Shown here in pieces: positions 1 to 64,000 of a stretch of 64,000 nucleotides of DNA. How positions within the stretch are numbered: the stretch's first letter is position 1; every line of letters begins with the position of its first letter. This DNA comes from Candidatus Borrarchaeum weybense. Lineage in GTDB: Archaea; Asgardarchaeota; Sifarchaeia; Borrarchaeales; Borrarchaeaceae. The notes below the pieces were generated by a model, which had not been told where the DNA came from, searched no databases, and saw only the letters and a list, made by a program, of their open reading frames with translations. A program made the translations under genes and the position numbers. The DNA lies in NCBI GenBank assembly GCA_019057385.1, contig JAHQJS010000006.1, positions 549,038 to 613,037 of the forward strand, written 5' to 3'.

Positions 1-192
1 AACGAAATCAAAGCACCAAAGGAACTTGCTATCGCTTTAACTACTATTGCAAAATTACTTGCCCATAGTAATGAAAAAAATCGTGCACAGTTATTGCTTT
101 ATCAAGCATTAGAAGTCTCAAATGAACTTCCAAACGAACTTGAAAAAATGGGTGCGCTAACTGCTATAACAGAAGTTGTGTTATCTCTGTGA
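1..192 (+). CDS. 3' end of a TPR-like helical repeat protein (partial, runs off the window start)
   Basis: Frame 1 is open from base 1: NEIKAPKELAIALTTIAKLLAHSNEKNRAQLLLYQALEVSNEL...VVLSL*. It has a TPR-like A/L pattern. The TGA (190-192) overlaps the first bases of the IS end at 189. Confidence 0.6.
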   Translation, partial: NEIKAPKELAIALTTIAKLLAHSNEKNRAQLLLYQALEVSNELPNELEKMGALTAITEVVLSL

Positions 193-501
193 GCTACCTC
201 GTGCTCAAGCATCGAGGCTTCCTGCTTCTACGACAGACTCGATCCCCTTGACGGGTTACGGAGGTCTTATCTCCACAGGCTTAACATCTCTACGCCCCGT
301 AGGTACTGCTAACGATGGGATACAATCGGAGTATGCACCTTGTCTACAAGTGTGCGTAGTAGCCCTCCAATTGTTGTTGATACCTTCCTCATTCCACCTA
401 TATAACTTGAGGGAGGCCTCTCAATGCAAGTGTTGAAAGTGAATACTACTCACGCAATTCATCATCACGCTGAAGCTGTAGTGCTTTCTTGCTTAGCTAC
501 T
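189..501 (-). mobile_element. Internally deleted IS200/IS605-family element (tnpB tail remnant with both hairpin ends)
   Basis: Right-end hairpin GTGAGCTACCTCGTGCTCAAGCATCGAGGCTTCC at 189. The minus strand encodes a TnpB-tail-like peptide VPTGRRDVKPVEIRPP*. Left-end-like CAATTCATC...GCTTTCTTGCTTAG at about 456-496. Confidence 0.75.
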
Positions 502-502
502 C

Positions 503-543
503 GTAAACGACCCCACCCTAAAGGGAAGGGGTTTCCAGAGGCG
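503..543. mobile_element. IS605-like end hairpin / mini-element
   Basis: GTAAACGACCCCACCCTAAAGGGAAGGGGTTTCC, the same architecture as the copies at 4823, 6875 and 34759. Confidence 0.6.
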
Positions 544-557
544 AGAGTCGTGAAGAA

Positions 558-1721
558 TCATAGCGTAGGACCAGCTCTCAAGATTGATAGTTCGTCAAGA
601 CCCAAAATCTCTGCTTTGGTTTTCTTTCCAGAAGCAACAGCAATTAGTTCTTCAAATAGTTCCTTACCAGTTTCTTCAATGGTTTTCTTTCCTTGAACTA
701 TTAGGGATCCGTCAATATCCATGATTTCTTCACTAATTTTTTGTGCATTCGGATTACCTGTCAATTTGAGAGTAGGTACTAACATAGATGCCGTCGGGAT
801 TCCACGGCCAGTAGTTACAACCATTGCCTGAGCCCCAGCAGCAAACATACCTGTTATTGACTCGGGATCACGACCTGGAGTGTCCATAACGAGCAAACCT
901 TTTTTTGATGGACGATATGAATAGTCTAAGACTTCCTGAAGTGGTGTGGAACCAGCTTTCTCAATTGCACCAAGTGATTTCTCCTCAATAGAACTTAGTC
1001 CTCCTGCAATGTTTCCAGATGTTGGTTGACTTCCTCGTATATCAACACCCATGTTCTTCGCGTTTTCCTCGAAACGATTTACGATCCGAATGAGATCATT
1101 AGCAACTTCTTCATTTACAGCTCTTCGCGCAAGAATATGTTCTGCGCCAATAATTTCTGTGGTTTCTGAAAGTATTACAGATCCACCTTCTGTGACGACC
1201 ATATCTGACATTACGCCTACAGCAGGGTTTGCTGCTATTCCAGATGTGGTATCACTTCCTCCGCATTGAAGTGCAATTATCAATCCACTAAGATCCATTG
1301 GTTCTCTTTGTAGTGTTGATGCTTTTCGAACCATTTCTTGAGCAATTGCAGAACCTTTTTCAATGCTCTTAAGCAGTCCACCCGAATCTTGAACGATCAT
1401 CCATTCTACTGGAAAATCACGCATAGATTTGATCTTTGCGGCGAGTTCGTTAGCGAGGACATTTTCGCATCCCCATCCAACAACTAGAATCGAAGCCAAA
1501 TTAGGGTGCGTTCCTAAACCGACTAAGGTTCGAACTGTTTGTTCATAGTCAGCCCCAATTTGAGCACATCCCTCTCTGTGAGTTATAGGAAGTGTGCCAT
1601 CCACCGCATCTGTAATCTTTTGTACAACACTATTCGCGCAGGTAACACTCGACATAACACCGACATAGTTCCGGATACCAACCCGACCATCCTCTCTTTT
1701 GTATCCCCAAAATTCCGCCAA
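558..1721 (-). CDS. UxaA/GarD/SuyB-family dehydratase or sulfo-lyase, large subunit
   Basis: Motifs GYxREDGRVGIRN, GC..G.D, GCE, QCGGSD..SG..ANPAVG, SETTE, GNIAGGLSSIEEKSLG, TTGRG. TTG start. Confidence 0.9.
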   Translation of the reverse strand: MAEFWGYKREDGRVGIRNYVGVMSSVTCANSVVQKITDAVDGTLPITHREGCAQIGADYEQTVRTLVGLGTHPNLASILVVGWGCENVLANELAAKIKSMRDFPVEWMIVQDSGGLLKSIEKGSAIAQEMVRKASTLQREPMDLSGLIIALQCGGSDTTSGIAANPAVGVMSDMVVTEGGSVILSETTEIIGAEHILARRAVNEEVANDLIRIVNRFEENAKNMGVDIRGSQPTSGNIAGGLSSIEEKSLGAIEKAGSTPLQEVLDYSYRPSKKGLLVMDTPGRDPESITGMFAAGAQAMVVTTGRGIPTASMLVPTLKLTGNPNAQKISEEIMDIDGSLIVQGKKTIEETGKELFEELIAVASGKKTKAEILGLDELSILRAGPTL

Positions 1722-1737
1722 AACTATGCCTCCTTAG

Positions 1738-2028
1738 TTATAGGTCACCTCTACCTCTTAAACTCTCAATGTTCTGAATATGTGCATGTTCTCCGATAGT
1801 AATAGGGGCTGTTGCTCGTCCAATTACTTCGCCATATTTGATTATTTCGTCACCTTCTGTGATCGACTTAACGGCGAATTTGTGACCAAATTTAATGTCG
1901 TTTATTACAGTCACTTTATCTTCTGAATCCCCCATTCTTACAATAACGATATCTCCTGCCTTAACGTCTGATATTAAAGTTGCTACGTTATCTTTTTCGT
2001 TAATAACAATTGCACGCTTTTCTGACAA
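1738..2028 (-). CDS. SAF-domain small subunit of the UxaA/SuyA family
   Basis: DNVAT, FGHKFA, IIKYGEVIG, GEHAH..N..S.RGRGDL; adjacent to the large subunit. Confidence 0.9.
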   Translation of the reverse strand: MSEKRAIVINEKDNVATLISDVKAGDIVIVRMGDSEDKVTVINDIKFGHKFAVKSITEGDEIIKYGEVIGRATAPITIGEHAHIQNIESLRGRGDL

Positions 2029-2188
2029 AAAAACTCCTCCTGTATAAGATTATTTTCTACATTATACCAATTTAACAGACTTTGAATGCATTTCAAACTA
2101 TTATTATTAAATAAATTATGCTTAAGTCTTCAAAATAACTTACATTTTTTTAAATTTAAATTGAGTTTTTCTGGTTTGAGGTGATCTT

Positions 2189-2600
2189 ATGGGTGAAAAA
2201 TCAAAGAATGGATATTTGGATTTCGAAATTGATCTTAAACTTAAGGAGTCTCCATTTCAGTTTGAAGTGGATTTCAAGGTGCCAGAAGTAGAAAAATTTG
2301 TTGTTGATGAACCACCAGACACTGGAGGCGAAGGTAAGGGATCAAATGCATCACGCCTTCTTGCATCGGCAACAGGATTCTGTTTAAGTGCAAACCTTGC
2401 TTTTTGAATGAGAAAATCGAGATTAGAAGTTGAAGATCTGAAAACAAAAGCACGTGATACCATCGTGCGAAATGAGGAAGGATATTGGAGAATATAAAGC
2501 ATTCAGGTGGAGGTTTCTCCCACTATTAATCCTGAAGAGGAGACTAGCAAGATCGAAAGATGCAAAGAAATATTCGAAAAATTTCTCAAAAATTTATCAT
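2189..2600 (+). pseudogene. OsmC/Ohr-family protein, interrupted
   Basis: DEP...GGEG.G.N..RLLASA.G.CLSA.L.F, then in-frame TGA (2405-2407) and in-frame TAA (2495-2497). The frame continues ...ERCKEIFEKF, but the expected final Cys motif is absent. Confidence 0.75.
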
Positions 2601-2619
2601 TTCTCCGCAAGAAGATCCC

Positions 2620-2979
2620 CTATTCCTTTAATTTCTCTTTTCTCGATTTAGGAAAACAAGTAAGTTCTGGTTTATTCCTTAAAGTTATACAGACTTCACA
2701 TATGTTTTGTGCGACTTCTGATATTTTTTGTTCATCACCTTTATATTTCATGAAAAACTCTTCAATTGAGTTAATTAACTCTTCATCTTTGCTGAAATCA
2801 GTTAATCCACGTTGTTCTTTGATGTATCTTGAAATAGCAGACTGAGTAAGCCCGAGTTTTTTTGCTGCTTCTTCTTGTGTCATACCCTGGTTTTCGACAA
2901 GTTCTTTCGCGAGAAAGGCACGAATCATTGGTAAAATATATTTCACAATCGTTTCACATGGAGGGCGCAAGTGTATCAC
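2620..2979 (-). CDS. Archaeal HTH transcriptional regulator (PPCE / TQ..AA..LG.TQSAISRY type)
   Basis: HTH motif MTQEEAAKKLGLTQSAISRY, N-terminal PPCE, C-terminal CEVC. Confidence 0.85.
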   Translation of the reverse strand: MIHLRPPCETIVKYILPMIRAFLAKELVENQGMTQEEAAKKLGLTQSAISRYIKEQRGLTDFSKDEELINSIEEFFMKYKGDEQKISEVAQNICEVCITLRNKPELTCFPKSRKEKLKE

Positions 2980-3085
2980 TCTTCCTTTTTATTAGGATAG
3001 CAATGATAGTATTCATTTATGCCTATGACATATAAATGGTTCTATTTGACTATACTTATTTTTCTTTCTCCAACAAATGTGTTGC

Positions 3086-3410
3086 GTGAACTACCTCACG
3101 CTAAAGCAGTGAGGCTTCCTGTTTCTGCGACCATTTGCCTTAACGTAGGCTATCTGATTCAGATACTCCAACGCTAACGTAGAGGTATTAGTCTCCGCAG
3201 GCGTGACTTCGGTAGGTCCCCTACCTAGGGTTTTATATGCTTCGTGTTCTAGTACACAACTGCTGTTATAATCACGGTCTATCACCAAACCGCAGTGATG
3301 ACACACATAGGTGCGTTCGGCTAAACTCAACAAAACTTATTAAGAAGTTTGAAACGTAATATTTTGACCCAATTCATCTCTAGGCTCAAGCTATGGGGCT
3401 TTCTTTTGTC
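3086..3410 (-). mobile_element. tnpB: Internally deleted IS200/IS605 element carrying a tnpB C-terminal fragment
   Basis: ORF 3091-3333 reads LSLAERTYVCHHCGLVIDRDYNSS (TnpB Zn ribbon / RuvC-III). Right-end hairpin at 3086-3119; left-end-like CAATTCATCTCTAGGCTCAAGCTATGGGGCTTTCTT at about 3371-3406. Confidence 0.85.
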
Positions 3411-3525
3411 TTAACATTTAGTAATAACAAAGCTTTTTACAGTTTGGTGAATACTTATATTGTAATTGTCAAATAAATTATAAATCATCACAATACAAGT
3501 ACAAATTCTTAGAAGGGGAAAACAA

Positions 3526-4785
3526 ATGGCAGATAACCCTAAAAAAGAAGAGAAGGATGAACTTGAGGAGAATGAGTCTAGTTTTGTTATGCTCTCCAAT
3601 TCGCTTGCTCAGATATTCAAAGATTTTCATGATAACCAAGTAACACTTACAAAAGAGCATGACGCTCTAACTAAAGATGTCTCGTCTCTTGATAAAAATT
3701 ATGCGAGCCTTTCAAAGGATATTACAAAATTGAATAAGGATGTTCTTGATAGTTTAAAAGAACTTAAAAAAAGTACTGAGACGGATGCAAAGAAATCAAT
3801 TGAAAGTCTTGAAGCACTAAATGAGCTAATCAGCAATGTTACTTCAACAATTGAAGCTAAACTTGAAGATACAAGCAATAGTAGTTTACAGGCGCTAGAA
3901 GTTAATAAGGAAGAACTTATTCAAAATATAGGGATATTAAAAGAGTTTATTTCCAGCAATGTTGAAACTATGATTACTGAAACAAAGAATACAAAAGAAA
4001 TTGTTCAAGAGCAGATTGATGCGTTGCCAACTTCCGTAGATGAAGTTCTACAACAAATGAAACAAGATTATTCAGCTAGATTTGAAAAGCTTGAAAAAGA
4101 CTTTGCCGAAGTAATGACACCTCTAAATGAAAGAGTTGATAATATAAAGAGTACACAGGAAACATTGACGGAACATGTTACAGATTTACATGCTGAATTA
4201 GCTAAGTCAGTTACTGAGAACAAAGAAACTTTTGTTGAAAAGTTTAATACCCAATCTGAAATTATAACAGAAATGAGTCAGAATTCTACCGAAAAACTAG
4301 GAGTAATTGGTTCAGAAGTTGAAAAACTGAAGATCGCGTACTTTGATAGTGTGATTGGACAATTCGATGGTCTCTCAAAACGCATAGGTGAACTGGAGAC
4401 AGCAATTAATGAACTAAATAAACGGGATACGACGCCTCCCACAGAGCTTATGAGTCGCTTGGAAGCAATTGAAAGAATAATTTTACCAAGAAGTGACTTT
4501 GAGAATAATATCGAGGCACTAACCAAGAACCTCTCTAAACAATTAAGTGCCATAAAAGTTGCAATGATCCGCGCATTTCCGGAAATAGAGGGTAAAAAAG
4601 AGGACGTAGTTGAGGAAGACGAAGAGGAAACAGAAGAAGAGGAAACAGAAGGAGAAGAGGAAACAGGAGAAGAGGAAACAGAAGGAGAAGAGGAAACAGA
4701 AGGAGAAGAGGAAACAGAAGGAGAAGAGGAAACAGAAGACACTCCTACAAAAACACGACGTGGCAGATCAAGAAGAACTAGTTAA
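3526..4785 (+). CDS. Long coiled-coil protein with an acidic repeat tail and a basic C-terminus
   Basis: About 340 aa of heptad-rich helix, then (EEETEG)n, then TKTRRGRSRRTS. Confidence 0.8.
   Translation: MADNPKKEEKDELEENESSFVMLSNSLAQIFKDFHDNQVTLTKEHDALTKDVSSLDKNYASLSKDITKLNKDVLDSLKELKKSTETDAKKSIESLEALNELISNVTSTIEAKLEDTSNSSLQALEVNKEELIQNIGILKEFISSNVETMITETKNTKEIVQEQIDALPTSVDEVLQQMKQDYSARFEKLEKDFAEVMTPLNERVDNIKSTQETLTEHVTDLHAELAKSVTENKETFVEKFNTQSEIITEMSQNSTEKLGVIGSEVEKLKIAYFDSVIGQFDGLSKRIGELETAINELNKRDTTPPTELMSRLEAIERIILPRSDFENNIEALTKNLSKQLSAIKVAMIRAFPEIEGKKEDVVEEDEEETEEEETEGEEETGEEETEGEEETEGEEETEGEEETEDTPTKTRRGRSRRTS
4621..4737 (+). repeat. Coding tandem repeat: 7 units of 15/18 bp (GAAGAGGAAACAGAA[GGA])
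   Basis: Read directly from the sequence; encodes EEETE(G). Confidence 0.95.
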
Positions 4786-4822
4786 TCTTGAAGTCAAAGA
4801 TTTTATTTAGGCAAGAATAGAA

Positions 4823-4873
4823 GTCAATTACCCCTCCCTGACGGAAGGGGTCTTCTCGCTGATATCAAATAAA
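4823..4873 (-). mobile_element. IS605-derived single-hairpin mini-element, family B
   Basis: GTCAATTACCCCTCCCTGACGGAAGGGGTCTTCTCGCTGATATCAAATAA, similar to the reverse complement of 34759-34807. Confidence 0.7.
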
Positions 4874-5089
4874 TTCTAAGAATTTACTCTTCATTATTTT
4901 TTATTGCTTAGCTGAAAAAGAGATTCCCTTAGGTGCAGAACGGTACTACAGTATTTAGAAACTTTGAGAATTATGATGATAGATCTTTAACATTTCAGGT
5001 GTATCGACATTTAAGTTTAAAAAGGCAACTTACTACACATCTCAATTAAGGAATCTTATCACATGTAACAAACTTCAATCATATTCGAG

Positions 5090-5737
5090 GTGAATGATGT
5101 GATTATAACTAGCAAAAAAAACATTGAAGACATTTTAGAAATGTTAAAACCCTATAATAAGATTTTCGTGGGTGGCTGTGGCACTTGTGCAACAAGCTGT
5201 ATGACTGGTGGCGAAGAACAGGTCAATGAAATGGTTGAACTTCTTGGCGATCGCGCTGTTGCTGGCTATGTGTTTGAGGAACCTTGCGATATTAGGCTGG
5301 TCAAACGCGACTTGAAAGAAGTAAAAGATAAGATCGAAGAAGCAGAAGTTATTTTGGAACTTAGCTGTGGCGCAGGCGCTCAGGTTGTATCAGAGGCTAC
5401 TGAAAAATTTGTCTTGCCTGGTTGTGATACTATTTTTCTTGGCGAAACCATAAGGATCGGACGCTTCCAAGAACTGTGTAAGATGTGCGGTGAATGTGTA
5501 CTTCATGAAACTGGTACTATCTGTCCTCTAACTCGTTGCGCGAAAGGACTAATTAATGGTCCTTGCGGAGGTTATGCAGAAGGAAAATGTGAAGTCGGAA
5601 ACTACGAAAACGACTGTGCATGGTGTCTGATCTATGAACAACTCAAGAAATTTGATAGGCTTGATTTGTTTGTGAAACCGACGTTACCACGTGACTGGAG
5701 CATTAAATCATCACCACAAAAGATTATGTTGCGATGA
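5090..5737 (+). CDS. metV: Methylenetetrahydrofolate reductase Fe-S/Zn subunit (MetV-like); start may be GTG 5099
   Basis: GCGTCAT.C.TGG, CGAG.Q, C..CGEC...TG.ICP.TRCAKGL.NGPCGG...C.V.....CAW. Confidence 0.88.
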   Translation: MNDVIITSKKNIEDILEMLKPYNKIFVGGCGTCATSCMTGGEEQVNEMVELLGDRAVAGYVFEEPCDIRLVKRDLKEVKDKIEEAEVILELSCGAGAQVVSEATEKFVLPGCDTIFLGETIRIGRFQELCKMCGECVLHETGTICPLTRCAKGLINGPCGGYAEGKCEVGNYENDCAWCLIYEQLKKFDRLDLFVKPTLPRDWSIKSSPQKIMLR

Positions 5738-5747
5738 GGTGAAGAAA

Positions 5748-6686
5748 ATGAGAGAAGCATATAGCGAGTTAATGAAAAAAATAAATGCTGGGGAGTTCGT
5801 GTTCACGGGTGAACTTGAACCTGAAAAGACTACTGATCTACATGAGGTCATAGAGCAAGCAAGAGCACTTAAAGGTTATGTGACCGCCTGCAATGTAACT
5901 GATAATCCAAAATCATGTGCATACACATCTCCCTTAGCAGCTTCCTACATGGTTCAGAGGGACTCAGGAATGGAGGCAGTATATCAATGTACAGTCAGAG
6001 ACCGAAATAGACTTGCTTTAGTGTCTGATTTGCTTGCTGCAGGCTCTTTAGGTCTAAAAAACGTTCTCGCCTTGAGCGGCGACCATACTACTCTTGGTGA
6101 CAATCCTGGGGCGTTACCAGTCTATGATGTTGATTCACTTGGATTAGTGTATATGGCAAGAAAAATGGTCGTAGATGGGACTGACTTAGTAGGTCTTGAA
6201 ATAGAAAAACCACCAAAATTTAATATCGCCATGGCTGGAAATCCTAATGCTGATCCTCTAGAGCCAGAAGTGCTTAAGTGTGAAAGAAAAACACTTGGTC
6301 TTGGAGAATATGGGGCAGATTTCATACAGACCCAGGTCGTCTTTGAAATCGAAAAGGCAAAAACATGGCTTAAAGAGATTGAATATCTCAATACGCCGTG
6401 CATCATCGGGATTTTCCCCATAAAATCTTACGGCATGGCAAAATTCTTCAATACCGCAATCCCTGGTGTTTCAGTACCTGATTTCCTAATGGAAATGTTT
6501 AAAGAGGCTAAGAAAACCGAAGACAAACAGAAGAAAAAAGAAAAGTATCTAGAGATCAATATCGAATATTTCACAGATTTTTGCAGAGAGATCTACAAAA
6601 CAACCAAAGCCGCGGGTATCCACATCATGGCAGTCAACTACGTCCAGTGCACACCGCCGCTTGTTGAAGCAGTATTAAAAGCTTAA
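5748..6686 (+). CDS. metF: Methylenetetrahydrofolate reductase
   Basis: NVTDNP, RDRNR.AL..DL, NVLALSGDH, GADFIQTQ, GIHIM. ATG 5748 follows a GAGGTGA RBS. Confidence 0.9.
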   Translation: MREAYSELMKKINAGEFVFTGELEPEKTTDLHEVIEQARALKGYVTACNVTDNPKSCAYTSPLAASYMVQRDSGMEAVYQCTVRDRNRLALVSDLLAAGSLGLKNVLALSGDHTTLGDNPGALPVYDVDSLGLVYMARKMVVDGTDLVGLEIEKPPKFNIAMAGNPNADPLEPEVLKCERKTLGLGEYGADFIQTQVVFEIEKAKTWLKEIEYLNTPCIIGIFPIKSYGMAKFFNTAIPGVSVPDFLMEMFKEAKKTEDKQKKKEKYLEINIEYFTDFCREIYKTTKAAGIHIMAVNYVQCTPPLVEAVLKA

Positions 6687-6874
6687 GGGATTCCCTTTCC
6701 TTTTTTTGTTTTTGAAATTTTGATTTTAGGCTTTGTTTTTGATTAAAAAAGTCAATAATGTTAAGTTACAACTTATACAAGACGATTAATATTCACAAGA
6801 TAATATGTGTTCTTATGTCGCGATATATTTTTTCTAGTGTTCATATACAATTGATTAAAAATTCTTAACTAATC

Positions 6875-6912
6875 GGTGGGAAGCCCCCATCCTCCAGGGT
6901 GGGGTAGTTCAC
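6875..6912 (+). mobile_element. IS605-like right-end hairpin
   Basis: GGGAAGCCCCCATCCTCCAGGGTGGGGTAGTTCAC; ends in GTAGTTCAC like the other copies. Confidence 0.7.
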
Positions 6913-6969
6913 TGAAGCATTTAAATATCCTTGCGATTACTATGAGAAAACCTATTATAATAGTCTATT

Positions 6970-8646
6970 TTGGTGAATGGTATGTCAAACCGTGAAAAAA
7001 GTGAACCTCGACTTGAAGGTATAGAGTCAATACATCATCGTGCGCTTTATAGGGCAACAGGGCTCACTGATGAAGATTTTAAGAAGCCGTTTATTGCCGT
7101 TGCAAACTCATGGAATGAGATTGTACCAGGTCATATTCATTTGAATAAACTTGCAGCTAAAGTTAAAGACGGAATTCGTGATGCTGGTGGAGTTCCTTTT
7201 GAATTTAATACGATTGCTATTTGCGATGGAATTGCCATGGGCCACATTGGTATGTCATCTTCGTTGCCTAGTCGTGATCTTATAGCAGACTCTGTTGAGC
7301 TGATGGTTTCTGCACATGGATTTGACGGTCTAGTGTGCCTAGCTAGCTGTGATAAAATTGTTCCCGGTATGTTGATGGCAATTGCCCGTCTTAATGTACC
7401 TTCTATCGTGGTCACAGGAGGCCCTATGCTTCCAGGCAGATTTAAGGGTAAGCCTGTAGCAATAACTGACGCCTTCTTAGCAACTGGCTGGGTTAAATCT
7501 GGGAAAATGACTTTGGAAGAGGCTGATGCCTTAGAAAAAGCAGCGTGCCCGGGTCCTGGCTCCTGTGCAGGTATGTATACTGCGAATACCATGTCATTAA
7601 TTACAGAAGCTCTTGGTCTCAGCTTACCAGGAAGTGCCACTGAGCATGCAATAGATGTAAGAAAAGAGCGAACTGCTCTTCAAAGTGGTCGCCAGATCAT
7701 GAAACTAATAGCAGATAATATTACAGCACATGAGATTATGACAAAAGACGCGTTTGAAAATGCAATTCGTTTAGCTTTAGCTGTTGGTGGATCTTCCAAT
7801 ATTATACTTCATCTTCCTGCAATAGCTAAGGAAGTTGGATATGAGTTAAAATTAGAGGTTTTTGACGAACTGAGCAAAGACACACCTCATATTATCGATA
7901 CTGTTCCTGGTGGACCTTATACACTAAAAGACGTAGATGAGGCAGGAGGAGTTCCTGCGATATTAAAAGTACTTGGAAATAAAATTCATCTTAATTCACT
8001 CACAGTGACTGGCAAAACTATTGGAGAGAACATAGAAGATGCCAAAGTGTTGAGATCTGACGTAATAAGACCCCTAGAAGATCCTGTGCATAAGGAAGGA
8101 GGCTATGCTATTTTGAAAGGGAACTTGGGGGTAGCAGTTGTTAAACAAAGCGCTGTCAAATCTGATATGATGGCTCATAAAGGACCTGCAAAAGTTTTTA
8201 ACTTAGAAGAAGATGCGCTCGCTGCAATTCTTGATGGACGCATTCCCAATGGCTCAGTTGTCGTAATTCGTTACGAGGGACCAAAGGGAGGTCCTGGTAT
8301 GCGTGAAATGTTAGCCCCTACCTCCGCGATAGTAAGCATGGGTTTAGATAAAGTTGCACTCATCACTGATGGACGATTCTCTGGAGGAACGAAGGGCCCT
8401 GCGCTAGGACATCTATCGCCAGAAGCTGCAGAGGGCGGAACTATTGCGGTAGTCGAAGATGACGACCTTATCGCTATAGACATTCCTAATCGAAAATTAG
8501 AACTTCTTATCTCCGATAATGATCTTCAGGAACGCCTCGGCAGATGGAAACCTCCCAAGAAAAAGATTAGAAAGGGTTATCTGGCTCGATACGCGCTACT
8601 CGCCAACTCTGCGGATAAAGGTGCCTATCTGCAGGACAAAATTTAA
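6970..8646 (+). CDS. ilvD: Dihydroxy-acid dehydratase (likely start ATG 6982)
   Basis: PGHIHL, CDGIAMGH, CDKIVPG, CAGMYTANTM, GPKGGPGMREM, TDGRFSGG. Confidence 0.97.
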   Translation: MVNGMSNREKSEPRLEGIESIHHRALYRATGLTDEDFKKPFIAVANSWNEIVPGHIHLNKLAAKVKDGIRDAGGVPFEFNTIAICDGIAMGHIGMSSSLPSRDLIADSVELMVSAHGFDGLVCLASCDKIVPGMLMAIARLNVPSIVVTGGPMLPGRFKGKPVAITDAFLATGWVKSGKMTLEEADALEKAACPGPGSCAGMYTANTMSLITEALGLSLPGSATEHAIDVRKERTALQSGRQIMKLIADNITAHEIMTKDAFENAIRLALAVGGSSNIILHLPAIAKEVGYELKLEVFDELSKDTPHIIDTVPGGPYTLKDVDEAGGVPAILKVLGNKIHLNSLTVTGKTIGENIEDAKVLRSDVIRPLEDPVHKEGGYAILKGNLGVAVVKQSAVKSDMMAHKGPAKVFNLEEDALAAILDGRIPNGSVVVIRYEGPKGGPGMREMLAPTSAIVSMGLDKVALITDGRFSGGTKGPALGHLSPEAAEGGTIAVVEDDDLIAIDIPNRKLELLISDNDLQERLGRWKPPKKKIRKGYLARYALLANSADKGAYLQDKI

Positions 8647-8680
8647 AGCAGTTAGAAAACTCGATGGGCTTCTATAAGCC

Positions 8681-10060
8681 TCATTTTTTCACAATTATTA
8701 GGTCTCTTGGCTTAGTAACAGAACCCACGAAGAATATATTTTTTCGTATGAATTTCTTCTCTTCCTGAATTTCTCCTTTAATCCAATGACTGGCTAGCAT
8801 CTTGTTAATGACTCTTTTCAGCTGTTCTTCGCTGAAAACATTCGCCATTAATTCATTTAAATAGATCTGATGCTCTTGCTCTCTTGATAATTGCTTAAGA
8901 ATTTTTCTTATAATTTGTTCTTCGTCTGAATTCAAAGAGTACAAAAAATCTTCCAACAACTCTTTTTCGTTTACTACTTCCACGTTTATGCCTTCACGAG
9001 ATAACTGTTGAACAAGATTTCTGACAAAACTTGCGGATACGTTGTATTTCTTTGCTGTTTTAGAGAGCAGATATCGCCCCTTCTTTTTCAGCAGTTGTTC
9101 TTTGATTTTCGGCTTCGCGAAGTATTCCAATGTTCTCGCAATGAGACGCCTGGTTTCTTTTTGTGTGGTTTTACGTTTTAGTTTAGTCAATTTTGAAATG
9201 ATGTCCTTTTCCATATGAGGATAACTCTCGTAAATATCAATAACATACGCATACGCCAGTTCTCTTATTCTTTTTTCTTCGTCTTTAAAAAGCTCAAGAA
9301 TGAGAGGGGCAAATTCATCAACTTTTTCATTTTGCTTCTGAAGGATTATATTGATACAATTCATGGCAGAGAGTCTTACTTCAAAAAATTTCTCATTTAA
9401 TCCACTCTTTACCATGGGGAGGACGTCCTCTTTTAAAATATCTCTTGACCATAGTTGGCAAAATGCCCAAAGCCCTCCTTTTCTCATCCAAAAATCATCG
9501 GATTCCAATGCCTTTTTAAGTAACTTTTGCGCTTCATTTAAGTCCTCATCATTTTGCTGGAGATAATCAACAATTGCTCCAATTGTAAAGTATCGGGTCC
9601 AACTATCTTCGTTCTCCATTTGTTTGGCTAGAAGTTGAAAATCCGAGATACCCTCTTCGTCTTCTTGCATATATTGGGTTCTTAAAAGATCAAAAAACTT
9701 CTCCGCCGCTATATGAGGAAGATATGGGCTTTGAGATCCAATAGTTCCAAGCGCATAGAGAGCATTTTCTTGAACCTCTGCATATTTATCATTTAGGCTG
9801 GTTAAGAGCTTAGGAACCGCTATTTTAACCAGATTAGGCTCTTGTAAACCAATATCTCCCAGAACCCTTGCGATTGTAGCCCTTATGTAACTGTCATCAT
9901 CATTTAGAGTTTCTACGAGTTCTGGTATAACCTCCTTAATTTTAAGAGGATCCTCTTTTCCTATTTTTCCAATAGTCTGGGCAGAAATTCGTCGTTTTCC
10001 AACATCTTCATCAGAAAGTCCACTTAATAGTTCCTCAACATCACTTTTCAATTGATACAA
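8681..10060 (-). CDS. HEAT-repeat protein with C-terminal winged-helix-like domain(s)
   Basis: Repeated L.D....VR..A...LG units; C-terminal HWIKGEIQ wing-like motif. Confidence 0.8.
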   Translation of the reverse strand: MYQLKSDVEELLSGLSDEDVGKRRISAQTIGKIGKEDPLKIKEVIPELVETLNDDDSYIRATIARVLGDIGLQEPNLVKIAVPKLLTSLNDKYAEVQENALYALGTIGSQSPYLPHIAAEKFFDLLRTQYMQEDEEGISDFQLLAKQMENEDSWTRYFTIGAIVDYLQQNDEDLNEAQKLLKKALESDDFWMRKGGLWAFCQLWSRDILKEDVLPMVKSGLNEKFFEVRLSAMNCINIILQKQNEKVDEFAPLILELFKDEEKRIRELAYAYVIDIYESYPHMEKDIISKLTKLKRKTTQKETRRLIARTLEYFAKPKIKEQLLKKKGRYLLSKTAKKYNVSASFVRNLVQQLSREGINVEVVNEKELLEDFLYSLNSDEEQIIRKILKQLSREQEHQIYLNELMANVFSEEQLKRVINKMLASHWIKGEIQEEKKFIRKNIFFVGSVTKPRDLIIVKK

Positions 10061-10187
10061 CGTCCCTTGGCAAATTTTAAGTTTACATCACTCTACTTGA
10101 TAGGTAGATTTTCATTAGATCCTATGGTAAGTTAATTAGATTTACTTTTTTCTATTAAATTTAGTAAGTTATTCTTAAGGTGATAGG

Positions 10188-10432
10188 ATGAATATTTCAC
10201 GGGAGAAGATTCCGCAATTTCAGGAAAGGGAAGGTATTGCTCAAGACTTGAGCAAAGCATGGGAAAATCATTCAGATTTTTTGAAAAGATTCCCTTTTAG
10301 AAAAAATCCTGATTCCACCTAAGAATGACTAAAGAGAAACTTGGGAAGACAGGCTCTGAAGATTTTTTCTTTTATTGGCTGCAATACCCCCTAGGTTGGC
10401 TTGGGTTTTATACTGTTTGGGAAGCTCTGTGA
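10188..10432 (+). pseudogene. Frameshifted fragment resembling the N-terminal region of McrB-like/restriction proteins
   Basis: RBS AGGTGA plus ATG. Reads ...DFLKRFPFRKNPDST*, then in a shifted frame MTKEKLGKTGSEDFFFYWLQYPLGWLG. The F..RFP / FYWL..LG pattern is recognised from memory. Confidence 0.4.
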
Positions 10433-10475
10433 AAGATAATAGCGGGAAAAAGATTTTAGCGAAGATAAAGAAGAG

Positions 10476-11972
10476 TTAAATAACCTTTCTTAACCAATTG
10501 GTGAGATTGAAGAAATCTACGGCGTGCACATTCTTGTATTTTCTCACTAATGGGGTATATTTTGTCACGACACATGCAAATACTTTATATGTTTCTCTTT
10601 CACCGCTTATTGTGAGTTCTTCCTTAAATTTTTCAAAGTTATTTTTGAAAAATTCAACACGTTCTCGTTGTTTCAACATTTGATCTAGAAGTCTCTTTTT
10701 TTGCAGCAATTCCTGTTCTATGAGTGTCCATCCAGATATCGAAGATGGTGAAATGTCCCAATATTTTGCTTCCGCTAATACAATAGTCTTTTCGGTTTCT
10801 TTTATGGCAATTGCATCATACTCAGGACTATCTCTCGAAATTTTAACTGGTTTATCGGGAACGCTGTATCCATTTTCCGATAATAACTCTCTTACACGTT
10901 GCTCAAAGACCTTGGCGGCTTGTTGCTTTTTTTGTGCTATTGACTGTGAGGGATCATTCACATTTTCATCGTTTAAACCAAGAAGATGAAACAAAAGAAA
11001 TAGTATTGTACTAGGGTCGCAAAGGATTTGGTCTCCTTCTATTAGAACCAAAATTGGTGCCCTCGCTTTTGAAACCATATATTCGCGTAAAAAGGCATCT
11101 ATATCTAATCCATATTTTTCATAATTGAGTAAGTAACTTTTTATTCCATTTACCGTCCATTTACTCCTATTGGAAAAAAATAATCCAAGTAGCGCCGCTA
11201 TGTCTGCACTTGAAACATCATATTTAACTTGCTGTGCTGTGCGGTAATATAGACACAAAGCATATTTCGTGCGTATAATGTGTTCAAAAAATTGAACGAA
11301 GTATTTTTCAAGTTCCATGCCTTGTTCCAATTGAATATCCTCTCTTACTTGTTGATCTATTTCTGAATATCTAAATACGTCCTCAGTTATTCCAATAGAA
11401 CTACTAATAAGCCCCCAATTTCTAAGCATTAAAAATAAAGCATCCAAATACTTTATTTGAAAAACCTCATTGTCTGAGACCCTGATTAAACGACGTCTGT
11501 TTTCAAGGTCATCGATAAAATTTAATCTAGTCACATAATAGCTATATTCTTGTAATAAAGACTCAAAGTCTGGATTGGTATTGGAACGACCAATCGATGG
11601 AGAAATTGAATTGAGATCTATAAACATTTGATTTGTTGTGAAGAACTCATTTAGTATCATTCCTTTTCCTGCAAAAAATCCATCTATGAGTTTTTTACGA
11701 TAGGAAAAAATAAGAGTTTTCAGTATAGTCTCATTAAATTCTTTCATTTTGGCTAACAGGCTATTTTTCAGTTCATCGATTTCATTTTTTAACTTTTGTG
11801 CTCCTTTAACATTATAAAATTCAATTCCAACAGGAAAAAGGATGCATTTCGGATTTACACAAATTTCTTCTTTTGTGTTGAGTCCTAAATACAGTAAATG
11901 TTTACATTCTGTACATAGATAATCCGATATGGTCTCCATGATTTTATGCCATGGGTAAAACTCACTCACCAT
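10476..11972 (-). CDS. Protein with an N-terminal Zn finger and a C-terminal PD-(D/E)XK nuclease domain
   Basis: CTEC...CVNPKC at the N-terminus; FEQRV...EYDAIAI.....IVLAEAK at the C-terminus. Confidence 0.75.
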   Translation of the reverse strand: MVSEFYPWHKIMETISDYLCTECKHLLYLGLNTKEEICVNPKCILFPVGIEFYNVKGAQKLKNEIDELKNSLLAKMKEFNETILKTLIFSYRKKLIDGFFAGKGMILNEFFTTNQMFIDLNSISPSIGRSNTNPDFESLLQEYSYYVTRLNFIDDLENRRRLIRVSDNEVFQIKYLDALFLMLRNWGLISSSIGITEDVFRYSEIDQQVREDIQLEQGMELEKYFVQFFEHIIRTKYALCLYYRTAQQVKYDVSSADIAALLGLFFSNRSKWTVNGIKSYLLNYEKYGLDIDAFLREYMVSKARAPILVLIEGDQILCDPSTILFLLFHLLGLNDENVNDPSQSIAQKKQQAAKVFEQRVRELLSENGYSVPDKPVKISRDSPEYDAIAIKETEKTIVLAEAKYWDISPSSISGWTLIEQELLQKKRLLDQMLKQRERVEFFKNNFEKFKEELTISGERETYKVFACVVTKYTPLVRKYKNVHAVDFFNLTNWLRKVI

Positions 11973-12397
11973 ATTTCAACATCCAAATTAAAAATGATAA
12001 TCTAGATTTCCATTAGTATATTCGTAATTGACTAGTAATATCGGTTTTTTTGTTTTCATTTTTTACTTGAAAGATTGAGTTTCATGTATAGACGATTGAT
12101 AACACTATAGAACAAAGATTTGTCGATTAATCTCGCTGCCTTTAAAGATCTTTATGAAACTATTTTTTTCTTGTTTCTTCTTCTGTATCTGACCATATCT
12201 TCCTAAAACATTCAAACGGATGGATAAAGGTTTTATGCACTTTTTTGTCATAGTTATCATTAGATTGAGGAGCAATAAAAGTAAAACAGCATTCCAGAAA
12301 AACGAGGATCAAAACAATGAGTAATCACCTAATGAACGTAAGCAAAAACTTGAACAATGAAAAACGGAAGAAATCCGGATAATTTTGTAAAATAATG

Positions 12398-13105
12398 CTA
12401 GATCTTTACAATATTCATCTCTCTTTTTCTATATATTTTCTTTTTCTCATATCTAAAAAACATTCCATATATAATAGAGCTTGCCACCAAAATAACAACT
12501 ATGATGATAATCATCCATAGAAGTGAAACGTAATCTGAGATCCACAACCAGTAAAGACTAAGAAACACCAAGATCAAACCCCAGAAGCGTCGTCTAAACC
12601 AAATCAAAAACCGTATTTTATGGCGTTCGATGTATGATTTTAAGAAGGTATGAATGCCGAACGTACTATCTCTTTGATAACTACTCATTTTGGTAATCCT
12701 TTTTTCAATACCTCGAACACGGGCATAAGCTATATCATCAAGACGCTTTGTTGTATAATGCACACCGAATAACCATATGGAATAAAGAAATATCGAGGCC
12801 AAAGCATCAACTAAATGAGTCTTATTCCCATTGCTTTTGATTAAAATTTCACTGAAAGTTTCACTAACAATAAGAAAGGCGGCAGCTACTAATATCGTTC
12901 CTACTACAAGCGTGATATTCTCCCTGCGCTCTATTTCATTATTTGTGCATTCATAATCTTTCAATAATACATCGATTTCGATATTCTGATTTTCATTAAA
13001 ATGATACTCGAATAAACTTGGTTTTCCAAACTCAAGTATCACGATATAGATCATTGAAAGAACAAATCCAATTACTGAAATCACAAATGTCCCCAAATCA
13101 GACAC
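12398..13105 (-). CDS. Hypothetical multi-pass membrane protein
   Basis: About five hydrophobic segments; GTG start after GGGGGA. Confidence 0.7.
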   Translation of the reverse strand: MSDLGTFVISVIGFVLSMIYIVILEFGKPSLFEYHFNENQNIEIDVLLKDYECTNNEIERRENITLVVGTILVAAAFLIVSETFSEILIKSNGNKTHLVDALASIFLYSIWLFGVHYTTKRLDDIAYARVRGIEKRITKMSSYQRDSTFGIHTFLKSYIERHKIRFLIWFRRRFWGLILVFLSLYWLWISDYVSLLWMIIIIVVILVASSIIYGMFFRYEKKKIYRKREMNIVKI

Positions 13106-13182
13106 AGAATATCCCCCAGCCTATTAATGGCATTTGTCTAAAATAAGTCTGCTTGTAATAAAAAAAACTTAGTATCTTTTAA

Positions 13183-13329
13183 TTAGAGTGCGTTTTCTTT
13201 TAACCATAGCCGGATAGCTTCTTCAACGGCTTTACTTAAATAACCTCTTCTAAGACCGAATTTTTTCACTCCTTTTTCACGTAATTGTTGTTCAAGGTCA
13301 TCTGGTATGGACACGCTAATACTTCCCAT
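13183..13329 (-). CDS. Ribbon-helix-helix (CopG-like) DNA-binding protein
   Basis: MGSISVSIPDDLEQQLR...GYLSKAVEEAIRLWL. ATG 13329 follows an AAGGTGAT RBS. Confidence 0.85.
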   Translation of the reverse strand: MGSISVSIPDDLEQQLREKGVKKFGLRRGYLSKAVEEAIRLWLKENAL

Positions 13330-13516
13330 GCTATCACCTTGTGGACCTTTTACAGGTAGCCTTTTCATGTTTCACATATACTTTATACTATAAAACAAAC
13401 ATTCTTTTCCTTTAAAAGTATTATTATTCCACACAAAATATATAAGATAAAAGATATATGTTATAATAGATTTCTGGCAAACTAAGAGATGCTAGAAAAA
13501 TCGCGAGGTTGTAAAC

Positions 13517-14350
13517 ATGAAACAAACAAAAAAACAGATCGTGATTCGTGCCTATACACCCATAGCTAAACCTCTCAATGCGTCTATTCAAAAAAATGCA
13601 ACTATGCTTCTCCTCGGCGAAATTCCCTATGAGAATGGGTCAAAAGTATTCAATACTAAACTTTATTACATCAAAGGTGTACGTGGGATGCTGAGACATG
13701 CTTGTATGAAGTTAGCTCAGGCTTGCGGTATTGAAGTGTGTCATAGCAGTGAAAAAACGGAACTCAAAGACGGAACTAAACTTATTTCTTCGGGTTTTCA
13801 TCCGCTTGGTGCATGCAATCCTCCGTGTATTCTCAGGCGCCTTTTTGGTACCTTCCGCGAAGAGTCCTCGATTTCTGTCTTGGTTGATCCTATCGCCTCT
13901 ATCAGGCATAAAGAATATACTACTGAGGTAGTTGTTCAAAAAGTTCATATCTCCAGCGAGAATAGGATTGCCCTTGCCTATGATCGAACTCCCATTCAAG
14001 ATTTTCGTGAAAGCTATTTCAGTGGTTATTTTAGCTTCTGTATTGACGTAACCACTTTAACTGATGATGAAATCAAGTTTCTCATGGAATCACTGCTCTA
14101 CATTGAGATACTTGGTGGTGGCAAAAACGCGGGTTATGGGCGTGTCAAAATTCTGGATTTCGAAGTCCAGAAGATTGGTATCGTAAGAAACATCGAGAGA
14201 GATAATGGCGCCTACAAAATTAGTGAAAAAACTGAAGTGCAACCAATACTGCTTGAAAACATCGAGGAGTGGAGGACTGCATATATGGGAGAAAATTTGG
14301 CAGCGGTCGAACAAGAACAAATCTCTGCCCTAGTTAGTGATAAAAAATGA
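13517..14350 (+). CDS. Cas7-group (Csm3-like) RAMP protein
   Basis: Strand + TP, KGVRGMLRH helix, C..H..C..C Zn site before LFG, ENRIAL, and the G-rich loop LGGGKNAGYGRV. Confidence 0.85.
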   Translation: MKQTKKQIVIRAYTPIAKPLNASIQKNATMLLLGEIPYENGSKVFNTKLYYIKGVRGMLRHACMKLAQACGIEVCHSSEKTELKDGTKLISSGFHPLGACNPPCILRRLFGTFREESSISVLVDPIASIRHKEYTTEVVVQKVHISSENRIALAYDRTPIQDFRESYFSGYFSFCIDVTTLTDDEIKFLMESLLYIEILGGGKNAGYGRVKILDFEVQKIGIVRNIERDNGAYKISEKTEVQPILLENIEEWRTAYMGENLAAVEQEQISALVSDKK

Positions 14351-15150
14351 CAAAAAACTGGATAAAATTATCGGGTATAACTAAAACACCTGTTGTAAGC
14401 AAGAGAAAACGTTTTTTTCATAAATACGGTGTAATTACTATTAATGGTCGTCCTAGAGCATTTGGTAAACTTACAAAAGGAGAGAAACGCGCTCCTATGA
14501 CATTTAGAGCTAGATATGGAACAGTAGAGTTCGTTGTTCCACAGTCTAAACTTGAGCAAGCATTCACTGTTGATACCATCGGGAGATATACCCATGAAGG
14601 AATGGGGCAAATTGTCTGGAGAAGTGTGAAGCACCTCCAAAAAAAGCCCCTCTACGCTCCAAGAAAAATTAAGATTCGTAAAATGCTTCCCAAACTCTCA
14701 GATGCACAGAAAAATCTACTAAAAGCCTTTCTTTTACATGATTTCGTGCATACCGAAAAGCATCGAAGTAAAATCTACAATGAGATTGACATAATTGATG
14801 AAGAAGTTTACAAATTAGCAAAAAATCATCATAATTACAATTTTGACGAAAGAGAATTGCCTCTCCTCTCTACCCTTCACTATTATGATCGCCTTTCCGC
14901 GATGATTTCTCGAAAATTCAGATGGTCTGCCTCCTCGCGTTATCGTGTGAATGTTCAAAAGGAAATAGATTTCGATATGCTAAAAAGAGAGATAGAATCA
15001 CGCCAATATTCTCTTTGTGCCCTTTATGGTTATGTGTACAAATCTTGTGTACTTAACAAAATCAATGAGGCGCTAAAATTTGGTTTCTCTTCTTTGAAAA
15101 ACCATCTCTTATTAATGGTTAATCTCTATATTGATGACTTTCATAGGTGA
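14347..15150 (+). CDS. Miniature (Cas5-like) RAMP fused to a Cas10-type permuted HD nuclease
   Basis: The first ~92 aa carry KTP and the G-loop IGRYTHEGMGQI. Then LLHDFVH...NHH...YDRLSA and a late SLKNH. The start overlaps the cas7-like stop (ATGA). Confidence 0.7.
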   Translation: MTKNWIKLSGITKTPVVSKRKRFFHKYGVITINGRPRAFGKLTKGEKRAPMTFRARYGTVEFVVPQSKLEQAFTVDTIGRYTHEGMGQIVWRSVKHLQKKPLYAPRKIKIRKMLPKLSDAQKNLLKAFLLHDFVHTEKHRSKIYNEIDIIDEEVYKLAKNHHNYNFDERELPLLSTLHYYDRLSAMISRKFRWSASSRYRVNVQKEIDFDMLKREIESRQYSLCALYGYVYKSCVLNKINEALKFGFSSLKNHLLLMVNLYIDDFHR

Positions 15151-15164
15151 GCCCATATGCTTCA

Positions 15165-15320
15165 AATCATGATATTGGTATTCCTCTTTGCAGGCAAATA
15201 CACTGGATACAAGGCGGAATGTTCTTCGCACCACGCGGAGAACACGTTCTTGTGCATGAGACTGAACCCGAGAGGTCCCACGCCTCAGATGAAGGGAATG
15301 AATGACAGGCAGAGGACGAG
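15165..15320 (+). ncRNA. Candidate structured RNA downstream of the RAMP-HD operon
   Basis: About 53% GC over 15181-15320 (my count) in an AT-rich genome. Long hairpin 15208-15253 with G-U pairs, a second hairpin 15257-15287, and a possible closing stem TATTCCT/GGGAATG. Confidence 0.5.
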
Positions 15321-16292
15321 AAAAGTGATAAGCCTTAGTAACTTGTTTATTATCTTATCTGCTGTTCGTGTGTCTTCTGGATTTTCTTCAACGACATCTT
15401 GGTTCAACTCAAATGATGGCAAATTTGCAAGTACAGCTACGATACTTATTATACTTTGTTTTGCGACCCAAAGATTAGATCCTCCACTTAATAAGACTAC
15501 GAGGTTATCATCACAGCTATCTTTAGCTGCTTGTGTGATTATTTTAGCCATTTCAGGAAATGCAGAGGTCGTCAAGTTGAAACCGCCATAATCCGCGTGA
15601 TGGGAGTCATGCCCAAAATTCCACAAAATCATTTCAGGCCCGAATTTTTCGGCAAGGAATGGAGTTAGTTCTTGTAAAACTCTCAGAAAGCCTTTATCAG
15701 AGATATTTGAGGGCAGAGGGATGTCAAATTTATTGGATTTTATTAAATCGTCACTAAATGAATAGCCATCGGAAAAAAAGTTTAGATGTACCACATTTTC
15801 GTCACTCTCAAAAATATTCCGTGTGCCATCTCCTGGATGGGGATCTGTGTCGATTATCATGAATCGTTTGACATTGTAAGTGTTTCTAAGATGTTGAATA
15901 AGTAACGCAGAATTGTTAATGTAGCAAAAACCCCAATATGAATTACGACTTGCATGATGCCCAGCAGTTCCAGTAAAAACAAAGGAATTTTTTACTTTCT
16001 TCGTCCAGACCATTTCTCCTGCCAGTAAAGCTCCTCCCGCTGACAGCCGTGCGGCCTCATAACATTCATCTTCTTTGACTCTTGCAAGATGTTGCGTAGT
16101 ATGTATTTGAAGAATTAATTCTTCTTTTACTCTCTCAGGTGTTTGAATAACTACTCTGTTGTCTCGGTCGTTTTCTTTTAGAAAATCCATTAAAGAATTG
16201 TATGCGGGTGCTAATCTTTCTCGTAAAAAGAGATTTCCATGCGTTGCAAACTTCGGGTGATAAATCAAGCACGTCTGGGGCATTTTAATCAA
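15285..16292 (-). CDS. Histone deacetylase / AcuC-family protein (likely start ATG 16283)
   Basis: GHHA....WGFCYINN, IDTDPHPGDGT, FGHDSH..D, SGGS. Confidence 0.92.
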   Translation of the reverse strand: MIKMPQTCLIYHPKFATHGNLFLRERLAPAYNSLMDFLKENDRDNRVVIQTPERVKEELILQIHTTQHLARVKEDECYEAARLSAGGALLAGEMVWTKKVKNSFVFTGTAGHHASRNSYWGFCYINNSALLIQHLRNTYNVKRFMIIDTDPHPGDGTRNIFESDENVVHLNFFSDGYSFSDDLIKSNKFDIPLPSNISDKGFLRVLQELTPFLAEKFGPEMILWNFGHDSHHADYGGFNLTTSAFPEMAKIITQAAKDSCDDNLVVLLSGGSNLWVAKQSIISIVAVLANLPSFELNQDVVEENPEDTRTADKIINKLLRLITFLVLCLSFIPFI

Positions 16293-16349
16293 AATGGTAT
16301 GTAAGGCAACTCCTTCCTAAAAAATCTAACTGCTAGGAGAGGGTGACCT

Positions 16350-17036
16350 CTAATCTTCGATTAGCCTTTTTGTCATCAACATCTTTTCTAAAAGTTTGAT
16401 ATCTAGTTGTCTCGGAATTACTTTATTTTTTATAGCATACACCATCACACTATCATCAATTTCTTGCGCAACCAATACTCCGTAAACTTCATCGACTAAA
16501 ATGTAACTAGAACTCAAATCTACTCGACCTCTTTCTTTTATACTCTTCACATAATCCAGTATTTGATCCACGTCCTCTTTTTTAGGTTTTGTTTTCTTAA
16601 GTTCGATAACAGCCAGTTTGTTCATGGGATCTTGGGCTAAGATATCAATCCTCTTACCTTCTGATAGAGTGACTTGTCGACCCAGCACTCGATAATTCTC
16701 ATAAATAATCCCTGTCAATAAGGTTGGGTATTCTGCTAGAACTTTCTCTATATCTAATTCTGTGAAACCTTCAGTCTTGATATTGAAAGGTTCAAGATTT
16801 ATCTTATAAATTCCTTTCAACTGTTTTGCTCTTTTTATATATTCCCTTGCATGCTCATAACATTCATCGTAGAGTTTACTGTCCACTCCCATTTCCATTA
16901 TTTGAGTCAATGTTTCTGCAGCCTGCAAATAAAGTCTAATAGCTGTTTTTTTGTCGCTTTTTTTGTCGACCTCGATTGCTTTTTCTGCTGTTGATTTTGC
17001 TGTCTTTAACAGCTTTGAGATTTGGTTTTGAGACAT
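16350..17036 (-). CDS. MIT domain fused to a NucS/EndoMS-like PD-(D/E)XK endonuclease domain
   Basis: A...AEKAIEVD......AIRLY..AAE.L...YIKRAKQLK (MIT); E.DIE...GRQ....GKRIDILAQD....AVIELK...QILDY (NucS C-terminal type). Confidence 0.8.
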   Translation of the reverse strand: MSQNQISKLLKTAKSTAEKAIEVDKKSDKKTAIRLYLQAAETLTQIMEMGVDSKLYDECYEHAREYIKRAKQLKGIYKINLEPFNIKTEGFTELDIEKVLAEYPTLLTGIIYENYRVLGRQVTLSEGKRIDILAQDPMNKLAVIELKKTKPKKEDVDQILDYVKSIKERGRVDLSSSYILVDEVYGVLVAQEIDDSVMVYAIKNKVIPRQLDIKLLEKMLMTKRLIED

Positions 17037-17149
17037 TTCAATCAGTTACTTTCTAGTAGGAAAGAAGGTGATCTTTATATTTTTTGGAAGTTAATTTGTA
17101 AGAACAGGAAAAGAAGTTTTTTCAAATAGCTATTCTAGGTTGGATTCTT

Positions 17150-18775
17150 ATGAATCACGATTTTATAACAAGGAAAGTTGCATTGACTCATGGAAATGTA
17201 ATTACTATGGACGAGACGAATCCGAGGGCTCAAGCGGTTCTTGTGATAGATGATAAAATCTTCAAGGTTGGATCCGATGCGGAGATCGAAAGACTGATTG
17301 ATGGAGATACGGAGGAACTGAATCTTGAAGGGAAGACATTGATTCCAGGATTTGTAGACTGTCATGCGCATCCTATAAACTTTGGACTTGCACTCATGGC
17401 AGTTGACTGCAAGACGCCATCTGTGAATTCCATTAAGGAGATAGTGGACAGGATTCAATTGACAGCAGAAGATAAATCAGAGGGAGAATGGATAATTGGC
17501 AGAGGTTATGACGATTTCAAACTGTCTGAGAAGAGACATCCTAACAGATGGGATCTAGATGAGGCTGCACCTAACAATCCTGTCATAATTACTCGATTCT
17601 GTGAGCATATTTCAGTTGTTAATAGCCTAGCTCTAGAACTTGCAGGTATATCAAAGGATACAAAGGATCCTGAAGGAGGGCAGATTGATAGAGATCCTAA
17701 GACTGGTAAACCAACTGGAATTTTGCGGTGGGGTGCTAAGGAATTGGTATTACGAATTATTCCTCCTCCTAGCGTAGCACAATTGAGACAAGCTATAATT
17801 TTGGCTTCCGAGCAATTTCTGGCCAAAGGAGTAACTTCAGTGTCCGAAGCCGGCGAAATAAATGCCTCGGCTATGAAAGCATATCAGACTGCAATATGGG
17901 ATGACGACGTACCCCTTAGGGTTAACTTGATGATGCCAATGAGCATGCTTGGTTTTTTACGGAAACTTGGTTTTTCAACAGGTTTTGGCAATGATAAACT
18001 TCGAATAGGACCAATAAAGATCATAGCTGATGGATCAACATCAGGAAGAACTGCTGCCCTATCTGAACCTTATGAAGATTCACCTGAGAATATCGGCATG
18101 ATGTATCTTAGTCAGAATGAGTTAAATAGCATAATTCTCACCGCTCATAGCGCAGGATTCCAAGTAGGTGTTCATGCAATCGGAGATAGAGCTATTTCAG
18201 CAGTTATCGACGCAATTGAGTTAGCCTTGGAACAATTCCCAAAAACTGATCATAGACATCGAATAGAACATTGTGGAATAAATAGTTCAACCATTGTAAC
18301 AAGACTAAAGAAACTGGGCATTATACCTGTTCCGCAACCCATATTTCTTTATGGTGAGGGTGAGAGTTACAGGGCAGGCTTGGGCGAAGACAGGGTAAAA
18401 TGGGCGTATCCCCTAAAGTCGTATATCGAGAGTGGAATCACGACACCTATGAGTTCAGATTGCCCCTGTACTTCTGGATCCGAGTTAATAAGCCCCCTTC
18501 TGGGTATTTATGTAGCCATTACTAGGATGACCGATGCCGGTAGAGAAATCGGAGCTGAACAAAAAATTGGAATAAAAGATGCCCTCAAGGCATATACCCT
18601 TAATAGTGCTTATGTAACCTTCGAAGAAGGTGTAAAAGGATCCATCGAGCCAGGTAAACTCGCTGATTTTGTTGTACTATCGGATGATCCTTTTAATGTA
18701 AGAGATAATGAAATTAAGGACATATACGTGGAAATGACTATAATAGGTGGCAAGACTGTTTATGAGAAACCATAA
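17150..18775 (+). CDS. YtcJ-like amidohydrolase (Amidohydro_3)
   Basis: PGFVDCHAH, KIIADGS.SGRTA, HAIGDRA, RIEH, SSDCP, GSIEPGKLAD. Confidence 0.93.
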   Translation: MNHDFITRKVALTHGNVITMDETNPRAQAVLVIDDKIFKVGSDAEIERLIDGDTEELNLEGKTLIPGFVDCHAHPINFGLALMAVDCKTPSVNSIKEIVDRIQLTAEDKSEGEWIIGRGYDDFKLSEKRHPNRWDLDEAAPNNPVIITRFCEHISVVNSLALELAGISKDTKDPEGGQIDRDPKTGKPTGILRWGAKELVLRIIPPPSVAQLRQAIILASEQFLAKGVTSVSEAGEINASAMKAYQTAIWDDDVPLRVNLMMPMSMLGFLRKLGFSTGFGNDKLRIGPIKIIADGSTSGRTAALSEPYEDSPENIGMMYLSQNELNSIILTAHSAGFQVGVHAIGDRAISAVIDAIELALEQFPKTDHRHRIEHCGINSSTIVTRLKKLGIIPVPQPIFLYGEGESYRAGLGEDRVKWAYPLKSYIESGITTPMSSDCPCTSGSELISPLLGIYVAITRMTDAGREIGAEQKIGIKDALKAYTLNSAYVTFEEGVKGSIEPGKLADFVVLSDDPFNVRDNEIKDIYVEMTIIGGKTVYEKP

Positions 18776-18882
18776 AAAGTTTTTATCGTCGTATATCTCA
18801 CTCTAAGTCCTATTTATTTTGATGGCACGCACAAAGGAAAAGTTTAAAGGCATTAAATTTACATATTTATATTATAGGTACT

Positions 18883-19911
18883 TTGTTTTTTCTAATAGAG
18901 CTGACTGAAATGTTTAGAGAAGATATACGAAAACGTTCAGAATACGGAGATGAATTCGTTCGATTGTTTATTAAAGATGGTCTTCAAGATCGTCTACTAC
19001 CTTTTTCAAAAAGTGCCTTAGAACTGTTTACAAAGTATTGCTTTGAAGAATGCAATGACTCAGACCGTCTTAAGTGTATTTTACGCCCCTGCACTGAGAT
19101 TATTGACGGAAATAATCGCCGGCTTTTAGATCTCTATATTGATTCAGGTATTAAGAAAAATGAGCTCCCTCTTTTCTGTTACAGCCAACGACAACAAATG
19201 ATAACTAAAATTCTTACTGGAAAAGAACGAAGACGAGGAAAAAATATTGACAAGAAGGTTTTTTTAGAAGATTTCCTCGATATATTATTTCCAAAAGCAG
19301 CAAAACCATTGAAAAGGGCATTACAGAGAAAACAAACGTTCATCAAAACATTCTTAGGAAGACTTGATGAAATGGATGAATTCACGCTATATTCTTCTCA
19401 AGACGATTACCTATTATTCTCAAATAACCATGACATTTTTTTTATGGACTTAAATCGAAGCATTGTAACATTGAATCCTGGTGAACACAGAATAAATGAA
19501 ATGACCGAATTAACAGGCTTCACTAAATTCTTTTCTCACAAACATGATCAACAGGCTGAATTAATTGAAAATGGATTTGGATGGAACCATATTCAATTTC
19601 AAGTTTATGAATCTAAAGAAGATTTTACTAAAGAAGAAAAATCTCGACTTCAAAAATTTCTAATAGAACTCCGTAAAGACGACACAGGCCTCTTTTCCGC
19701 ATTTTATGTTGCAGATAAGACGATACAGATCAATACAGACGTTTACTATCATAATTATGATCCTGAAGTGTATTTGACTTATAATGACAAAAAATTGCTA
19801 GTCAGATCTTTAGAGGAAATATTTTCCTCAATGAAGCGCCTTCAGGACGATATTGCACAAAAACTCATTGAAAAATCTGAGGATGTTACTAAGGAAACCT
19901 CTTCCGAATAA
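18883..19911 (+). CDS. Hypothetical protein (start may be ATG 18910)
   Basis: Long ORF; no motif recognised. Confidence 0.7.
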   Translation: MFFLIELTEMFREDIRKRSEYGDEFVRLFIKDGLQDRLLPFSKSALELFTKYCFEECNDSDRLKCILRPCTEIIDGNNRRLLDLYIDSGIKKNELPLFCYSQRQQMITKILTGKERRRGKNIDKKVFLEDFLDILFPKAAKPLKRALQRKQTFIKTFLGRLDEMDEFTLYSSQDDYLLFSNNHDIFFMDLNRSIVTLNPGEHRINEMTELTGFTKFFSHKHDQQAELIENGFGWNHIQFQVYESKEDFTKEEKSRLQKFLIELRKDDTGLFSAFYVADKTIQINTDVYYHNYDPEVYLTYNDKKLLVRSLEEIFSSMKRLQDDIAQKLIEKSEDVTKETSSE

Positions 19912-20020
19912 ATTTATATAATAAGTGGTTCATTTTCTTCCAATAGATTTTTCGGAAATTGACAGAATTTATTATTTAATTGTGTTCTAAACAGCTATTA
20001 ACTATCTTAGAGGTTAAACT

Positions 20021-20719
20021 ATGACCGAACCGATAATAACTTCCATGGACGACTCAGATACATTTGCTAGAACACTTCTCGCATTAGAAGTTCTCGTGGT
20101 TGCCACATTTTTTGGTATCTTTCAAGCATTAATGTTTCAAGAGAGTTTATATCTCATGTTAATTGGAATTGGATTCGGTATCGCTTGTTTCATTTTATTT
20201 GGGCGTGCTATTACTCAGATGAGTCTAAAAGAACTTGGATTGGTCAAAACAGCATTAAAAAACAATGTATTTTTCGGAATTCTTATTGGAATAATACTTC
20301 ATCTAGCTTTTAGCGCATATTATTTCATTGCTTATGAAAAGGTTCTTTTCTTGTTACCTTATCGCAATTTTGTTATTATCCCAATTGCATTGCTTGTTGT
20401 ATTTTCAGAAGAATTGTTTTTTAGAGGATATATGCTTCCGAGACTGGAAGGTGCCTTTAAATCATATGCGACTGTTTTAGCGGTATTAATCAATTCCATT
20501 TTGTTTATGTTCTATCATCAAAACTCAATCTTCAATTTGATTCTTTTTGGTCCTTACTACTCTACGATAGAGACAATGTTAATCAACTTTGCTGGAAGTG
20601 TAATCCTTTCTATTATTTTTGTAAAATTCAGGAGCTTAATTTCACCAACATTAGCCCATGCTGTGTTTGATATCCTCTTCTATATTCATTTTACATTTCC
20701 GTATTGGCTAATACCTTAA
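20021..20719 (+). CDS. CPBP/CAAX-family (Abi) intramembrane metalloprotease
   Basis: EELFFRG, F..YH, AHAVFD; multiple TM segments. Confidence 0.9.
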   Translation: MTEPIITSMDDSDTFARTLLALEVLVVATFFGIFQALMFQESLYLMLIGIGFGIACFILFGRAITQMSLKELGLVKTALKNNVFFGILIGIILHLAFSAYYFIAYEKVLFLLPYRNFVIIPIALLVVFSEELFFRGYMLPRLEGAFKSYATVLAVLINSILFMFYHQNSIFNLILFGPYYSTIETMLINFAGSVILSIIFVKFRSLISPTLAHAVFDILFYIHFTFPYWLIP

Positions 20720-21090
20720 CTTTAACGTCCATCGGGATTCTTTCACAAGCAATCGTTTCCTGATAAGAATTTTCAAAAAATTAAATAAAAATGCACAGAA
20801 AGAAGTACATATCTTGATTGAGACAAGTATCTGAATAATATATTTTTGTAACTTTCATAAATCTTAAATATCGTTGTATTGTTGGCACTACAGGCCGTAG
20901 TAGGTGCGTCTTGTAAACCAGTCATTTCAACAGCTCCTATTTATTAGCCCTACTACGGTTTAAATTAACAATTTTATGAAAAGTTTTAATTCAACTAACA
21001 TCCTATAATGTTTGAGTATTCTGATTTATAAGAAAACGATCTTGCCTAAAAAAGAGGGAAGGGCATTAATTTATAGATATGTAGGAAGGA

Positions 21091-22101
21091 GTGTATAACG
21101 AAATGGATGAAAATGTAGACGTGTGGATAACTCAATCCTTAAATTCTGTGGGTATTATTGCAAATGAATATTTACCTGTAATGGGAGGTCTTCTCGTTCA
21201 CGTTAAGCGAGAAGGAATAATATGGATACCCCGTTCAAGGGTAGCTGGGATTTTATCTAAGAGTGGTCTTTTAGACACAATTGCGAGGCATGGACAGATC
21301 GTTTTTAGTGCAATAGGGTTCATTTTCGCACCAGTTGCGACAGCTTATTCACAGTTTATTCGTCGAGGGCTTAGAATACCTCCAAATATTGTAACCTCAT
21401 ACAGTAAGTCCATCATAGAACGCGTTTTGTTAACACGTCCTACCCTTTACCAAAAAGCAGCTCAGACTCTAAGTGGAGTTAAAGAGAAATTAGTAAGTGT
21501 CATCAAAAGAGAGACTGATGAAAAAGAGGAAAAAGAGGTTACTTATTACGCACTCCGGATCATAGTAACGTTAGAAGAAATTAAGGTAGATGAACTTGCT
21601 GAATCAAGTTTCATCTCTAAAATGGAAAACGCAATTATGAGCAAACTAGAAGGCGAAGAGAGTCTTCCTGAAACACTAGAAACATTCGAAACTTCAGAAA
21701 AATTTGAACCATCTGTCGAAACCGAGATCACATCTACAGTTAATGAAGAAGATGAAAATACCGGAAAATTAGAAAAACTCTCTAAAGTCAAAGATAAAGC
21801 TGTGGAAAAACTAAAAAATGCAGGCTCTATCGCAAAAGAAAAACTCCAAGATACAGGAGCTGTTGCAAAAGAGAAATTAATAGATGTGGGTTCATACGTA
21901 GGTGACAAGATAAGTAAAATCGAGGTTAAAAAAGTTATAAGATGGCTTCAGGGCTACCCCCTCTTTCGAATACGTTTAACTGAAAGTGAGACAGATAAGT
22001 TACATAGATTTTTAAAGAGCCTACAAGATGACGGAATTGAAATAAATTCTGCTTTGGAACTTGAAGATGAATTATTAGCAGAATTTGACATAGAAAGTTA
22101 A
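21091..22101 (+). CDS. Hypothetical protein with 11-residue amphipathic repeats
   Basis: KLKNAGSIAKE/KLQDTGAVAKE/KLIDVGSYVGD. Confidence 0.75.
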   Translation: MYNEMDENVDVWITQSLNSVGIIANEYLPVMGGLLVHVKREGIIWIPRSRVAGILSKSGLLDTIARHGQIVFSAIGFIFAPVATAYSQFIRRGLRIPPNIVTSYSKSIIERVLLTRPTLYQKAAQTLSGVKEKLVSVIKRETDEKEEKEVTYYALRIIVTLEEIKVDELAESSFISKMENAIMSKLEGEESLPETLETFETSEKFEPSVETEITSTVNEEDENTGKLEKLSKVKDKAVEKLKNAGSIAKEKLQDTGAVAKEKLIDVGSYVGDKISKIEVKKVIRWLQGYPLFRIRLTESETDKLHRFLKSLQDDGIEINSALELEDELLAEFDIES

Positions 22102-22228
22102 TATTTGCAAACAAAAACCTTGTAATTCAACAATAAGATATCTAAAACATTTTTGCGAGAATCTTAATCTATATATAGATCTTTTACACATAAATGCTTT
22201 ACACTTTTTTTAACTCAAGCAATTTTGA

Positions 22229-22293
22229 GTTAGGAAGAGACACTTCCGAAATTTTAAATAATAAAAAAATGTTAGGAAGAGACACTGCCAAAA
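22229..22293 (+). repeat. Direct repeat GTTAGGAAGAGACACT x2 (22229-22244, 22271-22286)
   Basis: 16-bp exact match, extending to about 23 bp with mismatches. Confidence 0.9.
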
Positions 22294-22891
22294 ACAGCGC
22301 TAATAATTATAAATATCGTTCCAAAACGACTTTTTGAGTGAAAAGGGAGCACTGGCAGGAGCTGGAATTTGGAAGAGGGCAAAAGATCACAATACGGTAG
22401 GAAAAATGAAAAAAGTACTTGAAGCTGCAAGGAAAGCAGGACCGGACAAATGTTTGATAATACATTCACCGATTGGTTTTAGAGAAGGCTACCCAGAACT
22501 TGCAAAAACGCATCCGGGTCTACTTAAAGGAGCTGAAGAAGCTGGTGGGTTCAAAAAAGGCGAATGGGGAGCTGAAATCACTGATGAGCTTAAACCACTA
22601 TCCGACGAGACTGTGCTAGATAAGCGTCGGTTATGCGGTTTCACTGATACGGAACTAGATGGCCTGTTAAAGAATTTGGGCGTTGAAAATCTGATGATAG
22701 GCGGTTTTGTAACCAATTGGTGTGTAGAAGCTACTGGTAGATCTGCATATGATAGGGGTTATCACCCAGTTTTTCTGAAAGACTGCATGGACGCTTTCAC
22801 TGATGAAGAACAAAAGTTTGCTGAAGAAAAGATCTTTCCAGTAATTGGAGAAGTCTTAACATCAGACGAAGCAATGGCGAAGTTTCTATAG
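22291..22891 (+). pseudogene. Isochorismatase/cysteine hydrolase with a frameshifted 5' end
   Basis: The ORF from 22334 has K...F and TNWCVEAT.RSAYDRGY. The N-terminal KTALIII and FQNDFLSEKG lie in different frames, with the break at about 22318. Confidence 0.7.
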
Positions 22892-22961
22892 TCGAAAATA
22901 GAGCCTTCGTCTTTTTTTTTTAATAACTTATATTTTTCTATATCTCTTTTTCTCTACTTTT

Positions 22962-23384
22962 TCAATCGTCACAAGAAACCTTGTCAAGTTTTGGAATGTA
23001 AGGTTTAATATCTATTAAAGGCGTGCCATCTATTGCGTCAATACCTCTTACTGTCAAAACATTCCCCTTACGTTCAATCAACTCTGTAGTGCATATTCCG
23101 ATAGGATTTGGTCTACCTGGTGATCTTATGGAGAATACGCCTCGCGGAGTTGGACTATCGGGTGTAGGCGTTATTAAAGTGCCTCTGTTTGCTTGATGAA
23201 GCCAATATATCAAAATAACGTGCTTACGCTTTTCAATGTCCTTTAATCCTTCAGTAAACTCAGGAAATATTTCAACAGTTCCCAATGTTTGTACAAGTCT
23301 TCCTTGTCTAGGTGCATCGCCTTTTGTTTTATAAGGTGACCTGATAATACCAATTGGTTTCAAAATAATCTCCGTTGTCTTCAT
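22962..23384 (-). CDS. tsaA: tRNA m6t6A37 methyltransferase TrmO/TsaA
   Basis: LKPIG.IRSPY.....PRQG, RGVFSIRSP.RPNPIG, DAIDGTPLIDIKPY. Confidence 0.92.
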   Translation of the reverse strand: MKTTEIILKPIGIIRSPYKTKGDAPRQGRLVQTLGTVEIFPEFTEGLKDIEKRKHVILIYWLHQANRGTLITPTPDSPTPRGVFSIRSPGRPNPIGICTTELIERKGNVLTVRGIDAIDGTPLIDIKPYIPKLDKVSCDD

Positions 23385-23500
23385 AATAAATTCTCCTAAA
23401 GGTAGGTCTTTTAGTTTTTCTACTATTCTTCCTAACACGCTTAATATCAAATGAATTTTCATAAACTAAAATTAGAATTGAAAAATACCTCTATATATGT

Positions 23501-23974
23501 TTAAAACTCTTCCAATTCTTTCAATAATTTCAATAGTCGGTCTTCTGCTCGCGTAGATATTTCTTTTTCATCGGCATGAAATTCTCTCAGTGCACGTCCA
23601 AGCCGTTTAACATTTTGTTTTATTGTAAAGCGGACAACTCCGATATTAACGGAGGGTTCTGCAATAACACATAGCACAGCTTCCTGATTAATACCTGCTG
23701 TAAAAATAACCCCAGTATCAAATTCGGAAACAACCAAATTTAAATTCCCCTCGATCTCAGTATGCTTCCCCTGTGTTTCACTGGCACAAAAAACGGCATT
23801 GCCTATGGCACCAAGACCGTCAACATCTACAGGGCGTGCGTCAAATTTTGTTACATGACCCAAAGTTAAACCTGTGCGATCTGTTAGAATCACTGTTCTA
23901 ATGGCATGGTCAGCTTTAATGAGTCCTGAAAGAACTCGATTTAATGCCTCAGATAGAGCTTTACCATCCCACAC
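23501..23974 (-). CDS. Roadblock/LC7 (MglB-like) domain protein
   Basis: VILTDRTGL, LGA...AVFCASETQG, EF..G.IF, VNIGVVRF. Confidence 0.88.
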   Translation of the reverse strand: MWDGKALSEALNRVLSGLIKADHAIRTVILTDRTGLTLGHVTKFDARPVDVDGLGAIGNAVFCASETQGKHTEIEGNLNLVVSEFDTGVIFTAGINQEAVLCVIAEPSVNIGVVRFTIKQNVKRLGRALREFHADEKEISTRAEDRLLKLLKELEEF

Positions 23975-24208
23975 TAGAACTGCCTCTCATAATGATGCTA
24001 TGTGATGCTTATTGATATCCACGATAATAGAGTATTTCAAGGATTCGGTTGTTAAGCTAACTCGAAATCTCTACAATGCATTGTTTATATTGCAGATGCT
24101 ATTTTTTTAAAAGCTTCTCTACGAAGATTTGTGAATCCATTTTCATATAATAAAAAAAGAGAGAAAGCTGGCACGTATGCGGTGATTCATCTACATATTT
24201 TCACTGCA

Positions 24209-25090
24209 TCATGCTTTTTTAATCGGTTTTATATCAACAACGGCACGTGGCACGCCCATTCTCGCGATCTTTCTATTTAGAGCTTTCACATAGCGTCTGT
24301 GAAAAGGAAGATAGAAGAATAGAGTCCATACAATGGAATGCGAAGCGGTGCCAACTGCAATTAATATAATTAATGCTACTTGCCCTGCAAATTCTGGATT
24401 TGGTGCCGTTGCTAGTTCTATAAAGAATTTCACGAAGCCCAATATGGCAGAACCACCAACGAAGCCTTCAAGTAGTCTTTGTCCAAACCCAGAAGATTTC
24501 TCGACCTCAAGATTGCCTTTTACTCGCTGGAAATAGTAAAGTGAATAGTCCCTTAAGATAAAGAGTCCTGGCATGATTAGGCCTAAAATCACTGGGCTAA
24601 CGAAGAAAATTATTATGTTTATATTAATTAACAACTGTAAAGCTTCTTCCTGAGTGACTTGAGTTATTGCTGGGAGGAAGTCTGCGAATTTAAGTAAATT
24701 GATTGCTAGTGAAATAAGGAATAATATAGGAATCCATGGTCTTACAAGACTTTGACGTACATTACCCCAAAAACGAGTCCTTCGTGATAATTCTTCTTCG
24801 ACCAATTCTTCCTCCTCTTCTTCTTCTAAGATGAAATATCCCTTTTCTAGGCTTTCAAGATCTTTTAGATCAGTATCCGCAAGTCCTGCAACAGTACGTC
24901 CTCTAAACCATAACACAAAGCGAATGACACTTGCAGAGCTGTACACCTTACCCATCGCCACCCAGACTACAATGCCCACCAGCGTAGCTACGAGCAGGAG
25001 CAGTGCTAAAGCAGGAAGAATTCCGAATACAATGAGTCCGAAAATTAATGCGAGTATTGTAGCTAGGATCTTTGTGATTTCACTTGTCAT
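24209..25090 (-). CDS. Hypothetical membrane protein
   Basis: Five to six TM segments with an acidic loop. Confidence 0.75.
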   Translation of the reverse strand: MTSEITKILATILALIFGLIVFGILPALALLLLVATLVGIVVWVAMGKVYSSASVIRFVLWFRGRTVAGLADTDLKDLESLEKGYFILEEEEEEELVEEELSRRTRFWGNVRQSLVRPWIPILFLISLAINLLKFADFLPAITQVTQEEALQLLININIIIFFVSPVILGLIMPGLFILRDYSLYYFQRVKGNLEVEKSSGFGQRLLEGFVGGSAILGFVKFFIELATAPNPEFAGQVALIILIAVGTASHSIVWTLFFYLPFHRRYVKALNRKIARMGVPRAVVDIKPIKKA

Positions 25091-25260
25091 AGTCCATTAC
25101 TATCCTTTTTGGTTCTTAGAATCTCCTACGTCACGGTCTTATATGAAGCATTCGGTTATATGATAATAAGTATACGTAGAAGGAAGTAAATATCATAAAG
25201 GAAAAAATTAGAAATAAATTTTATTTTTTCGTGCGTTTCATCGAAGATTGCATCAAAAAA

Positions 25261-26547
25261 TCAGCGTTTAAGCGTTTCTTTTATCTTAATCAAAACAACA
25301 AAAAAACCTACTGCAGGCAGGATCGACATCAATAGAAACATAACTTGCATGCCTACAATTTGTGCAATTATACCGCCAAGAAGTCCGCCTACAGCACCGC
25401 CTCCAAAGATACATGTTGTTAGAAGCCCCATAGCCTCTGCTCGCTGTGTTTCAGGTGTAACGTCAGTTACATAACAGTTGTTGCCGTTCTCAAGGCATGA
25501 GAATGTAAATGCCAAAAGAAACTGAGTTGGGATAATCCATAAGAAATTAGGACTTAAAGCATAGAAAATCTCCACCATTGAAGTACCAGCGAGTCCTACA
25601 AGAATCATTGGCTTTCGTCCGATTATATCGCACAATTTTCCAGCCAAAGGTTGAAAAAACGCTCCTGCAAGCACAAAATTGATCGCTATTAATATCCCAA
25701 CCCAAAAATCGCTAGCACCTAGTATAGTACTCAGATACACTGCAAATAAGGTCCATATCCCCCAAAATGAAATATAGCGAATAAAAGTGACGCTAAAAAG
25801 AACGTGTAGATTGCCCTGCTTGACATAAGATTCACTAACATTAGTGGGAATGAATTTCCTTTTCAATATACTAAAAACTTGCCTTGGATTTAATGGAACA
25901 CTTATGACTTTGCTGTCAACACGCCTTAAGAAAATTAAACTAATAATCGCTCCTGATCCTGCCAAGATCGCTGCCAAGACCACACTCATCTGTATCGAGA
26001 TATATTGTGCAACAAATCCTCCAGAAAATGAACCAATAGCATATCCAAGAGATGTTGAAGCTGTAAGAAAACCGAAAAACTTTCCTCTCTCTCCAGTCGA
26101 AGCCAAAGAGCCAACTATCGCTAATACTGCCGGACGGAATGCAGATGCTATAAATCCGAATAACGCCATTAAAAGTACCACAATAATTGGTACTTCGACA
26201 ATTGAAGTAATGAAGAGGACAATAGCACAACCAATTAGACTTGAAGAAAGAAATATCTTCCTTTTTCCGAACGCATCAGAAAGTACTCCCCAAACAACGC
26301 TAAATATTGTGGTAGTAATATAATAAAAAGAAATCACTAATCCGGTTACTACAAGACTTGCTCCTAGTCTATTGACATATAACGGTAAAATAACAAGAGG
26401 CAAGAACGTAGCAAATGAATACATCAGATTAGTCGTAATTACTGTAGCAAAACCCCTGCGCACTTCATAGATCTCCAATAATTTCACTGTTGGGTATAGG
26501 TAGAAATTGCTTGAGGGAGAAAAGAGTACATAGTTGTACTTCTTCAA
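25261..26547 (-). CDS. MFS transporter (true start probably somewhat downstream of the annotated one)
   Basis: 12 TM segments; motif A WGVLSDAFGKRK and GKLCDIIGRK. Confidence 0.92.
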   Translation of the reverse strand: MKKYNYVLFSPSSNFYLYPTVKLLEIYEVRRGFATVITTNLMYSFATFLPLVILPLYVNRLGASLVVTGLVISFYYITTTIFSVVWGVLSDAFGKRKIFLSSSLIGCAIVLFITSIVEVPIIVVLLMALFGFIASAFRPAVLAIVGSLASTGERGKFFGFLTASTSLGYAIGSFSGGFVAQYISIQMSVVLAAILAGSGAIISLIFLRRVDSKVISVPLNPRQVFSILKRKFIPTNVSESYVKQGNLHVLFSVTFIRYISFWGIWTLFAVYLSTILGASDFWVGILIAINFVLAGAFFQPLAGKLCDIIGRKPMILVGLAGTSMVEIFYALSPNFLWIIPTQFLLAFTFSCLENGNNCYVTDVTPETQRAEAMGLLTTCIFGGGAVGGLLGGIIAQIVGMQVMFLLMSILPAVGFFVVLIKIKETLKR

Positions 26548-26839
26548 CAGGTATGGAGTGCACTAAAAAAATCAATCCTCAAATACTTTTTCCTTACATT
26601 TTCAAATGGTAGGTAAATATTAAATTCAGTTTTAATAACATTGTGAATAACTTTATGAGTATGAACTGTCATTGAACTGCATCTAAACAAAAAATTGTTC
26701 AAAGCTTGGCTAGACCGAAAATCTAGCTATACATAACAGATGAAGGGTGAGCAGAGACGGTGGTGGAGAGTTTTAGTTTTATTAAAACTAGTGCCGCCTC
26801 TGCTCATGAGTTACCCTATGCGCATATATATGACTATTT

Positions 26840-26878
26840 TGGTAAAACTCTCCTCTTAGTCTGGTAAAACTCTCCTCT
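26840..26878 (+). repeat. Direct repeat TGGTAAAACTCTCCTCT x2 (22-bp period)
   Basis: Exact 17-bp copies at 26840-26856 and 26862-26878, upstream of htpX. Confidence 0.9.
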
Positions 26879-26991
26879 ATTTAAAAATAGTGCGCGCAAA
26901 ATATTTATAATAAGAAGAGCGGATTATAAGTGCATAGTACAAAAAGGAAAATACAACAAGTTTTAACAAAAATTACACAAGGGGAAACAGT

Positions 26992-28011
26992 ATGGGAGTT
27001 GCTTTGCTCAGATTGAAGTCATGGTTTTATCTCTTACTACAATTTGGATATGTATTCCTTGTTATTCTTTTTTTAGGGGTTCTTTTTCTAGGAATGACAA
27101 ATTTACTCGTTTATTTTGTGTTTGGCATAATAATTTTCGTGTTCTTCTATTTGATCTCAAATTATACTATGAAAAGAAGAATTAAAAAGAATGGAATTCA
27201 TTTAGAAGGAGAGGCACTTACACGTTCTGTGGGAGGCGGCTATACTGGAGGACAGATTTTTGACATGGTCAGCGAAGTATGTACTAAAAGCAATAAGCCT
27301 ATTCCACGGAATCTATATGTCCTAAGAGACTCAAGTCTTAATGCATTCACTTTCGGTGGAGGCAGAGGGGCATGGCTAGTAGTTCACGAAGGACTTCTGC
27401 GAGGATTACGAGAAGATGAAATAAAGGCTGTGATTGCTCATGAAGTTGGTCACATTCGCCACGGCGATGCTCGAATGATGATTGCCCTTATGGCGATTCC
27501 TTTTATTGTGGGGCTCATCGCAAGAAGTTTACTTTGGGGAGGTATTTACGGAAGTTACGGCGCTCGTAGGCAACGAGGAGGTGGAGCGGCTGTTGCAATG
27601 CTTATTGGTGGAATATTATTAGTGTCGGTATTCTTTCTCCAACTGCTCAGCTTAGCTTTTTCGAGATCTAGAGAATACTTAGCGGATGTTCATGGAGCCC
27701 GTGTAGCGGGACCAGAAGCTATGTCTAATGCCTTACTACGTATAAGTAACGGTATTTCAGTAAATGACATTGCTGCACGTCAGAGTTCAAAAATGGCAGA
27801 TTCGCTTCTCATAAGTCCACGTTACCTTTCCCATGGGCGAGAAGGTAGCTATTGGGCATCTTTTGATGTCGACAGATCGGGGGCTTTGGATACAGAAGAA
27901 CTTAGAAATGCAGCATCTCGGACAAAAAGAGTCGGTGATGGTGTTCTTTCAACACATCCTGCTATACACAATAGGATTCTAAATATCGCGAAAAATGTCT
28001 TAATGACATAA
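26992..28011 (+). CDS. htpX: HtpX-family (M48) zinc metalloprotease with an EF-hand-like loop
   Basis: NAFTFG, AHEVGH, SRSREYLAD, STHP; loop DVDRSGALDTEEL. Confidence 0.92.
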   Translation: MGVALLRLKSWFYLLLQFGYVFLVILFLGVLFLGMTNLLVYFVFGIIIFVFFYLISNYTMKRRIKKNGIHLEGEALTRSVGGGYTGGQIFDMVSEVCTKSNKPIPRNLYVLRDSSLNAFTFGGGRGAWLVVHEGLLRGLREDEIKAVIAHEVGHIRHGDARMMIALMAIPFIVGLIARSLLWGGIYGSYGARRQRGGGAAVAMLIGGILLVSVFFLQLLSLAFSRSREYLADVHGARVAGPEAMSNALLRISNGISVNDIAARQSSKMADSLLISPRYLSHGREGSYWASFDVDRSGALDTEELRNAASRTKRVGDGVLSTHPAIHNRILNIAKNVLMT

Positions 28012-28061
28012 AAATTCGTTTTTTTCTTTTTCTATTTTTAATTAAAAAATAAAAAAGAGGT

Positions 28062-29885
28062 TTAATCGACAATTTGTAAACGTCGAAGCGTTTCCTGCTT
28101 TGGAATTCCGTTTTGATCCCACTCGCGTAGATCATAGTATTCGCTAAGCATCGTGTTGAAGTTTTCTTTTCCAATAACTTTTCCAGCAGCTGGGCCATTA
28201 GGCAATGGTTCTTCGAGGATTCTATAAGGTATTTTATCATCCTTTCTAGATACTCCTTGTTGTGTTGCAATATACCTCTCTGTATTGCAAATTCTTTCAC
28301 CTATCTCGCCTAGATTCCAGCTCTCGGTTCCTGTAATTGCCTTAAGGAGTGCAATGATCATATCTTCGGGAACTGCCCTGCTTCCTATTACGCAGACAAT
28401 GCAGCTATCTAATATGCTACGGAAGTGTTGCAGTCCTATCACTAAACCTGCCTTTCCGTCTGTGGAAAACCTGTCATACTCACCAGTTAAAACTTCTGCA
28501 CCGATAGTCCATGATTTCAAATGACACGCCCCCCTAGGCGATGTAGCATACCCCAATGCCATCCCCCAGACTGCGCGTGGGTCGTAGGCTGGAAATTCCA
28601 GTCCCTTCACTTGGAGTGCAAAATTCATTGAGTCTTGACCGACTTTTTCAGCGCATGCTCTCGTTCCTTCCGCAAGAACATTACCGAATCCTTCTCTATT
28701 AGCCATCATTTCAATAAGCTTTAAAATTGATTCCTCATCGCCCCATTTTAGTTCAGGCAGTTCTGCTTTCCAGTGATCTAAGTAGCCCTTTTCATAGCAT
28801 TCTAGCGCAAAGCCAGCAGTTACACCGGCAGAAATAGTATCCATTCCATATTCATCACAGAGAATGTTCGCCATAAGAGTTCCATTGAATTCATTCATAC
28901 CGCAGTTAGTCCCCAAACTCCAGAAACTTTCGTATTCAGGTCCGTCAGCAATTTTTCCTTTATGTTTTCCTTCTTTAATCTCACTTAGTTTGCCACAGAC
29001 TAGTGTGCACCCATAACAACCTGTATTTTTCGTAACATAATTAGCTACCCATGTTTCAGCGTCAAATTTACCGATGAGATCCATTTGTGCAATTTGCCCA
29101 TTTTTGCCTGTATAGACGCCGTTTTCGCTCATTGATGCAATAAGTTGAACCGTACCCAATCTATGAAAGTTTTGAGCAGCTGGATTCTCTTTTGTTTCGC
29201 GGGTCACATCTTTAATCAAAGCCTTTAATTTATCTTCGTCATGTAATTCTGGTGTTTTTGAGCCTTTTGCAACCATAGCTTTAAGGTTTTTTGAACCAAA
29301 AACCGCTCCAAGTCCTCCTCTTCCTGCTGCCCTATGATTGTGTGCTACTACGTCAAACACTGAGGCAACTTCTACTAATTTTTCTCCCGCAGGCCCTATC
29401 ATTACAGCGCTAGGAAAATTTTCCTTTTCTTCAAGTTTCTTCCGTGTTTCACTTACTTTCAACCCCCATAATTGTGAAGCGTCTTCGAAACGTATTTGAT
29501 CATCTTGAATTGCTAGATATACTGGCGTCTCTGAAGCACCAGTGAGCATTAAACCATCGTATCCACTTCGTTTTAATTCGACACCGAAGCGTCCACCAGT
29601 GTTCGTACAAAGATATATGCCAGTTAACGGACTTTTACTGACAAATTCATACCTTTGACATACTGGTATCATAGGTTTTGTGCCAGTAAATGGCCCTAGC
29701 ATACAGAAAATGGAATTTTCGGGTGAAAGTGGATCAACGTTTGGTGGAACATTGTCTAACATAAGTCGTGCGCCTAGTCCACGTCCTCCTATATAATGCT
29801 TTGCCAGTTTTTCTTCTAACGGAATTTCTTTTATCGCTTTATTTGTGAGATCAATGCTTAAGATTTTTCCCATATAACCTTTCAT
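28062..29885 (-). CDS. aor: Tungsten-dependent aldehyde:ferredoxin oxidoreductase family protein
   Basis: KSPLTG, GRGGLGAVFGSKNLKA, CYGCTLVC, GPEYE, GMDTISAG, YDPR, RGACH. Confidence 0.95.
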   Translation of the reverse strand: MKGYMGKILSIDLTNKAIKEIPLEEKLAKHYIGGRGLGARLMLDNVPPNVDPLSPENSIFCMLGPFTGTKPMIPVCQRYEFVSKSPLTGIYLCTNTGGRFGVELKRSGYDGLMLTGASETPVYLAIQDDQIRFEDASQLWGLKVSETRKKLEEKENFPSAVMIGPAGEKLVEVASVFDVVAHNHRAAGRGGLGAVFGSKNLKAMVAKGSKTPELHDEDKLKALIKDVTRETKENPAAQNFHRLGTVQLIASMSENGVYTGKNGQIAQMDLIGKFDAETWVANYVTKNTGCYGCTLVCGKLSEIKEGKHKGKIADGPEYESFWSLGTNCGMNEFNGTLMANILCDEYGMDTISAGVTAGFALECYEKGYLDHWKAELPELKWGDEESILKLIEMMANREGFGNVLAEGTRACAEKVGQDSMNFALQVKGLEFPAYDPRAVWGMALGYATSPRGACHLKSWTIGAEVLTGEYDRFSTDGKAGLVIGLQHFRSILDSCIVCVIGSRAVPEDMIIALLKAITGTESWNLGEIGERICNTERYIATQQGVSRKDDKIPYRILEEPLPNGPAAGKVIGKENFNTMLSEYYDLREWDQNGIPKQETLRRLQIVD

Positions 29886-30021
29886 TCGTGCTCACCTTTC
29901 AATTCTAATCATTTCGGTTCTTTTAGAAATCCTCTTCTTTATGTTTGTCGGTTTCTTTTTAATTGTTTGCAAAAGTAAAGTATGAAAAAGTATATTTTAG
30001 AATTAAACCACAAATCTTGAA

Positions 30022-31476
30022 TTAAATTGAACTAAAAAGAATAACAACAACTGAAATGACAAGTCCGCCTATTAATGCAACAATCACGCCCGATTTCATC
30101 AAATCCTTTCTATCTATTACACCAGTGTTAACAAGCAAGGCATTATTTGGTGTACCAAAAACAGTACAGAGTGCAAGAGATGCTGCTAATCCCACAGCCA
30201 TAACTGTGACACTTGGATTCAAGCCTAAAAGAAGTGCTATGCTTATGGCAATTGGTGTGCAAATAGCAACAGTTGCAGTATTTGCCAGTACATTGGTTAT
30301 TAAAATAGTTACAAATGTGATTAAAATAACTACTGCAAAAAGTGGAATCCCAGCTAAAGGTTGGATGAGGAGAGTAGCGATCCAGTTTGCGGTGCCAGAC
30401 ACTAAAAACGCCTTGCCTAAAGCTATGCCTGCGCCTAAGAGCAAATACATACCAAAAGCTCCCAGACGCGCATCGTCCCACTCTAACGCCCCTATGGCAA
30501 AAAGTATCACTGCAGCTGCAATACCCACCACTGCGACACTAAGGAGTGTTCGTGGCAGTCCGAAGGCAGCCTCAATCTCTGAACCTATAATCCATAGAAT
30601 CACCGTAGGTATAAACACACCTAATGTCTTTTTCTCACCATTTGACAAAGGAGGTAGGTTAGAACGCTCTTGACGAATTTCTGAAATATTTATGGAGGGT
30701 AGTTTGACAGGAAAAAGTTTTAATAAAACTAGAAGAGTTGCGATCATTATAAGAAGTGCAGATGGAAGTCCAATTTTCATCCAATCAATAAATGTAAAGG
30801 TTGTAACTTCTTCAATAAATCCTGATGCTAGTGCGTTTGGACCGGTTCCTGTAATTGTTGCCATACCGCCTAAAGCAGTACCGATGCTTGCACCAACAAG
30901 CAGTAAAATAGTTAAGTTTTTTTTATCTTGTGGATCTTCTATCTTTTCAACAATTACCAAAATTATTGGAATAAAAATTGCTAGTACTGCAGTATTTGAT
31001 ATCCACATACTCAAAAAGGTAGTTACAAATAAAAGTGCTAGAAGAACGCTTTTAATAGACCCTTTTATATTAGAAAGAATCATTAGAGAAAGACGACGAT
31101 CTAGACCATGTTTTCTTATTGCTTCAGCAATAATAATCGATGATAATAAAATATAGATTACTGGATGTGCAAAGGAAGCAAATGCTGCAGTTGCACCTTC
31201 CTCAAACACTCCATAAGCGACCAATAATACAGGTACTATAAGAGATGTAACGGGAAGAGGTAGTACTTCAAAACTCCACATAAGTGCCGCAAAGAGAAAA
31301 ATGCCTAAAGTCCATTGTATTTTCTGAGGGATCGGAAGAGGAAAAAATGTAAAGAACATCAATACAATAACTGAAATAATTAATTTCAATTTCTTCTTTT
31401 CAGTTTGGAGACGTCCTTTAAGTGCCTCTTGAAAATAACGTCCTGTAATCTTCTTTACGTCATTATTTTCTGTCAT
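30022..31476 (-). CDS. SLC13/DASS-family anion transporter
   Basis: LSMWISNTA, GTGPNA, ANTA, GTPNNA. Confidence 0.92.
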   Translation of the reverse strand: MTENNDVKKITGRYFQEALKGRLQTEKKKLKLIISVIVLMFFTFFPLPIPQKIQWTLGIFLFAALMWSFEVLPLPVTSLIVPVLLVAYGVFEEGATAAFASFAHPVIYILLSSIIIAEAIRKHGLDRRLSLMILSNIKGSIKSVLLALLFVTTFLSMWISNTAVLAIFIPIILVIVEKIEDPQDKKNLTILLLVGASIGTALGGMATITGTGPNALASGFIEEVTTFTFIDWMKIGLPSALLIMIATLLVLLKLFPVKLPSINISEIRQERSNLPPLSNGEKKTLGVFIPTVILWIIGSEIEAAFGLPRTLLSVAVVGIAAAVILFAIGALEWDDARLGAFGMYLLLGAGIALGKAFLVSGTANWIATLLIQPLAGIPLFAVVILITFVTILITNVLANTATVAICTPIAISIALLLGLNPSVTVMAVGLAASLALCTVFGTPNNALLVNTGVIDRKDLMKSGVIVALIGGLVISVVVILFSSI

Positions 31477-31609
31477 ATCATTTCAACATTAGGATGTAAT
31501 TTTTATATTAAAAAAGAAATTTTAAGCTTTAATGCATCAGAAGAACTCAATTAAACAAAACAGTGACAAGAATTAGAGTATGAAATTAAGAATTATGAAT
31601 GAAGGTGAA

Positions 31610-32020
31610 CTAACCTCGATCTTCTATAATTCTTTTGGCAATTGAATACTTTGTAAGCCGATCAACAGTTTTTCTGCTGAGTACACCAACCAGTTTACCT
31701 TCGTCGTTCACAACCACTAATCTGTGCACTTTTGATTTCAAGAATTCATCATCAGAAATGTCTAAAGCGTTTTTATTCTCATGGACTGTATGGACTGGCT
31801 TCACCATAACGTCACGCGCCAATAATATAGTTGGGTTCTTCCCTTCCGCAATTAGTTTAAAAATAATACCGTCAGTAACGATACCTACTGGTTTTTCATT
31901 TTCTAAGACGACAACACTACCCACCCAATTATCTAACATCATTTTAGAAACCATGGGTATACTCTCATCAGGTCTACAGGTTACAACATTGCGCCGTGCT
32001 ACATCTTTAACTATCACCAT
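31610..32020 (-). CDS. CBS-domain pair protein
   Basis: Two CBS motifs (VGSVVV...PVGIVTD; HRLVVV...LVGVLS). Confidence 0.92.
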   Translation of the reverse strand: MVIVKDVARRNVVTCRPDESIPMVSKMMLDNWVGSVVVLENEKPVGIVTDGIIFKLIAEGKNPTILLARDVMVKPVHTVHENKNALDISDDEFLKSKVHRLVVVNDEGKLVGVLSRKTVDRLTKYSIAKRIIEDRG

Positions 32021-32201
32021 TCGTAGCCTCCTTTTTCACAAAATATACAATTTATTGAATAGACTTCTTAGAGGAAACCGGTTAGGGTTTCTTCTTAAAA
32101 AGATTACTATTGAAGTTTCCTCATTGAGAAACTTATTAAGAATCAAGAACTTTTATTAATAATCAGTTAGTTCAATCCTCAGTCAACTGGATGCTAAGAG
32201 A

Positions 32202-34199
32202 ATGACATCGACGAAAAAAGAAATCTCAATGGTGAATCTTCTTCCAATTCTTATTGGGATAACACAATCACTTCGTTCTCACCCGGAAATAAAGAAAGCA
32301 TCTGCAGGACGAGGAACCTTGGCATTTTTCGAACTTTTAAGAAGCTTGGTTGTATTAAACGGACAGCGCGTAACAAAGAACTATATCAAGAAAGCAGCAT
32401 TGGTCACCTTACCGCATCGTATTGCAGTTAATTCGCTTAGACCTTCTGAGGAAATAGTTGAAGAGATAATTGATCAGGTTTTAGATAACAAAGAGACTTC
32501 GATATCAATTTTACCTCCTTCAGAGGTACCTTTAACTCAAAATAGTCAAACAGAAAATAATGCGCTGCTACGTGAACTTATGAAATTCGTAGGGCAGAAA
32601 AATAAAAATCAACAACCAAGTTCCGCTCTAAGACCTGTCCTGCGATCACTTCATCCTGATTTTCCTGGGTATTTTACACAACAGACTCATGGTTTTACCA
32701 TTGAAGATTTAGCAAAACTCCTTCAAATGCCTCGCTCTGAATTGGAAAAACAATATCCCACTCTTTCTAACTTCTTCAGTAAACTAAAGCAACTTTATCA
32801 ATCACAAACGCCGAGCCAAGAACTTATGAGCTTACTTCATACGTTACCAAATCAACTTGAGCGACTAGGTTTCATAAGAGGAATGAATGAGCATAATTGG
32901 CATCCAAGCGCAATTTTTACATTTACTCCTACTGCAATCGACCTAGTTGGCAAAGATATAGTTGAACAATTATTGGGAGCAGCATTTGGACAACTAGTTT
33001 TAGAAAGCGAAATGGAACAAGTGTCACAAGCGAATCAAACGATTACGGAAGATGTTTCAAAAAATCTTTTCCGAGAACTTCTGGAAGCAATTCAAACTAT
33101 TATTGACCAAAGAGGTCTTGCATCGCCCCAGTCTCTATTGAATGAATCTAACGTTAAATCACTAATAGAAGAGCGATTAAGGGAAAGACTTCAAGTTGAA
33201 CCAGACCTGCTAAGGTACGATCACCTTTTGGCAGCTCTTGATGAACTCCAGACACTCTTGGAAAAACTGGAACTAACAGGATATGTCAAATTGAAGGACA
33301 AAATTACACTTACCACGAAAGCTTATGCATTACTCTTTGAAGAACTTATTCCAGAAGTAGAGAAAATTGTCTCTAAGAGTCAAGAGGGTCATAGGTCTAA
33401 AAAAATCATAAGAAAAATAGGTGAACGATCACTAGATATTAGACCATACAAAAATGGGGATAATTATAGGGATATATCTATTCAAAGGACAATTAAGACC
33501 CTCGTACGTCAAGGCAAACAACTTGATGCAGTTAAAAGGAAAGATTTCCAGATTTATCAGAAAAACCCTCCAACAAATATGGCTATAGCAGTTGCACTTG
33601 ATATCAGTTCCAGTATGGGTGAGTTTCAGAAATTGTATTATGCAAGAAAAGCAGCAGTTGGCCTGACATATGCTGCACAACGAAAAGGAGATAAAGTGGG
33701 TGTAATAACTTTTTCAGACCAAGCGCGTGTGTTGACACAACTTTCGTTAGATGTCAATTTAATTCTTAACAAAGTGTTTCAACAAAGGGCTGATGGTAAT
33801 ACTAACATTCAAGAGGCTCTTTTACTCTCAAGACATCTGTTGAATCAAGGAGGATTAAATGGAATTCATAAGCATATAATAATGCTTTCAGATACAGTTC
33901 CAACCACTTATTCCACTCTTAATGAGAATATTGAGGATCATCTTAGGTTTGATCTTCCTGAAAGAAAGCATTATGCATATCAAGCAGCAGTTCATCAAGC
34001 AAAATTATGTCGTCGACAGGATATTTCGCTTTCAATAGTATGTATAAGGCGTGGTCACCATGTTGACGAAAAATTTGCAAGAAAACTTGCTTTAGATATC
34101 GGTCAAGGATCTCTTTATTTCCTTGAGAATGAATCTAGCCTTCTTAAGGCGACTCTCGATGATTATATGACCATAAGAAATAGATATCTTGCTTCCTGA
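32202..34199 (+). CDS. vWA-domain protein with an N-terminal AAA-lid-like segment
   Basis: MIDAS DISSSM, TNIQEAL, IIMLSD. The N-terminal S.GRG.LA...LPHRI resembles a MoxR/ChlI lid. Confidence 0.85.
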   Translation: MTSTKKEISMVNLLPILIGITQSLRSHPEIKKASAGRGTLAFFELLRSLVVLNGQRVTKNYIKKAALVTLPHRIAVNSLRPSEEIVEEIIDQVLDNKETSISILPPSEVPLTQNSQTENNALLRELMKFVGQKNKNQQPSSALRPVLRSLHPDFPGYFTQQTHGFTIEDLAKLLQMPRSELEKQYPTLSNFFSKLKQLYQSQTPSQELMSLLHTLPNQLERLGFIRGMNEHNWHPSAIFTFTPTAIDLVGKDIVEQLLGAAFGQLVLESEMEQVSQANQTITEDVSKNLFRELLEAIQTIIDQRGLASPQSLLNESNVKSLIEERLRERLQVEPDLLRYDHLLAALDELQTLLEKLELTGYVKLKDKITLTTKAYALLFEELIPEVEKIVSKSQEGHRSKKIIRKIGERSLDIRPYKNGDNYRDISIQRTIKTLVRQGKQLDAVKRKDFQIYQKNPPTNMAIAVALDISSSMGEFQKLYYARKAAVGLTYAAQRKGDKVGVITFSDQARVLTQLSLDVNLILNKVFQQRADGNTNIQEALLLSRHLLNQGGLNGIHKHIIMLSDTVPTTYSTLNENIEDHLRFDLPERKHYAYQAAVHQAKLCRRQDISLSIVCIRRGHHVDEKFARKLALDIGQGSLYFLENESSLLKATLDDYMTIRNRYLAS

Positions 34200-34426
34200 T
34201 AGTAAATAATGATCTTAGCAGTTTTTCACTGATTTTCCACACCTTGAGTATATTACTCTTGAAGAAGTTATCCACTATTCTAAGAGGTCACGTGAGCACT
34301 TTTCTGAGGCCTCAATGTTTAGTCAACCAGATATAAGATACTCTTAAGGATGATCGATGGATTTAGTTATAAATAGGAGATTTTGTTTATTTTTTGGCAT
34401 ACTCTCGGGGGAAAATAGTATTCCTT

Positions 34427-34473
34427 GTGAACTACCTCACGCTAAAGCAGTGGTGCTTTCTTGCTTAGCTACT
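34427..34473. mobile_element. IS605-derived single-hairpin mini-element, family A
   Basis: GTGAACTACCTCACGCTAAAGCAGTG (matches the 3086 end) joined to GTGCTTTCTTGCTTAGCTACT (matches 481-501). Confidence 0.8.
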
Positions 34474-34758
34474 TGTAAAAACTGTGATTGTTTCATTTCT
34501 TCTGTGCAAAAGCGTTTACTTGCTTCATTTTGTGTTAGTCTTCACTAATCTCTTCACTCTATTGGTAGTGACTTAGCTGCAATCTAGTTTTTAAAACTCT
34601 ACTTCCATATCAAGTTTCAAAATGTAACCAAATTTTTATTAAACACGTCATTACTTAAGTATAACCGCTTAATTAGTTACAGTTTTGATTAATTGAGCAC
34701 ATCTATAAAATGAGGGATAAGCTTGTGGAAGTTCAATTATATATAATTACCTACCTCA

Positions 34759-34807
34759 TTATTTGATAACGGCGAGAAACCCCTTCCGAAAGGGCGAAGT
34801 AGTTCAC
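34759..34807 (+). mobile_element. IS605-derived single-hairpin mini-element, family B
   Basis: TTATTTGATAACGGCGAGAAACCCCTTCCGAAAGGGCGAAGTAGTTCAC. Confidence 0.7.
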
Positions 34808-34959
34808 AATACAAGTTTCTATACACTTATGGCGCAGGTCATAGCCAGACTCTCCTTATCTGATTTTCTTTGGAATAATGTTAAAGAGAGTCCTAGAACG
34901 CGTTATATCTCTCTTCTATTACGCAGCAGATCAGGTTACAAAGAAGAAGGTGAGTTAAG

Positions 34960-36177
34960 GTGCAAGTAGAGCGATTTGCAATTCAAATGTTGCTTATAGT
35001 GGGTTTAATCATTATTGTTGGCTTTGTGGCTGGTAAACTTTTCCAAAGACTAAAACTTCCACGAGTGTTGGGCTTCATAGTCTTAGGGCTAATTTTCGGC
35101 AGTGTTGGAGCCATTCCGCCCTCAGCAATAGAAAGTTTACGCCCTATAGTCGATTTGGCTTTAGGGTTCATCGGTTTCAGGATTGGGAGCGAGCTAGATG
35201 TTAAGGAACTATTTAAGACCTCTAAAAAACTCTTTATAATACTCATATGCGAGTCGATAGGCACTTTTGTCCTTGTCACATTAGTATTCAATTTAGTGTT
35301 TGGGCAGTTGTACATTAGCCTAATTTTCGGAGCGATAGCGTCTGCAACAGCCCCTGCAGCTACTGTTGAAGTGATCAGAGAGTACTGCGCAAAAGGAGAG
35401 TTAACCCAAATCATCCTCTACATCCTTGCCTTAGATGATATTATAGCCGTATTATTATTCAATATTGTAATAATTTATGCCTCACCACAGGTCGCATGGA
35501 GTTTGATTACACTTTTTACCCCTCTAATAGAGATTGTCAGCGCTTTCCTATTAGGAGGCTTATTAGGATACGTCCTTGTAAGGGTGGAAGAATTATTTAA
35601 AGATGAAACCGAATGGTTGATATTAACGGTTGCCTCAGTTATACTCTGCACAGGCATGTCTCAATTTTTCGGGTTTTCAAGCATTTTGTCAAATATGGCC
35701 GTTGGAATTACTATGGAGAATCTTCATGCTGTAAAAATTAAACAATTCGAGGAAAAAATTGAAATTATTATGTTGCCACTTTTTATTGGGTTTTTCGTTT
35801 TAACAGGTGCCAAGTTGAATTTAGCGATTCTTGCTGAGGTTATAGAACTTGCAGCTATTTATGTGGGTGCTAGAACTGCAGGAAAGTTAGTAGGTGCATA
35901 TGGAGGCACTAAATTTGCAAATGAATCCTCAAAAATCGCTAATAATCTTGGATTTTCACTCCTCTCTCAAGCTGGTGTGGCATTAGGGCTTGCATATCTT
36001 GCAAGTACCCAACTGGCGCTGCATGGAAATGTTGCTCTTGGTATGCTCATTTTTAACGTAATTACAGCCTCAGTACTTATAACGGATTTATTTGGCCCTC
36101 TTGGTGTTAAATTTTCTCTACATAGCGCTAAGGAAGTTATGTTAGATCAGGAGATGTGGGAAGAGATTGAAACATGA
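34960..36177 (+). CDS. Cation:proton antiporter (CPA/Kef-type membrane domain)
   Basis: ALGFIGF.IG.E, ASATAPAAT, LALDD, FFVL.GA, QAGVALGLA. Confidence 0.92.
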   Translation: MQVERFAIQMLLIVGLIIIVGFVAGKLFQRLKLPRVLGFIVLGLIFGSVGAIPPSAIESLRPIVDLALGFIGFRIGSELDVKELFKTSKKLFIILICESIGTFVLVTLVFNLVFGQLYISLIFGAIASATAPAATVEVIREYCAKGELTQIILYILALDDIIAVLLFNIVIIYASPQVAWSLITLFTPLIEIVSAFLLGGLLGYVLVRVEELFKDETEWLILTVASVILCTGMSQFFGFSSILSNMAVGITMENLHAVKIKQFEEKIEIIMLPLFIGFFVLTGAKLNLAILAEVIELAAIYVGARTAGKLVGAYGGTKFANESSKIANNLGFSLLSQAGVALGLAYLASTQLALHGNVALGMLIFNVITASVLITDLFGPLGVKFSLHSAKEVMLDQEMWEEIET

Positions 36178-36228
36178 AAGCTATTTTAATCTCACATTGC
36201 AAGCGCGGTATGCTCAAGAAGAGTTTCA

Positions 36229-37536
36229 TTAAATTTGGGTTTCTTCTTTTGAGGTCTGGGTTATTTCCTCACCTTGTATAACTGTAGTTTCATTCATTAT
36301 TTCAGTATCTGACTCCTCACAATCAATATCTTTACTATTCGCTTCACCTGCTCTATTAATCGCATACTTAACCCCTAATGGCCCCATAAACTCCATTATA
36401 AGGACCGCTGCCATGATAACATTAAAAATAAGAAGCCCCATAATTGCTTCATTTGGTCCTATTGGCGTTAATTCGGTTATCGCAATATATGCTAATCCTA
36501 AAGCAACACCAGCTTGTGCAAGTAGGCCAAAGCCTAGATTTGTTGAGATTTTTGTATCCATTTTTGCTATACGTGCGCCACCGAAACTTCCAAGTATTTT
36601 CCCAGCAGTTCTTCCGATTATATAAAGAGCTGCAATGATTCCGACCTCAAGCAGTATACTGAAATTTAGATGGGCCCCAGTAAGCACAAAAAAACTGATG
36701 AAAATTGGTACTATTAGGACTTCAAGTTTTTCTTCTATGGGCTTAATAGAACTTCCCTTGAAGTTCGCCATCGTCACTCCCAAGGCCATGTTGGTCAAAA
36801 TGCTTGAAAATCCAAAGGTTTCAGCTAAACCAGCACACAAAATGACACTACCTAAAGTCAAAATAATCAATTCGATTTCTTCCGTAAACTGCAGTTCTAG
36901 ATAAGTCAAAATCACTCCTAATCCAACGCCAATAACAACAGCGATACCAATTTCTAATAATGGCTGTAGAATCAGAGTTATAAGCGAAATTACTCCGCTT
37001 GCCAAAGAAAATTTTACGTAGCTGAATACAAAGCTGAATAACAATACTGCCAATACATTATCCAACGCCATCACAAAAAGAATCGTCTGAGTCAGGTCGC
37101 CTTTTGCACAACATTCTTTGATCACCTCGATTGTTGCAGCGGGAGCTGTCGCAGAGGCTAAAGCCCCAAATATAAGGGCTAGATAAAGATTTGCACTCCA
37201 AGCAAAAACCAGTAATGTTACAAGCGCGAACGTGCCCATCGCTTCACACATAAGGATAATGAAGAGTTTTTTTCTTCCTTTGATAACCTTGCTGACATCA
37301 AATTCTGTGCCCACGGTGAATCCTATAAACCCTAACGCTAAATCGACGAGTGGTTGTAAATTTTCAAGTATGTCTGCATGTAGGATGAAAAGGACTGATT
37401 CCCCAAGAATTAAGCCAATAACAATAAATCCTAAAACCCGTGGAATTCTTATTTTTTGGAAGAGCTTGCCTGCTGTAAAACCTCCAATGATGATTAGACC
37501 GCCAAGGAGTAAAATTCTCAAGTCAATCTGTTGCAT
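36229..37536 (-). CDS. Cation:proton antiporter, paralogue of 34960-36177
   Basis: Same motifs, but with ALDN in place of ALDD; start ATG 37536. Confidence 0.92.
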   Translation of the reverse strand: MQQIDLRILLLGGLIIIGGFTAGKLFQKIRIPRVLGFIVIGLILGESVLFILHADILENLQPLVDLALGFIGFTVGTEFDVSKVIKGRKKLFIILMCEAMGTFALVTLLVFAWSANLYLALIFGALASATAPAATIEVIKECCAKGDLTQTILFVMALDNVLAVLLFSFVFSYVKFSLASGVISLITLILQPLLEIGIAVVIGVGLGVILTYLELQFTEEIELIILTLGSVILCAGLAETFGFSSILTNMALGVTMANFKGSSIKPIEEKLEVLIVPIFISFFVLTGAHLNFSILLEVGIIAALYIIGRTAGKILGSFGGARIAKMDTKISTNLGFGLLAQAGVALGLAYIAITELTPIGPNEAIMGLLIFNVIMAAVLIMEFMGPLGVKYAINRAGEANSKDIDCEESDTEIMNETTVIQGEEITQTSKEETQI

Positions 37537-37830
37537 AATCTTTCTTTCCGTTCTTAATAAGCAGCTAATAAACCGTATCGTTTTCTTACTTAGTCCCGCA
37601 AGAAACCGCAGGAGTTCTTGATGCAACCCCTACCCGATAAATGATTACTCTTCTTGATAACTCTTTCGAAGGGTAACTAAAACAAACGTTAAAAATCTAT
37701 AATAAACATTCATCTATCATCTATCTCCATCTATTTACAAACACGGATGATGTCCCACACTTTTTCAGGTGTATCTTGTGAGCTTTGAAAATGCATAAAA
37801 AATAAGAAGTATGGTGCCGTTTCTTACCAT

Positions 37831-38268
37831 ATGGTTTCAAAGAAAGTTCATTGTGTCTTAGCTGTTGTTGCAGGTATAATTGCCCTCCTTGCGGGTTTGA
37901 CAGGATCTATCGGTTTATATGGTCCACTCCTTACGCTTGCGACTGATTATGCCCCTGCTGAATATGCTTCCATACTAGGACTGATTCTTTTAATTTTGAC
38001 CATCTTCGCTGCTCTTGGAGGCGCCATTGTAATTCTTGGTGGCCTGCTAATTCTAGCAAATCGATTCTTTATAGGACGATTTTGCATTGGTATGGGAATT
38101 GGCTTCGAAGCAATGAGCGCAATTTTTGAAGTAGTGTTAGTAGCGATTGGAGGTTCATTTATTACCGCATTAGTGAGTTTTGTTGTTTTATTAACCACAT
38201 TAACTGGGATTGCATTCATTTGTGCAATAGTTGCACTTGTAGTCCCCATTAGTAAAGAAAAAGTATAA
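37831..38268 (+). CDS. Gly-rich 4-TM membrane protein, paralogue 1
   Basis: Shares LA..AG, LGG..VI.GG.LI and GRF.IG.GIG with the next two genes. Confidence 0.8.
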   Translation: MVSKKVHCVLAVVAGIIALLAGLTGSIGLYGPLLTLATDYAPAEYASILGLILLILTIFAALGGAIVILGGLLILANRFFIGRFCIGMGIGFEAMSAIFEVVLVAIGGSFITALVSFVVLLTTLTGIAFICAIVALVVPISKEKV

Positions 38269-38376
38269 TCGTTTTTGACCATACCGCATCACTTTTTACT
38301 AAGTTCATGCATGATTTTTTATAGTAAACTTAAAACAGAATAAAAAGAAAAAGTATGGAATTGTTGGAGGTATTTT

Positions 38377-38802
38377 ATGAAATCCAATGTGCCAGGATTC
38401 CTCGCAATTATAGCCGGAGTTATCGGAGTAATTGCAGGAATAGTAGGCTCTACTGGTTTTTATGCAACAGTCTTTGCAATAGCTGCCGAGTTAGCTCCAG
38501 CATCAGCGGTGATACTTGGCTGGGTTCTAGCGATTTTAGACTTCTTAGCATCTCTTGGAGGCATAACGGTGATCATAGGAGGCGTTTTAATCTTAGCTTA
38601 CAAGATCGGACTTGGAAAATTCTTGATAGGTCTTGGCATAGGCATGTCTCTTATAGGAATTATCATTAGTATAGTCATAGCTGCCGTTGGTGGCGCTGCA
38701 ATTGCTGCAATATTCGGCTTGGTTGCCGTAATAATTACGCTAAAAGGTATAGCGATAGTTTTATCGATTATTGCAAGACAATTATGTAGAAAAGTCGAGT
38801 AA
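38377..38802 (+). CDS. Gly-rich 4-TM membrane protein, paralogue 2
   Basis: GGAGG RBS; same shared motifs; ends LSIIARQLCRKVE. Confidence 0.85.
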   Translation: MKSNVPGFLAIIAGVIGVIAGIVGSTGFYATVFAIAAELAPASAVILGWVLAILDFLASLGGITVIIGGVLILAYKIGLGKFLIGLGIGMSLIGIIISIVIAAVGGAAIAAIFGLVAVIITLKGIAIVLSIIARQLCRKVE

Positions 38803-38904
38803 CAGTACTTCCTTTTCCTATTTTTTTACCATTATTCGATTTTACTCTTTAATGCACAGAAATCAAAAATTAGAAAAAGAAAGCGCTGGATAGAGGTTAT
38901 TGTT

Positions 38905-39357
38905 ATGAAGAGTGTAGTACCGGGATTAATTGCAATTATTGCAGGAATCTTAGCTTTACTTACTAATATATCAGGGCTTGCAGGCTTTGGTACATATGTA
39001 ATTGTTTTTCAGATTGTTGCAATAATTCTTGTGGCCGTCTTTGGAGGACCTCCCCCACCAATTGTCGTAATTCTTGTAGTAATTGTTTTTTTGATCTTAT
39101 TTTTCCTTGCCGCTGCTGGAGGTTTCACTGTCATTGTAGGAGGCCTCTTAATTTGGTTATCTAAGCGACTTGTACTTGGAAGATTCTTAATCGGAATAGG
39201 CATTGGAGCTGGTTTGATAAGCCTCATATTTTTCCTAATAGTAGCCGCAATTTTAGGAGTTCTTGTTTTGGCGATATTTCTCATGTTATTCTCGCTAAGA
39301 GGATTAGCGATTATCTTGTCTATAATTGCCAGAAGATTGTCAAGAAAAGTCAAGTAA
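38905..39357 (+). CDS. Gly-rich 4-TM membrane protein, paralogue 3
   Basis: GAGG RBS; same shared motifs; ends LSIIARRLSRKVK. Confidence 0.85.
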   Translation: MKSVVPGLIAIIAGILALLTNISGLAGFGTYVIVFQIVAIILVAVFGGPPPPIVVILVVIVFLILFFLAAAGGFTVIVGGLLIWLSKRLVLGRFLIGIGIGAGLISLIFFLIVAAILGVLVLAIFLMLFSLRGLAIILSIIARRLSRKVK

Positions 39358-39621
39358 GGAAATATTGATTTCTCATTCTTTTTTTCTACAATCTGATTTT
39401 TTTCCGAGTTATAGTTGCTTATAAGTTAGGTTTAGTTTCCATATCAGCGATATTTAACTGAAAATGCACAATAGCTCGACTTTCTTTTTACAAAAATGAT
39501 TAGATGAACCTGAAACCATTAACCTTATATCTGAAAAAAATGGGTTAGAACCACCATTTGAAAGTACAACTATCCTCTTTTAAAATTAGTTAAAAATCGA
39601 TTTCTATAATTCAGCTGTAAA

Positions 39622-40593
39622 TTGGTCAATGGGAGGCTAATCTTTGTGATAACTCTTCTATATGGAGGCTCGCGGACGGCAAAATTCTTAGAGGGGCTTT
39701 TAAGGATTATTGACCAAGAAAATTTTTCAATTATAGCAAATACCCTAAATACAGCAGAGGTTTTTGGCTTAGAAATTCACCCAAATCTCGAATATTTGCT
39801 ATTTCTCCTGGCCGGAAAGTTAGATATTCGGTATTGGAAAACAATTCTAGGAGATACTTACAGTTTTATGAATTCGTTATCTTATCTAAAGGAAAATGAA
39901 GAAAATTTATGGTTTAGGTTTGGAGATACCCTCATTGCGCAGGTTGTCTTTCGTGATTATCTTATGAGTCAAGGAAAGTCTTTTTCAGAAGCTATCGAAA
40001 TAATCGCACAGAAACTAGACATTACCGCGCAAATTATTCCACTGACAGATGATAAGGCTACATTCAAAGTTGTTACAGATAAGGGGACGTTACCGTTCTT
40101 AGAATACCGAAATAAGGAGAATCAGGGTCTTATTAAAGAAGTAAAGAAGATTGAACTTAATGGAATCGATAAAGCAAAAGTGAGCCCTAAAGTAAGTGAA
40201 GCTTTGTCTCGCTGTGATACAATAATAATTGGACCTAGTAGTCCTCCAATATATATTGAGCCGATGTTAGCCTTTAATGACATAAAACACGCGTTAGAAA
40301 CTGCGAGTTGTAATGTTATTGCGATCAGTCCTGCTATAGGTGATGAACCAATGGAGGAACCGATCAAAAGAATTATAGAAGCTTTGGGACACGGGACTTC
40401 ACTAATTGAAATTGTTGAAAGATATCCAGGGCTTATCGACACGTTAATTATTGATAAATCAGACGAAAAACACAAGGAGCAACTTGAAGAGATGGGCATG
40501 GAAGTAATTGTTACATCAGTGAATCTTGGTGACTATGAACATAGAACTCAATTAGCCGAGCTTGTTTCTAAGTTGTTACTTCCTAAGGTTTAA
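39622..40593 (+). CDS. CofD-like (2-phospho-L-lactate transferase family) protein with degenerate active-site motifs (start may be GTG 39646)
   Basis: Overall CofD layout: GG...AKF..GL, IIANT, WFRFGD, IIIGPS, VIAISP.IG, LIIDKSD. Confidence 0.8.
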   Translation: MVNGRLIFVITLLYGGSRTAKFLEGLLRIIDQENFSIIANTLNTAEVFGLEIHPNLEYLLFLLAGKLDIRYWKTILGDTYSFMNSLSYLKENEENLWFRFGDTLIAQVVFRDYLMSQGKSFSEAIEIIAQKLDITAQIIPLTDDKATFKVVTDKGTLPFLEYRNKENQGLIKEVKKIELNGIDKAKVSPKVSEALSRCDTIIIGPSSPPIYIEPMLAFNDIKHALETASCNVIAISPAIGDEPMEEPIKRIIEALGHGTSLIEIVERYPGLIDTLIIDKSDEKHKEQLEEMGMEVIVTSVNLGDYEHRTQLAELVSKLLLPKV

Positions 40594-40852
40594 TCTAATC
40601 GCTATAATATAAAATTCTTCACGTTATTTTTAACTAATTTTTTAAAAATAGATATATTACAATTATTTACTCTATCCATGCGTTTTCATGCACGAAACGT
40701 TTTTAATGTAATGTTTATACTATTATTTTGGATAATGAATCTTTTCCTTCTCTAGGAAAATGTCAATTTGTAGGAGAGATTATGAAAATTAGTGATAAAA
40801 TCATCTTTTCAGATGAAATTATCGCTTAAGGATTTAGGAGGGTATATAGAAT

Positions 40853-41320
40853 ATGTCTATTGAAAGAAGACGAAGAAGACGCGATTTAATTCCCAGGGAT
40901 CCATTTGATATTATCAGACGATTTAGGACGGATTTAGAGGATGTGTTTCAGGATTTTATGGGAGGCTTCGGTCCTGGTTTTTCCGAGATAATGGAATTTC
41001 GATCTGCTCCAATCGACATCCAGGAAACTGAAACTGAAATAATCGTTAAGGCAGATATTCCTGGGTTTGAGAAAGAGAATATTGACCTAGAAATAACTGG
41101 AGATCGACTAAGAATCAAAGCGGAATCTGAAACAGGAAAAGAAGAGGAAGAAAAAGGTTACCATAGACGAGAAAGATCTAGGAAGTCAGTTTACCGTGAA
41201 ATTCTTCTTCCAAAGAATACAAAGCCAGAAGAATCGAAGGCATCATACAAGAACGGTGTTTTAAAAGTTATTTTGACTAAAACTGAAGATGCAAAAGGAA
41301 AGAAATTGGAAATCGAATAA
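40853..41320 (+). CDS. Small heat-shock protein (Hsp20)
   Basis: DIQET, ADIPG..KENI, RRER, ASYKNGVLKV, C-terminal LEIE. Confidence 0.95.
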   Translation: MSIERRRRRRDLIPRDPFDIIRRFRTDLEDVFQDFMGGFGPGFSEIMEFRSAPIDIQETETEIIVKADIPGFEKENIDLEITGDRLRIKAESETGKEEEEKGYHRRERSRKSVYREILLPKNTKPEESKASYKNGVLKVILTKTEDAKGKKLEIE

Positions 41321-41344
41321 AAATGTTTGGAACAATCTATTAAC

Positions 41345-41396
41345 TCGTTTTTGGTTCTTTTCCTTTTCCTTTTCCTTTTCCTTTTTACCTTTTCAC
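41345..41396. terminator. Pyrimidine-rich (TTTTCC)n tract between convergent genes, probable terminator of hsp20
   Basis: TCTTTTCCTTTTCCTTTTCCTTTTCCTTTTT downstream of hsp20. Confidence 0.5.
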
Positions 41397-41399
41397 TGA

Positions 41400-41993
41400 C
41401 TAAGCTTGCTTAATTGCTTCATAGTAACGAATTACAATCTCTCTGCAGAGCTGGATGAATGCACGTTTAACATTAAGCCCATCTACTGCTATTGTTTCAT
41501 AAACTAGGATATCACTGAATCCATTGTCAAAGACGTTGTCAAAGACATTTCGAACCTCATCTTTAGTTACAGTATTTGGCAAATCTCGTTTATTAACCAT
41601 AATTATAACTGGTGTTTTAGATCCATTTTCTTCATGGATAAGAAAATCTTTTAGCTCATTTACAGACCAAATGTTGTCGTCCCAAAATTCTTTCTGTGCA
41701 TCCCAGACGAAAATTACCCCATCCACACCTTGGAGAATGACTTTTCTTTGACCCTTATGCCTTTTCTGTCCAGCTACAGTATATACCTGAAACGTAATTT
41801 TGCCGACGCCAGCAACTGCTCTATCAAAGAATAAAGTACGCCCTGTCGGATCAGCAATGGATTGTAAATCACCTTTTATCAATTCAGGGTCATTTTTGCT
41901 GAGCCAAAAAACAGATGTAGTCTTTCCTCCCATTGAGGGACCCCAATATACAATTTTGAAAACTAGTTTTCCATCAGGAGTTTTGATTGGCAT
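41400..41993 (-). CDS. MglA/Arf-like small GTPase
   Basis: KIVYWGPSMGGKTT (P-loop), RTLFFD, YTVAGQ, GVDGVIFVWD, NKRDL, ETIA. Confidence 0.9.
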   Translation of the reverse strand: MPIKTPDGKLVFKIVYWGPSMGGKTTSVFWLSKNDPELIKGDLQSIADPTGRTLFFDRAVAGVGKITFQVYTVAGQKRHKGQRKVILQGVDGVIFVWDAQKEFWDDNIWSVNELKDFLIHEENGSKTPVIIMVNKRDLPNTVTKDEVRNVFDNVFDNGFSDILVYETIAVDGLNVKRAFIQLCREIVIRYYEAIKQA

Positions 41994-42201
41994 TTTTTTT
42001 ACGCCTCTTGTTTTCGAAAGAAGACAAAAGCTAGTTTTGATTATCGAATCAAAGTATTGTCCTTACTGTATTTTTTTGGCTCAACTTTTTTATAAAATGT
42101 GGGAAAAATGACCGCAGCTCTCTAGAATTCTCTCTCTCCTAACAACTAAGGAGCAAAAAAGCATTTTTGGTAATATATTGAGTTAGAGAATTCTAATTGG
42201 T

Positions 42202-42771
42202 CTAATTCTCAAGTTTTTCTGCGATTATTGTTAACGCATCGATTTTTTTGTACATATCTTTTATCAAAGTATGTAACTCTTTGATTTGTGTCTTGAGTAC
42301 CTGAATATGTTCAAATGTTTCTTCTGAACGATTGGAGTCTTCAATTGATGTTTTTGATGTAGTTGTAGTTATTGAGGATGATGTTGTTGTTAATTCACTT
42401 GCTGGTGGAGTAATAATTTCCTCTACTAATGGCTGTAAAGATATTGGAGGAGTATGTTCTTCAATCTCAATTAGGTCTGACGATTTTTCTACTACCACTG
42501 GCGTGGTTGACACTCCACTCAATTCCTCCAATAATTCTCCAACAATTCTACTGAGAATTCTGGGATTCAACTCAAAGCCTTCAGACAGAATAATATCTTC
42601 TAGAATTGAATTAACCGTCTTAGCGTCTAAGGAGGGACAAATTTTTTCTATTGCAGGCCATTTTCCTTTAATTAAACTTAGCTTGCCGTTTTTTGATGTG
42701 GGGTGTGGATGTAATTGAACAGAATATGACGTGCCAGGCAATTTCCTTGTAGGTACACTCAATCTATTCAC
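42202..42771 (-). CDS. Hypothetical protein with an S/T-rich linker and a C-terminal coiled coil
   Basis: ORF with GAGGTGA overlapping the GTG start. Confidence 0.7.
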   Translation of the reverse strand: MNRLSVPTRKLPGTSYSVQLHPHPTSKNGKLSLIKGKWPAIEKICPSLDAKTVNSILEDIILSEGFELNPRILSRIVGELLEELSGVSTTPVVVEKSSDLIEIEEHTPPISLQPLVEEIITPPASELTTTSSSITTTTSKTSIEDSNRSEETFEHIQVLKTQIKELHTLIKDMYKKIDALTIIAEKLEN

Positions 42772-42956
42772 CTCTCATTTGAGAGTGTTCTTTATTAGAA
42801 GATAGTTCAAAATCATATAATAAAATTGTCATAATTATTGAAGGCATATACGGCTTCTTTGATGGGTTTCAACTTGTTTAAAGTAGTTATTGGCTAAAAA
42901 CTTCAATGGGTTTATCACTGGCTTAATAATTATGTCTAATGAATGAGTTACGATAA

Positions 42957-42998
42957 CTAAGCAAGAAAGCACCACAGCTTTAGCGTGAGGTAGTTCAC
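42957..42998. mobile_element. IS605-derived single-hairpin mini-element, family A (inverted copy)
   Basis: CTAAGCAAGAAAGCACCACAGCTTTAGCGTGAGGTAGTTCAC, the reverse complement of 34427-34468 with one mismatch. Confidence 0.8.
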
Positions 42999-43092
42999 AA
43001 ATATCAATTAACTTCATCATAAACAAAAACTTAAAATAAGCTAAAATAATAGCCATAGGCAACTACAGCCATGAACTGTAATTGTTTTATAA

Positions 43093-43692
43093 TTGCCTTT
43101 AAGGAAGTTGGCTTTCATGGAAAAGTATCAAACTATCAAAGTAGGCTCTGTAATGAGTAACGTGTTTTATACAATCGATCCTGGTGCCACAATAGAAGAA
43201 GCTGTTTCGCTGTTGAGTGAGAAAGATACTAATTTACTTGTCGTTTGCACTAAAGAAAACTTTCCTGTAGGTATACTCACAGAGCGAGATATTGTTATCC
43301 GTGTTATAGGCGGAGATAAAAAACCAAGCGAAACTCTTGCTGAAGACATAATGTCCTCACCGGTACGAACATGCAGTCCTAACACCTCAATTACAGACGC
43401 TATGCGTCAAATGACAAAGCAGAAAATAAGACAACTATTAGTAGTCAACGAAGGGATTCTTGTGGGCGTATTTCTTGCCAGGGATGCTCTCGCTGTTGCA
43501 CCAGAATTAATTGATATGCTTGCAGAATTAGTTTCAGTTCGAGGTGAAGAAAGCAAACCAATTGAAAAGGGCGCATCTGGATATTGCGATGAATGTGAGG
43601 AATATTCGGATGATTTGAAACTTATTGATGGTCGTTATTATTGTGAATATTGCAGGGAAGCATTGGAATTAGAGAGAATGGAAGAAGAATAA
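43093..43692 (+). CDS. CBS-pair protein with a C-terminal Cys4 zinc finger (likely start ATG 43117)
   Basis: VGILTERD, IRQLLVV; GYCDECE...YYCEYC. Confidence 0.9.
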   Translation: MPLRKLAFMEKYQTIKVGSVMSNVFYTIDPGATIEEAVSLLSEKDTNLLVVCTKENFPVGILTERDIVIRVIGGDKKPSETLAEDIMSSPVRTCSPNTSITDAMRQMTKQKIRQLLVVNEGILVGVFLARDALAVAPELIDMLAELVSVRGEESKPIEKGASGYCDECEEYSDDLKLIDGRYYCEYCREALELERMEEE

Positions 43693-43694
43693 TT

Positions 43695-44339
43695 CTATTT
43701 TCTTAAAACAGATTTAATTTCCCCAAGTGCTTTGGTCATCAAAATTAGCTTAAAAAATAATTCTGTGAAATTACATATCACACTGATTTTATCTTCTCTA
43801 ATAATCAACATATGTCGAAATACAATCTCTTCGAATCCATTTTTTGCTTTTTTACCGTTTATTGGACTTTCAAGTTTAAAAAGACACCATTCAGCAGAGT
43901 TACTGTTATGAGGAATGAATTTTAAGAAGATTCTTCCTTCTGGACTTTCAATAGTGAATTTTCGAAAGAATTTTCTTTGAATTCTAAATCCGAGTGTTTG
44001 AACCTCATCTATTATGAATTGATTCATTTCTGGCTCTATATAATTGGAAGTAATAACACCAATCGCTACTCCAATTACAAGTAAGCCAAGTTCAATTGCT
44101 GCAAAGGGTTGAATGAAATAAAACGCAGAAGTGTAACTTAGATGTTCTGAACTTCTTCCACCATCAACTAATTCCTTTTGTTGAGCAAAAGTAGGTTGTG
44201 CTAGCATGCCAACTTGTCCATAAGTTAATAATATCCCACTAGCAATAGAAATGACAAAAATAAGCGAAAAAGCTACATAAAGAAGGTTTTTGTATCTTTT
44301 ATAACTCTTTTTTACGCCATCTACTAATTTTTCAGCCAT
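43695..44339 (-). CDS. Hypothetical 2-TM membrane protein
   Basis: Two hydrophobic helices followed by a soluble domain; overlaps the upstream gene's stop. Confidence 0.75.
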   Translation of the reverse strand: MAEKLVDGVKKSYKRYKNLLYVAFSLIFVISIASGILLTYGQVGMLAQPTFAQQKELVDGGRSSEHLSYTSAFYFIQPFAAIELGLLVIGVAIGVITSNYIEPEMNQFIIDEVQTLGFRIQRKFFRKFTIESPEGRIFLKFIPHNSNSAEWCLFKLESPINGKKAKNGFEEIVFRHMLIIREDKISVICNFTELFFKLILMTKALGEIKSVLRK

Positions 44340-44712
44340 TTTCGTCAGTCCTTAGTGCGTTTTCATACATTTCTCTAATTTTTTTTCCATGTTGTTCTGC
44401 AATAGCGATTAATGTCTTAGCTAATGGATGAAGATGGTTAATTCGTAATGAGTGCAATTTTGAAGTTAATTTATCGCTCAGGATTAACTTCTCCTCTGTA
44501 AGCCTTTGTAATACACCTCTATATAGACTCTTAGCCTTTCCAGAATACCCGATAAGTTTAGTCAACTGTACACCTGAGACTGCTCTTGGATATATATGAG
44601 CTAGACATAACAAGATCTTACGATTCAATTCACTTAGAGATGCAAATCCTATGAGAAGATCGTACATTTCTTTAGTTGTAACAATGCTTTCCTCTGACAT
44701 AACATATCGCAC
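44332..44712 (-). CDS. Winged-helix domain protein (likely start ATG 44700)
   Basis: KILLCL.......SG.QLTKLIG......YRGVL..L.EEKLI. Confidence 0.7.
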   Translation of the reverse strand: MRYVMSEESIVTTKEMYDLLIGFASLSELNRKILLCLAHIYPRAVSGVQLTKLIGYSGKAKSLYRGVLQRLTEEKLILSDKLTSKLHSLRINHLHPLAKTLIAIAEQHGKKIREMYENALRTDENG

Positions 44713-44807
44713 CCAAAATTGATTAAGTTGGTTGTGTGCCTCATCACACTTTAGTTTTTAGAAAATTATTTAATTCTCTGAGACATGTTTCTCGTTTTTT
44801 TCCAGAA

Positions 44808-47800
44808 TTATGGTGATGATCCTGCAGATCTAACCACCTCAGGGCGAATAATCTTGTTGATCATGGCAACGTAACTTGGATCTTCTGAAATGATTCCAAG
44901 AGTCTCCGCACCTTTAGGTGCAATCAGTACTTCTTCATTGTCTCTTGAAAGCACACTATACTCTATTTTTGAATTTTTCTTGACTCTAACGTTTCCAAGT
45001 TGATACAATTCCTGCAGTGCATGCTTCTCATCATCAGTTTCTAATTCAGGTTGGGTAATTATAAGCACCTGAACTGACGGATCAAGTTTTTTAATCGTGT
45101 TAAATGACACATCCTTGATATTTGGGGTTATTATAGTTAGAGTGCGTTTTGTTCTTTCGATAGCTGCTCGACTAAAATCATTGAGTTGCTCTCCAATTAA
45201 ATACCATGTATTTTCTGAGGCAATCCCAACTGAAAGAATATCCTGAATTTCTTCCCAAAGATCCTTTACAACCACTTCATAGTTTGCAGTATTCTCAATT
45301 ATCTCTTGAATCTTATCGTTTGTCTCCTGAATTATTTTTTTATTTATATTGACTAAATTCTCTATATTTGCTTTGACGTTTCCTACAAATTTTGTCTTAA
45401 TTGTTGTATTGAACTCATCTATGTTATGAGATTGCTGTAATGATAGATTTTGAAGGCCGTTTTGAAGATCATTCTTGGTGGATTCAATTATATTATAACT
45501 CGTTGTTAATTCTTCTCCAATTTCACTGACAATTCTTGCTACTTCTTCAATCTTTTCCTCAGATTTTTGTCCTAAATGATTTCTTGTTTCTTCATTAAGT
45601 TGATTAACGCTATCAGTAAAATCGTCTGTGATTTTTGCAGTCCAACTTTGTGAAAGTTCTTGAATCTCACTTACAAATCGTAATAAATCACCTAAATTCG
45701 TATTGAGAGCGTTTGTAACAAATTCTTCCAAAGATTGCACATGTTCTTCAAAAAGCTGCACTCTTGATTCTCTTGTTGTAGTAATATCCGCGTTTAGTTT
45801 AGCAAGTCTTTTTTCAAAACTTTCAATAGCTTGTTCCAAAGTGGTCGTAATTTCAGTATCAACTAGAGTTGCCATTTCGCTGGTCTTCTGCCTATGTCCA
45901 TCGACTAAATTCTTTATTTCATCGTTGATCGTTGTAATTTCTTGCGTAACTGTTTCGGAAATTTTCTTCACTGTGGCAAGTATTTCATTTTCAGCAATCT
46001 GAGCTTTTTCTTCAAGTTCTTGAAGATATTTTGTATGAATCCCCTCAGTGTCTTCTTGTGTTGTATGAACCATCTTTTCCATTTCTTCGCTTAATCGTAA
46101 CTTTATGGTTTCAATGGCATCAATTTTTGATAGAGCGATCGAATTAACCTCTTGTAGCACCTTACTCAACCGTTCGTTTATTTCTTCTCTCAACGCAGCT
46201 CGGCTTTCATTAGATGTTGCTAGATGAAAATCAACTAATTCTAAAGCACTTTCTCTGATTGAGTTAACAGTATTTTCTATTTCTGCATCGTTAGATTCAA
46301 TTTTGTTCTTTAGAGCATCCTCAAATAAATCTAAACTGTTATTTTGCGTTTCTTTGTTCAAATCAAGTAACCTGGTCAATTCTTGACGAACCAACTGAAA
46401 AAACGTGTCCAGATCGCTCTCTTGAGTTGATAACAAGTTTATGAAGTCTTCATTTGCCTCTGTCATTGATTTTATTAATTGAGAAGTGGTATCCTCTTGA
46501 ATTTGGGTCAATTGACCTATGGCGAGAGCATTATTGAGTTCATATAATGTTATATTGCTCAGAAGTGAGTCACTAACGCTTTTCTTTGCCTCAGTGATTT
46601 CTATATCAATATGTTCAATGTAGGTTGAAAAATCGTCACTAAATTCTTTCTTAAGCGCGTTTATGGCTTTAGAATGCTGTCTTTTACTATTTGCGATCCG
46701 TTTTTTATATTCTTGTTTGAGAGTTGTTATATCTTTCTTTAGAATTGAAATTTGGTCAGTAAAACGGTTGTTTATTTCTTTTTGCAAAGCTTGCGTTTTA
46801 GCGGCAAAATCCTCAAGAAGTTCTGTTTTTGCTGATGTTATTGTTTTTAATGTTGCAGCTATATTCTCTGAGTAAAGTTTTTTCGTAGTTCCAATATATT
46901 CTGAACTAGCTATTTTCGTAGCGTCCACTTGAGCATCAAGTAACTCTTTTATTCCTGCAATCAATTTTGTTATATTATTTACTTGTGCGGTTAGTAATTC
47001 ATCATGTTCTCTCAAGTGACTTGTTACAACAGTATCAAGTTCCTTGGTCAGATTTTTGGTTTCCGTATTCAATCGATCTATTTCTGATTGGAAGTTTGAA
47101 ATAATTCCTTCATTTACGGCGTTTAATTCATTCGTAAGTTGTTCATGTGTCTTAGTATAGGCAACTTCTATACTTTCCTTAAGACTCTGATTTGTATCTA
47201 TAGTCCGCGTTTTTCCTTCTTCCAACGTTCTTAGAAGTGTTTCTTCAAGTGTTTTCAATGTCGTTTCTTTGGTGTTATGAAGTTCTCCAGTATACTTCAT
47301 TATTTCATTTTCAATATTCTTGATTTCAATTTTCTCGCTTTCAATTTGTTTTGCTTTTAACTCTTTGCTGTATTTGTCAATCGACTTTGTTGTATCCTTT
47401 AGTTCTTTCATTTGTTTATCAATAATCTGAGAAAACTCTTTGAGTGATGTTTGATATTCATCGCTAAACTCTTTAAAGCGCAGTTGCAAATTATCTGCAA
47501 ATCCCTTAGCCAGTGAGCCCATCATATTCGTAAAGTTTTGTAAGGTTGTTGATATTCTTAGCTCACTGTTCTTGGAGGCTTGGATAAGAGGTCGATGGAT
47601 TTTTGCTGAGACTTCTGTACTAAGGGCTTCTTTAAACTCAGTTTGCTTATCTTTTAGAGCGGTGATTTTCTGAGTTAAAGACTCTTCGATATTATTATCA
47701 AATTGTTCAAAATGCTGCGCAATTAAATTTGTGTAACGTTCTATATGTTTGTCGAACAGTTCTTTAGATTCCCTAATTTTGTTTATATCAAGATTTTCAA

Positions 47801-50549
47801 AAAATTCAGAGATTTCTGCTTTTAATTCCTTAGTTTCATTCATTGCTTGTGTTTTGGAACCCTCTGATGTTTCAAGGGCCTCTTTACTGTATTCTTTCAA
47901 ATAATCAATTGTTCCTTTCAAGTTGGATTCGATGTGAACAGAAAATCTGCTTTCAATATTTTTAAGAGTAGTCTGAAGTTCTTCGAATAAGGAGTTTGTA
48001 TTACCTGAGAAGAATACAACAATTTGATCAAAGGTAGAAGAGAAATTCAAAATGTCTGTTGAAATCTTTGTAAGAATTTCTTGAACGCTTTCTGACAAAT
48101 TCCTAAGCTTGCTTTCCGAATCGATTTTTATGGATTTCTTAACGCGTATCAGTTCAGGTTCTATCTCCTCTAATTGAGATTGAAGCGTATCGCTAATTTT
48201 GAGTGATACATCATCCAGATATAAGCTCAAATTTCCTATTAATTCATTCATCTTTTCTTTGAGTATTAAGTTATATTTTTTGTAAATTCCTTTTTCTTCG
48301 TTAGATTCTTCCTTGAGGAGCGTTTGTAATTCCTTTTTCGTTTCAGCACTCTCTTTTTGAATTGACTTCTGAAATGTTGATATCTTGTTATTTAAATCAG
48401 TTTGAAGCGTGGCAAATAAATTATCTAAGCTCTCCTTTTCTTGATTGATTGTATCAGTAGTAGTAGTCGTAAAATTTCCAAAAATTTGATCAAAAGTAGT
48501 AAATTCTGTTCTTAAGTGCTCAGAAACTGTATTTTTGAATTCATTTGAGGCATTCTTGTATTCTTCGATATTCGCATCTCGACCTGTTTCTATTTCCCTT
48601 AGAAAGGCCACAACTTCGTTAGTAAATGTAGTGGCTAAGTGAGTCGCTCCACCATCAAGATACTTATGAAGTTTATCAAGTGTCTCAAGTCTTTCATTTG
48701 CTGCGTCATTGATAACGTTGCTTAGATTCTCTATAAGATTATTATCTATTTCTTCTCTCGATTCAGAATGAGTTGTAATTATTGAATTATTAAATTCAAT
48801 AAGTTGTTCATAATCGTCTTTAGCGTTTTCTAAGTGGTCATCCAGAATTTGATTTACCTCGTCTTGTATTATTTTGCTATTCGTAGTAAACGTTTCTTTA
48901 TTTTCAGAGAGTAGAGAGTAGACTTTTGTTTCTAATTCTCTACTAAATTTCCTGCTGTCCTCTATAAGTTCATTAAAAGTTAGTTTGATGGATTTATCTA
49001 CACGAGTTGCAGTATTTTTGTATTCCTCAAAACGATTTGCCATATGACTTGATATTGATTGAAATAGGCTCGCTAGTTCTTTCACAAACTCATCAGAAAA
49101 TTGGGTAATAGTGTTCTCCGTTTGCGCTCTTAGTTTAGTCAATACATTCCTATATTCCTTTACATGGGTAGTAACTTCATTCTCATGTGTGAGTTTAATC
49201 GCGTCGACATTTTTCTCGTACTCAATTAAATTATTTTTCCTTAGTTGTGCAATTTCTTCAATGACTTTCAAAGAATTTGAATGAAGGACTTCTACTATTC
49301 CCTCTAAATCTTCAATCCATCCATCCCTCTTTCCTGCTAACTTTACTTGATATTCTTCAATTTCGTCAATTAATGTCTTCTGAAGAATTGATTCAAAACT
49401 AGAAATAGCGGTGCCAAATTCTTGTTTCGAAAGATTAACATTGGTAACATATTCTGATGTGATCTCGTCTACGCTCGTTTTATAGTGCCCAAAGATGAAA
49501 TTTACCATATCAAAAGCTTTTGTAATAAAATCCGTCAAATCTTTTTGGTATTCTTCTATGTATGTTGAAAAATCTTCTTGAATTTTTATTTCAAATGCTT
49601 TCAGATCTTCTTCGAATTCATCCTTTTGAGTGGAAATATTAACTGATGTGATTTCTCCTAGACTTTTGGGGATTTCCATTATTTGGTCAAAATTCGTGTT
49701 TATTTTTTGAGTAAAACGATCTCTTAAACTGGAAATTTGTGTGTTAATTTTTTCTATTGAAACTGTAAGTGCATCATCTATTTTGTTGTCTATTGATTGC
49801 TCGATCTTATTGACATCATCTTGACAATTTTGTATCTTTTGAGTGGTGCTTTCTTTTAAAGGGGTAATAAGATCATTGCACTGTGTCTTTTCGCTTTCTA
49901 AAGTTTCTATGATCACTTTTGTTGACTGTGATGATTGGCTCTTGATTTTCGTGTTTGTGGCATCGCAAGATTCACTAATTTCTTTACTTATATTCTGAAT
50001 CAATGCTTTCATGTCATTTTGTAGACTTGAAAGGATATCTAAGAGGGTCCCTTTTGTGTTCTTACTTACTTCTTTTATCCCCTCAAGGTTTTCAAATAAG
50101 ATGCTGGTCAGTTCTTCATCAGTTTGTGTAATATTATCCTTCAGGACATTTGTATGAGAATCTGTTGCTTGAACTATAGTTTCAGTCGATTTAACTATTT
50201 CAGTATCAAGCTGTGCTAAAGTTTGATCAAGATAGGTCTTCACTTCCTCATAAATACGGCTCATGGAGTCCTGAAATGTCAAAGTTCCTTCTTGAATGAT
50301 CGAAAGGGGGGGAACACCAAAAAATTTCTCAATTTTCCCAGGAATGCTTTTTATAAATCCCTTTCTTTGCAGTTTTGCTATCGCTTCTGGTACATTCTCT
50401 TTTTTCGAATATAGTTCGATTTCACCTAACGTAATTATCCTTTGTGCTAAGGCAGCAGCATAAATTTGAAATTCATCTTCAGATAATCCTAAAAGTTTAG
50501 GGGTGAATATTTGATCCGCTTCTTTTGCCAATTTAGTATCTCCCTTCAA
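44808..50549 (-). CDS. 1913-aa protein: TrmB-like wHTH, ~1700-aa helical rod, TrmB effector-like C-terminal domain
   Basis: N-terminal LGLSEDE..IY.AL.....TLGEI......L..KGFI....G....F..VPPL; C-terminal ERTKRTLTIITP...RDNEEVLIAP. Confidence 0.8.
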   Translation of the reverse strand: MKGDTKLAKEADQIFTPKLLGLSEDEFQIYAAALAQRIITLGEIELYSKKENVPEAIAKLQRKGFIKSIPGKIEKFFGVPPLSIIQEGTLTFQDSMSRIYEEVKTYLDQTLAQLDTEIVKSTETIVQATDSHTNVLKDNITQTDEELTSILFENLEGIKEVSKNTKGTLLDILSSLQNDMKALIQNISKEISESCDATNTKIKSQSSQSTKVIIETLESEKTQCNDLITPLKESTTQKIQNCQDDVNKIEQSIDNKIDDALTVSIEKINTQISSLRDRFTQKINTNFDQIMEIPKSLGEITSVNISTQKDEFEEDLKAFEIKIQEDFSTYIEEYQKDLTDFITKAFDMVNFIFGHYKTSVDEITSEYVTNVNLSKQEFGTAISSFESILQKTLIDEIEEYQVKLAGKRDGWIEDLEGIVEVLHSNSLKVIEEIAQLRKNNLIEYEKNVDAIKLTHENEVTTHVKEYRNVLTKLRAQTENTITQFSDEFVKELASLFQSISSHMANRFEEYKNTATRVDKSIKLTFNELIEDSRKFSRELETKVYSLLSENKETFTTNSKIIQDEVNQILDDHLENAKDDYEQLIEFNNSIITTHSESREEIDNNLIENLSNVINDAANERLETLDKLHKYLDGGATHLATTFTNEVVAFLREIETGRDANIEEYKNASNEFKNTVSEHLRTEFTTFDQIFGNFTTTTTDTINQEKESLDNLFATLQTDLNNKISTFQKSIQKESAETKKELQTLLKEESNEEKGIYKKYNLILKEKMNELIGNLSLYLDDVSLKISDTLQSQLEEIEPELIRVKKSIKIDSESKLRNLSESVQEILTKISTDILNFSSTFDQIVVFFSGNTNSLFEELQTTLKNIESRFSVHIESNLKGTIDYLKEYSKEALETSEGSKTQAMNETKELKAEISEFFENLDINKIRESKELFDKHIERYTNLIAQHFEQFDNNIEESLTQKITALKDKQTEFKEALSTEVSAKIHRPLIQASKNSELRISTTLQNFTNMMGSLAKGFADNLQLRFKEFSDEYQTSLKEFSQIIDKQMKELKDTTKSIDKYSKELKAKQIESEKIEIKNIENEIMKYTGELHNTKETTLKTLEETLLRTLEEGKTRTIDTNQSLKESIEVAYTKTHEQLTNELNAVNEGIISNFQSEIDRLNTETKNLTKELDTVVTSHLREHDELLTAQVNNITKLIAGIKELLDAQVDATKIASSEYIGTTKKLYSENIAATLKTITSAKTELLEDFAAKTQALQKEINNRFTDQISILKKDITTLKQEYKKRIANSKRQHSKAINALKKEFSDDFSTYIEHIDIEITEAKKSVSDSLLSNITLYELNNALAIGQLTQIQEDTTSQLIKSMTEANEDFINLLSTQESDLDTFFQLVRQELTRLLDLNKETQNNSLDLFEDALKNKIESNDAEIENTVNSIRESALELVDFHLATSNESRAALREEINERLSKVLQEVNSIALSKIDAIETIKLRLSEEMEKMVHTTQEDTEGIHTKYLQELEEKAQIAENEILATVKKISETVTQEITTINDEIKNLVDGHRQKTSEMATLVDTEITTTLEQAIESFEKRLAKLNADITTTRESRVQLFEEHVQSLEEFVTNALNTNLGDLLRFVSEIQELSQSWTAKITDDFTDSVNQLNEETRNHLGQKSEEKIEEVARIVSEIGEELTTSYNIIESTKNDLQNGLQNLSLQQSHNIDEFNTTIKTKFVGNVKANIENLVNINKKIIQETNDKIQEIIENTANYEVVVKDLWEEIQDILSVGIASENTWYLIGEQLNDFSRAAIERTKRTLTIITPNIKDVSFNTIKKLDPSVQVLIITQPELETDDEKHALQELYQLGNVRVKKNSKIEYSVLSRDNEEVLIAPKGAETLGIISEDPSYVAMINKIIRPEVVRSAGSSP

Positions 50550-50699
50550 TTCTCTAATCTAATAATATCTTTTAGTTCTTTTAAATCTAAATTTTTTTTG
50601 CAACCAAAAGTTATTTAGCCTCAATTTCAGCTATTTTTTGTAAAATTGATTATTCAATGTTTCTTGTTACTTATAGCCGATTGAATGTAATGAGGATTC

Positions 50700-51857
50700 A
50701 TGGTGAAAATATCATCTGATGCTTTAAAATTTCTTAAATTGAAACAATGGCTGGATTCCAGGGATTTAACAATTCTTGTTTTTATTATAGCTTCTTTTTT
50801 ACTTTTTTGGCTATTTTATGGGGTAATTTCTTATTTTTTTGCGATCTCAGTCCCATTATCGGGGATAATTTTTATACTGGCAATCCATTTATTTGTTATT
50901 TTTGGTAGCATATTACTGATTGCTCGCGTTAGACGTCGATTTCTTCGTTTATCATCATTATTGCAAGATGAAAGAGTGTCAATTAAAGAAATCTCTGAAA
51001 ACTTTCTGATTCCTGAAAAGAAAATCAAGAGCGCAATTTTGCAGTTCAAGAAAGAAGGAATAATTTCAGGAGTTATTAATGCTGATAAAGACGTCTATCT
51101 CAATTTTAGTCGAGACCGATGGAATGAAGCGCGAAATTTGCTTATAGAACATAAAAAAATCTCTACTGTGGACTTAGCAAAGCACTTCGAAGTTTTAAAA
51201 AGTGAAGCGAAATTCATTTTGTTAGAGATTCAGGATCAAAAAATGGTACACGGTTACTTTGTAGAGGAAAATAGAGAATTCGTCACACAAGAATGGATTT
51301 ATGATACGTTTAGAGAATCATTAGAAAAGCAAGGACGAATTAATCTAAATAAGACGAAACAACGCCTTGGATTGACTGATGAAGCATTTCAGTATGAATT
51401 TAACAACTTTATTCGAGTCGAAAATGTTACTGGCTTTTATTTTGGCAAAAATGAATTCGTTAAATTTGAAGAGCAGGATAAAAATACTTTCTTAGAGGAA
51501 ATAATGAGTGCTGGAAGCATACTAATTAAGGCCCTATCTACTAAGTTCAACTTATCAGAAGATTATTGCAGCTATCTAATTACTGAGTATCGTTCTAATG
51601 GATTATTAAATGGAATATTATCAGAGGACAAAAGAGTCTTCATTACCCTTGATTCACTAAGAGAACATATTTTTTTGGCAATCTCGAAAGATAAGACCCT
51701 AAAAATCTTCGCAAAAGACTTAGGACTCCCTCATGATGTTTTATATACGACAATACTCCGTAATTTTACCTTTGAAGATCTAATAGAGCGTACAGGCGTG
51801 ACCCGAAATGCACTTGAAAATATTCTTAATCAACTTTTAACAGAAAAAGAAGAATAG
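50700..51857 (+). CDS. Membrane-anchored protein with tandem PCI-like winged-helix repeats
   Basis: Two N-terminal TM helices; repeated wing motifs ISGVINADKDVYL / VHGYFVEENREFVT / VTGFYFGKNEFV / LNGILSEDKRVFIT. Confidence 0.75.
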   Translation: MVKISSDALKFLKLKQWLDSRDLTILVFIIASFLLFWLFYGVISYFFAISVPLSGIIFILAIHLFVIFGSILLIARVRRRFLRLSSLLQDERVSIKEISENFLIPEKKIKSAILQFKKEGIISGVINADKDVYLNFSRDRWNEARNLLIEHKKISTVDLAKHFEVLKSEAKFILLEIQDQKMVHGYFVEENREFVTQEWIYDTFRESLEKQGRINLNKTKQRLGLTDEAFQYEFNNFIRVENVTGFYFGKNEFVKFEEQDKNTFLEEIMSAGSILIKALSTKFNLSEDYCSYLITEYRSNGLLNGILSEDKRVFITLDSLREHIFLAISKDKTLKIFAKDLGLPHDVLYTTILRNFTFEDLIERTGVTRNALENILNQLLTEKEE

Positions 51858-51972
51858 ACGTGACTGTGTTTGTTGCTCCTTTAGCGAAATATGGCAAAAT
51901 ACTACTTAACAAAAACGGAAAGTTTTATAGGGAATGTTCTCGTAGAAACTACAAGTCTTGGAAGGTGACTTC

Positions 51973-52209
51973 ATGTCTTTGGAACTTAAAGTAATGTTAA
52001 GTCTTCATAATTTGGGAGTTGTAAAAGAGGAAGTCGCAAAGACACCCGATCAACTTGCAAATACGTTAAACATGAATTTCGATGATGTTAAAAGGGCGCT
52101 AGAAACACTATCATCAGAAAGTTACGTAAGTAAAATTCCTCACGAGAATAGTCATGCCTATTTCCTCACAGGGAAGGGCATAGTGACTGTTTGTAGCATG
52201 TTTACATAA
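51973..52209 (+). CDS. Small winged-helix protein
   Basis: T..QLA..L......V..AL..L....YV......YFLTGKG; ATG follows GAAGGTGA. Confidence 0.8.
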   Translation: MSLELKVMLSLHNLGVVKEEVAKTPDQLANTLNMNFDDVKRALETLSSESYVSKIPHENSHAYFLTGKGIVTVCSMFT

Positions 52210-52255
52210 GTCATTTGATCTAGGAGGAGCTCATCTAAATTTAAAGAGGTTTTTT

Positions 52256-52897
52256 ATGGCAGTAAAGAAAGCTCTAATTGTAACTTGGGAATACTCTCCA
52301 AAAATTGGCTCTATCGCTCCTGCATGCGAAACTTTAGTTAAAGGACTTGTAGCTCAAAATATTAAAGTGGACGTAGTTACTTGGGATGATTGGCGAGCAT
52401 ATATGGGATTTGAGGATAGAGATGATGTGCGAATTCATTATATTAGCGCCCCTATTTCGCCTGCTTCTAATACAATAACCTTCTATGCCACTCTCAATAC
52501 TGAGTTGGAACGTGTGGCGGCGTCTATTTTTCATGAGTCCCCTGTTGTTCCAGATGTAATTCATGTCCACGAATGGATAACTGTCCTAGCAGGACTTTCT
52601 TTGAAAAGCATATTTAATAAACCTCTCATCTTAACACTCTATAGCCTGGAAGATCATAGAAGCCATGGGGCGACATCGCCATTTAATGAATCCATTAAGG
52701 CTATAGAACGAAAAGGAGTAAAAGCGGCTTCAAAGATAATAGTATTTTCCAACTTCATGAGGGACGGGATTGTCGATGTCTATGGTGTATCCAAAGACAA
52801 AATTTGTGTAATGAGTTTAGATGAAGCCCTGAGTGGTCGAACCGCAGAAATTTATAACGAAATAGTTGAACAAGATCAATCTATTTCTGTACGTTAA
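52256..52897 (+). CDS. Stand-alone GT4 N-terminal domain protein
   Basis: TWEYSP, DVIHVHEW, PLILTLYSLE..RS; the C-terminal EPFG domain is missing. Confidence 0.8.
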   Translation: MAVKKALIVTWEYSPKIGSIAPACETLVKGLVAQNIKVDVVTWDDWRAYMGFEDRDDVRIHYISAPISPASNTITFYATLNTELERVAASIFHESPVVPDVIHVHEWITVLAGLSLKSIFNKPLILTLYSLEDHRSHGATSPFNESIKAIERKGVKAASKIIVFSNFMRDGIVDVYGVSKDKICVMSLDEALSGRTAEIYNEIVEQDQSISVR

Positions 52898-53015
52898 ATA
52901 AGAGATTTGAAGTTTTTTTAATCATTTTTTGTTTTCATCTTCCTCCACATAAAGGCTTAAATTCTTTGAATTCCCATGATTGAAACAATAAAGGATTATA
53001 GTCAAGGGAATATCT

Positions 53016-54254
53016 TTGAAACCGTTAACAGTGATTCATTTATCATGGGAGTTTCCACCACGTAAGGTTGGTGGTCTTGCTGCGCATGTATCTGACCTCA
53101 GTCAAGCTTTGACAAAGTTAGGTCACAATATATACGTTATAACTACCGACTTTCCAGGTACAAAAGAGACTGAAGTCGTTGGTGGCGTGAACGTTCACAG
53201 GTATGATTCATATTCATTCCCTGGACCTGACTTCATTACATGGGCTATCTTAATGCAACAGACAATGCAGGAAAAAGCAGCTGAAGTCATTACTGAATTA
53301 CATGCTTCAGGACAGCAAGTTGATCTTATTCACGCTCATGACTGGCTCTCCGGCCTTGCTGCAATTGAATTGAAGCACGGATTTAGACTCCCACTAGTGA
53401 CGACTATCCACTCCACGGAGCTTGGACGAAGAAATGGACTGCACGATGATGGACAACGAATGATCCATGCAATTGAAAAGCGATTATCCTTCGATAGTTG
53501 GAGAATAATTGCATGTAGCCGTTATATGGCGGATCAAATTAAATATGCATATGCTCTTTCTGAAGATAAGATCGATGTAATCCCAAACGGAGTTTACACC
53601 AAAGAATTCAAAAGCGTAGACACGCAATCTACTGTAGATCTCGATTTTCGAAGAACATATGCAACAGATCAAGAAAAAATCGTTTTGTTTGTCGGAAGGA
53701 TGGTGCCAGAAAAAGGCGTAAACGTTTTAGTCGGAAGCATACCTCAAGTTCTAGCTAGCATGCCCAACGCAAAATTTATTTTCGTTGGAGATGGATACTA
53801 TCGTGCACAATACATGCGCATTGCATATGGTCTTGGTGTCGCTCATAAGTGCTTCTTCACAGGTTTTGTCGAAAAGGATAGTGATGTCCGAAAATTGTTT
53901 ACTCTTGCAGATGCCTGCGTCTTTCCAAGCTTCTACGAACCCTTCGGAATTGTTGCCTTAGAAGCTATGGCTGCAGGTACTCCAGTTATAGTTTCAGATA
54001 TTGGCGGTCTCTCTGAAATCATTGATCATGGTCATACTGGATTGAAAGTTCCTGTCAATAATTCTAGTGCTTTAGCGAGAGCAATTATCTCTCTATTAAG
54101 TGATTCTGGATTAGCGAGTTCGTTACGCAAAAATGCACTTGAGACAGTACAGAAATTATATCATTGGCAGAGAATTGCAAAACATACTACTCGGGTATAC
54201 CAACGCGTTGTTAGTGAATACCAAAAAAATCCGTGGAAACCTAAAGCATTTTAA
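53016..54254 (+). CDS. GT4 glycosyltransferase (alpha-glucan/glycogen synthase-like)
   Basis: WEFPP..VGGL, HAHDW, TIHSTE.GR, VGR...EKG, YEPFGIVALEAMA. Confidence 0.93.
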   Translation: MKPLTVIHLSWEFPPRKVGGLAAHVSDLSQALTKLGHNIYVITTDFPGTKETEVVGGVNVHRYDSYSFPGPDFITWAILMQQTMQEKAAEVITELHASGQQVDLIHAHDWLSGLAAIELKHGFRLPLVTTIHSTELGRRNGLHDDGQRMIHAIEKRLSFDSWRIIACSRYMADQIKYAYALSEDKIDVIPNGVYTKEFKSVDTQSTVDLDFRRTYATDQEKIVLFVGRMVPEKGVNVLVGSIPQVLASMPNAKFIFVGDGYYRAQYMRIAYGLGVAHKCFFTGFVEKDSDVRKLFTLADACVFPSFYEPFGIVALEAMAAGTPVIVSDIGGLSEIIDHGHTGLKVPVNNSSALARAIISLLSDSGLASSLRKNALETVQKLYHWQRIAKHTTRVYQRVVSEYQKNPWKPKAF

Positions 54255-54290
54255 TTATTCAAAAAAACAGTTGCCTACCCTTTAATGCTT

Positions 54291-55553
54291 TTATTTAACG
54301 TAATTTTGCAGAACATTTTCGTATATGGGTATAGTTCTTTCTATACATTTATCCCATGTGAATTCTGCCAGTACCCGTTTTCGTGCATTTTCTCCTAAGA
54401 TTTTCGTATGATCAGGGTCTCTTAGGATATTTTTAATCCCCCAGGCAACATCTTTGGGATCATAAGGATTCACATGATACCCACAATGTCCTTCACCACT
54501 AGACACTATCTGCTCTCTTAATCCACTTATACCTTGAGCTCCAACAACAACAGGTGTGCTGCAGGCCATAGCTTCAGTACATGCTCTTCCAAACGGTTTC
54601 CATGTGGATGGGAAGACGGCAACATCTGCAGCCACATAGTGGGCAATTTTCTCTATTTCCGTAACGTATTCTGTTCTCACTATAACGTTTCCTCGTAGTT
54701 CTGATTCAATTTTCCCTTTTAATTCTGTAGGCAAAACATTTTCGCTGAGAAGTACTAATTTCGAGCGTGGAAATTCGTTAATTACGTCTGGCATAGCTTT
54801 AATGAGCGCCTCAATATTCTCAGAAGGAGAAAAGTCGCCAATGTATAAAATCATGGGGTCGCCTTCATTGATTCCATATCTTTCACGAAGTTCCAGAATT
54901 AGTGCCTCATCGCTATTTGAGGGTGCATAAGTCTGTGCGTCAACCCCATCCCAACAAACGAAAATTTTTTTTCTTTCTTCTTCTTTTAACCCCATCCTTA
55001 GCAACTCTTCTTGAACAGCATAAGATGGAACAATTATGGCATCCGAAACTTCTAATCCTCGTCTCTCGATGGATTCAATAGTGATACTTCCACGTCCCGT
55101 ACCGCGTATTCTTTCTGTAGAATGTACATGAAAAATTAGAGGAATGTCTAATTGTCTTTTTACTGCAATTCCAGCAAGAATTGCATCACTGTTATGGGCA
55201 GAAATAATGTCAAATTCTCTTTTTTCTTCAAAAACAAGCTGATTAATCAATTGACCTGAAGCTAATATGTTATATGATACCATGTCTGAAAAAACATGAA
55301 GATCATAGTTTGATCGCATAAGATCGGAACTCACAAACATCGGTATCATGTCACGAATATCTATAAGCTCAGGGCGACGTACTTCTATTCCTTTCCACAT
55401 TTCAGTGCTTAAAAAAGAGCCAGCTGGATTTGTTGTAAATACTGTGACCTCATGACCTACCTCTAGGAGTTTTCTACTCATTTCTCTTGCATAAACACCT
55501 AAAGACCGCTCCCTTAGTGGAGGGAACTCACTGCAGAAACAAGCAATTTTCAT
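54291..55553 (-). CDS. GT4 glycosyltransferase paralogue with altered catalytic motifs
   Basis: SEFPP, HVHSTE; IGDF replaces GR; WKPFGRACTEAMA replaces EPFG. Confidence 0.88.
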   Translation of the reverse strand: MKIACFCSEFPPLRERSLGVYAREMSRKLLEVGHEVTVFTTNPAGSFLSTEMWKGIEVRRPELIDIRDMIPMFVSSDLMRSNYDLHVFSDMVSYNILASGQLINQLVFEEKREFDIISAHNSDAILAGIAVKRQLDIPLIFHVHSTERIRGTGRGSITIESIERRGLEVSDAIIVPSYAVQEELLRMGLKEEERKKIFVCWDGVDAQTYAPSNSDEALILELRERYGINEGDPMILYIGDFSPSENIEALIKAMPDVINEFPRSKLVLLSENVLPTELKGKIESELRGNVIVRTEYVTEIEKIAHYVAADVAVFPSTWKPFGRACTEAMACSTPVVVGAQGISGLREQIVSSGEGHCGYHVNPYDPKDVAWGIKNILRDPDHTKILGENARKRVLAEFTWDKCIERTIPIYENVLQNYVK

Positions 55554-55794
55554 TTTTCATCTCACCTAATTCAGATATTAAGAGGACACAATTATGTTGC
55601 TAAGGAGTCTCTAATATCGTATAGAGTGGGTTCTTAAGGTTTTTGGTGACATGTTTTTCTGTTTAAAAGTACAGAAAATTGTATAAGATCGCAATCTTTA
55701 AAAGATTCAGTACGAAATGGAAAATGACTTTTAAATTCCCAAAGATGCTTCGCTTTACATGGCACAGGGTTTTTTCTAATTTGGAGGTTTTATA

Positions 55795-57081
55795 ATATCA
55801 GCTTTAACAGTTAGATTTCTCGGCGGTTGTCGAACGATAGGCGGTTCAGGTGTACTAGTCGAGAACGATGATAATAGAGGCGCTCTTTTCGATTACGGTG
55901 TATACCTCTTTCAGAATGGTAGACGACGTCCCAGTTTTCCAGAACATGTATCACCAAAAAGTCTTGATGCAGTTCTTCTGTCGCATGCGCATATCGATCA
56001 TTCTGGTGGTCTCCCTATCTTTTATTCAACAGGAGCACCACCCTTATTTGCCACAAGTGCGACTCTAGCGTTAACAGAACTTTTAATTCAAGATATGCTT
56101 CGTATCTCAGGAAAATATATCCCCTTTGAAGCTCAAGAACTTGGTCGTATGATGCATTATGCAACTCCACTCGACTACGATAAATGGATGCAGGCTAATT
56201 CATTTCGTTTCAAGCTATTTAACGCAGGGCATATACCTGGCAGTTCTCTTATTCTTTTAGAATGCAATGGCAAACGAATTCTGTATACAGGCGACTTCAA
56301 CGATTTAGATACCGCACTTTTAACCGGTGCATCTCTCTTAGAGGAAGAACTTGACGCAGTAATCATCGAAAGTACTTATTCACAAAAACTTCGCTCTGAT
56401 CGACAGAAAATAGAACTGGAGTTAATTAAGGCGACAGAAAATATTTTAGAAGAGAACGGAACGATTTGTATTCCTGCTTTTTCTGTAGGGCGTAGTCAAG
56501 AGATCATGTGTATTCTTACAAAATATGCAGTTGATGCATTCTGCATTGTTGATGGGATGGCCCGAGCCGTAAATCAAATTATCACGGCAAACCCAGAATC
56601 CATTAGAGACTATAATCTTTTCCTAGATGCATTAAAAAAGATTCATAGCGTCAGAAACAAAAAAGATCGAGATCGTGCGCTTTCTAAGGACTTACCAAGT
56701 GTAATTATCGCACCAGCTGGAATGTTAACGGGTGGTTCAGTAAAATATTACATCAAAAAACTCTATGATGATCCCAGAAATGGATTGTTTTTCGTTTCCT
56801 TTCAGGTTGAAGGGACACCCGGTTACAAGATACTAAAAACAGGACAATTTCAATATAAGAAGAAATTTGTTGACATTGAAGCACAAATTAAGCATTTCGA
56901 GCTTTCTTCACATGCCGATCGAACTGGTCTTCTTGAATTACTGAAAAACATTCAAGGGACACCAAAAGTCTTTTGTATGCATGGCGATAATGATTCCTGC
57001 ACGATTTTTGCTCAAGAAACTATTGAGAATTTAGGCCTGGATGCGGTTGCACCCAGCGTCGGTGATACCTTCAAAATATAG
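55795..57081 (+). CDS. Beta-CASP metallo-beta-lactamase ribonuclease (aCPSF-like), non-canonical ATA start
   Basis: The frame is open upstream of 56095 and contains FLGG...IGGS, FDYG and SHAHIDHSG. It also has AGHIPGS, YTGDF, ESTY and SSHAD, with GGAGG at 55783. Confidence 0.9.
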   Translation: MSALTVRFLGGCRTIGGSGVLVENDDNRGALFDYGVYLFQNGRRRPSFPEHVSPKSLDAVLLSHAHIDHSGGLPIFYSTGAPPLFATSATLALTELLIQDMLRISGKYIPFEAQELGRMMHYATPLDYDKWMQANSFRFKLFNAGHIPGSSLILLECNGKRILYTGDFNDLDTALLTGASLLEEELDAVIIESTYSQKLRSDRQKIELELIKATENILEENGTICIPAFSVGRSQEIMCILTKYAVDAFCIVDGMARAVNQIITANPESIRDYNLFLDALKKIHSVRNKKDRDRALSKDLPSVIIAPAGMLTGGSVKYYIKKLYDDPRNGLFFVSFQVEGTPGYKILKTGQFQYKKKFVDIEAQIKHFELSSHADRTGLLELLKNIQGTPKVFCMHGDNDSCTIFAQETIENLGLDAVAPSVGDTFKI

Positions 57082-57108
57082 TTCAAAATGGGATAGTTTA
57101 AACTGAAT

Positions 57109-57312
57109 TCAATATTTTTCTCCCGAAAAAGCTATACCGATAAGAGAAATTAAGGCGAGTGCTATACCCATTTGCCAATGATGAATATGAACTCCTGAAA
57201 TGACGAGTGAATATTGGGGATCAAGAACTATCCATTGCAAGAAATATCCTTCGATAAACGCCAGTAATCCAATTATAAACAAAATAATAAAGAAAGCTCG
57301 AAGTTTTCTCAT
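57109..57312 (-). CDS. Small 2-TM membrane protein with an HIHHW motif
   Basis: GVHIHHWQMG between two hydrophobic helices. Confidence 0.65.
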   Translation of the reverse strand: MRKLRAFFIILFIIGLLAFIEGYFLQWIVLDPQYSLVISGVHIHHWQMGIALALISLIGIAFSGEKY

Positions 57313-57519
57313 TTCTTATTCCATCCATTTCCCAAAATGAATTAATTGTAACATAACAGAATGAAGGCAAAATTTTTTGAGTTGCTTATTCACTAAGCTT
57401 CGTTCTATGGGATGATATTGCCACCAAAGTATATTAAGCCTTCTTTCTACAAAATGAAAAAATAAAAAGAAAAAATCCTACTCAATGTGAGTATTCAAAC
57501 AGGATAAGGAAGAATCAAT

Positions 57520-58413
57520 ATGCAAAGAGACAAAGAAGAGTTTAAAAGATGGATTACTGAAGAAATTAAAAGATTTGTAAGGGAAGACCCTGATAATCGA
57601 TTAAATCTTTTAGATGGCTCTTATATCTTTGAAGAACCCTTAATTGGTTTTGTGGCTGGCGATGATCCTATCTTCTATAAATTGAAAGAAGTCATAGGCG
57701 AATTTCATCTTACACCAAAAGAGGCCGTGACAAAAATTGCGGAGAATAAAGGCATTTCAGTTCCTTCTGAAAAAGAAATTGGAGTTATTTCTTATATTCT
57801 TCCGATTTCTAAGAAAACACGAGAAGAAAACGCTAAAATGAAATCAATGCCTGGTGAAAGATGGGCTCATACTCGTTTATTTGGTGAACAATTTAACAAG
57901 AAACTTCAAAGACATTTAGTGGCGTTCTTAGAAGAAGAGGGGTATTTTGCTATTGCTCCCCAACAAGTAGGAGACCTTTTTGAAACAAAAAGAGATGACA
58001 AAGTCGGTTATGCTTCTACATGGTCTCAACGTCATGTAACTTTCGCTGCAGACTTAGGTACCTTCGGTCTTTCAGATGGTTTGATCACGAAAGCTGGCAA
58101 GGCCCATAGATGTGGTAGCGTTGTTGTTAATCAACCATTGGATTCTCCGCAGAGACGCGAAATTAATGAAACCAATTTACATTGGGACTGTTTGTATTAC
58201 CAAAATGAAGGATGCATTGAATGTGTCATGCGATGTCCCGTTGGTGCAATTTCTGAAGAATTTGGACACGACAAAGATTTATGTTTTGAGCATGCTGTAA
58301 AGAAATCTGCTGAATTTGTTAAAGAGAACTACAAGATCGATATTTATGGATGTGGGCTGTGCCAAACAGATGTCCCATGTGAGGAAGAGAGTCCAGTAAA
58401 AGAAGAAGAATAG
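57520..58413 (+). CDS. QueG/reductive-dehalogenase-like Fe-S protein
   Basis: WSQRH...AADLGTFGLSDGLIT..G...R.GS; CIECVMRCP; CGLCQT.VPC. Confidence 0.85.
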   Translation: MQRDKEEFKRWITEEIKRFVREDPDNRLNLLDGSYIFEEPLIGFVAGDDPIFYKLKEVIGEFHLTPKEAVTKIAENKGISVPSEKEIGVISYILPISKKTREENAKMKSMPGERWAHTRLFGEQFNKKLQRHLVAFLEEEGYFAIAPQQVGDLFETKRDDKVGYASTWSQRHVTFAADLGTFGLSDGLITKAGKAHRCGSVVVNQPLDSPQRREINETNLHWDCLYYQNEGCIECVMRCPVGAISEEFGHDKDLCFEHAVKKSAEFVKENYKIDIYGCGLCQTDVPCEEESPVKEEE

Positions 58414-58545
58414 TCGAGACACGCTATTCCTTTTCAATCTGCAAAGTTTTTCTTCATTTTTAAGTAAGTTATTTTTATAAATGATTATAATAGTGAATTT
58501 CATTCATTCATTTTGAAATATTTAAACTATAATTGAGGCGATAAA

Positions 58546-59352
58546 ATGTCTGAACGTATTAAAGATTGGCGAATTAAGAACTGGGTTTTTGATGCCAGCA
58601 AACCTTTCGATTTAACAGGTAAAGCCATAATTGTTACTGGCGCAGGTTCTGGCATTGGACGAGCTATCACTCTTGGCATTGATGCAATGGGTGGTAATGT
58701 CGTCTTAGCAGATATTGTCGAAGAAGGCATGGACGAAGTCGCAAAAGAACTCAAGAATGACTATTTGACACTTAAAGTCGATGTAACTAGTGAGGCCGAT
58801 GTAAAAAATATGGTCGAACAAACTTTATCAACTTTTAATAAGATAGATGGTTGTTTTAACGCACCTGCAATTAATTTTAGACTTCCTTTCCTTGAACTCA
58901 GTGCGGATCAATGGACGAAAGTATGGAACGTTAACATTGGAGGAGTTTGCCTGTGTGCTAGAGAAGTTGGAAAAGTTATGGTAAAACAGAAGTACGGAAG
59001 CATGGTCAACATTGCTTCATTCAGAGGATTAGTAGGCGCTAAGGAAGGGCGGCAATCTATTTATTCTGCGAGCAAGGGAGCTGTTGTAATACTCACAAAA
59101 TGCTTAGCCGCCGAATGGGGCGAGTTTAACGTAAGAGTTAATGCTATAGCTCCTGGCATGACTAAGACACCGCTCGTAACGCAGATTCTTAAAGATGACG
59201 ATTGGTATAACGAACTGGCTTCTATGCACGTATTAAATCGATTTGCTGAGCCAGAGGAGATGGTCGGTGCGGCAATCTTTCTAGTTAGTGATGCATCTAC
59301 TTTTATAACCGGTACAACCCTCCTTGTGGATGGCGGACTCACAGCCGTGTAA
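58546..59352 (+). CDS. Short-chain dehydrogenase/reductase
   Basis: TGAGSGIG, YSASK, VNAIAPG, VDGG. Confidence 0.95.
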   Translation: MSERIKDWRIKNWVFDASKPFDLTGKAIIVTGAGSGIGRAITLGIDAMGGNVVLADIVEEGMDEVAKELKNDYLTLKVDVTSEADVKNMVEQTLSTFNKIDGCFNAPAINFRLPFLELSADQWTKVWNVNIGGVCLCAREVGKVMVKQKYGSMVNIASFRGLVGAKEGRQSIYSASKGAVVILTKCLAAEWGEFNVRVNAIAPGMTKTPLVTQILKDDDWYNELASMHVLNRFAEPEEMVGAAIFLVSDASTFITGTTLLVDGGLTAV

Positions 59353-59556
59353 GTCAGTAGTTATACAATCACTTTTTCATTTTTTTATCTCTTTTTTTCC
59401 TATTTTCTTCTAAAGTCTTTATTCATTATCACAAAACTTGTTATGTGTGTCTATACTCAACTTATGGTCAAGATTTGTTGATCATTACATTCTTAAACAA
59501 CAGAACACCACTTATCGTCACATTTCTATTCAAACTATTATTGGAGCGATTAAAAC

Positions 59557-61290
59557 ATGGTTATGATATCAGGAGCTAAAGTATTAGCTGAATCTTTGCG
59601 CCGAGAAGACGTAAAACATCTTTTCGGAATAACGGGTGGAGCTATAATGAATCTACTCCACAAACTATGGGAATACGGCGAAGCTGAAGAAATGCGGATA
59701 ATAACCTGCAGACATGAGCAATGTGCTGCTCATGCAGCAGAAGGTTATGCAGTTGCCAGCGGTGATGTCGGAGTATGCTTCGCCACATCAGGTCCAGGTG
59801 CTACTAATTTAGTAACGGGCATCGCTGATGCATTTCTTGACTCACGGCCTATCGTTGCGATTACTGGTCAAGTACCTACCAACTTGGTTGGCAACGATGC
59901 CTTTCAAGAAGCCGATATTATTGGCTCAACTATGCCAATTACTAAAGCTAATTTTCAATTTCATAGAGTCAAAGATATTCCACTGCTTACTAAGATGGCC
60001 TTCAAAATAGCGAAAACAGGACGTCCAGGACCAGTTCTCTTGGACTTTCCTAAAAATATCCAAATCGGTGAAGAACATGTTGAATTTCCTGAAGGTGAGA
60101 TTGAAATTCCTGGCTACAATCCTACCTTAAAAGGGCATCCACGTCAAATCAAACGGATTGCAAAGGTTTTGAAAAAAGCCGAGCGCCCTATTATAATAGC
60201 TGGAGGTGGAACTATCTCAGCTATGGCAGGTAATGAAGTCTTAGAATTGGCAGAAATGTTAGGAATTCCTATCATAAATACGTTAATGGGAAAGGGAATC
60301 ATTCCAGAGACGCATCCTTTGTCATTAGGGATGGCTGGGATGCATGGACACATGTGCGCAAATAGTGTTATCAATCAGGCTGATCTACTCTTTGCCGTAG
60401 GTATGCGTTTTTCTGATCGAATAACAGGGAAACTCGAACATTTTGCACGAGAGGCAACGATAATCCATTTAGATATTGATTCGGCAGAAATTGGAAAAAA
60501 CGTTGGAGTACATTATCCTATCGTTGGAGATGCAAGAATTGTGCTCCGTCAAATCGTTGAAGAATTAAAGAAACTGGAAGTAACTAAACCGAATGGCTGG
60601 ATGCAGAAAATAAAACAACTCAAAGACAGATGTCAGTGCAACATACCACTAACTGACATTCAGCCTATCAAGCCGCAACAAGTTATGAGGCTCTTAAGGG
60701 AACATATCGATAGCAAAACGATTGTGACAACGGGTGTTGGACGAAACCAAATGTGGGCTGCACATTATTTACGTGTCGGTCCAAGAAAGTTTATTACGTC
60801 TGGAGGACTTGGAACGATGGGTTTTGGATTTCCTGCGGCTATCGGCGCAAGAGCGGCAAAACCAGATCATTGGGTCGTTGATGTCGATGGTGATGGCTCA
60901 TTCTTAATGACACAGCAAGAACTCGCTACAAGCGTAATAGAAGACATCCCTGTCACAGTAATAATTTTAAATGACCAAGTACTGGGCATGGTGAGACAGT
61001 GGCAGAATTTATTCTTCGAAGAACGTTATGCTGTAACAGATCTCGGGCCGAAAGGATTTAAGAAAAGAGTTCCTGATTTTGCAAAACTGGCAGAAGCATT
61101 CGGAGCAAACGGGATTTTAGTAGAGCGTGTTTCAGAAATAGGACCTGCGATTAAAGAGGCCAAAGAGTCTGATGTAACAACAGTGATTGATGTACAAATT
61201 GATCGAAATGAGAACATTTATCCGCATCTGCCATCAGGTGCAAAATTAGAAGAAATAATACCATGTCCATCTTGGACGGAGGCGGAATGA
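59557..61290 (+). CDS. ilvB: Acetolactate synthase large subunit
   Basis: RHEQ, TSGPGATN, DAFQEAD, RFSDR, GGLGTMGFG, GDGSFLM...N..LGMVRQWQ. Confidence 0.96.
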   Translation: MVMISGAKVLAESLRREDVKHLFGITGGAIMNLLHKLWEYGEAEEMRIITCRHEQCAAHAAEGYAVASGDVGVCFATSGPGATNLVTGIADAFLDSRPIVAITGQVPTNLVGNDAFQEADIIGSTMPITKANFQFHRVKDIPLLTKMAFKIAKTGRPGPVLLDFPKNIQIGEEHVEFPEGEIEIPGYNPTLKGHPRQIKRIAKVLKKAERPIIIAGGGTISAMAGNEVLELAEMLGIPIINTLMGKGIIPETHPLSLGMAGMHGHMCANSVINQADLLFAVGMRFSDRITGKLEHFAREATIIHLDIDSAEIGKNVGVHYPIVGDARIVLRQIVEELKKLEVTKPNGWMQKIKQLKDRCQCNIPLTDIQPIKPQQVMRLLREHIDSKTIVTTGVGRNQMWAAHYLRVGPRKFITSGGLGTMGFGFPAAIGARAAKPDHWVVDVDGDGSFLMTQQELATSVIEDIPVTVIILNDQVLGMVRQWQNLFFEERYAVTDLGPKGFKKRVPDFAKLAEAFGANGILVERVSEIGPAIKEAKESDVTTVIDVQIDRNENIYPHLPSGAKLEEIIPCPSWTEAE

Positions 61291-61291
61291 T

Positions 61292-61864
61292 ATGGTACGT
61301 ATAAATTCTGGAAACGGCAAAGAAAACGGAACAGTAGGCTCTCATATTATAACCTTTCTGGTAGAAGACAGACCTGGAGTGTTTGCTAAAGTTACTGGCT
61401 TGATCAGACGTAGAAATTTTAACATTGCGAAGATCACTGTGGGCCCAACACACATTGAGAAAGTTACTCGAATGACTTTTCTTATCAATGCAGATGAAGC
61501 AACCCTTGAACAGGTCGTGAAGCAGTTAAATAAGATGGTTGAAGTCTTACGCATTACTGAGCTTAAACCAAAAGATTGTGTGATCCGCGAGCTCGCTTTA
61601 ATAAAGATCAATACAAGTGATCAACAAGAACGAAATGAAGCTATGCAATTCGTAAATATCTTTAGGGGCAATGTGCTGGATGTAAGCCCCACTTCCTTGA
61701 CGGTTGAGGTTACAGGAGACAGTCAGAAAATCGATGCTTTTTTAGAATTGACCAAGCGATTTGGCATTATTGAAGTCGCACGTACTGGCATTACTGCCTT
61801 ATCTAGGGGTTCTGATCCACGCCCCCGTGGGGTTGATAGCTTGACTTTGCTAGACTACGAATAA
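61292..61864 (+). CDS. ilvN: Acetolactate synthase regulatory subunit
   Basis: VEDRPGV, RRNFNI, RELALIK, ARTG. Confidence 0.94.
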   Translation: MVRINSGNGKENGTVGSHIITFLVEDRPGVFAKVTGLIRRRNFNIAKITVGPTHIEKVTRMTFLINADEATLEQVVKQLNKMVEVLRITELKPKDCVIRELALIKINTSDQQERNEAMQFVNIFRGNVLDVSPTSLTVEVTGDSQKIDAFLELTKRFGIIEVARTGITALSRGSDPRPRGVDSLTLLDYE

Positions 61865-62025
61865 TACGATCATTATTCAATTTTCTTTTATTTTTGTTAC
61901 TTTTTTTAAAATAAATTATTAAAACAACAAATTAAACAATAAGCTTACCTGAAATAGCCTCTTTTAAACTTGAAGTATAAAGAAAGTAAAAGAGGGAAAT
62001 CCGCAAATAAAAAATTGTCAATTGG

Positions 62026-62274
62026 TTAGCTAAGTAGCAAGAGTAGCTTTTCTGATGTAAGTTCGTCAACCCTGCCAAAAGTTGACAATACACTCTTGAG
62101 CGAATTCACCTTTTCTTCTTCCGTAGAAAAAGAAAAAGTCACTGTAGAGGAGTCTGGATGTGCCGAAAGTTCCATTCTTTCAAGGTTTACATCATTCTGC
62201 TGAAAGACTGATAGCATCTCTTGAAGCGCTGTAAGATCTCTTCTTCGGGTCGTTACATGAAATGTATAATTCAT
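62026..62274 (-). CDS. Small ACT-like domain protein (IlvM-like)
   Basis: Beta-alpha-beta-beta-alpha-beta pattern; translationally coupled to the second ilvN. Confidence 0.55.
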   Translation of the reverse strand: MNYTFHVTTRRRDLTALQEMLSVFQQNDVNLERMELSAHPDSSTVTFSFSTEEEKVNSLKSVLSTFGRVDELTSEKLLLLLS

Positions 62275-62774
62275 TAATACTTCACCTCACCCATTCTCTC
62301 TATTGCTAATGCACCAGAGCGTACAAGTTGTGTAACTCCGAAAGTTTCCATTACGTCAATGAAGCTACTGACTTTCTTTGGGCCTCCTGTAACCTCAACT
62401 GCCAATCCATTTTTGACTGCTTCAACAACCTTTGCTCCATAGACATTGACAAAGTTCAATATATCTGCCCTTTCCTCAGGACTCTTGGCTTGTACTTTCA
62501 TTAAGGCGATTTCTCTGAGGAGGGTGGTTTCTTTATCAAGTTCTTCTATCCATTTGACCTCTTGAAGTTTGTCTAATTGCCTTACAACTTGGTTTGCTGT
62601 ATTATCGTCTCCCCAGAACGTGATGGTTATTCTCGTGATGCCTTCAGTTTCTGTCGCTCCTGCGGTGATCGTGTGGATGTTAAAATTCCTTCTACTGATC
62701 AGACTTGAGATTCTTTGCAACACACCTGGTTGATCTAATACCTTTAATGATATCACATGAAGACCATTTGTCAT
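62274..62774 (-). CDS. ilvN: Acetolactate synthase regulatory subunit, second copy
   Basis: DQPGVL.RI..L.SRRNFNI, REIALMK, VRSG. Confidence 0.93.
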   Translation of the reverse strand: MTNGLHVISLKVLDQPGVLQRISSLISRRNFNIHTITAGATETEGITRITITFWGDDNTANQVVRQLDKLQEVKWIEELDKETTLLREIALMKVQAKSPEERADILNFVNVYGAKVVEAVKNGLAVEVTGGPKKVSSFIDVMETFGVTQLVRSGALAIERMGEVKY

Positions 62775-62785
62775 TTACATCACCT

Positions 62786-64000
62786 CTATCCACATCTCTC
62801 CACTAATTCGGGGGGACACCGTCCACCTATCATTTCATTAAGTCCTTTTGGCGGTGGTACCATCGGTAAGATATCCTCTTCTGGATCTATCTTGATGTCA
62901 ACCACATAAGGTACTCCCTCTTTTATTGCCCTTTCAAGTGCTTCCCTTATCTCGCCAGGGCGCACAACGACTTCACCTTTTGCTCCGAAAGCTTCTGCCA
63001 ACTTAACAAAATCTGGAACTTGGCCTAAATTCGTTGCAGAGTAGCGTGCTCCAAAGAACAATTTTTGCCATTGTTTCACCATTCCAAGCCATCTATTATT
63101 CAAAAGTGCTATTACAACGGGTATTTCATTTTCAACTGCAGTTGCGAACTCTTGACACACCATCATAAGCGATCCATCTCCTGCTACATCAATGACTGGT
63201 GCATCTGGTTGTCCTGAAACTTGCATGGCTACCTTTGCACCGATAGCGGCAGGAAATCCAAAGCCCATCGTCCCTAGTCCGCCCGATGTTAGAAAACTCC
63301 GAGCATGTGTACTCTTTAAGAAATGTCCCGCAAAAATCTGATTCTGGCCTACCTCCGTTGTAACTACATGGCGTTTGTAATTTGACAAAACTTTACTGAG
63401 TTCCCTCATCACTCTTTGAGGTTTTATAGGCACATCTTCAAATTCTAGATTGCAGTCACACAATTCTTTCAGTTCTTTCACTTTATTGCTCCATTCTAAC
63501 TTCTTACCATTCATTTCTACATTGGAAACCTGATTTAACATTTCTGTCAGCACTTTTTTCGCGTCGCCTAGAATATACATATCCACCGGCAGATTCTTTT
63601 CAATTTCTGCAAAGTCTATATCAACGTGAATTATCTGTGTTTTACTCCATACAGACTGTTGCCATGCTGTCACACGGTCACTAAATCGGCATCCAACCGC
63701 CAACAAAACATCGCTATTTATTAGCGGGAAGTTTGCTGTTCTTCGACCATGGAAGCCTGCCATTCCCATTGCAAGCGGATGTGTCTCTGGAATCACTCCT
63801 TTCGCCACGAGTGTCGTTGATACTGGAGCCATGAGGAGTTCAGCCAACTGAACTAATTCATTCCATGCACCAGACATGAGCACTCCTCCTCCTGCAAGAA
63901 TAGCTGGTCGTTCTGCTTGAAGCAACATCTTGACAGCTTCTTTTACTTTCGTCTTGTCCAAGCTATTATTGTTCGCCTTCACGTTTACTGTCATGTTAGG
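62786..64000 (-). CDS. ilvB: Acetolactate synthase large subunit, second copy (5' part lies beyond the window)
   Basis: RFSDR, TEVGQNQ, SGGLGTMGFG, GDGSLMM, LGMVKQWQ; the frame is open to the window edge. Confidence 0.95.
   Translation of the reverse strand, partial: PNMTVNVKANNNSLDKTKVKEAVKMLLQAERPAILAGGGVLMSGAWNELVQLAELLMAPVSTTLVAKGVIPETHPLAMGMAGFHGRRTANFPLINSDVLLAVGCRFSDRVTAWQQSVWSKTQIIHVDIDFAEIEKNLPVDMYILGDAKKVLTEMLNQVSNVEMNGKKLEWSNKVKELKELCDCNLEFEDVPIKPQRVMRELSKVLSNYKRHVVTTEVGQNQIFAGHFLKSTHARSFLTSGGLGTMGFGFPAAIGAKVAMQVSGQPDAPVIDVAGDGSLMMVCQEFATAVENEIPVVIALLNNRWLGMVKQWQKLFFGARYSATNLGQVPDFVKLAEAFGAKGEVVVRPGEIREALERAIKEGVPYVVDIKIDPEEDILPMVPPPKGLNEMIGGRCPPELVERCG

What the first reader, a model, noticed from the sequence alone, without database searches (positions are those of the whole stretch)
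13183..15335. Minimal array-less CRISPR-Cas-related module: RHH, Cas7-like RAMP, mini-RAMP::HD nuclease and candidate RNA
Seen: two translationally coupled genes (ATGA overlap at 14347). The first has Csm3/Cas7 hallmarks (KG..RG.LRH, Cys/His Zn site before LFG, G-loop LGGGKNAGYG). The second has a RAMP G-loop and an HD domain. A divergent RHH gene lies upstream and a foldable GC-rich segment lies downstream. No cas1/2/6, full-length Cas8/Cas10 or CRISPR array is visible in the 64 kb. Established: Cas7 oligomerises on guide RNA, Cas5 caps its 5' end, and Cas10 HD domains cut ssDNA. Inference: a ~2.1-kb, self-regulated, two-protein RNA-guided nuclease or toxin-antitoxin-like unit, either a highly reduced or an ancestral-like class 1 effector using a non-CRISPR RNA. 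From memory, array-less RAMP modules have been described in haloarchaea (HRAMP) and Asgard archaea, so novelty must be tested against those.
Basis: partly seen in the sequence, partly recalled or inferred. Interest (0 to 1): 0.93.

Follow-up and report, generated by a model that had tools for sequence, protein, structure and literature searches.

The report
Array-less Asgard RAMP cassette plus RNA
This is an intact, selected but reduced copy of a multi-copy, CRISPR-derived cassette of Asgard archaea (a Cas7-like protein, a tiny Cas5-like protein fused to a Cas10-type HD nuclease, an RHH regulator and a conserved structured RNA), and it matters because the RNA may be the missing RNA partner of the published but unexplained array-less 'ARAMP' systems.

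Summary
Gene A (13517-14350) has a Cas7/Csm3 fold. Gene B (14347-15150) is a ~105-aa Cas5/Cas6-like RAMP domain fused to a Cas10-type HD domain. A divergent RHH gene lies upstream, and a structured RNA (15198-15336) lies downstream, with compensatory base changes and a covarying pseudoknot.

This is not a lone or ancestral-like unit. The genome holds about 10 paralogous A+B pairs and about 25 copies of the RNA. Six pairs follow a 1330-aa Hel308-like helicase fused to a Cas1-like domain, which matches the published Asgard ARAMP systems.

The window copy is a reduced RHH-type variant. It lacks helicase-Cas1 and has lost the A-B spacer RNA by a ~290-bp deletion, yet all three genes are under purifying selection (dN/dS 0.17-0.35).

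The cassette sits at different sites in close relatives. Its right edge coincides with the RNA's 3' end, so it is or was mobile.

A+B binding is supported by a modelled complex (0.64 against 0.00 for controls) and by a natural A-B fusion protein.

The scan had already noted this family, including the RNA, on other DNA of the same genome. The function remains inferred, most likely an RNA-scaffolded or RNA-guided HD nuclease.

The parts
10075..15334 (.). Inserted island relative to two same-genus genomes. It holds two unique cargo genes plus the RHH-A-B-RNA cassette.
   Evidence: In G002 and G004, window 8745-10074 (HEAT-repeat gene) directly abuts window 15335-16331 (HDAC gene). The native HDAC C-terminus (KDVT/KEVP) is replaced by a 16-aa tail read from the antisense of the RNA element.
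13162..15337 (.). Conserved cassette unit (RHH, A, B, RNA) as delimited by homology to cassettes at other genomic sites.
   Evidence: blastn: window 13162-14334 and 14338-15337 match L062. Window 13193-14329 and 14334-15331 match L065. Flanks differ in all three.
13183..13368 (-). RHH-type small DNA-binding protein (61 aa; the likely true start is M14), divergent from gene A.
   Evidence: Pfam RHH_6 E=1.5e-3, below the cut-off. 84-89% identical orthologues lie divergently upstream of A in L062, L065 and L066; L002 and L003 carry an 84-85% identical RHH on the opposite strand upstream of the pair, and the genome's divergent copy (C5:80274-80411) a 50% identical one. dN/dS 0.17-0.35.
13369..13516 (.). 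Divergent promoter/operator region, with an AT-rich palindrome (ATATAT at 13438-13443 and 13454-13459).
   Evidence: The intergenic sequence is strongly conserved between the window, L062, L065, L003 and L002 (coordinates). The operator role is inferred.
13517..14350 (+). Gene A: Cas7/Csm3-like RAMP protein (277 aa) with a conserved C-H-C-C site.
   Evidence: dN/dS 0.19.
14347..14661 (+). Gene B, N-terminal mini-RAMP domain (aa 1-105; Cas5/Csm4/Cmr3/Cas6-like single RRM with a G-loop).
   Evidence: VIA-align Z 7.2-5 to Csf3/Cas5, Csm4, Cmr3 and Cas6. PADLOC Cas5_IIId E=5e-4. This domain forms the modelled interface with A.
14698..15150 (+). Gene B, C-terminal Cas10-type HD nuclease domain (aa 118-267), with the metal-binding residues intact.
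   Evidence: 6ifk_A (Csm1) residues 2-215, Z 8.4; 6mua_A, Z 7.2. H131 D132 H139 K142 H161 H162 D181 are invariant.
15151..15336 (+). Structured RNA element. The conserved leader is 15151-15197; the core scaffold is 15198-15336 (P1 hairpin, long-range helix, P4 hairpin, 3-bp pseudoknot). Its 3' end coincides with the right edge of the cassette.
   Evidence: nhmmer finds 24 strong copies in the genome. Covariation. CM R1: 146.7 bits, E=3e-31. No Rfam family. The right boundary is shared with the insertion boundary.
14330..14346 (.). Deletion scar. About 290 nt, including the first RNA copy, is present between A and B in orthologous cassettes and absent here.
   Evidence: Window 14329/14334 corresponds to L065 2599/2892. 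L065 2675-2801 and L062 2327-2446 are RNA copies.
17033..17038 (.). Empty site. In a close relative (L065), the whole RHH-A-RNA-B-RNA cassette lies exactly here, between MIT-NucS and the amidohydrolase gene.
   Evidence: Window 15806-17038 matches L065 4-1255 and window 17033-19351 matches L065 3894-6200. ACATTTT is present at both L065 junctions.

Best explanation
The locus is a reduced, helicase-Cas1-less, RHH-controlled copy of a multi-copy, array-less, type III/VII-derived cassette of Asgard archaea (ARAMP-type).

Shown:
- A is a Cas7-fold protein.
- B is a mini Cas5/Cas6-like RAMP domain fused to a Cas10-type HD domain with intact catalytic residues.
- A and B are always adjacent and occur as one fused protein in nature.
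- A structured RNA of about 135 nt (about 185 nt with its leader) with compensatory changes follows gene B (the last RAMP gene) in every intact pair of this genome and in the cassettes checked in other genomes.
- The cassette occupies different sites in close relatives, and its right edge is the RNA's 3' end.

Inferred:
- A and B assemble on this RNA. B's RAMP domain caps the scaffold, A binds single-stranded RNA, and the HD domain cuts nucleic acid. The RNA serves as scaffold and possibly as guide.
- RHH represses the divergent promoter.
- Copies without Cas1, like this one, were moved in trans by the helicase-Cas1 proteins of sibling copies.

Whether the complex defends the cell or serves the element's own spread or retention is open.

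The confidence given (0.6) blends about 0.85 for the identity of the parts and family with about 0.5 for the RNA-protein nuclease mechanism.
For: - Folds and motifs.
- Pairing of A and B: modelled complex ipSAE 0.64 (three runs: 0.63, 0.68, 0.64; at least 68% of contacts shared; partner pLDDT at least 74) against a best control of 0.00. That mark was reached by 58 of 80 solved complexes and 2 of 110 mismatched pairs. Likeness to solved Cas5-Cas7 complexes may contribute to this pass.
- Natural fusion P0144: A-like part residues 25-243 (hhalign E=3e-30), B-like part 242-514 (hmmsearch E=3e-42).
- RNA structure: 8 of 10 P1 pairs change on both sides. The pseudoknot pair at columns 86/139 is CG in 13 and GC in 13 sequences. 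95.6% of cells pair, against 41-51% when partners are slid, and 0 of 500 shuffles reach the covariation score.
- RNA-gene linkage: about 20 of 25 genomic copies lie directly after an A or B gene on the same strand.
- RNA across genomes: found in 6 of 151 sampled genomes of the phylum, 5 of which also have B.
- Family context: about 10 pairs per genome; helicase plus Cas1-like fusion upstream of six.
- Selection: dN/dS 0.15-0.35 for A, B and RHH.
- Mobility.
- RHH linkage and conserved operator-like region.
Against: - No RNA-seq run holds this DNA, so transcription, RNA ends and any 3' guide are unobserved.
- No variable guide-like segment lies inside the scaffold, and the scaffold has no antisense match elsewhere in the genome.
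- The single-sequence folding energy is not exceptional (z = -1.46).
- The window copy has lost one RNA copy and has no Cas1, so it may work differently from full copies.
- No clear terminal repeats were found, and target-site duplications are only ambiguous (ACATTTT in L065; possibly ACTTG in the window).
- One comparison (G004:C54) shows decay by deletion rather than clean excision.
- The Cas1-like match is below the curated cut-off (32.5 against 71.7 bits).
- The published view of ARAMP is that it may not be programmable (the Makarova 2020 abstract, recalled from memory; the paper was not readable here).
Confidence: 0.6

Rival explanations
1. The RNA element is not an effector RNA. It is a DNA- or RNA-level end or regulatory element of the cassette: the right-end recognition site for the Cas1-like integrase, a 3'-UTR stabiliser or terminator, or the 5'-UTR operator of B. 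A+B would then act as a non-programmable nuclease module, as published commentary suggests for ARAMP.
For: - The element ends exactly at the cassette boundary.
- Internal copies sit just upstream of B's start with a conserved 3' flank.
- Solo copies and remnants exist: C4:562853 next to an RHH fragment, plus C4:1262868, C6:210637 and C7:108108.
- G005 has at least 21 copies but only fragments of B.
- No guide-like variable segment lies inside the scaffold.
Against: - Covariation, including a pseudoknot, argues for selection on an RNA fold rather than a DNA site.
- Several post-B copies carry their own TTTATATA box about 40 nt upstream of P1.
- RAMP proteins are RNA binders by family.
- The element is kept in the window copy although that copy has no Cas1 to recognise it.
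Confidence: 0.2
2. The unit is a toxin-antitoxin-like or abortive-infection addiction module. The HD nuclease (B, with A) is the toxin, the abundant structured RNA neutralises it as in type III toxin-antitoxin systems, and RHH autoregulates. Multi-copy spread would reflect selfish maintenance.
For: - RHH divergently coupled to the operon in the helicase-less subtype.
- Repeated RNA units flank the nuclease gene.
- Many paralogous copies per genome.
- An intact HD site.
Against: - No match to any known toxin-antitoxin family; the only such hit was AbiEi at E=0.14.
- The RNA is a single large pseudoknotted scaffold, not a tandem array of short repeats.
- Most copies are linked to a helicase-Cas1 protein rather than to RHH.
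- The window copy tolerates loss of one RNA copy.
Confidence: 0.12
3. The window copy is a decaying, non-functional remnant of a full helicase-Cas1 ARAMP locus.
For: It lacks helicase-Cas1 and has a ~290-bp deletion removing one RNA copy. Other remnants exist in the genome: a solo A plus RNA at C3:64937, a B fragment at C7:767999, and a frameshifted B at C4:523231-524033.
Against: - All three ORFs are intact and keep every invariant residue.
- dN/dS is 0.17-0.35 against orthologues at other sites.
- The RHH-type architecture recurs in at least 5 loci from several genomes.
- The overlap form is present in three sequencing runs, one from a different study and carrying 10 base differences.
Confidence: 0.05

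Closest known systems
ARAMP (Asgard RAMP) array-less CRISPR derivatives: Makarova et al. 2020, CRISPR J (not readable here), as summarised in PMC8730458 and PMC12669027
   Same: Asgard host; highly diverged Cas7 and Cas5 homologues closest to type III; no CRISPR array; most loci carry a distinct Cas1 (here as a helicase-Cas1 fusion in 6 of about 10 sibling copies); function unknown.
   Different: The summaries name HNH and PD-(D/E)xK nucleases as the usual partners. Here the nuclease is a Cas10-type HD domain fused to the Cas5-like subunit. The window copy has no Cas1 and has RHH instead. A conserved structured RNA is an integral part; I found no mention of one in the papers I could read.
Type VII CRISPR-Cas (Cas7-Cas5-Cas14; PDB 8yhe, 9j9e) and type III-A/D Csm complexes
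   Same: The best structural matches of A are type VII Cas7 and Csm3. B's HD domain matches the HD domain of Csm1/Cas10, and its RAMP domain matches Cas5/Csm4/Cmr3.
   Different: No array; no Cas14 beta-CASP nuclease; no Cas10 Palm/cyclase domains; no Cas11; no Cas6. The RNA partner would be a 135-nt pseudoknotted scaffold rather than a repeat-derived 8-nt tag plus spacer.
Subtype IV-C (large subunit with a C-terminal Cas10-related HD domain; PMC8730458)
   Same: A reduced class 1 effector in which a Cas10-type HD domain is kept on a small non-Cas10 subunit next to Cas7 and Cas5.
   Different: Here HD is fused to the Cas5-like RAMP itself. There is no Csf1-like large subunit and no array, and the host is Asgard. 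No sequence relationship was tested.
IS200/IS605 TnpB with right-end (re/omega) RNA, and aCas1-TnpB elements of Asgard archaea (PMC10691335)
   Same: A structured scaffold RNA is encoded at the right end of a mobile unit, ending at the element boundary. An Asgard Cas1 is proposed as the transposase. One sibling copy (C4:1002322) sits next to a 508-aa ORF that I read as TnpB-like from its N-terminal sequence only (not searched).
   Different: The effector is a class 1-type Cas7 plus Cas5-HD pair, not a RuvC protein. No guide read from the flank has been shown.
HRAMP (haloarchaeal RAMP; PMC8730458)
   Same: Array-less, diverged Cas5 and Cas7 homologues with nucleases.
   Different: Different host group. 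No sequence link was tested here. No Cas1 or RNA is reported for it in the summaries I could read.

Membership tests
ARAMP (Asgard array-less RAMP system) | Encoded in Asgard archaea | tested here: met
   Named homologues come only from Promethearchaeota, Borrarchaeum, Sifarchaeia, Hodarchaeales, Thorarchaeota and Heimdallarchaeota, plus one MAG titled Bathyarchaeia (L016).
ARAMP (Asgard array-less RAMP system) | Diverged Cas7 homologue | tested here: met
   Pfam RAMPs above the cut-off. Foldseek E=4e-9 to type VII Cas7 and 3e-7 to Csm3.
ARAMP (Asgard array-less RAMP system) | Diverged Cas5 homologue | tested here: inconclusive
   B residues 1-105 match Cas5/Csf3/Csm4/Cmr3 at Z 7.2-5.8 but Cas6 equally well (Z 6.9-6.2). 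PADLOC Cas5_IIId E=5e-4. It is a RAMP domain; the Cas5 versus Cas6 assignment is open.
ARAMP (Asgard array-less RAMP system) | No adjacent CRISPR array | tested here: met
   No CRISPR-like tandem repeat in the 64-kb window. The single canonical array of the genome is on another contig.
ARAMP (Asgard array-less RAMP system) | Distinct Cas1 in most loci | tested here: met
   Met for the family: five helicase-fused Cas1-like domains match TIGR00287 at E 1e-6 to 2.5e-8 (28-34 bits, below the 71.7-bit cut-off), each directly upstream of an A gene. Not met in the window copy itself, which has RHH instead.
ARAMP (Asgard array-less RAMP system) | Sequence identity with the published ARAMP protein families | not testable with these tools
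   Makarova et al. 2020 (PMC7307682) and its profiles are not held.
Type III CRISPR-Cas | Cas10 large subunit with Palm/cyclase domains | tested here: not met
   B is 267 aa and holds only the HD domain. No relative longer than 536 aa was found among 1.84 billion representatives.
Type III CRISPR-Cas | CRISPR array and repeat-derived crRNA | tested here: not met
   The associated RNA is a 135-nt scaffold that is not arranged as a repeat-spacer array.
Type VII CRISPR-Cas | Cas14 (beta-CASP/metallo-beta-lactamase) effector nuclease next to Cas7 and Cas5 | tested here: not met
   None of the seven proteins of the island and its flanks has such a domain in Pfam.
Type III toxin-antitoxin (ToxIN-like) | Endoribonuclease toxin with a tandem array of short antitoxin RNA repeats | tested here: not met
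   No tandem short repeats. The RNA copies are about 135 nt and separated by genes. There is no match to a toxin family.
Rfam RNA families | Match of the downstream RNA to a curated covariance model | tested here: not met
   No family matches window 15151-15336, even at E up to 10.

The most novel reading that the evidence does not exclude
The family is a Cas1-mobilised transposon that uses a class 1-type effector (Cas7 plus Cas5-HD) loaded with a right-end scaffold RNA. Transcription of that RNA runs into the flanking DNA and so supplies a guide, giving TnpB-like homing or retention, or RNA-guided target choice for the helicase-Cas1 integrase. The window copy would be a non-autonomous, RHH-controlled member moved in trans.
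Probability: 0.2. Interest if true: 0.9.

Novelty: new variant of a known kind. Interest (0 to 1): 0.62.

Why it matters
ARAMP systems have been catalogued since 2020 as array-less CRISPR derivatives with an 'enigmatic' mechanism (PMC8730458). Three results make that open question directly testable:
- a covariation-supported RNA is physically tied to every intact module in this genome;
- the Cas5-like subunit carries a Cas10-type HD domain;
- the cassette moves, with the RNA at its boundary.

The experiment is to co-express about 2.2 kb of DNA and ask what RNA is bound and what is cut.

If the RNA guides the complex, this would be the smallest class 1-type RNA-guided nuclease (544 aa in two chains). 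It would also link Cas1 elements to RNA guidance in the archaeal lineage closest to eukaryotes.

If the RNA does not guide, the locus is still a clean natural deletion series (full copy, RHH-type, one-RNA window copy, solo A plus RNA, solo RNA) for dissecting the parts.

Tried and rejected
- Expression: no RNA run is listed as holding this DNA, so expression could not be examined.
- Excision: laying DNA contigs of four runs showed no excised or empty-site form. The joints seen are cross-mapping of paralogues.
- Rfam: no family for the RNA.
- Antisense targets of the scaffold in the genome: only chance-level 13-17-nt matches.
- CM R1 on Heimdall-type loci and on the genome's divergent copy: only two weak hits (E 0.5-1), both directly after gene B. 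By eye, the Heimdall B 3' region shares motifs with the scaffold, but I did not build a joint model.
- The 48-nt palindrome upstream of one helicase-Cas1 copy looked like a possible left end. It has only 4 copies in this genome, and none is at another module, so I rejected it.
- The G004:C54 comparison looked like an empty site but is a deletion remnant that keeps the 3' half of the scaffold.
- The 1337-aa ORF upstream of copy C4:524314 is a NACHT/DUF11 protein, not the helicase.
- phmmer of the helicase C-terminal half against PDB sequences found nothing.
- Foldseek against PDB gave no hit at E<=0.001 for B; VIA-align was needed.
- Makarova 2020 and the HRAMP paper could not be read. No further literature on helicase-Cas1 or ARAMP RNA was found.
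- Terminal inverted repeats: none evident by inspection of the junctions.


Full report
**What is in the window**

The ORF list confirms four features:
- a 61-aa gene on the minus strand (13183-13368);
- a 277-aa gene A (13517-14350);
- a 267-aa gene B (14347-15150), whose ATG overlaps A's TGA;
- a GC-richer stretch after B.

Gene A reaches Pfam's curated cut-off for the RAMP superfamily (E=5e-7) and matches PADLOC Csm3 models (3e-8). An AlphaFold2 model built on 30 homologues (pLDDT 83) matches Cas7 subunits of type VII complexes (8yhe_F, E=4e-9) and then Csm3 and other Cas7 chains.

Gene B has no Pfam or NCBIfam family. Foldseek gave only weak RAMP hits. The exhaustive structural search splits its model (pLDDT 86) into two domains:
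- Residues 118-267 align to the N-terminal HD domain of Csm1/Cas10 (6ifk_A 2-215, Z 8.4, rmsd 3.4 over 136 residues; 6mua_A, Z 7.2).
- Residues 1-105 align to Cas5-type RAMPs (Csf3, Csm4, Cmr3; Z 7.2-5.8) and about equally to Cas6 (Z 6.9-6.2).

The HD residues (H131 D132 H139 K142 H161 H162 D181) and the G-loop are invariant in 32 homologues.

The small upstream gene is a weak RHH match (RHH_6, E=1.5e-3, below the cut-off).

**It is one of many copies, and the full form carries a helicase-Cas1**

Homologues of A and B come from Asgard MAGs; one MAG among them is titled Bathyarchaeia. The same contigs carry both genes.

The window's own genome (4.18 Mb, 8 contigs) holds:
- about 10 full A+B pairs, with copies in sequences close to this genome 64-80% identical to the window proteins;
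- a solo A;
- a B fragment;
- one divergent pair.

In six pairs, a 1323-1363-aa ORF (split in one copy) lies directly upstream on the same strand. Its N-terminus is a Hel308-like SF2 helicase (Pfam DEAD and Helicase_C; NCBIfam Hel308-type models, E about 1e-31 to 1e-38). Its C-terminal ~270 residues match cas1 (TIGR00287, E=4.7e-8, 32.5 bits, below the 71.7-bit cut-off). Five such fusions give the same match genome-wide.

This is the pattern summarised for 'ARAMP' systems. These are Asgard, array-less, carry diverged Cas5 and Cas7 homologues, and most have a distinct Cas1 (PMC8730458). [quoted passage not shown] The primary paper (Makarova 2020) is not held, so I could not compare with its profiles.

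The genome also has one ordinary CRISPR array (at least 49 repeats) with a bona fide cas1 on another contig.

**The RNA is real**

The stretch after B is a member of a repeat family. nhmmer finds 24 strong copies in the genome. About 20 of them lie directly after an A or B gene on the same strand. Most modules have one copy between A and B and one (sometimes two) after B.

The same element follows the genes in Borrarchaeum, Promethearchaeota and Sifarchaeum contigs and in the close orthologues L062 and L065.

An alignment of 28 copies supports these features:
- a 10-bp hairpin P1, in which 8 pairs change on both sides;
- a long-range helix;
- a second hairpin;
- a 3-bp pseudoknot between the loop of the second hairpin and the 3' tail, whose middle pair is C-G in 13 and G-C in 13 sequences.

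Overall, 95.6% of cells pair, against 41-51% when partners are slid by 1-3 columns. None of 500 shuffles reaches the covariation score.

The single-sequence energy is unremarkable (z = -1.46), so the case rests on covariation, not on stability. No Rfam family matches. A covariance model scores the window copy at 146.7 bits (15198-15336).

Across 151 sampled genomes of the phylum, the RNA is found in 6: all five of the window's family, including the window's own genome, and the one genome of a sister family. It is always multi-copy. Five of these six also have B. The other B-positive genomes carry the divergent Heimdall-type pair. Its region after the conserved part of B shares motifs with the scaffold by eye and gave two weak, correctly placed CM hits. 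I did not pursue this further.

Several post-B copies have a TTTATATA box about 40 nt upstream of P1. This suggests an own promoter, which is an inference.

**What is special about the window copy**

It belongs to a helicase-less subtype in which a divergent RHH gene precedes A.
- The RHH is 84-89% identical in L062, L065, L066, L003 and L002. A more distant one precedes the genome's divergent pair.
- The RHH-A intergenic region, with an AT-rich palindrome, is conserved across these loci.

Orthologous cassettes keep a ~290-nt A-B spacer that contains the first RNA copy. In the window this spacer is missing (window 14329/14334 corresponds to L065 2599/2892). The ATGA overlap is therefore a secondary deletion product. 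Contigs of three sequencing runs, one from another study, bridge the junction, so it is not an assembly error.

All three genes are under purifying selection against orthologues at other sites (dN/dS: A 0.19, B 0.21-0.31, RHH 0.17-0.35). This argues against a dead remnant.

**The cassette moves**

In L065 (86-91% identical DNA), the RHH-A-RNA-B-RNA unit lies between the MIT-NucS gene and the amidohydrolase gene. That site is empty in the window (17033-17038), and ACATTTT is present at both L065 junctions. In L062 the unit has yet other neighbours.

In two same-genus genomes, the HEAT-repeat gene (up to window 10074) abuts the HDAC gene (from 15335). Window 10075-15334 is therefore an insertion. 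It replaced the last codons of HDAC with a tail read from the antisense of the RNA.

The right edge of every version coincides with the 3' end of the scaffold, within about 6 nt. The left 3 kb of the window island (a 498-aa protein with a D...E-A-K motif and Zn ribbon, and a 235-aa membrane protein) is unique in the genome and is not part of the conserved unit.

I found no clear terminal repeats, and duplications are ambiguous. One other comparison shows decay by deletion rather than excision.

How a Cas1-less cassette moves is inferred: in trans, by the helicase-Cas1 of sibling copies. An Asgard Cas1 has been proposed as a transposase in aCas1-TnpB elements (PMC10691335).

**Do A and B work together?**

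They are adjacent in every locus. A complex model places B's RAMP domain (residues 8-96, including the G-loop) against A's KGxRG and 116-125 regions. The ipSAE is 0.64 (runs 0.63, 0.68, 0.64; at least 68% of contacts shared; partner pLDDT at least 74), against 0.00 for the best of three controls. That mark was reached by 58 of 80 solved complexes and 2 of 110 mismatched pairs. The pass may owe something to likeness with solved Cas5-Cas7 interfaces.

Independently, one metagenomic protein (P0144, 536 aa) is a natural fusion of an A-like part (hhalign E=3e-30) and a B-like part (E=3e-42).

The B family is small: 136 representatives at 50% identity among 1.84 billion proteins. It contains no Cas10-sized member.

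**Mechanism**

Best reading (identity about 0.85, mechanism about 0.5): A and B form a small class 1-like ribonucleoprotein on the cassette's own RNA, with the HD domain as the catalytic part and RHH as repressor.

Rivals:
- The RNA is mainly an end or regulatory element and the proteins are not programmable (0.2).
- It is a toxin-antitoxin-like addiction unit (0.12).
- It is a dead remnant (0.05).

The most novel reading that remains open is a TnpB-like arrangement, in which the right-end scaffold RNA reads into the flank and guides the Cas7/Cas5-HD complex or the Cas1 integrase (about 0.2). No RNA data exist to test it.

**Novelty and earlier notes**

The protein core belongs to a known kind (ARAMP). 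Four aspects are variants I could not find described in the papers I could read:
- the Cas10-type HD domain on the Cas5-like subunit;
- the RHH-type Cas1-less subtype;
- the covariation-supported RNA;
- the boundary and mobility evidence.

Earlier notes of this scan on other DNA of the same genome had already flagged the helicase-Cas1 + Cas7 + RAMP-HD + structured RNA combination. One follow-up had already called it ARAMP with an RNA. Notes on this same stretch had proposed the insertion into the HDAC 3' end. I re-tested each of these points here.

Noticed in passing
window 16350-17036 (-): A 228-aa protein combining an N-terminal MIT domain (E=2e-9) with a NucS-C/PD-(D/E)xK nuclease domain (E=2e-8). 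This is an unusual fusion, and it lies next to the site that holds the cassette in a relative.
   Followed up: no
window 15285-16292 (-): The HDAC-family gene has a chimeric C-terminus. Relatives end ...KLLKDVT or ...KLLKEVP. Here the last codons are replaced by a 16-aa hydrophobic tail read from the antisense of the RNA element.
   Followed up: yes
window 10476-11972 (-) and 12398-13105 (-): Two genes were co-inserted with the cassette and are unique in the genome. One is a 498-aa protein with a Zn ribbon and a D...E-A-K motif (weak DUF234 match; language-model look-alikes include NERD, Hjc and Upx-like clusters). The other is a 235-aa membrane protein.
   Followed up: partly
G000:C4:148434-154573 (own genome, other contig): The genome's single canonical CRISPR array (at least 49 repeats, containing TTTCAATCCTTATTAC) with a bona fide cas1 (265 bits).
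   Followed up: partly
P0144 (metagenomic protein, 536 aa): A natural single-chain fusion of an A-like Cas7 part and a B-like RAMP-HD part.
   Followed up: yes
G000:C3:64937-65852; G000:C4:562664-562980; G000:C7:767896-768367: Natural deletion derivatives: a solo A followed by one RNA copy (as expected from recombination between the two direct RNA copies), an RHH fragment joined to a solo RNA, and a B fragment with RNA.
   Followed up: partly
L052 4365-4412 (G000:C4:747517-747564): A 48-nt palindromic element (13-bp stem) that recurs at 85-98% identity many times in same-genus genomes but only 4 times in this one. It is unrelated to the cassette ends.
   Followed up: partly
L006-L025 (Heimdallarchaeota loci), 0-210 nt after the conserved part of gene B: The long C-terminal 'extensions' of Heimdall-type B proteins overlap a nucleotide-conserved region that shares motifs with the Loki-type RNA scaffold (CATGAG, GAGAGG..CCTC hairpin, AGGCAGAG). 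The ORF may simply read into an RNA gene.
   Followed up: partly
G005 (sister family, 2.0 Mb, 300 contigs): At least 21 copies of the RNA but only fragments of B. Many RNA copies sit at contig ends. Either the repeat breaks the assembly, or the RNA element has multiplied on its own there.
   Followed up: no
G000:C4:999984-1001510 (L059): A 508-aa ORF lies just upstream of the helicase-less module copy at C4:1002322. I read it as TnpB/OrfB-like from its N-terminal sequence only and did not search it.
   Followed up: no
G000:C4:525653-529666: A 1337-aa NACHT/DUF11 protein directly upstream of module copy C4:524314. That copy's B gene is split by a frameshift.
   Followed up: no

Follow-up and report, generated by a model that had tools for sequence, protein, structure and literature searches.

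The analyzed window (i.e., a 64,000-nucleotide stretch of a contig of Candidatus Borrarchaeum weybense) contains a cassette of two CRISPR-type genes on the + strand. The first (13517 to 14350) encodes a Cas7-like RAMP protein (Pfam RAMPs, 5.2e-07; PADLOC Csm3, 3.4e-08), whose structural model found its best Foldseek matches in type VII Cas7 (6.9e-07), type IV-A Cas7, Cas7-11, and Csm3. The second (14347 to 15150) encodes a Cas5-like, single-RRM RAMP (residues 1 to 105) fused to a Cas10-type HD domain (residues 118 to 267); its model (here, Cas5-HD) returned no Foldseek match at an E value of ≤0.001, and both domains were assigned with VIA-align. The HD domain aligns with the N-terminal HD domain of Csm1 (Z = 8.7; 136 residues; rmsd, 3.3), and its metal-binding residues (H131, D132, H139, H161, H162, D181, and H253) are invariant. 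The RRM aligns with type IV-A Cas5 at Z values of 7.0 to 7.3, which are middling, so that its assignment as a Cas5 relative is probable rather than certain. Cas7 and Cas5-HD are predicted to bind each other (ipSAE, 0.66; best control, 0.00); of 80 solved complexes, 58 reach this mark, as do 2 of 110 mismatched pairs. The runs agreed in at least 77% of contacts, with a partner pLDDT of at least 72, and likeness to solved Cas7-Cas5 complexes may account for part of this result. The ~120 homologues came from Candidatus Borrarchaeum, Promethearchaeota, Sifarchaeia, Heimdallarchaeota, Hodarchaeales, and Thorarchaeota. Upstream of the cas7 gene lies a small divergent ORF (13183 to 13368, − strand) that is weakly RHH-like; its RHH_6 match (E = 0.0015) does not reach the curated Pfam cut-off. 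A divergent MazE/HTH gene occupies the same place in distant homologous loci, and the ORF probably encodes a protein regulator of this type of cassette.

Alignment to two sister genomes (G004 and G002) revealed that a 5.2-kb segment (10092 to 15339) is missing from the orthologous site of both. Positions 1 to 1490 of the G004 contig (L078) align to 8605 to 10091 of the window and positions 1501 to 2498 to 15340 to 16340, and the G002 contig (L079) presents the same empty-site picture. The right insertion junction lies no more than 10 nt from the end of the RNA unit described below, as it also does at C4:523016. It adjoins a host histone-deacetylase-family gene (HDAC; 15285 to 16292, − strand; Pfam Hist_deacetyl, 2.5e-51); the antisense of the RNA unit now supplies its last 16 codons and stop codon, and the G004 orthologue (322 aa) ends just beyond the break in homology. 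What the original prediction had described as a purine-rich 3′ tail of the RNA (15288 to 15335) is also the antisense of the end of this convergent ORF. A candidate target-site duplication (CTTAGTATCTT at 13168 and CTTAGTAACTT at 15334; 10 of 11 bases matching) was rejected, since several equal chance matches occur in the search space. The empty-site sequences resemble the last bases of the RNA unit at two sites (AAGTCAC in G004 and AAATCATC in G002), a likeness too short to evaluate.

The segment between the Cas5-HD and HDAC genes (15151 to 15335) had been proposed to be a GC-rich, structured RNA partner of the RAMP module. Its G+C content is high (0.49 for 15150 to 15289 and 0.50 for 15195 to 15337 versus 0.36 to 0.39 per contig), and it is a real conserved folded RNA at the end of a mobile Cas7 and Cas5-HD cassette. 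An nhmmer family delimits a conserved unit of ~125 nt (i.e., a “giant repeat” or scaffold; 15206 to 15329, + strand), and covariance model R1 matches 15195 to 15337 of the same strand (149.1 bits; E = 1.6e-27). The segment is not unique; the genome contains ~29 copies by nhmmer, and model R1 detected 3 to 20 copies each in four other genomes of the genus and one genome of the same class but none among 145 other genomes sampled across the Asgard phylum. Distant homologous loci (Heimdall, Thor, and G028) yielded no R1 match even with filters off, and a GC-rich block 3′ of one such locus proved to be RNase P RNA on the opposite strand. In Rfam 15, no family matched any part of the window at its gathering score, and none matched 15100 to 15400 even at an E value of ≤10. 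As had been noted originally, repeat-spacer periodicity is absent, and the window contains no CRISPR array; the only array of the genome (C4:148433-152109) has an unrelated 37-nt repeat with no similarity to the RNA unit.

The units occupy fixed positions, on the same strand as the genes, in 10 of the 11 paralogous cassettes of the genome, which supports the link to the RAMP module. Nine of the 11 share one layout on one strand (Cas7, unit, ~100 nt, Cas5-HD, 60 to 90 nt, unit), and homology between cassettes ends where the last unit ends. Sister cassettes have two units ~1.1 kb apart with one gene between them; the window cassette has a single, terminal unit, lacks the internal one, and carries the RHH-like ORF. 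In conservation, the units equal or surpass the cassette genes, and the terminal ones are the best conserved (113 to 118 nhmmer bits versus 74 to 107 for most internal units). Solo units far from any cassette, as well as units beside decayed genes, also occur, and one related assembly (G005; 80% complete) contains 20 units with only fragments of Cas5-HD genes and no Cas7 gene. No standout genome site complementary to the conserved loops of the unit was found at ≤3 mismatches.

Comparison of the copies defined the fold of the unit. The P1 hairpin (15220 to 15244; TGTTCTTCGC-ACCAC-GCGGAGAACA, with one U·G pair) was modelled with RNAalifold on 24 copies; it is hypervariable in sequence yet always paired, with both-side changes in 8 of the 9 modelled pairs among 55 distinct copies. 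A long-range helix between CGTTCTT (15245 to 15251) and GAGGACG (15312 to 15318) closes the core (95.5% of cells paired; double changes in four pairs), and covariation also supports an inner hairpin (GAGGT-CCCAC-GCCTC; 15272 to 15286; 98.5% of cells paired), the closing pair of which exchanges among G-C, G-U, and A-U. Over the whole supported fold, 94.5% of the cells of the 55 distinct copies are paired, a level that none of 500 shuffles reached (87.5%); slid controls have 41 to 60% paired, and double-change cells number 113 versus 35 in shuffles. The folding energy of the segment is ordinary (z = −0.64 for the + strand and +0.93 for the − strand), so the case for structure is comparative and not thermodynamic. 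The many U·G pairs of the long-range helix can be read on the + strand only, which places the RNA on the cassette strand.

The fold differs in part from the one first drawn. The inner part of a hairpin proposed at 15208 to 15253 is P1, whereas neither its outer ACAAG/CTTGT extension nor a second stem (TGAG/CTCA enclosing ACC/GGT) has support beyond sequence conservation. Together, these two elements have 86.2% of their cells paired versus 85.5% in shuffles (78 of 500 as high), and they compete with the covariation-backed long-range helix and inner hairpin. The TATTCCT at 15179, proposed as one side of a further pairing, falls outside the conserved unit. A K-turn or C/D-box reading of GAUGAC and CUGA was dropped after inspection by eye, the strand polarity being unfit. 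An integron attC site was likewise rejected, because the fold consists of a local hairpin and an internal long-range helix, with ends that do not pair as those of the imperfect inverted repeat of attC do, and because the units flank only Cas7 and Cas5-HD genes rather than diverse cassettes.

The sequences that follow the units point to a guide. In seven sister cassettes (three lineages), the internal unit is followed directly by ~40 to 47 nt that match the + strand of the cas7 promoter of that cassette, from 90 to 43 nt upstream of the ATG. The match starts at the first base after the unit, and the 12 nt before it are unmatched. At C4:525096, 40 of 47 bases match, and six of the seven mismatches fall at positions 6, 12, 24, 30, 36, and 42 (hypergeometric P, ~4.5e-6); at C4:341418, a stretch of 40 nt contains seven mismatches, five of them at multiples of six (P, ~2e-4). 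Genome-wide, the promoter matches hold at 30 to 34 of 35 nonsixth positions and at only 1 to 2 of 7 sixth positions. This mismatch at every sixth base is the register of Cas7, which suggests that the unit plays the part of a giant repeat or handle with the guide on its 3′ side. The original prediction was right to tie a structured RNA to the module and wrong to look for the guide within 15151 to 15335. That segment would be the scaffold or handle part, and nothing in the analysis supports the RNA-antitoxin role also proposed for it.

By analogy with the internal tails, the putative guide tail of the window copy would begin at 15330 and extend to 15376 (+ strand), and the last 8 nt of the unit (AAAGTGAT; 15322 to 15329) would be the 5′ handle kept on the guide. 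This tail consists of 5 to 10 nt of element-side sequence followed by host DNA that runs antisense to the 3′ end of the HDAC gene, as judged from homology to G004 and G002, which resumes at 15335 to 15340. It has no second match in the genome, and its similarity to the region upstream of the window cas7 gene is at background (15 of 35), as is that of the internal tail in the same cassette lineage (L110 and L112) to the cas7 upstream region of that lineage (18 of 35). Since the window tail is unmatched and its cassette lacks an internal unit, the evidence for the register comes entirely from the paralogues.

On the whole, we consider it fairly probable that 15206 to 15329 is the scaffold part of a crRNA-like RNA serving a mobile, array-less Cas7 and Cas5-HD effector of the ARAMP kind. 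We infer that the unit is a very long, structured single repeat that is transcribed on the cassette strand, processed, and bound by the cassette proteins. Transcription would start at a TATA box of its own, which lies at a fixed distance before four terminal units and is degenerate before the window copy, or arise by read-through from the Cas5-HD gene. The 3′ terminal bases of the unit would be held as a handle by the Cas5-like RRM, and the next 40 to 47 nt would serve as a guide threaded along the Cas7 filament, every sixth base being flipped out. Within each sister cassette, the internal guide would bind the template strand of the cas7 promoter of the same cassette, over the TATA box, and lead to autorepression. 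The window copy would be the terminal unit of a cassette that lost its internal unit and has the RHH-like regulator in its stead; its guide, if functional, would be the DNA beside the insertion (i.e., the HDAC 3′ end). Several points count against this explanation: the unmatched window tail, the background-level match of the internal tail in the window's own cassette lineage, the degenerate TATA box, and the many units of G005 beside no Cas7 gene. In addition, a near-complete match to the cassette's own promoter, combined with an apparently intact HD nuclease, would require some form of restraint.

Alternatively, the terminal copy may be a structural end of the mobile cassette rather than a working guide RNA, with a tail that has no role. 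The unit would then be a site recognized at integration or copying (e.g., by the helicase-Cas1 fusion protein of long-form cassettes) or a duplicate left over from the internal unit, which is the regulatory one. The coincidence of the unit end with the insertion junction at two independent sites is consistent with this idea, and so is the occurrence, in a metagenome contig, of a sister cassette (Cas7 92% identical) in the same neighborhood at a different site. Furthermore, six cassettes are preceded by a DEAD-box helicase ORF (1,327 to 1,367 aa), two of which contain a Cas1 domain (PF01867; 40 and 36 bits, above the Pfam cut-off), and two long-form cassettes have 12- to 14-nt near-perfect direct repeats at approximately −4750 and just 3′ of the unit. 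The solo units, the units beside decayed genes, and the lack of another genome target for the terminal tails argue in the same direction. However, U·G pairing that is asymmetric and internal tails in a 6-nt register indicate a Cas7-bound RNA rather than a DNA site, and internal units have the same fold away from the element ends. The terminal units are also the best-conserved copies, four of them have the fixed-distance TATA box, and the window cassette has no Cas1-helicase gene. We therefore regard a purely structural role as unlikely.

An unlikely extension of the preferred crRNA-like reading is that the terminal unit and its host flank function as a guide linking the cassette to the site of its insertion. 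Cas7 and Cas5-HD, together with the helicase-Cas1 protein where present, would recognize the DNA beside the element, and the cassette might thereby be kept or rehomed, by the logic of the TnpB omega RNA, or the host neighbor might be silenced (i.e., the HDAC 3′ end or, in contig L110, an amidohydrolase promoter).

It is improbable that the unit is a cis-acting mRNA element (i.e., a processing site, stabilizer, or terminator) that separates and tunes the Cas7 and Cas5-HD messages without any guide. Units do flank the Cas5-HD gene on both sides, relatives of Cas5 and Cas6 (type I-C Cas5d and Cas6) cut RNA at hairpin bases, and in a consensus scan P1 was the only terminator-like site in 13000 to 16500. 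This explanation leaves unaccounted for the promoter matches with a mismatch at every sixth base, the solo copies distant from cassettes, and the ~100 nt of strongly conserved core beyond the hairpin. In addition, termination in archaea depends on oligo-T rather than on hairpins, and P1 is followed by a run of only CGTTCTTGTG. A short-peptide gene or a decayed coding remnant, the latter having been named in the original prediction as an outcome against an RNA, is scarcely credible: most copies of the unit have one + strand frame without a stop, and two of the indels measure 3 nt, but codon position 2 is the most variable (0.68 versus 0.45 and 0.42), compensatory P1 changes alter the would-be peptide, indels of 1 nt are present both in P1 and close to the 3′ end, and the 144-aa ORF matches no Pfam family (one match at E = 0.05, far below the cut-off).

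Among known systems, the cassette most calls for comparison with ARAMP and HRAMP, which are type III-derived, CRISPR-like modules without arrays, found in Asgard archaea and haloarchaea, respectively (PMC8730458, PMC12669027). They are described there as array-less and enigmatic, with no mention of a dedicated RNA; most ARAMP loci have a distinct Cas1 homologue, and their commonest nucleases are HNH and PD-(D/E)xK (PMC8730458, PMC12669027). The cassette resembles ARAMP in its Asgard host, its highly diverged Cas7 and Cas5 homologues, the absence of an array at the locus, and an associated nuclease. Cas1 may be a further likeness; here its domain lies within the helicase ORFs upstream of two long-form paralogues, and the window cassette has none. 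It differs in having a 125-nt structured RNA with a guide tail and in its nuclease, an HD domain fused to the Cas5-like protein. This likeness is one of described features; Pfam, NCBIfam, and PADLOC contain no ARAMP profile.

The guide evidence in the sister copies suggests that a system described as array-less has guide RNAs after all. The current CRISPR classification treats ARAMP and HRAMP as array-less derivatives of unknown mechanism; a conserved, covarying RNA at fixed cassette positions would show that at least one branch is still RNA guided, and promoter-matching tails with a 6-nt Cas7 footprint would identify the guide and predict targeting of DNA (not RNA) and self-regulation. The resulting predictions can be tested at the bench (i.e., the RNA to coexpress, the start of the guide, and the bases that should not matter), and tool builders may take an interest in a minimal class 1 effector of two proteins whose guide comes on a single transcript. 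Inserted cassettes that end at the RNA unit, many of them beside a helicase-Cas1 fusion, may also represent a new CRISPR-derived mobile element; if the flank did serve as a guide, this would be a Cas1-linked, RNA-guided mobile element made from class 1 CRISPR parts.

Like class 1 crRNAs (types I, III, IV, and VII), in which a repeat-derived 5′ handle and a spacer lie on a Cas7 backbone, the RNA has its conserved part 5′ and its putative guide 3′, predicted Cas5 and Cas7 partners, and, in the internal units of the seven sister cassettes, a guide of ~40 to 47 nt whose sixth bases are exempt from pairing. Unlike them, it is a multihelix unit of ~125 nt rather than a repeat of 23 to 50 nt, each locus has a single unit or two units that a gene separates, and no array, and its guides are fixed (the cassette's own promoter) or flanking DNA instead of acquired spacers. 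CreR, CreA, and regulatory mini-arrays provide crRNA-like RNAs that direct Cascade to repress cas or toxin promoters; they have degenerate ordinary repeats and partial seed-type matches, and their systems also have arrays. The units share with them a crRNA-like RNA among cas genes and a guide that matches a promoter of the same locus, which implies autoregulation. In contrast, the match in the sister cassettes is essentially complete save at the sixth positions, the scaffold is large and structured, and the window cassette has no internal unit at all. PMC8730458 also mentions creA.

The omega RNAs of IscB and of IS200/IS605 TnpB are likewise structured scaffolds at the end of a mobile unit; the flank would serve as the guide here too, and the unit stands at insertion junctions at two sites. 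However, its partners are a Cas7 filament and Cas5-HD and not a RuvC nuclease, no TnpB or IscB gene is adjacent, the cassette has no transposase of the IS200/IS605 family, and the first 5 to 13 nt of the tail are element-side and would spoil a seed match to the empty site. Type IV-C is outlined in PMC13676074 as having Cas7, Cas5, and a Cas10-like large subunit with an HD domain and as recognizing double-stranded DNA. The likeness lies in the joining of Cas7, Cas5, and a Cas10-type HD domain in a small class 1 effector, here predicted to recognize double-stranded DNA as well. Against that outline, the HD domain of the cassette is fused directly to a minimal Cas5-like RRM, and the large subunit and the array are absent.

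The plus-strand gene pair (13517-14350 and 14347-15150) ends at position 15150 and converges on a histone-deacetylase-family (HDAC) open reading frame (ORF) on the minus strand (16292-15285); the segment of interest lies between the two. The original prediction described this segment as GC rich and free of any repeat array, and both points held: its G+C content is about 0.49 to 0.50 (versus ~37% for the genome), and a CRISPR array search of the window was negative. Rfam yielded zero matches at the gathering score in the whole window and zero at an E value of ≤10 in 15100-15400. Within the same genome (4.18 Mb; 8 contigs), a BLAST query of 15151-15335 returned 23 matches (73 to 89% identity), and iterated nhmmer searches recovered 29 copies of a ~125-nt core (here, the unit), with the window copy at 15206-15329 (+). 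A covariance model of the unit (R1) detected the family in every other genome of the genus (four of four) and in a single further genome of its class, while the R1 search showed it to be missing from the remaining 145 genomes sampled across the phylum.

The folding energy of the segment is by itself ordinary (z = -0.64 on the plus strand and +0.93 on the minus strand). RNAalifold, run on an alignment of 24 full copies, gave three plus-strand elements: a 5' hairpin (15220-15244), whose sequence differs almost wholly among copies with the pairing kept; a long-range helix (CGUUCUU at 15245-15251 with 15312-15318); and an inner hairpin (15272-15286). Covariation was assessed on 59 R1 copies (55 distinct) drawn from five genomes of the genus, including this one. 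Among the distinct copies, 94.5% of cells were paired versus 87.5% in shuffles (0 of 500 shuffles as high), and double-change cells numbered 113 versus 35 in shuffles; sliding the partners by 1 to 3 columns left just 41 to 60% paired. Covariation thus backs a structured RNA as originally predicted, but the outer stem and second stem drawn at that time did no better than the shuffled control. U·G occurs at several pairs in most copies, where the opposite strand would give A·C; therefore, the RNA is read on the strand of the gene pair and its units (the cassette).

By tblastn, the genome contains 11 paralogues of the gene pair. Nine share one order on a single strand throughout (i.e., RAMP gene, 70 to 90 nt, internal unit, ~100 nt, second gene, 60 to 90 nt, terminal unit). 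The window cassette carries the last unit only, with no internal unit because its two genes overlap. The unit is missing from one divergent cassette, and the second gene has been lost from another. Homology between cassettes breaks off abruptly where the last unit ends. Upstream of one Cas5-HD gene (L104; G000:C5:119439-119854, G000 being the window's own genome), a tandem pair of units with ~145 nt of unique sequence between them forms a two-repeat, mini-array-like arrangement; its first tail (i.e., the nucleotides directly 3' of a unit) has no second match in the genome. In another cassette (L004:1703-2173, minus strand; G000:C4, about 903.6-904.1 kb), two terminal units flank a small ORF, GIY-YIG-like and in frame with the first of them. 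The genome of the same class (80% complete) contains 20 RNA-model matches, the Cas5-HD gene as broken fragments only, and no Cas7 gene that we could find; the units may have outlived the genes, or the assembly may have missed the cassettes.

For gene 1, Pfam RAMPs and PADLOC Csm3 both give a match, and its AlphaFold model (pLDDT 79) resembles Cas7 of type VII, type IV-A, Cas7-11, and Csm3. Pfam places gene 2 in no family; the model of its product (pLDDT 86) has two domains, namely, a single RRM closest to Cas5-type subunits (residues 1-105; type IV-A Cas5, Z 7.0 to 7.3) and a region matching the N-terminal HD domain of Csm1/Cas10 (residues 118-267; Z 8.7, 136 residues, rmsd 3.3). The HD-type residues H131, D132, H139, H161, H162, D181, and H253 are unchanged across 40 homologues. 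The modeled complex of the two proteins, with a predicted interface formed by the gene 2 RRM, reached an ipSAE of 0.66 (best control, 0.00), with at least 77% contact agreement between runs and partner pLDDT of at least 72; 58 of 80 solved complexes attained this ipSAE mark, as did 2 of 110 mismatched pairs, and the pass may be partly due to resemblance to solved Cas7-Cas5 complexes. Among the 11 cassettes, six (the long form) have an upstream ORF of 1327 to 1367 aa with an N-terminal DEAD/DEAH-box helicase (Pfam DEAD, 3.4e-27); a Cas1 domain (PF01867; 40 and 36 bits, over the Pfam cut-off) was detected in two of the six, so that the ORF looks like a helicase-Cas1 fusion (loci L075:2831-6811 on G000:C3, minus strand; also C5:121343-122176 and C4:342074-342907). 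Homologues of the gene pair were found solely in Asgard archaea. Together, these protein features agree with ARAMP of Asgard archaea, which reviews present as array-less, type III-derived, nuclease-associated systems, mostly with a distinct Cas1 and with an enigmatic mechanism (PMC8730458, PMC12669027). The protein family is of a known, ARAMP-like kind, while neither Rfam nor these two reviews contain the RNA, the fold, or the guide logic.

The evidence for a guide comes from the internal tails. Among all cassettes compared, seven from three lineages have an internal tail that matches sequence before their own cas7 gene (plus strand, -90 to -43 relative to the ATG). Matching begins with the base directly 3' of the unit and includes the TATA box; over the preceding 12 nt, the unit end and the promoter flank do not align. 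The C4:525096 tail is identical to the promoter at 40 of 47 positions, with six of the seven mismatches at positions 6, 12, 24, 30, 36, and 42 (hypergeometric P of about 4.5e-6), and the C4:341418 tail has five of seven mismatches within 40 nt at multiples of six (P of about 2e-4). In a genome-wide scan of 27 tails, promoter matches agreed at 30 to 34 of 35 non-sixth positions and just 1 to 2 of 7 sixth positions; paralogous tails agreed at both alike. In class 1 effectors, the Cas7 backbone flips out every sixth guide base. On the basis of these sequence comparisons, we take the mismatch pattern to be the footprint of a guide on a Cas7 backbone. Because the tails show this footprint, the unit would act as an outsized, structured repeat providing the handle, with the guide 3' of it. 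The guide has the same sense as the promoter plus strand; its pairing partner would therefore be DNA and not the cas7 mRNA. We consider it fairly probable that a crRNA-like RNA serves the Cas7/Cas5-HD effector, in which the segment forms the scaffold or handle and the flanking 40 to 47 nt the guide. The scaffold half of the original prediction is supported, but the sister tails place the guide in the nucleotides after the unit, not inside the segment.

The window copy is a terminal unit with a tail that starts at 15330. Positions 10092-15339 (5.2 kb) are missing at the orthologous site of two sister genomes, in which the HDAC gene lies directly next to a HEAT-repeat gene (window 8681-10060); homology restarts at 15335-15340, ≤10 nt from the unit end. 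The final few codons and the stop are gone from the HDAC ORF, which now reads 16 codons into the unit antisense (335 aa, versus 322 aa in the sister genome G004). The window thus adds a terminal copy with a precise empty site and a host gene with a rewritten end. A second insertion (C4:523017-534464; 11.4 kb) is not in G002 or G003, and its unit 3' end lies 8 nt from the junction. This island, which sister genomes do not have, also encodes a 1337-aa protein with weak NACHT/STAND signatures (L098:657-4667, minus strand; G000:C4, about 525.6-529.7 kb) adjoining the C4:525k cassette. The internal unit is retained in the metagenomic cassettes closest to that of the window (Cas7 92% identical); one of these (L110:1787-3896, a JGI metagenome contig) occupies a different site, between the MIT-nuclease and amidohydrolase genes, which occupy 16350-18775 in the window. 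Therefore, the cassette lineage moves. The terminal-unit tail of L110 extends into the amidohydrolase TATA box (same sequence at window 17075-17097). Two long-form cassettes are flanked by near-perfect 12- to 14-nt direct repeats, ~4750 nt upstream of cas7 and 9 to 13 nt past the terminal unit (TATTTCA(A/G)AAATGG at G000:C4 about 747405 and 754225; ACTT(T/A)ATCGGCA at G000:C3 about 98748 and 91890), which may be target-site duplications; no such repeats were seen at the four other long-form cassettes. These possible repeats, the helicase-Cas1 partner, and the unit ends at insertion junctions would suit a terminal unit that is mainly the structural end of a mobile cassette, but the RNA-type asymmetry of the pairs and the good conservation of terminal units make this unlikely. 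A role as processing site or terminator is more doubtful still, since it leaves both the six-base register and the solo copies unexplained. An open reading frame runs through most copies, but an encoded peptide is hardly credible and was rejected, because the second codon position is the most variable and the compensatory changes in the hairpin would alter the peptide sequence.

The window tail itself consists of host sequence (the HDAC 3' end read in antisense), for which the genome-wide scan found no second site. Neither this tail nor the internal tails of the closest relatives match the cas7 upstream region of the window lineage. That region contains a divergent, weakly RHH-like ORF, likewise upstream in distant homologues from Heimdall and Thor genomes; the window may thus add a cassette type in which the RNA autoregulator is swapped for an RHH-like gene. 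A TATA box lies at a fixed distance upstream of four terminal units and is degenerate upstream of the window copy, whose RNA may therefore arise from gene 2 read-through.

Beyond the HDAC gene, the ORF at 16350-17036 (minus strand) fuses an MIT domain (2.4e-09) to a NucS-like PD-(D/E)xK nuclease domain (1.6e-08) and has a weak match to PDC-S11, a PADLOC candidate defence family. On a Heimdallarchaeota contig (L099:8966-9332, minus strand), a distant cassette homologue ends beside the convergent gene for archaeal RNase P RNA (Rfam RF00373, 147.5 bits), and another homologue (L102) seems, by eye, to end next to a tRNA-like sequence. An unrelated ~165-nt repeat (L084:673-836; G000:C6:209272-209435), probably a miniature mobile element, has dozens of copies across the genus, in all four of the other genomes. 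The window itself carries a 35-nt, hairpin-forming repeat (GTGAACTACCTCACGCTAAAGCAGTGAGGCTTCCT-like) at four dispersed places (189-223, 503-537, 3086-3120, and 34427-34461).
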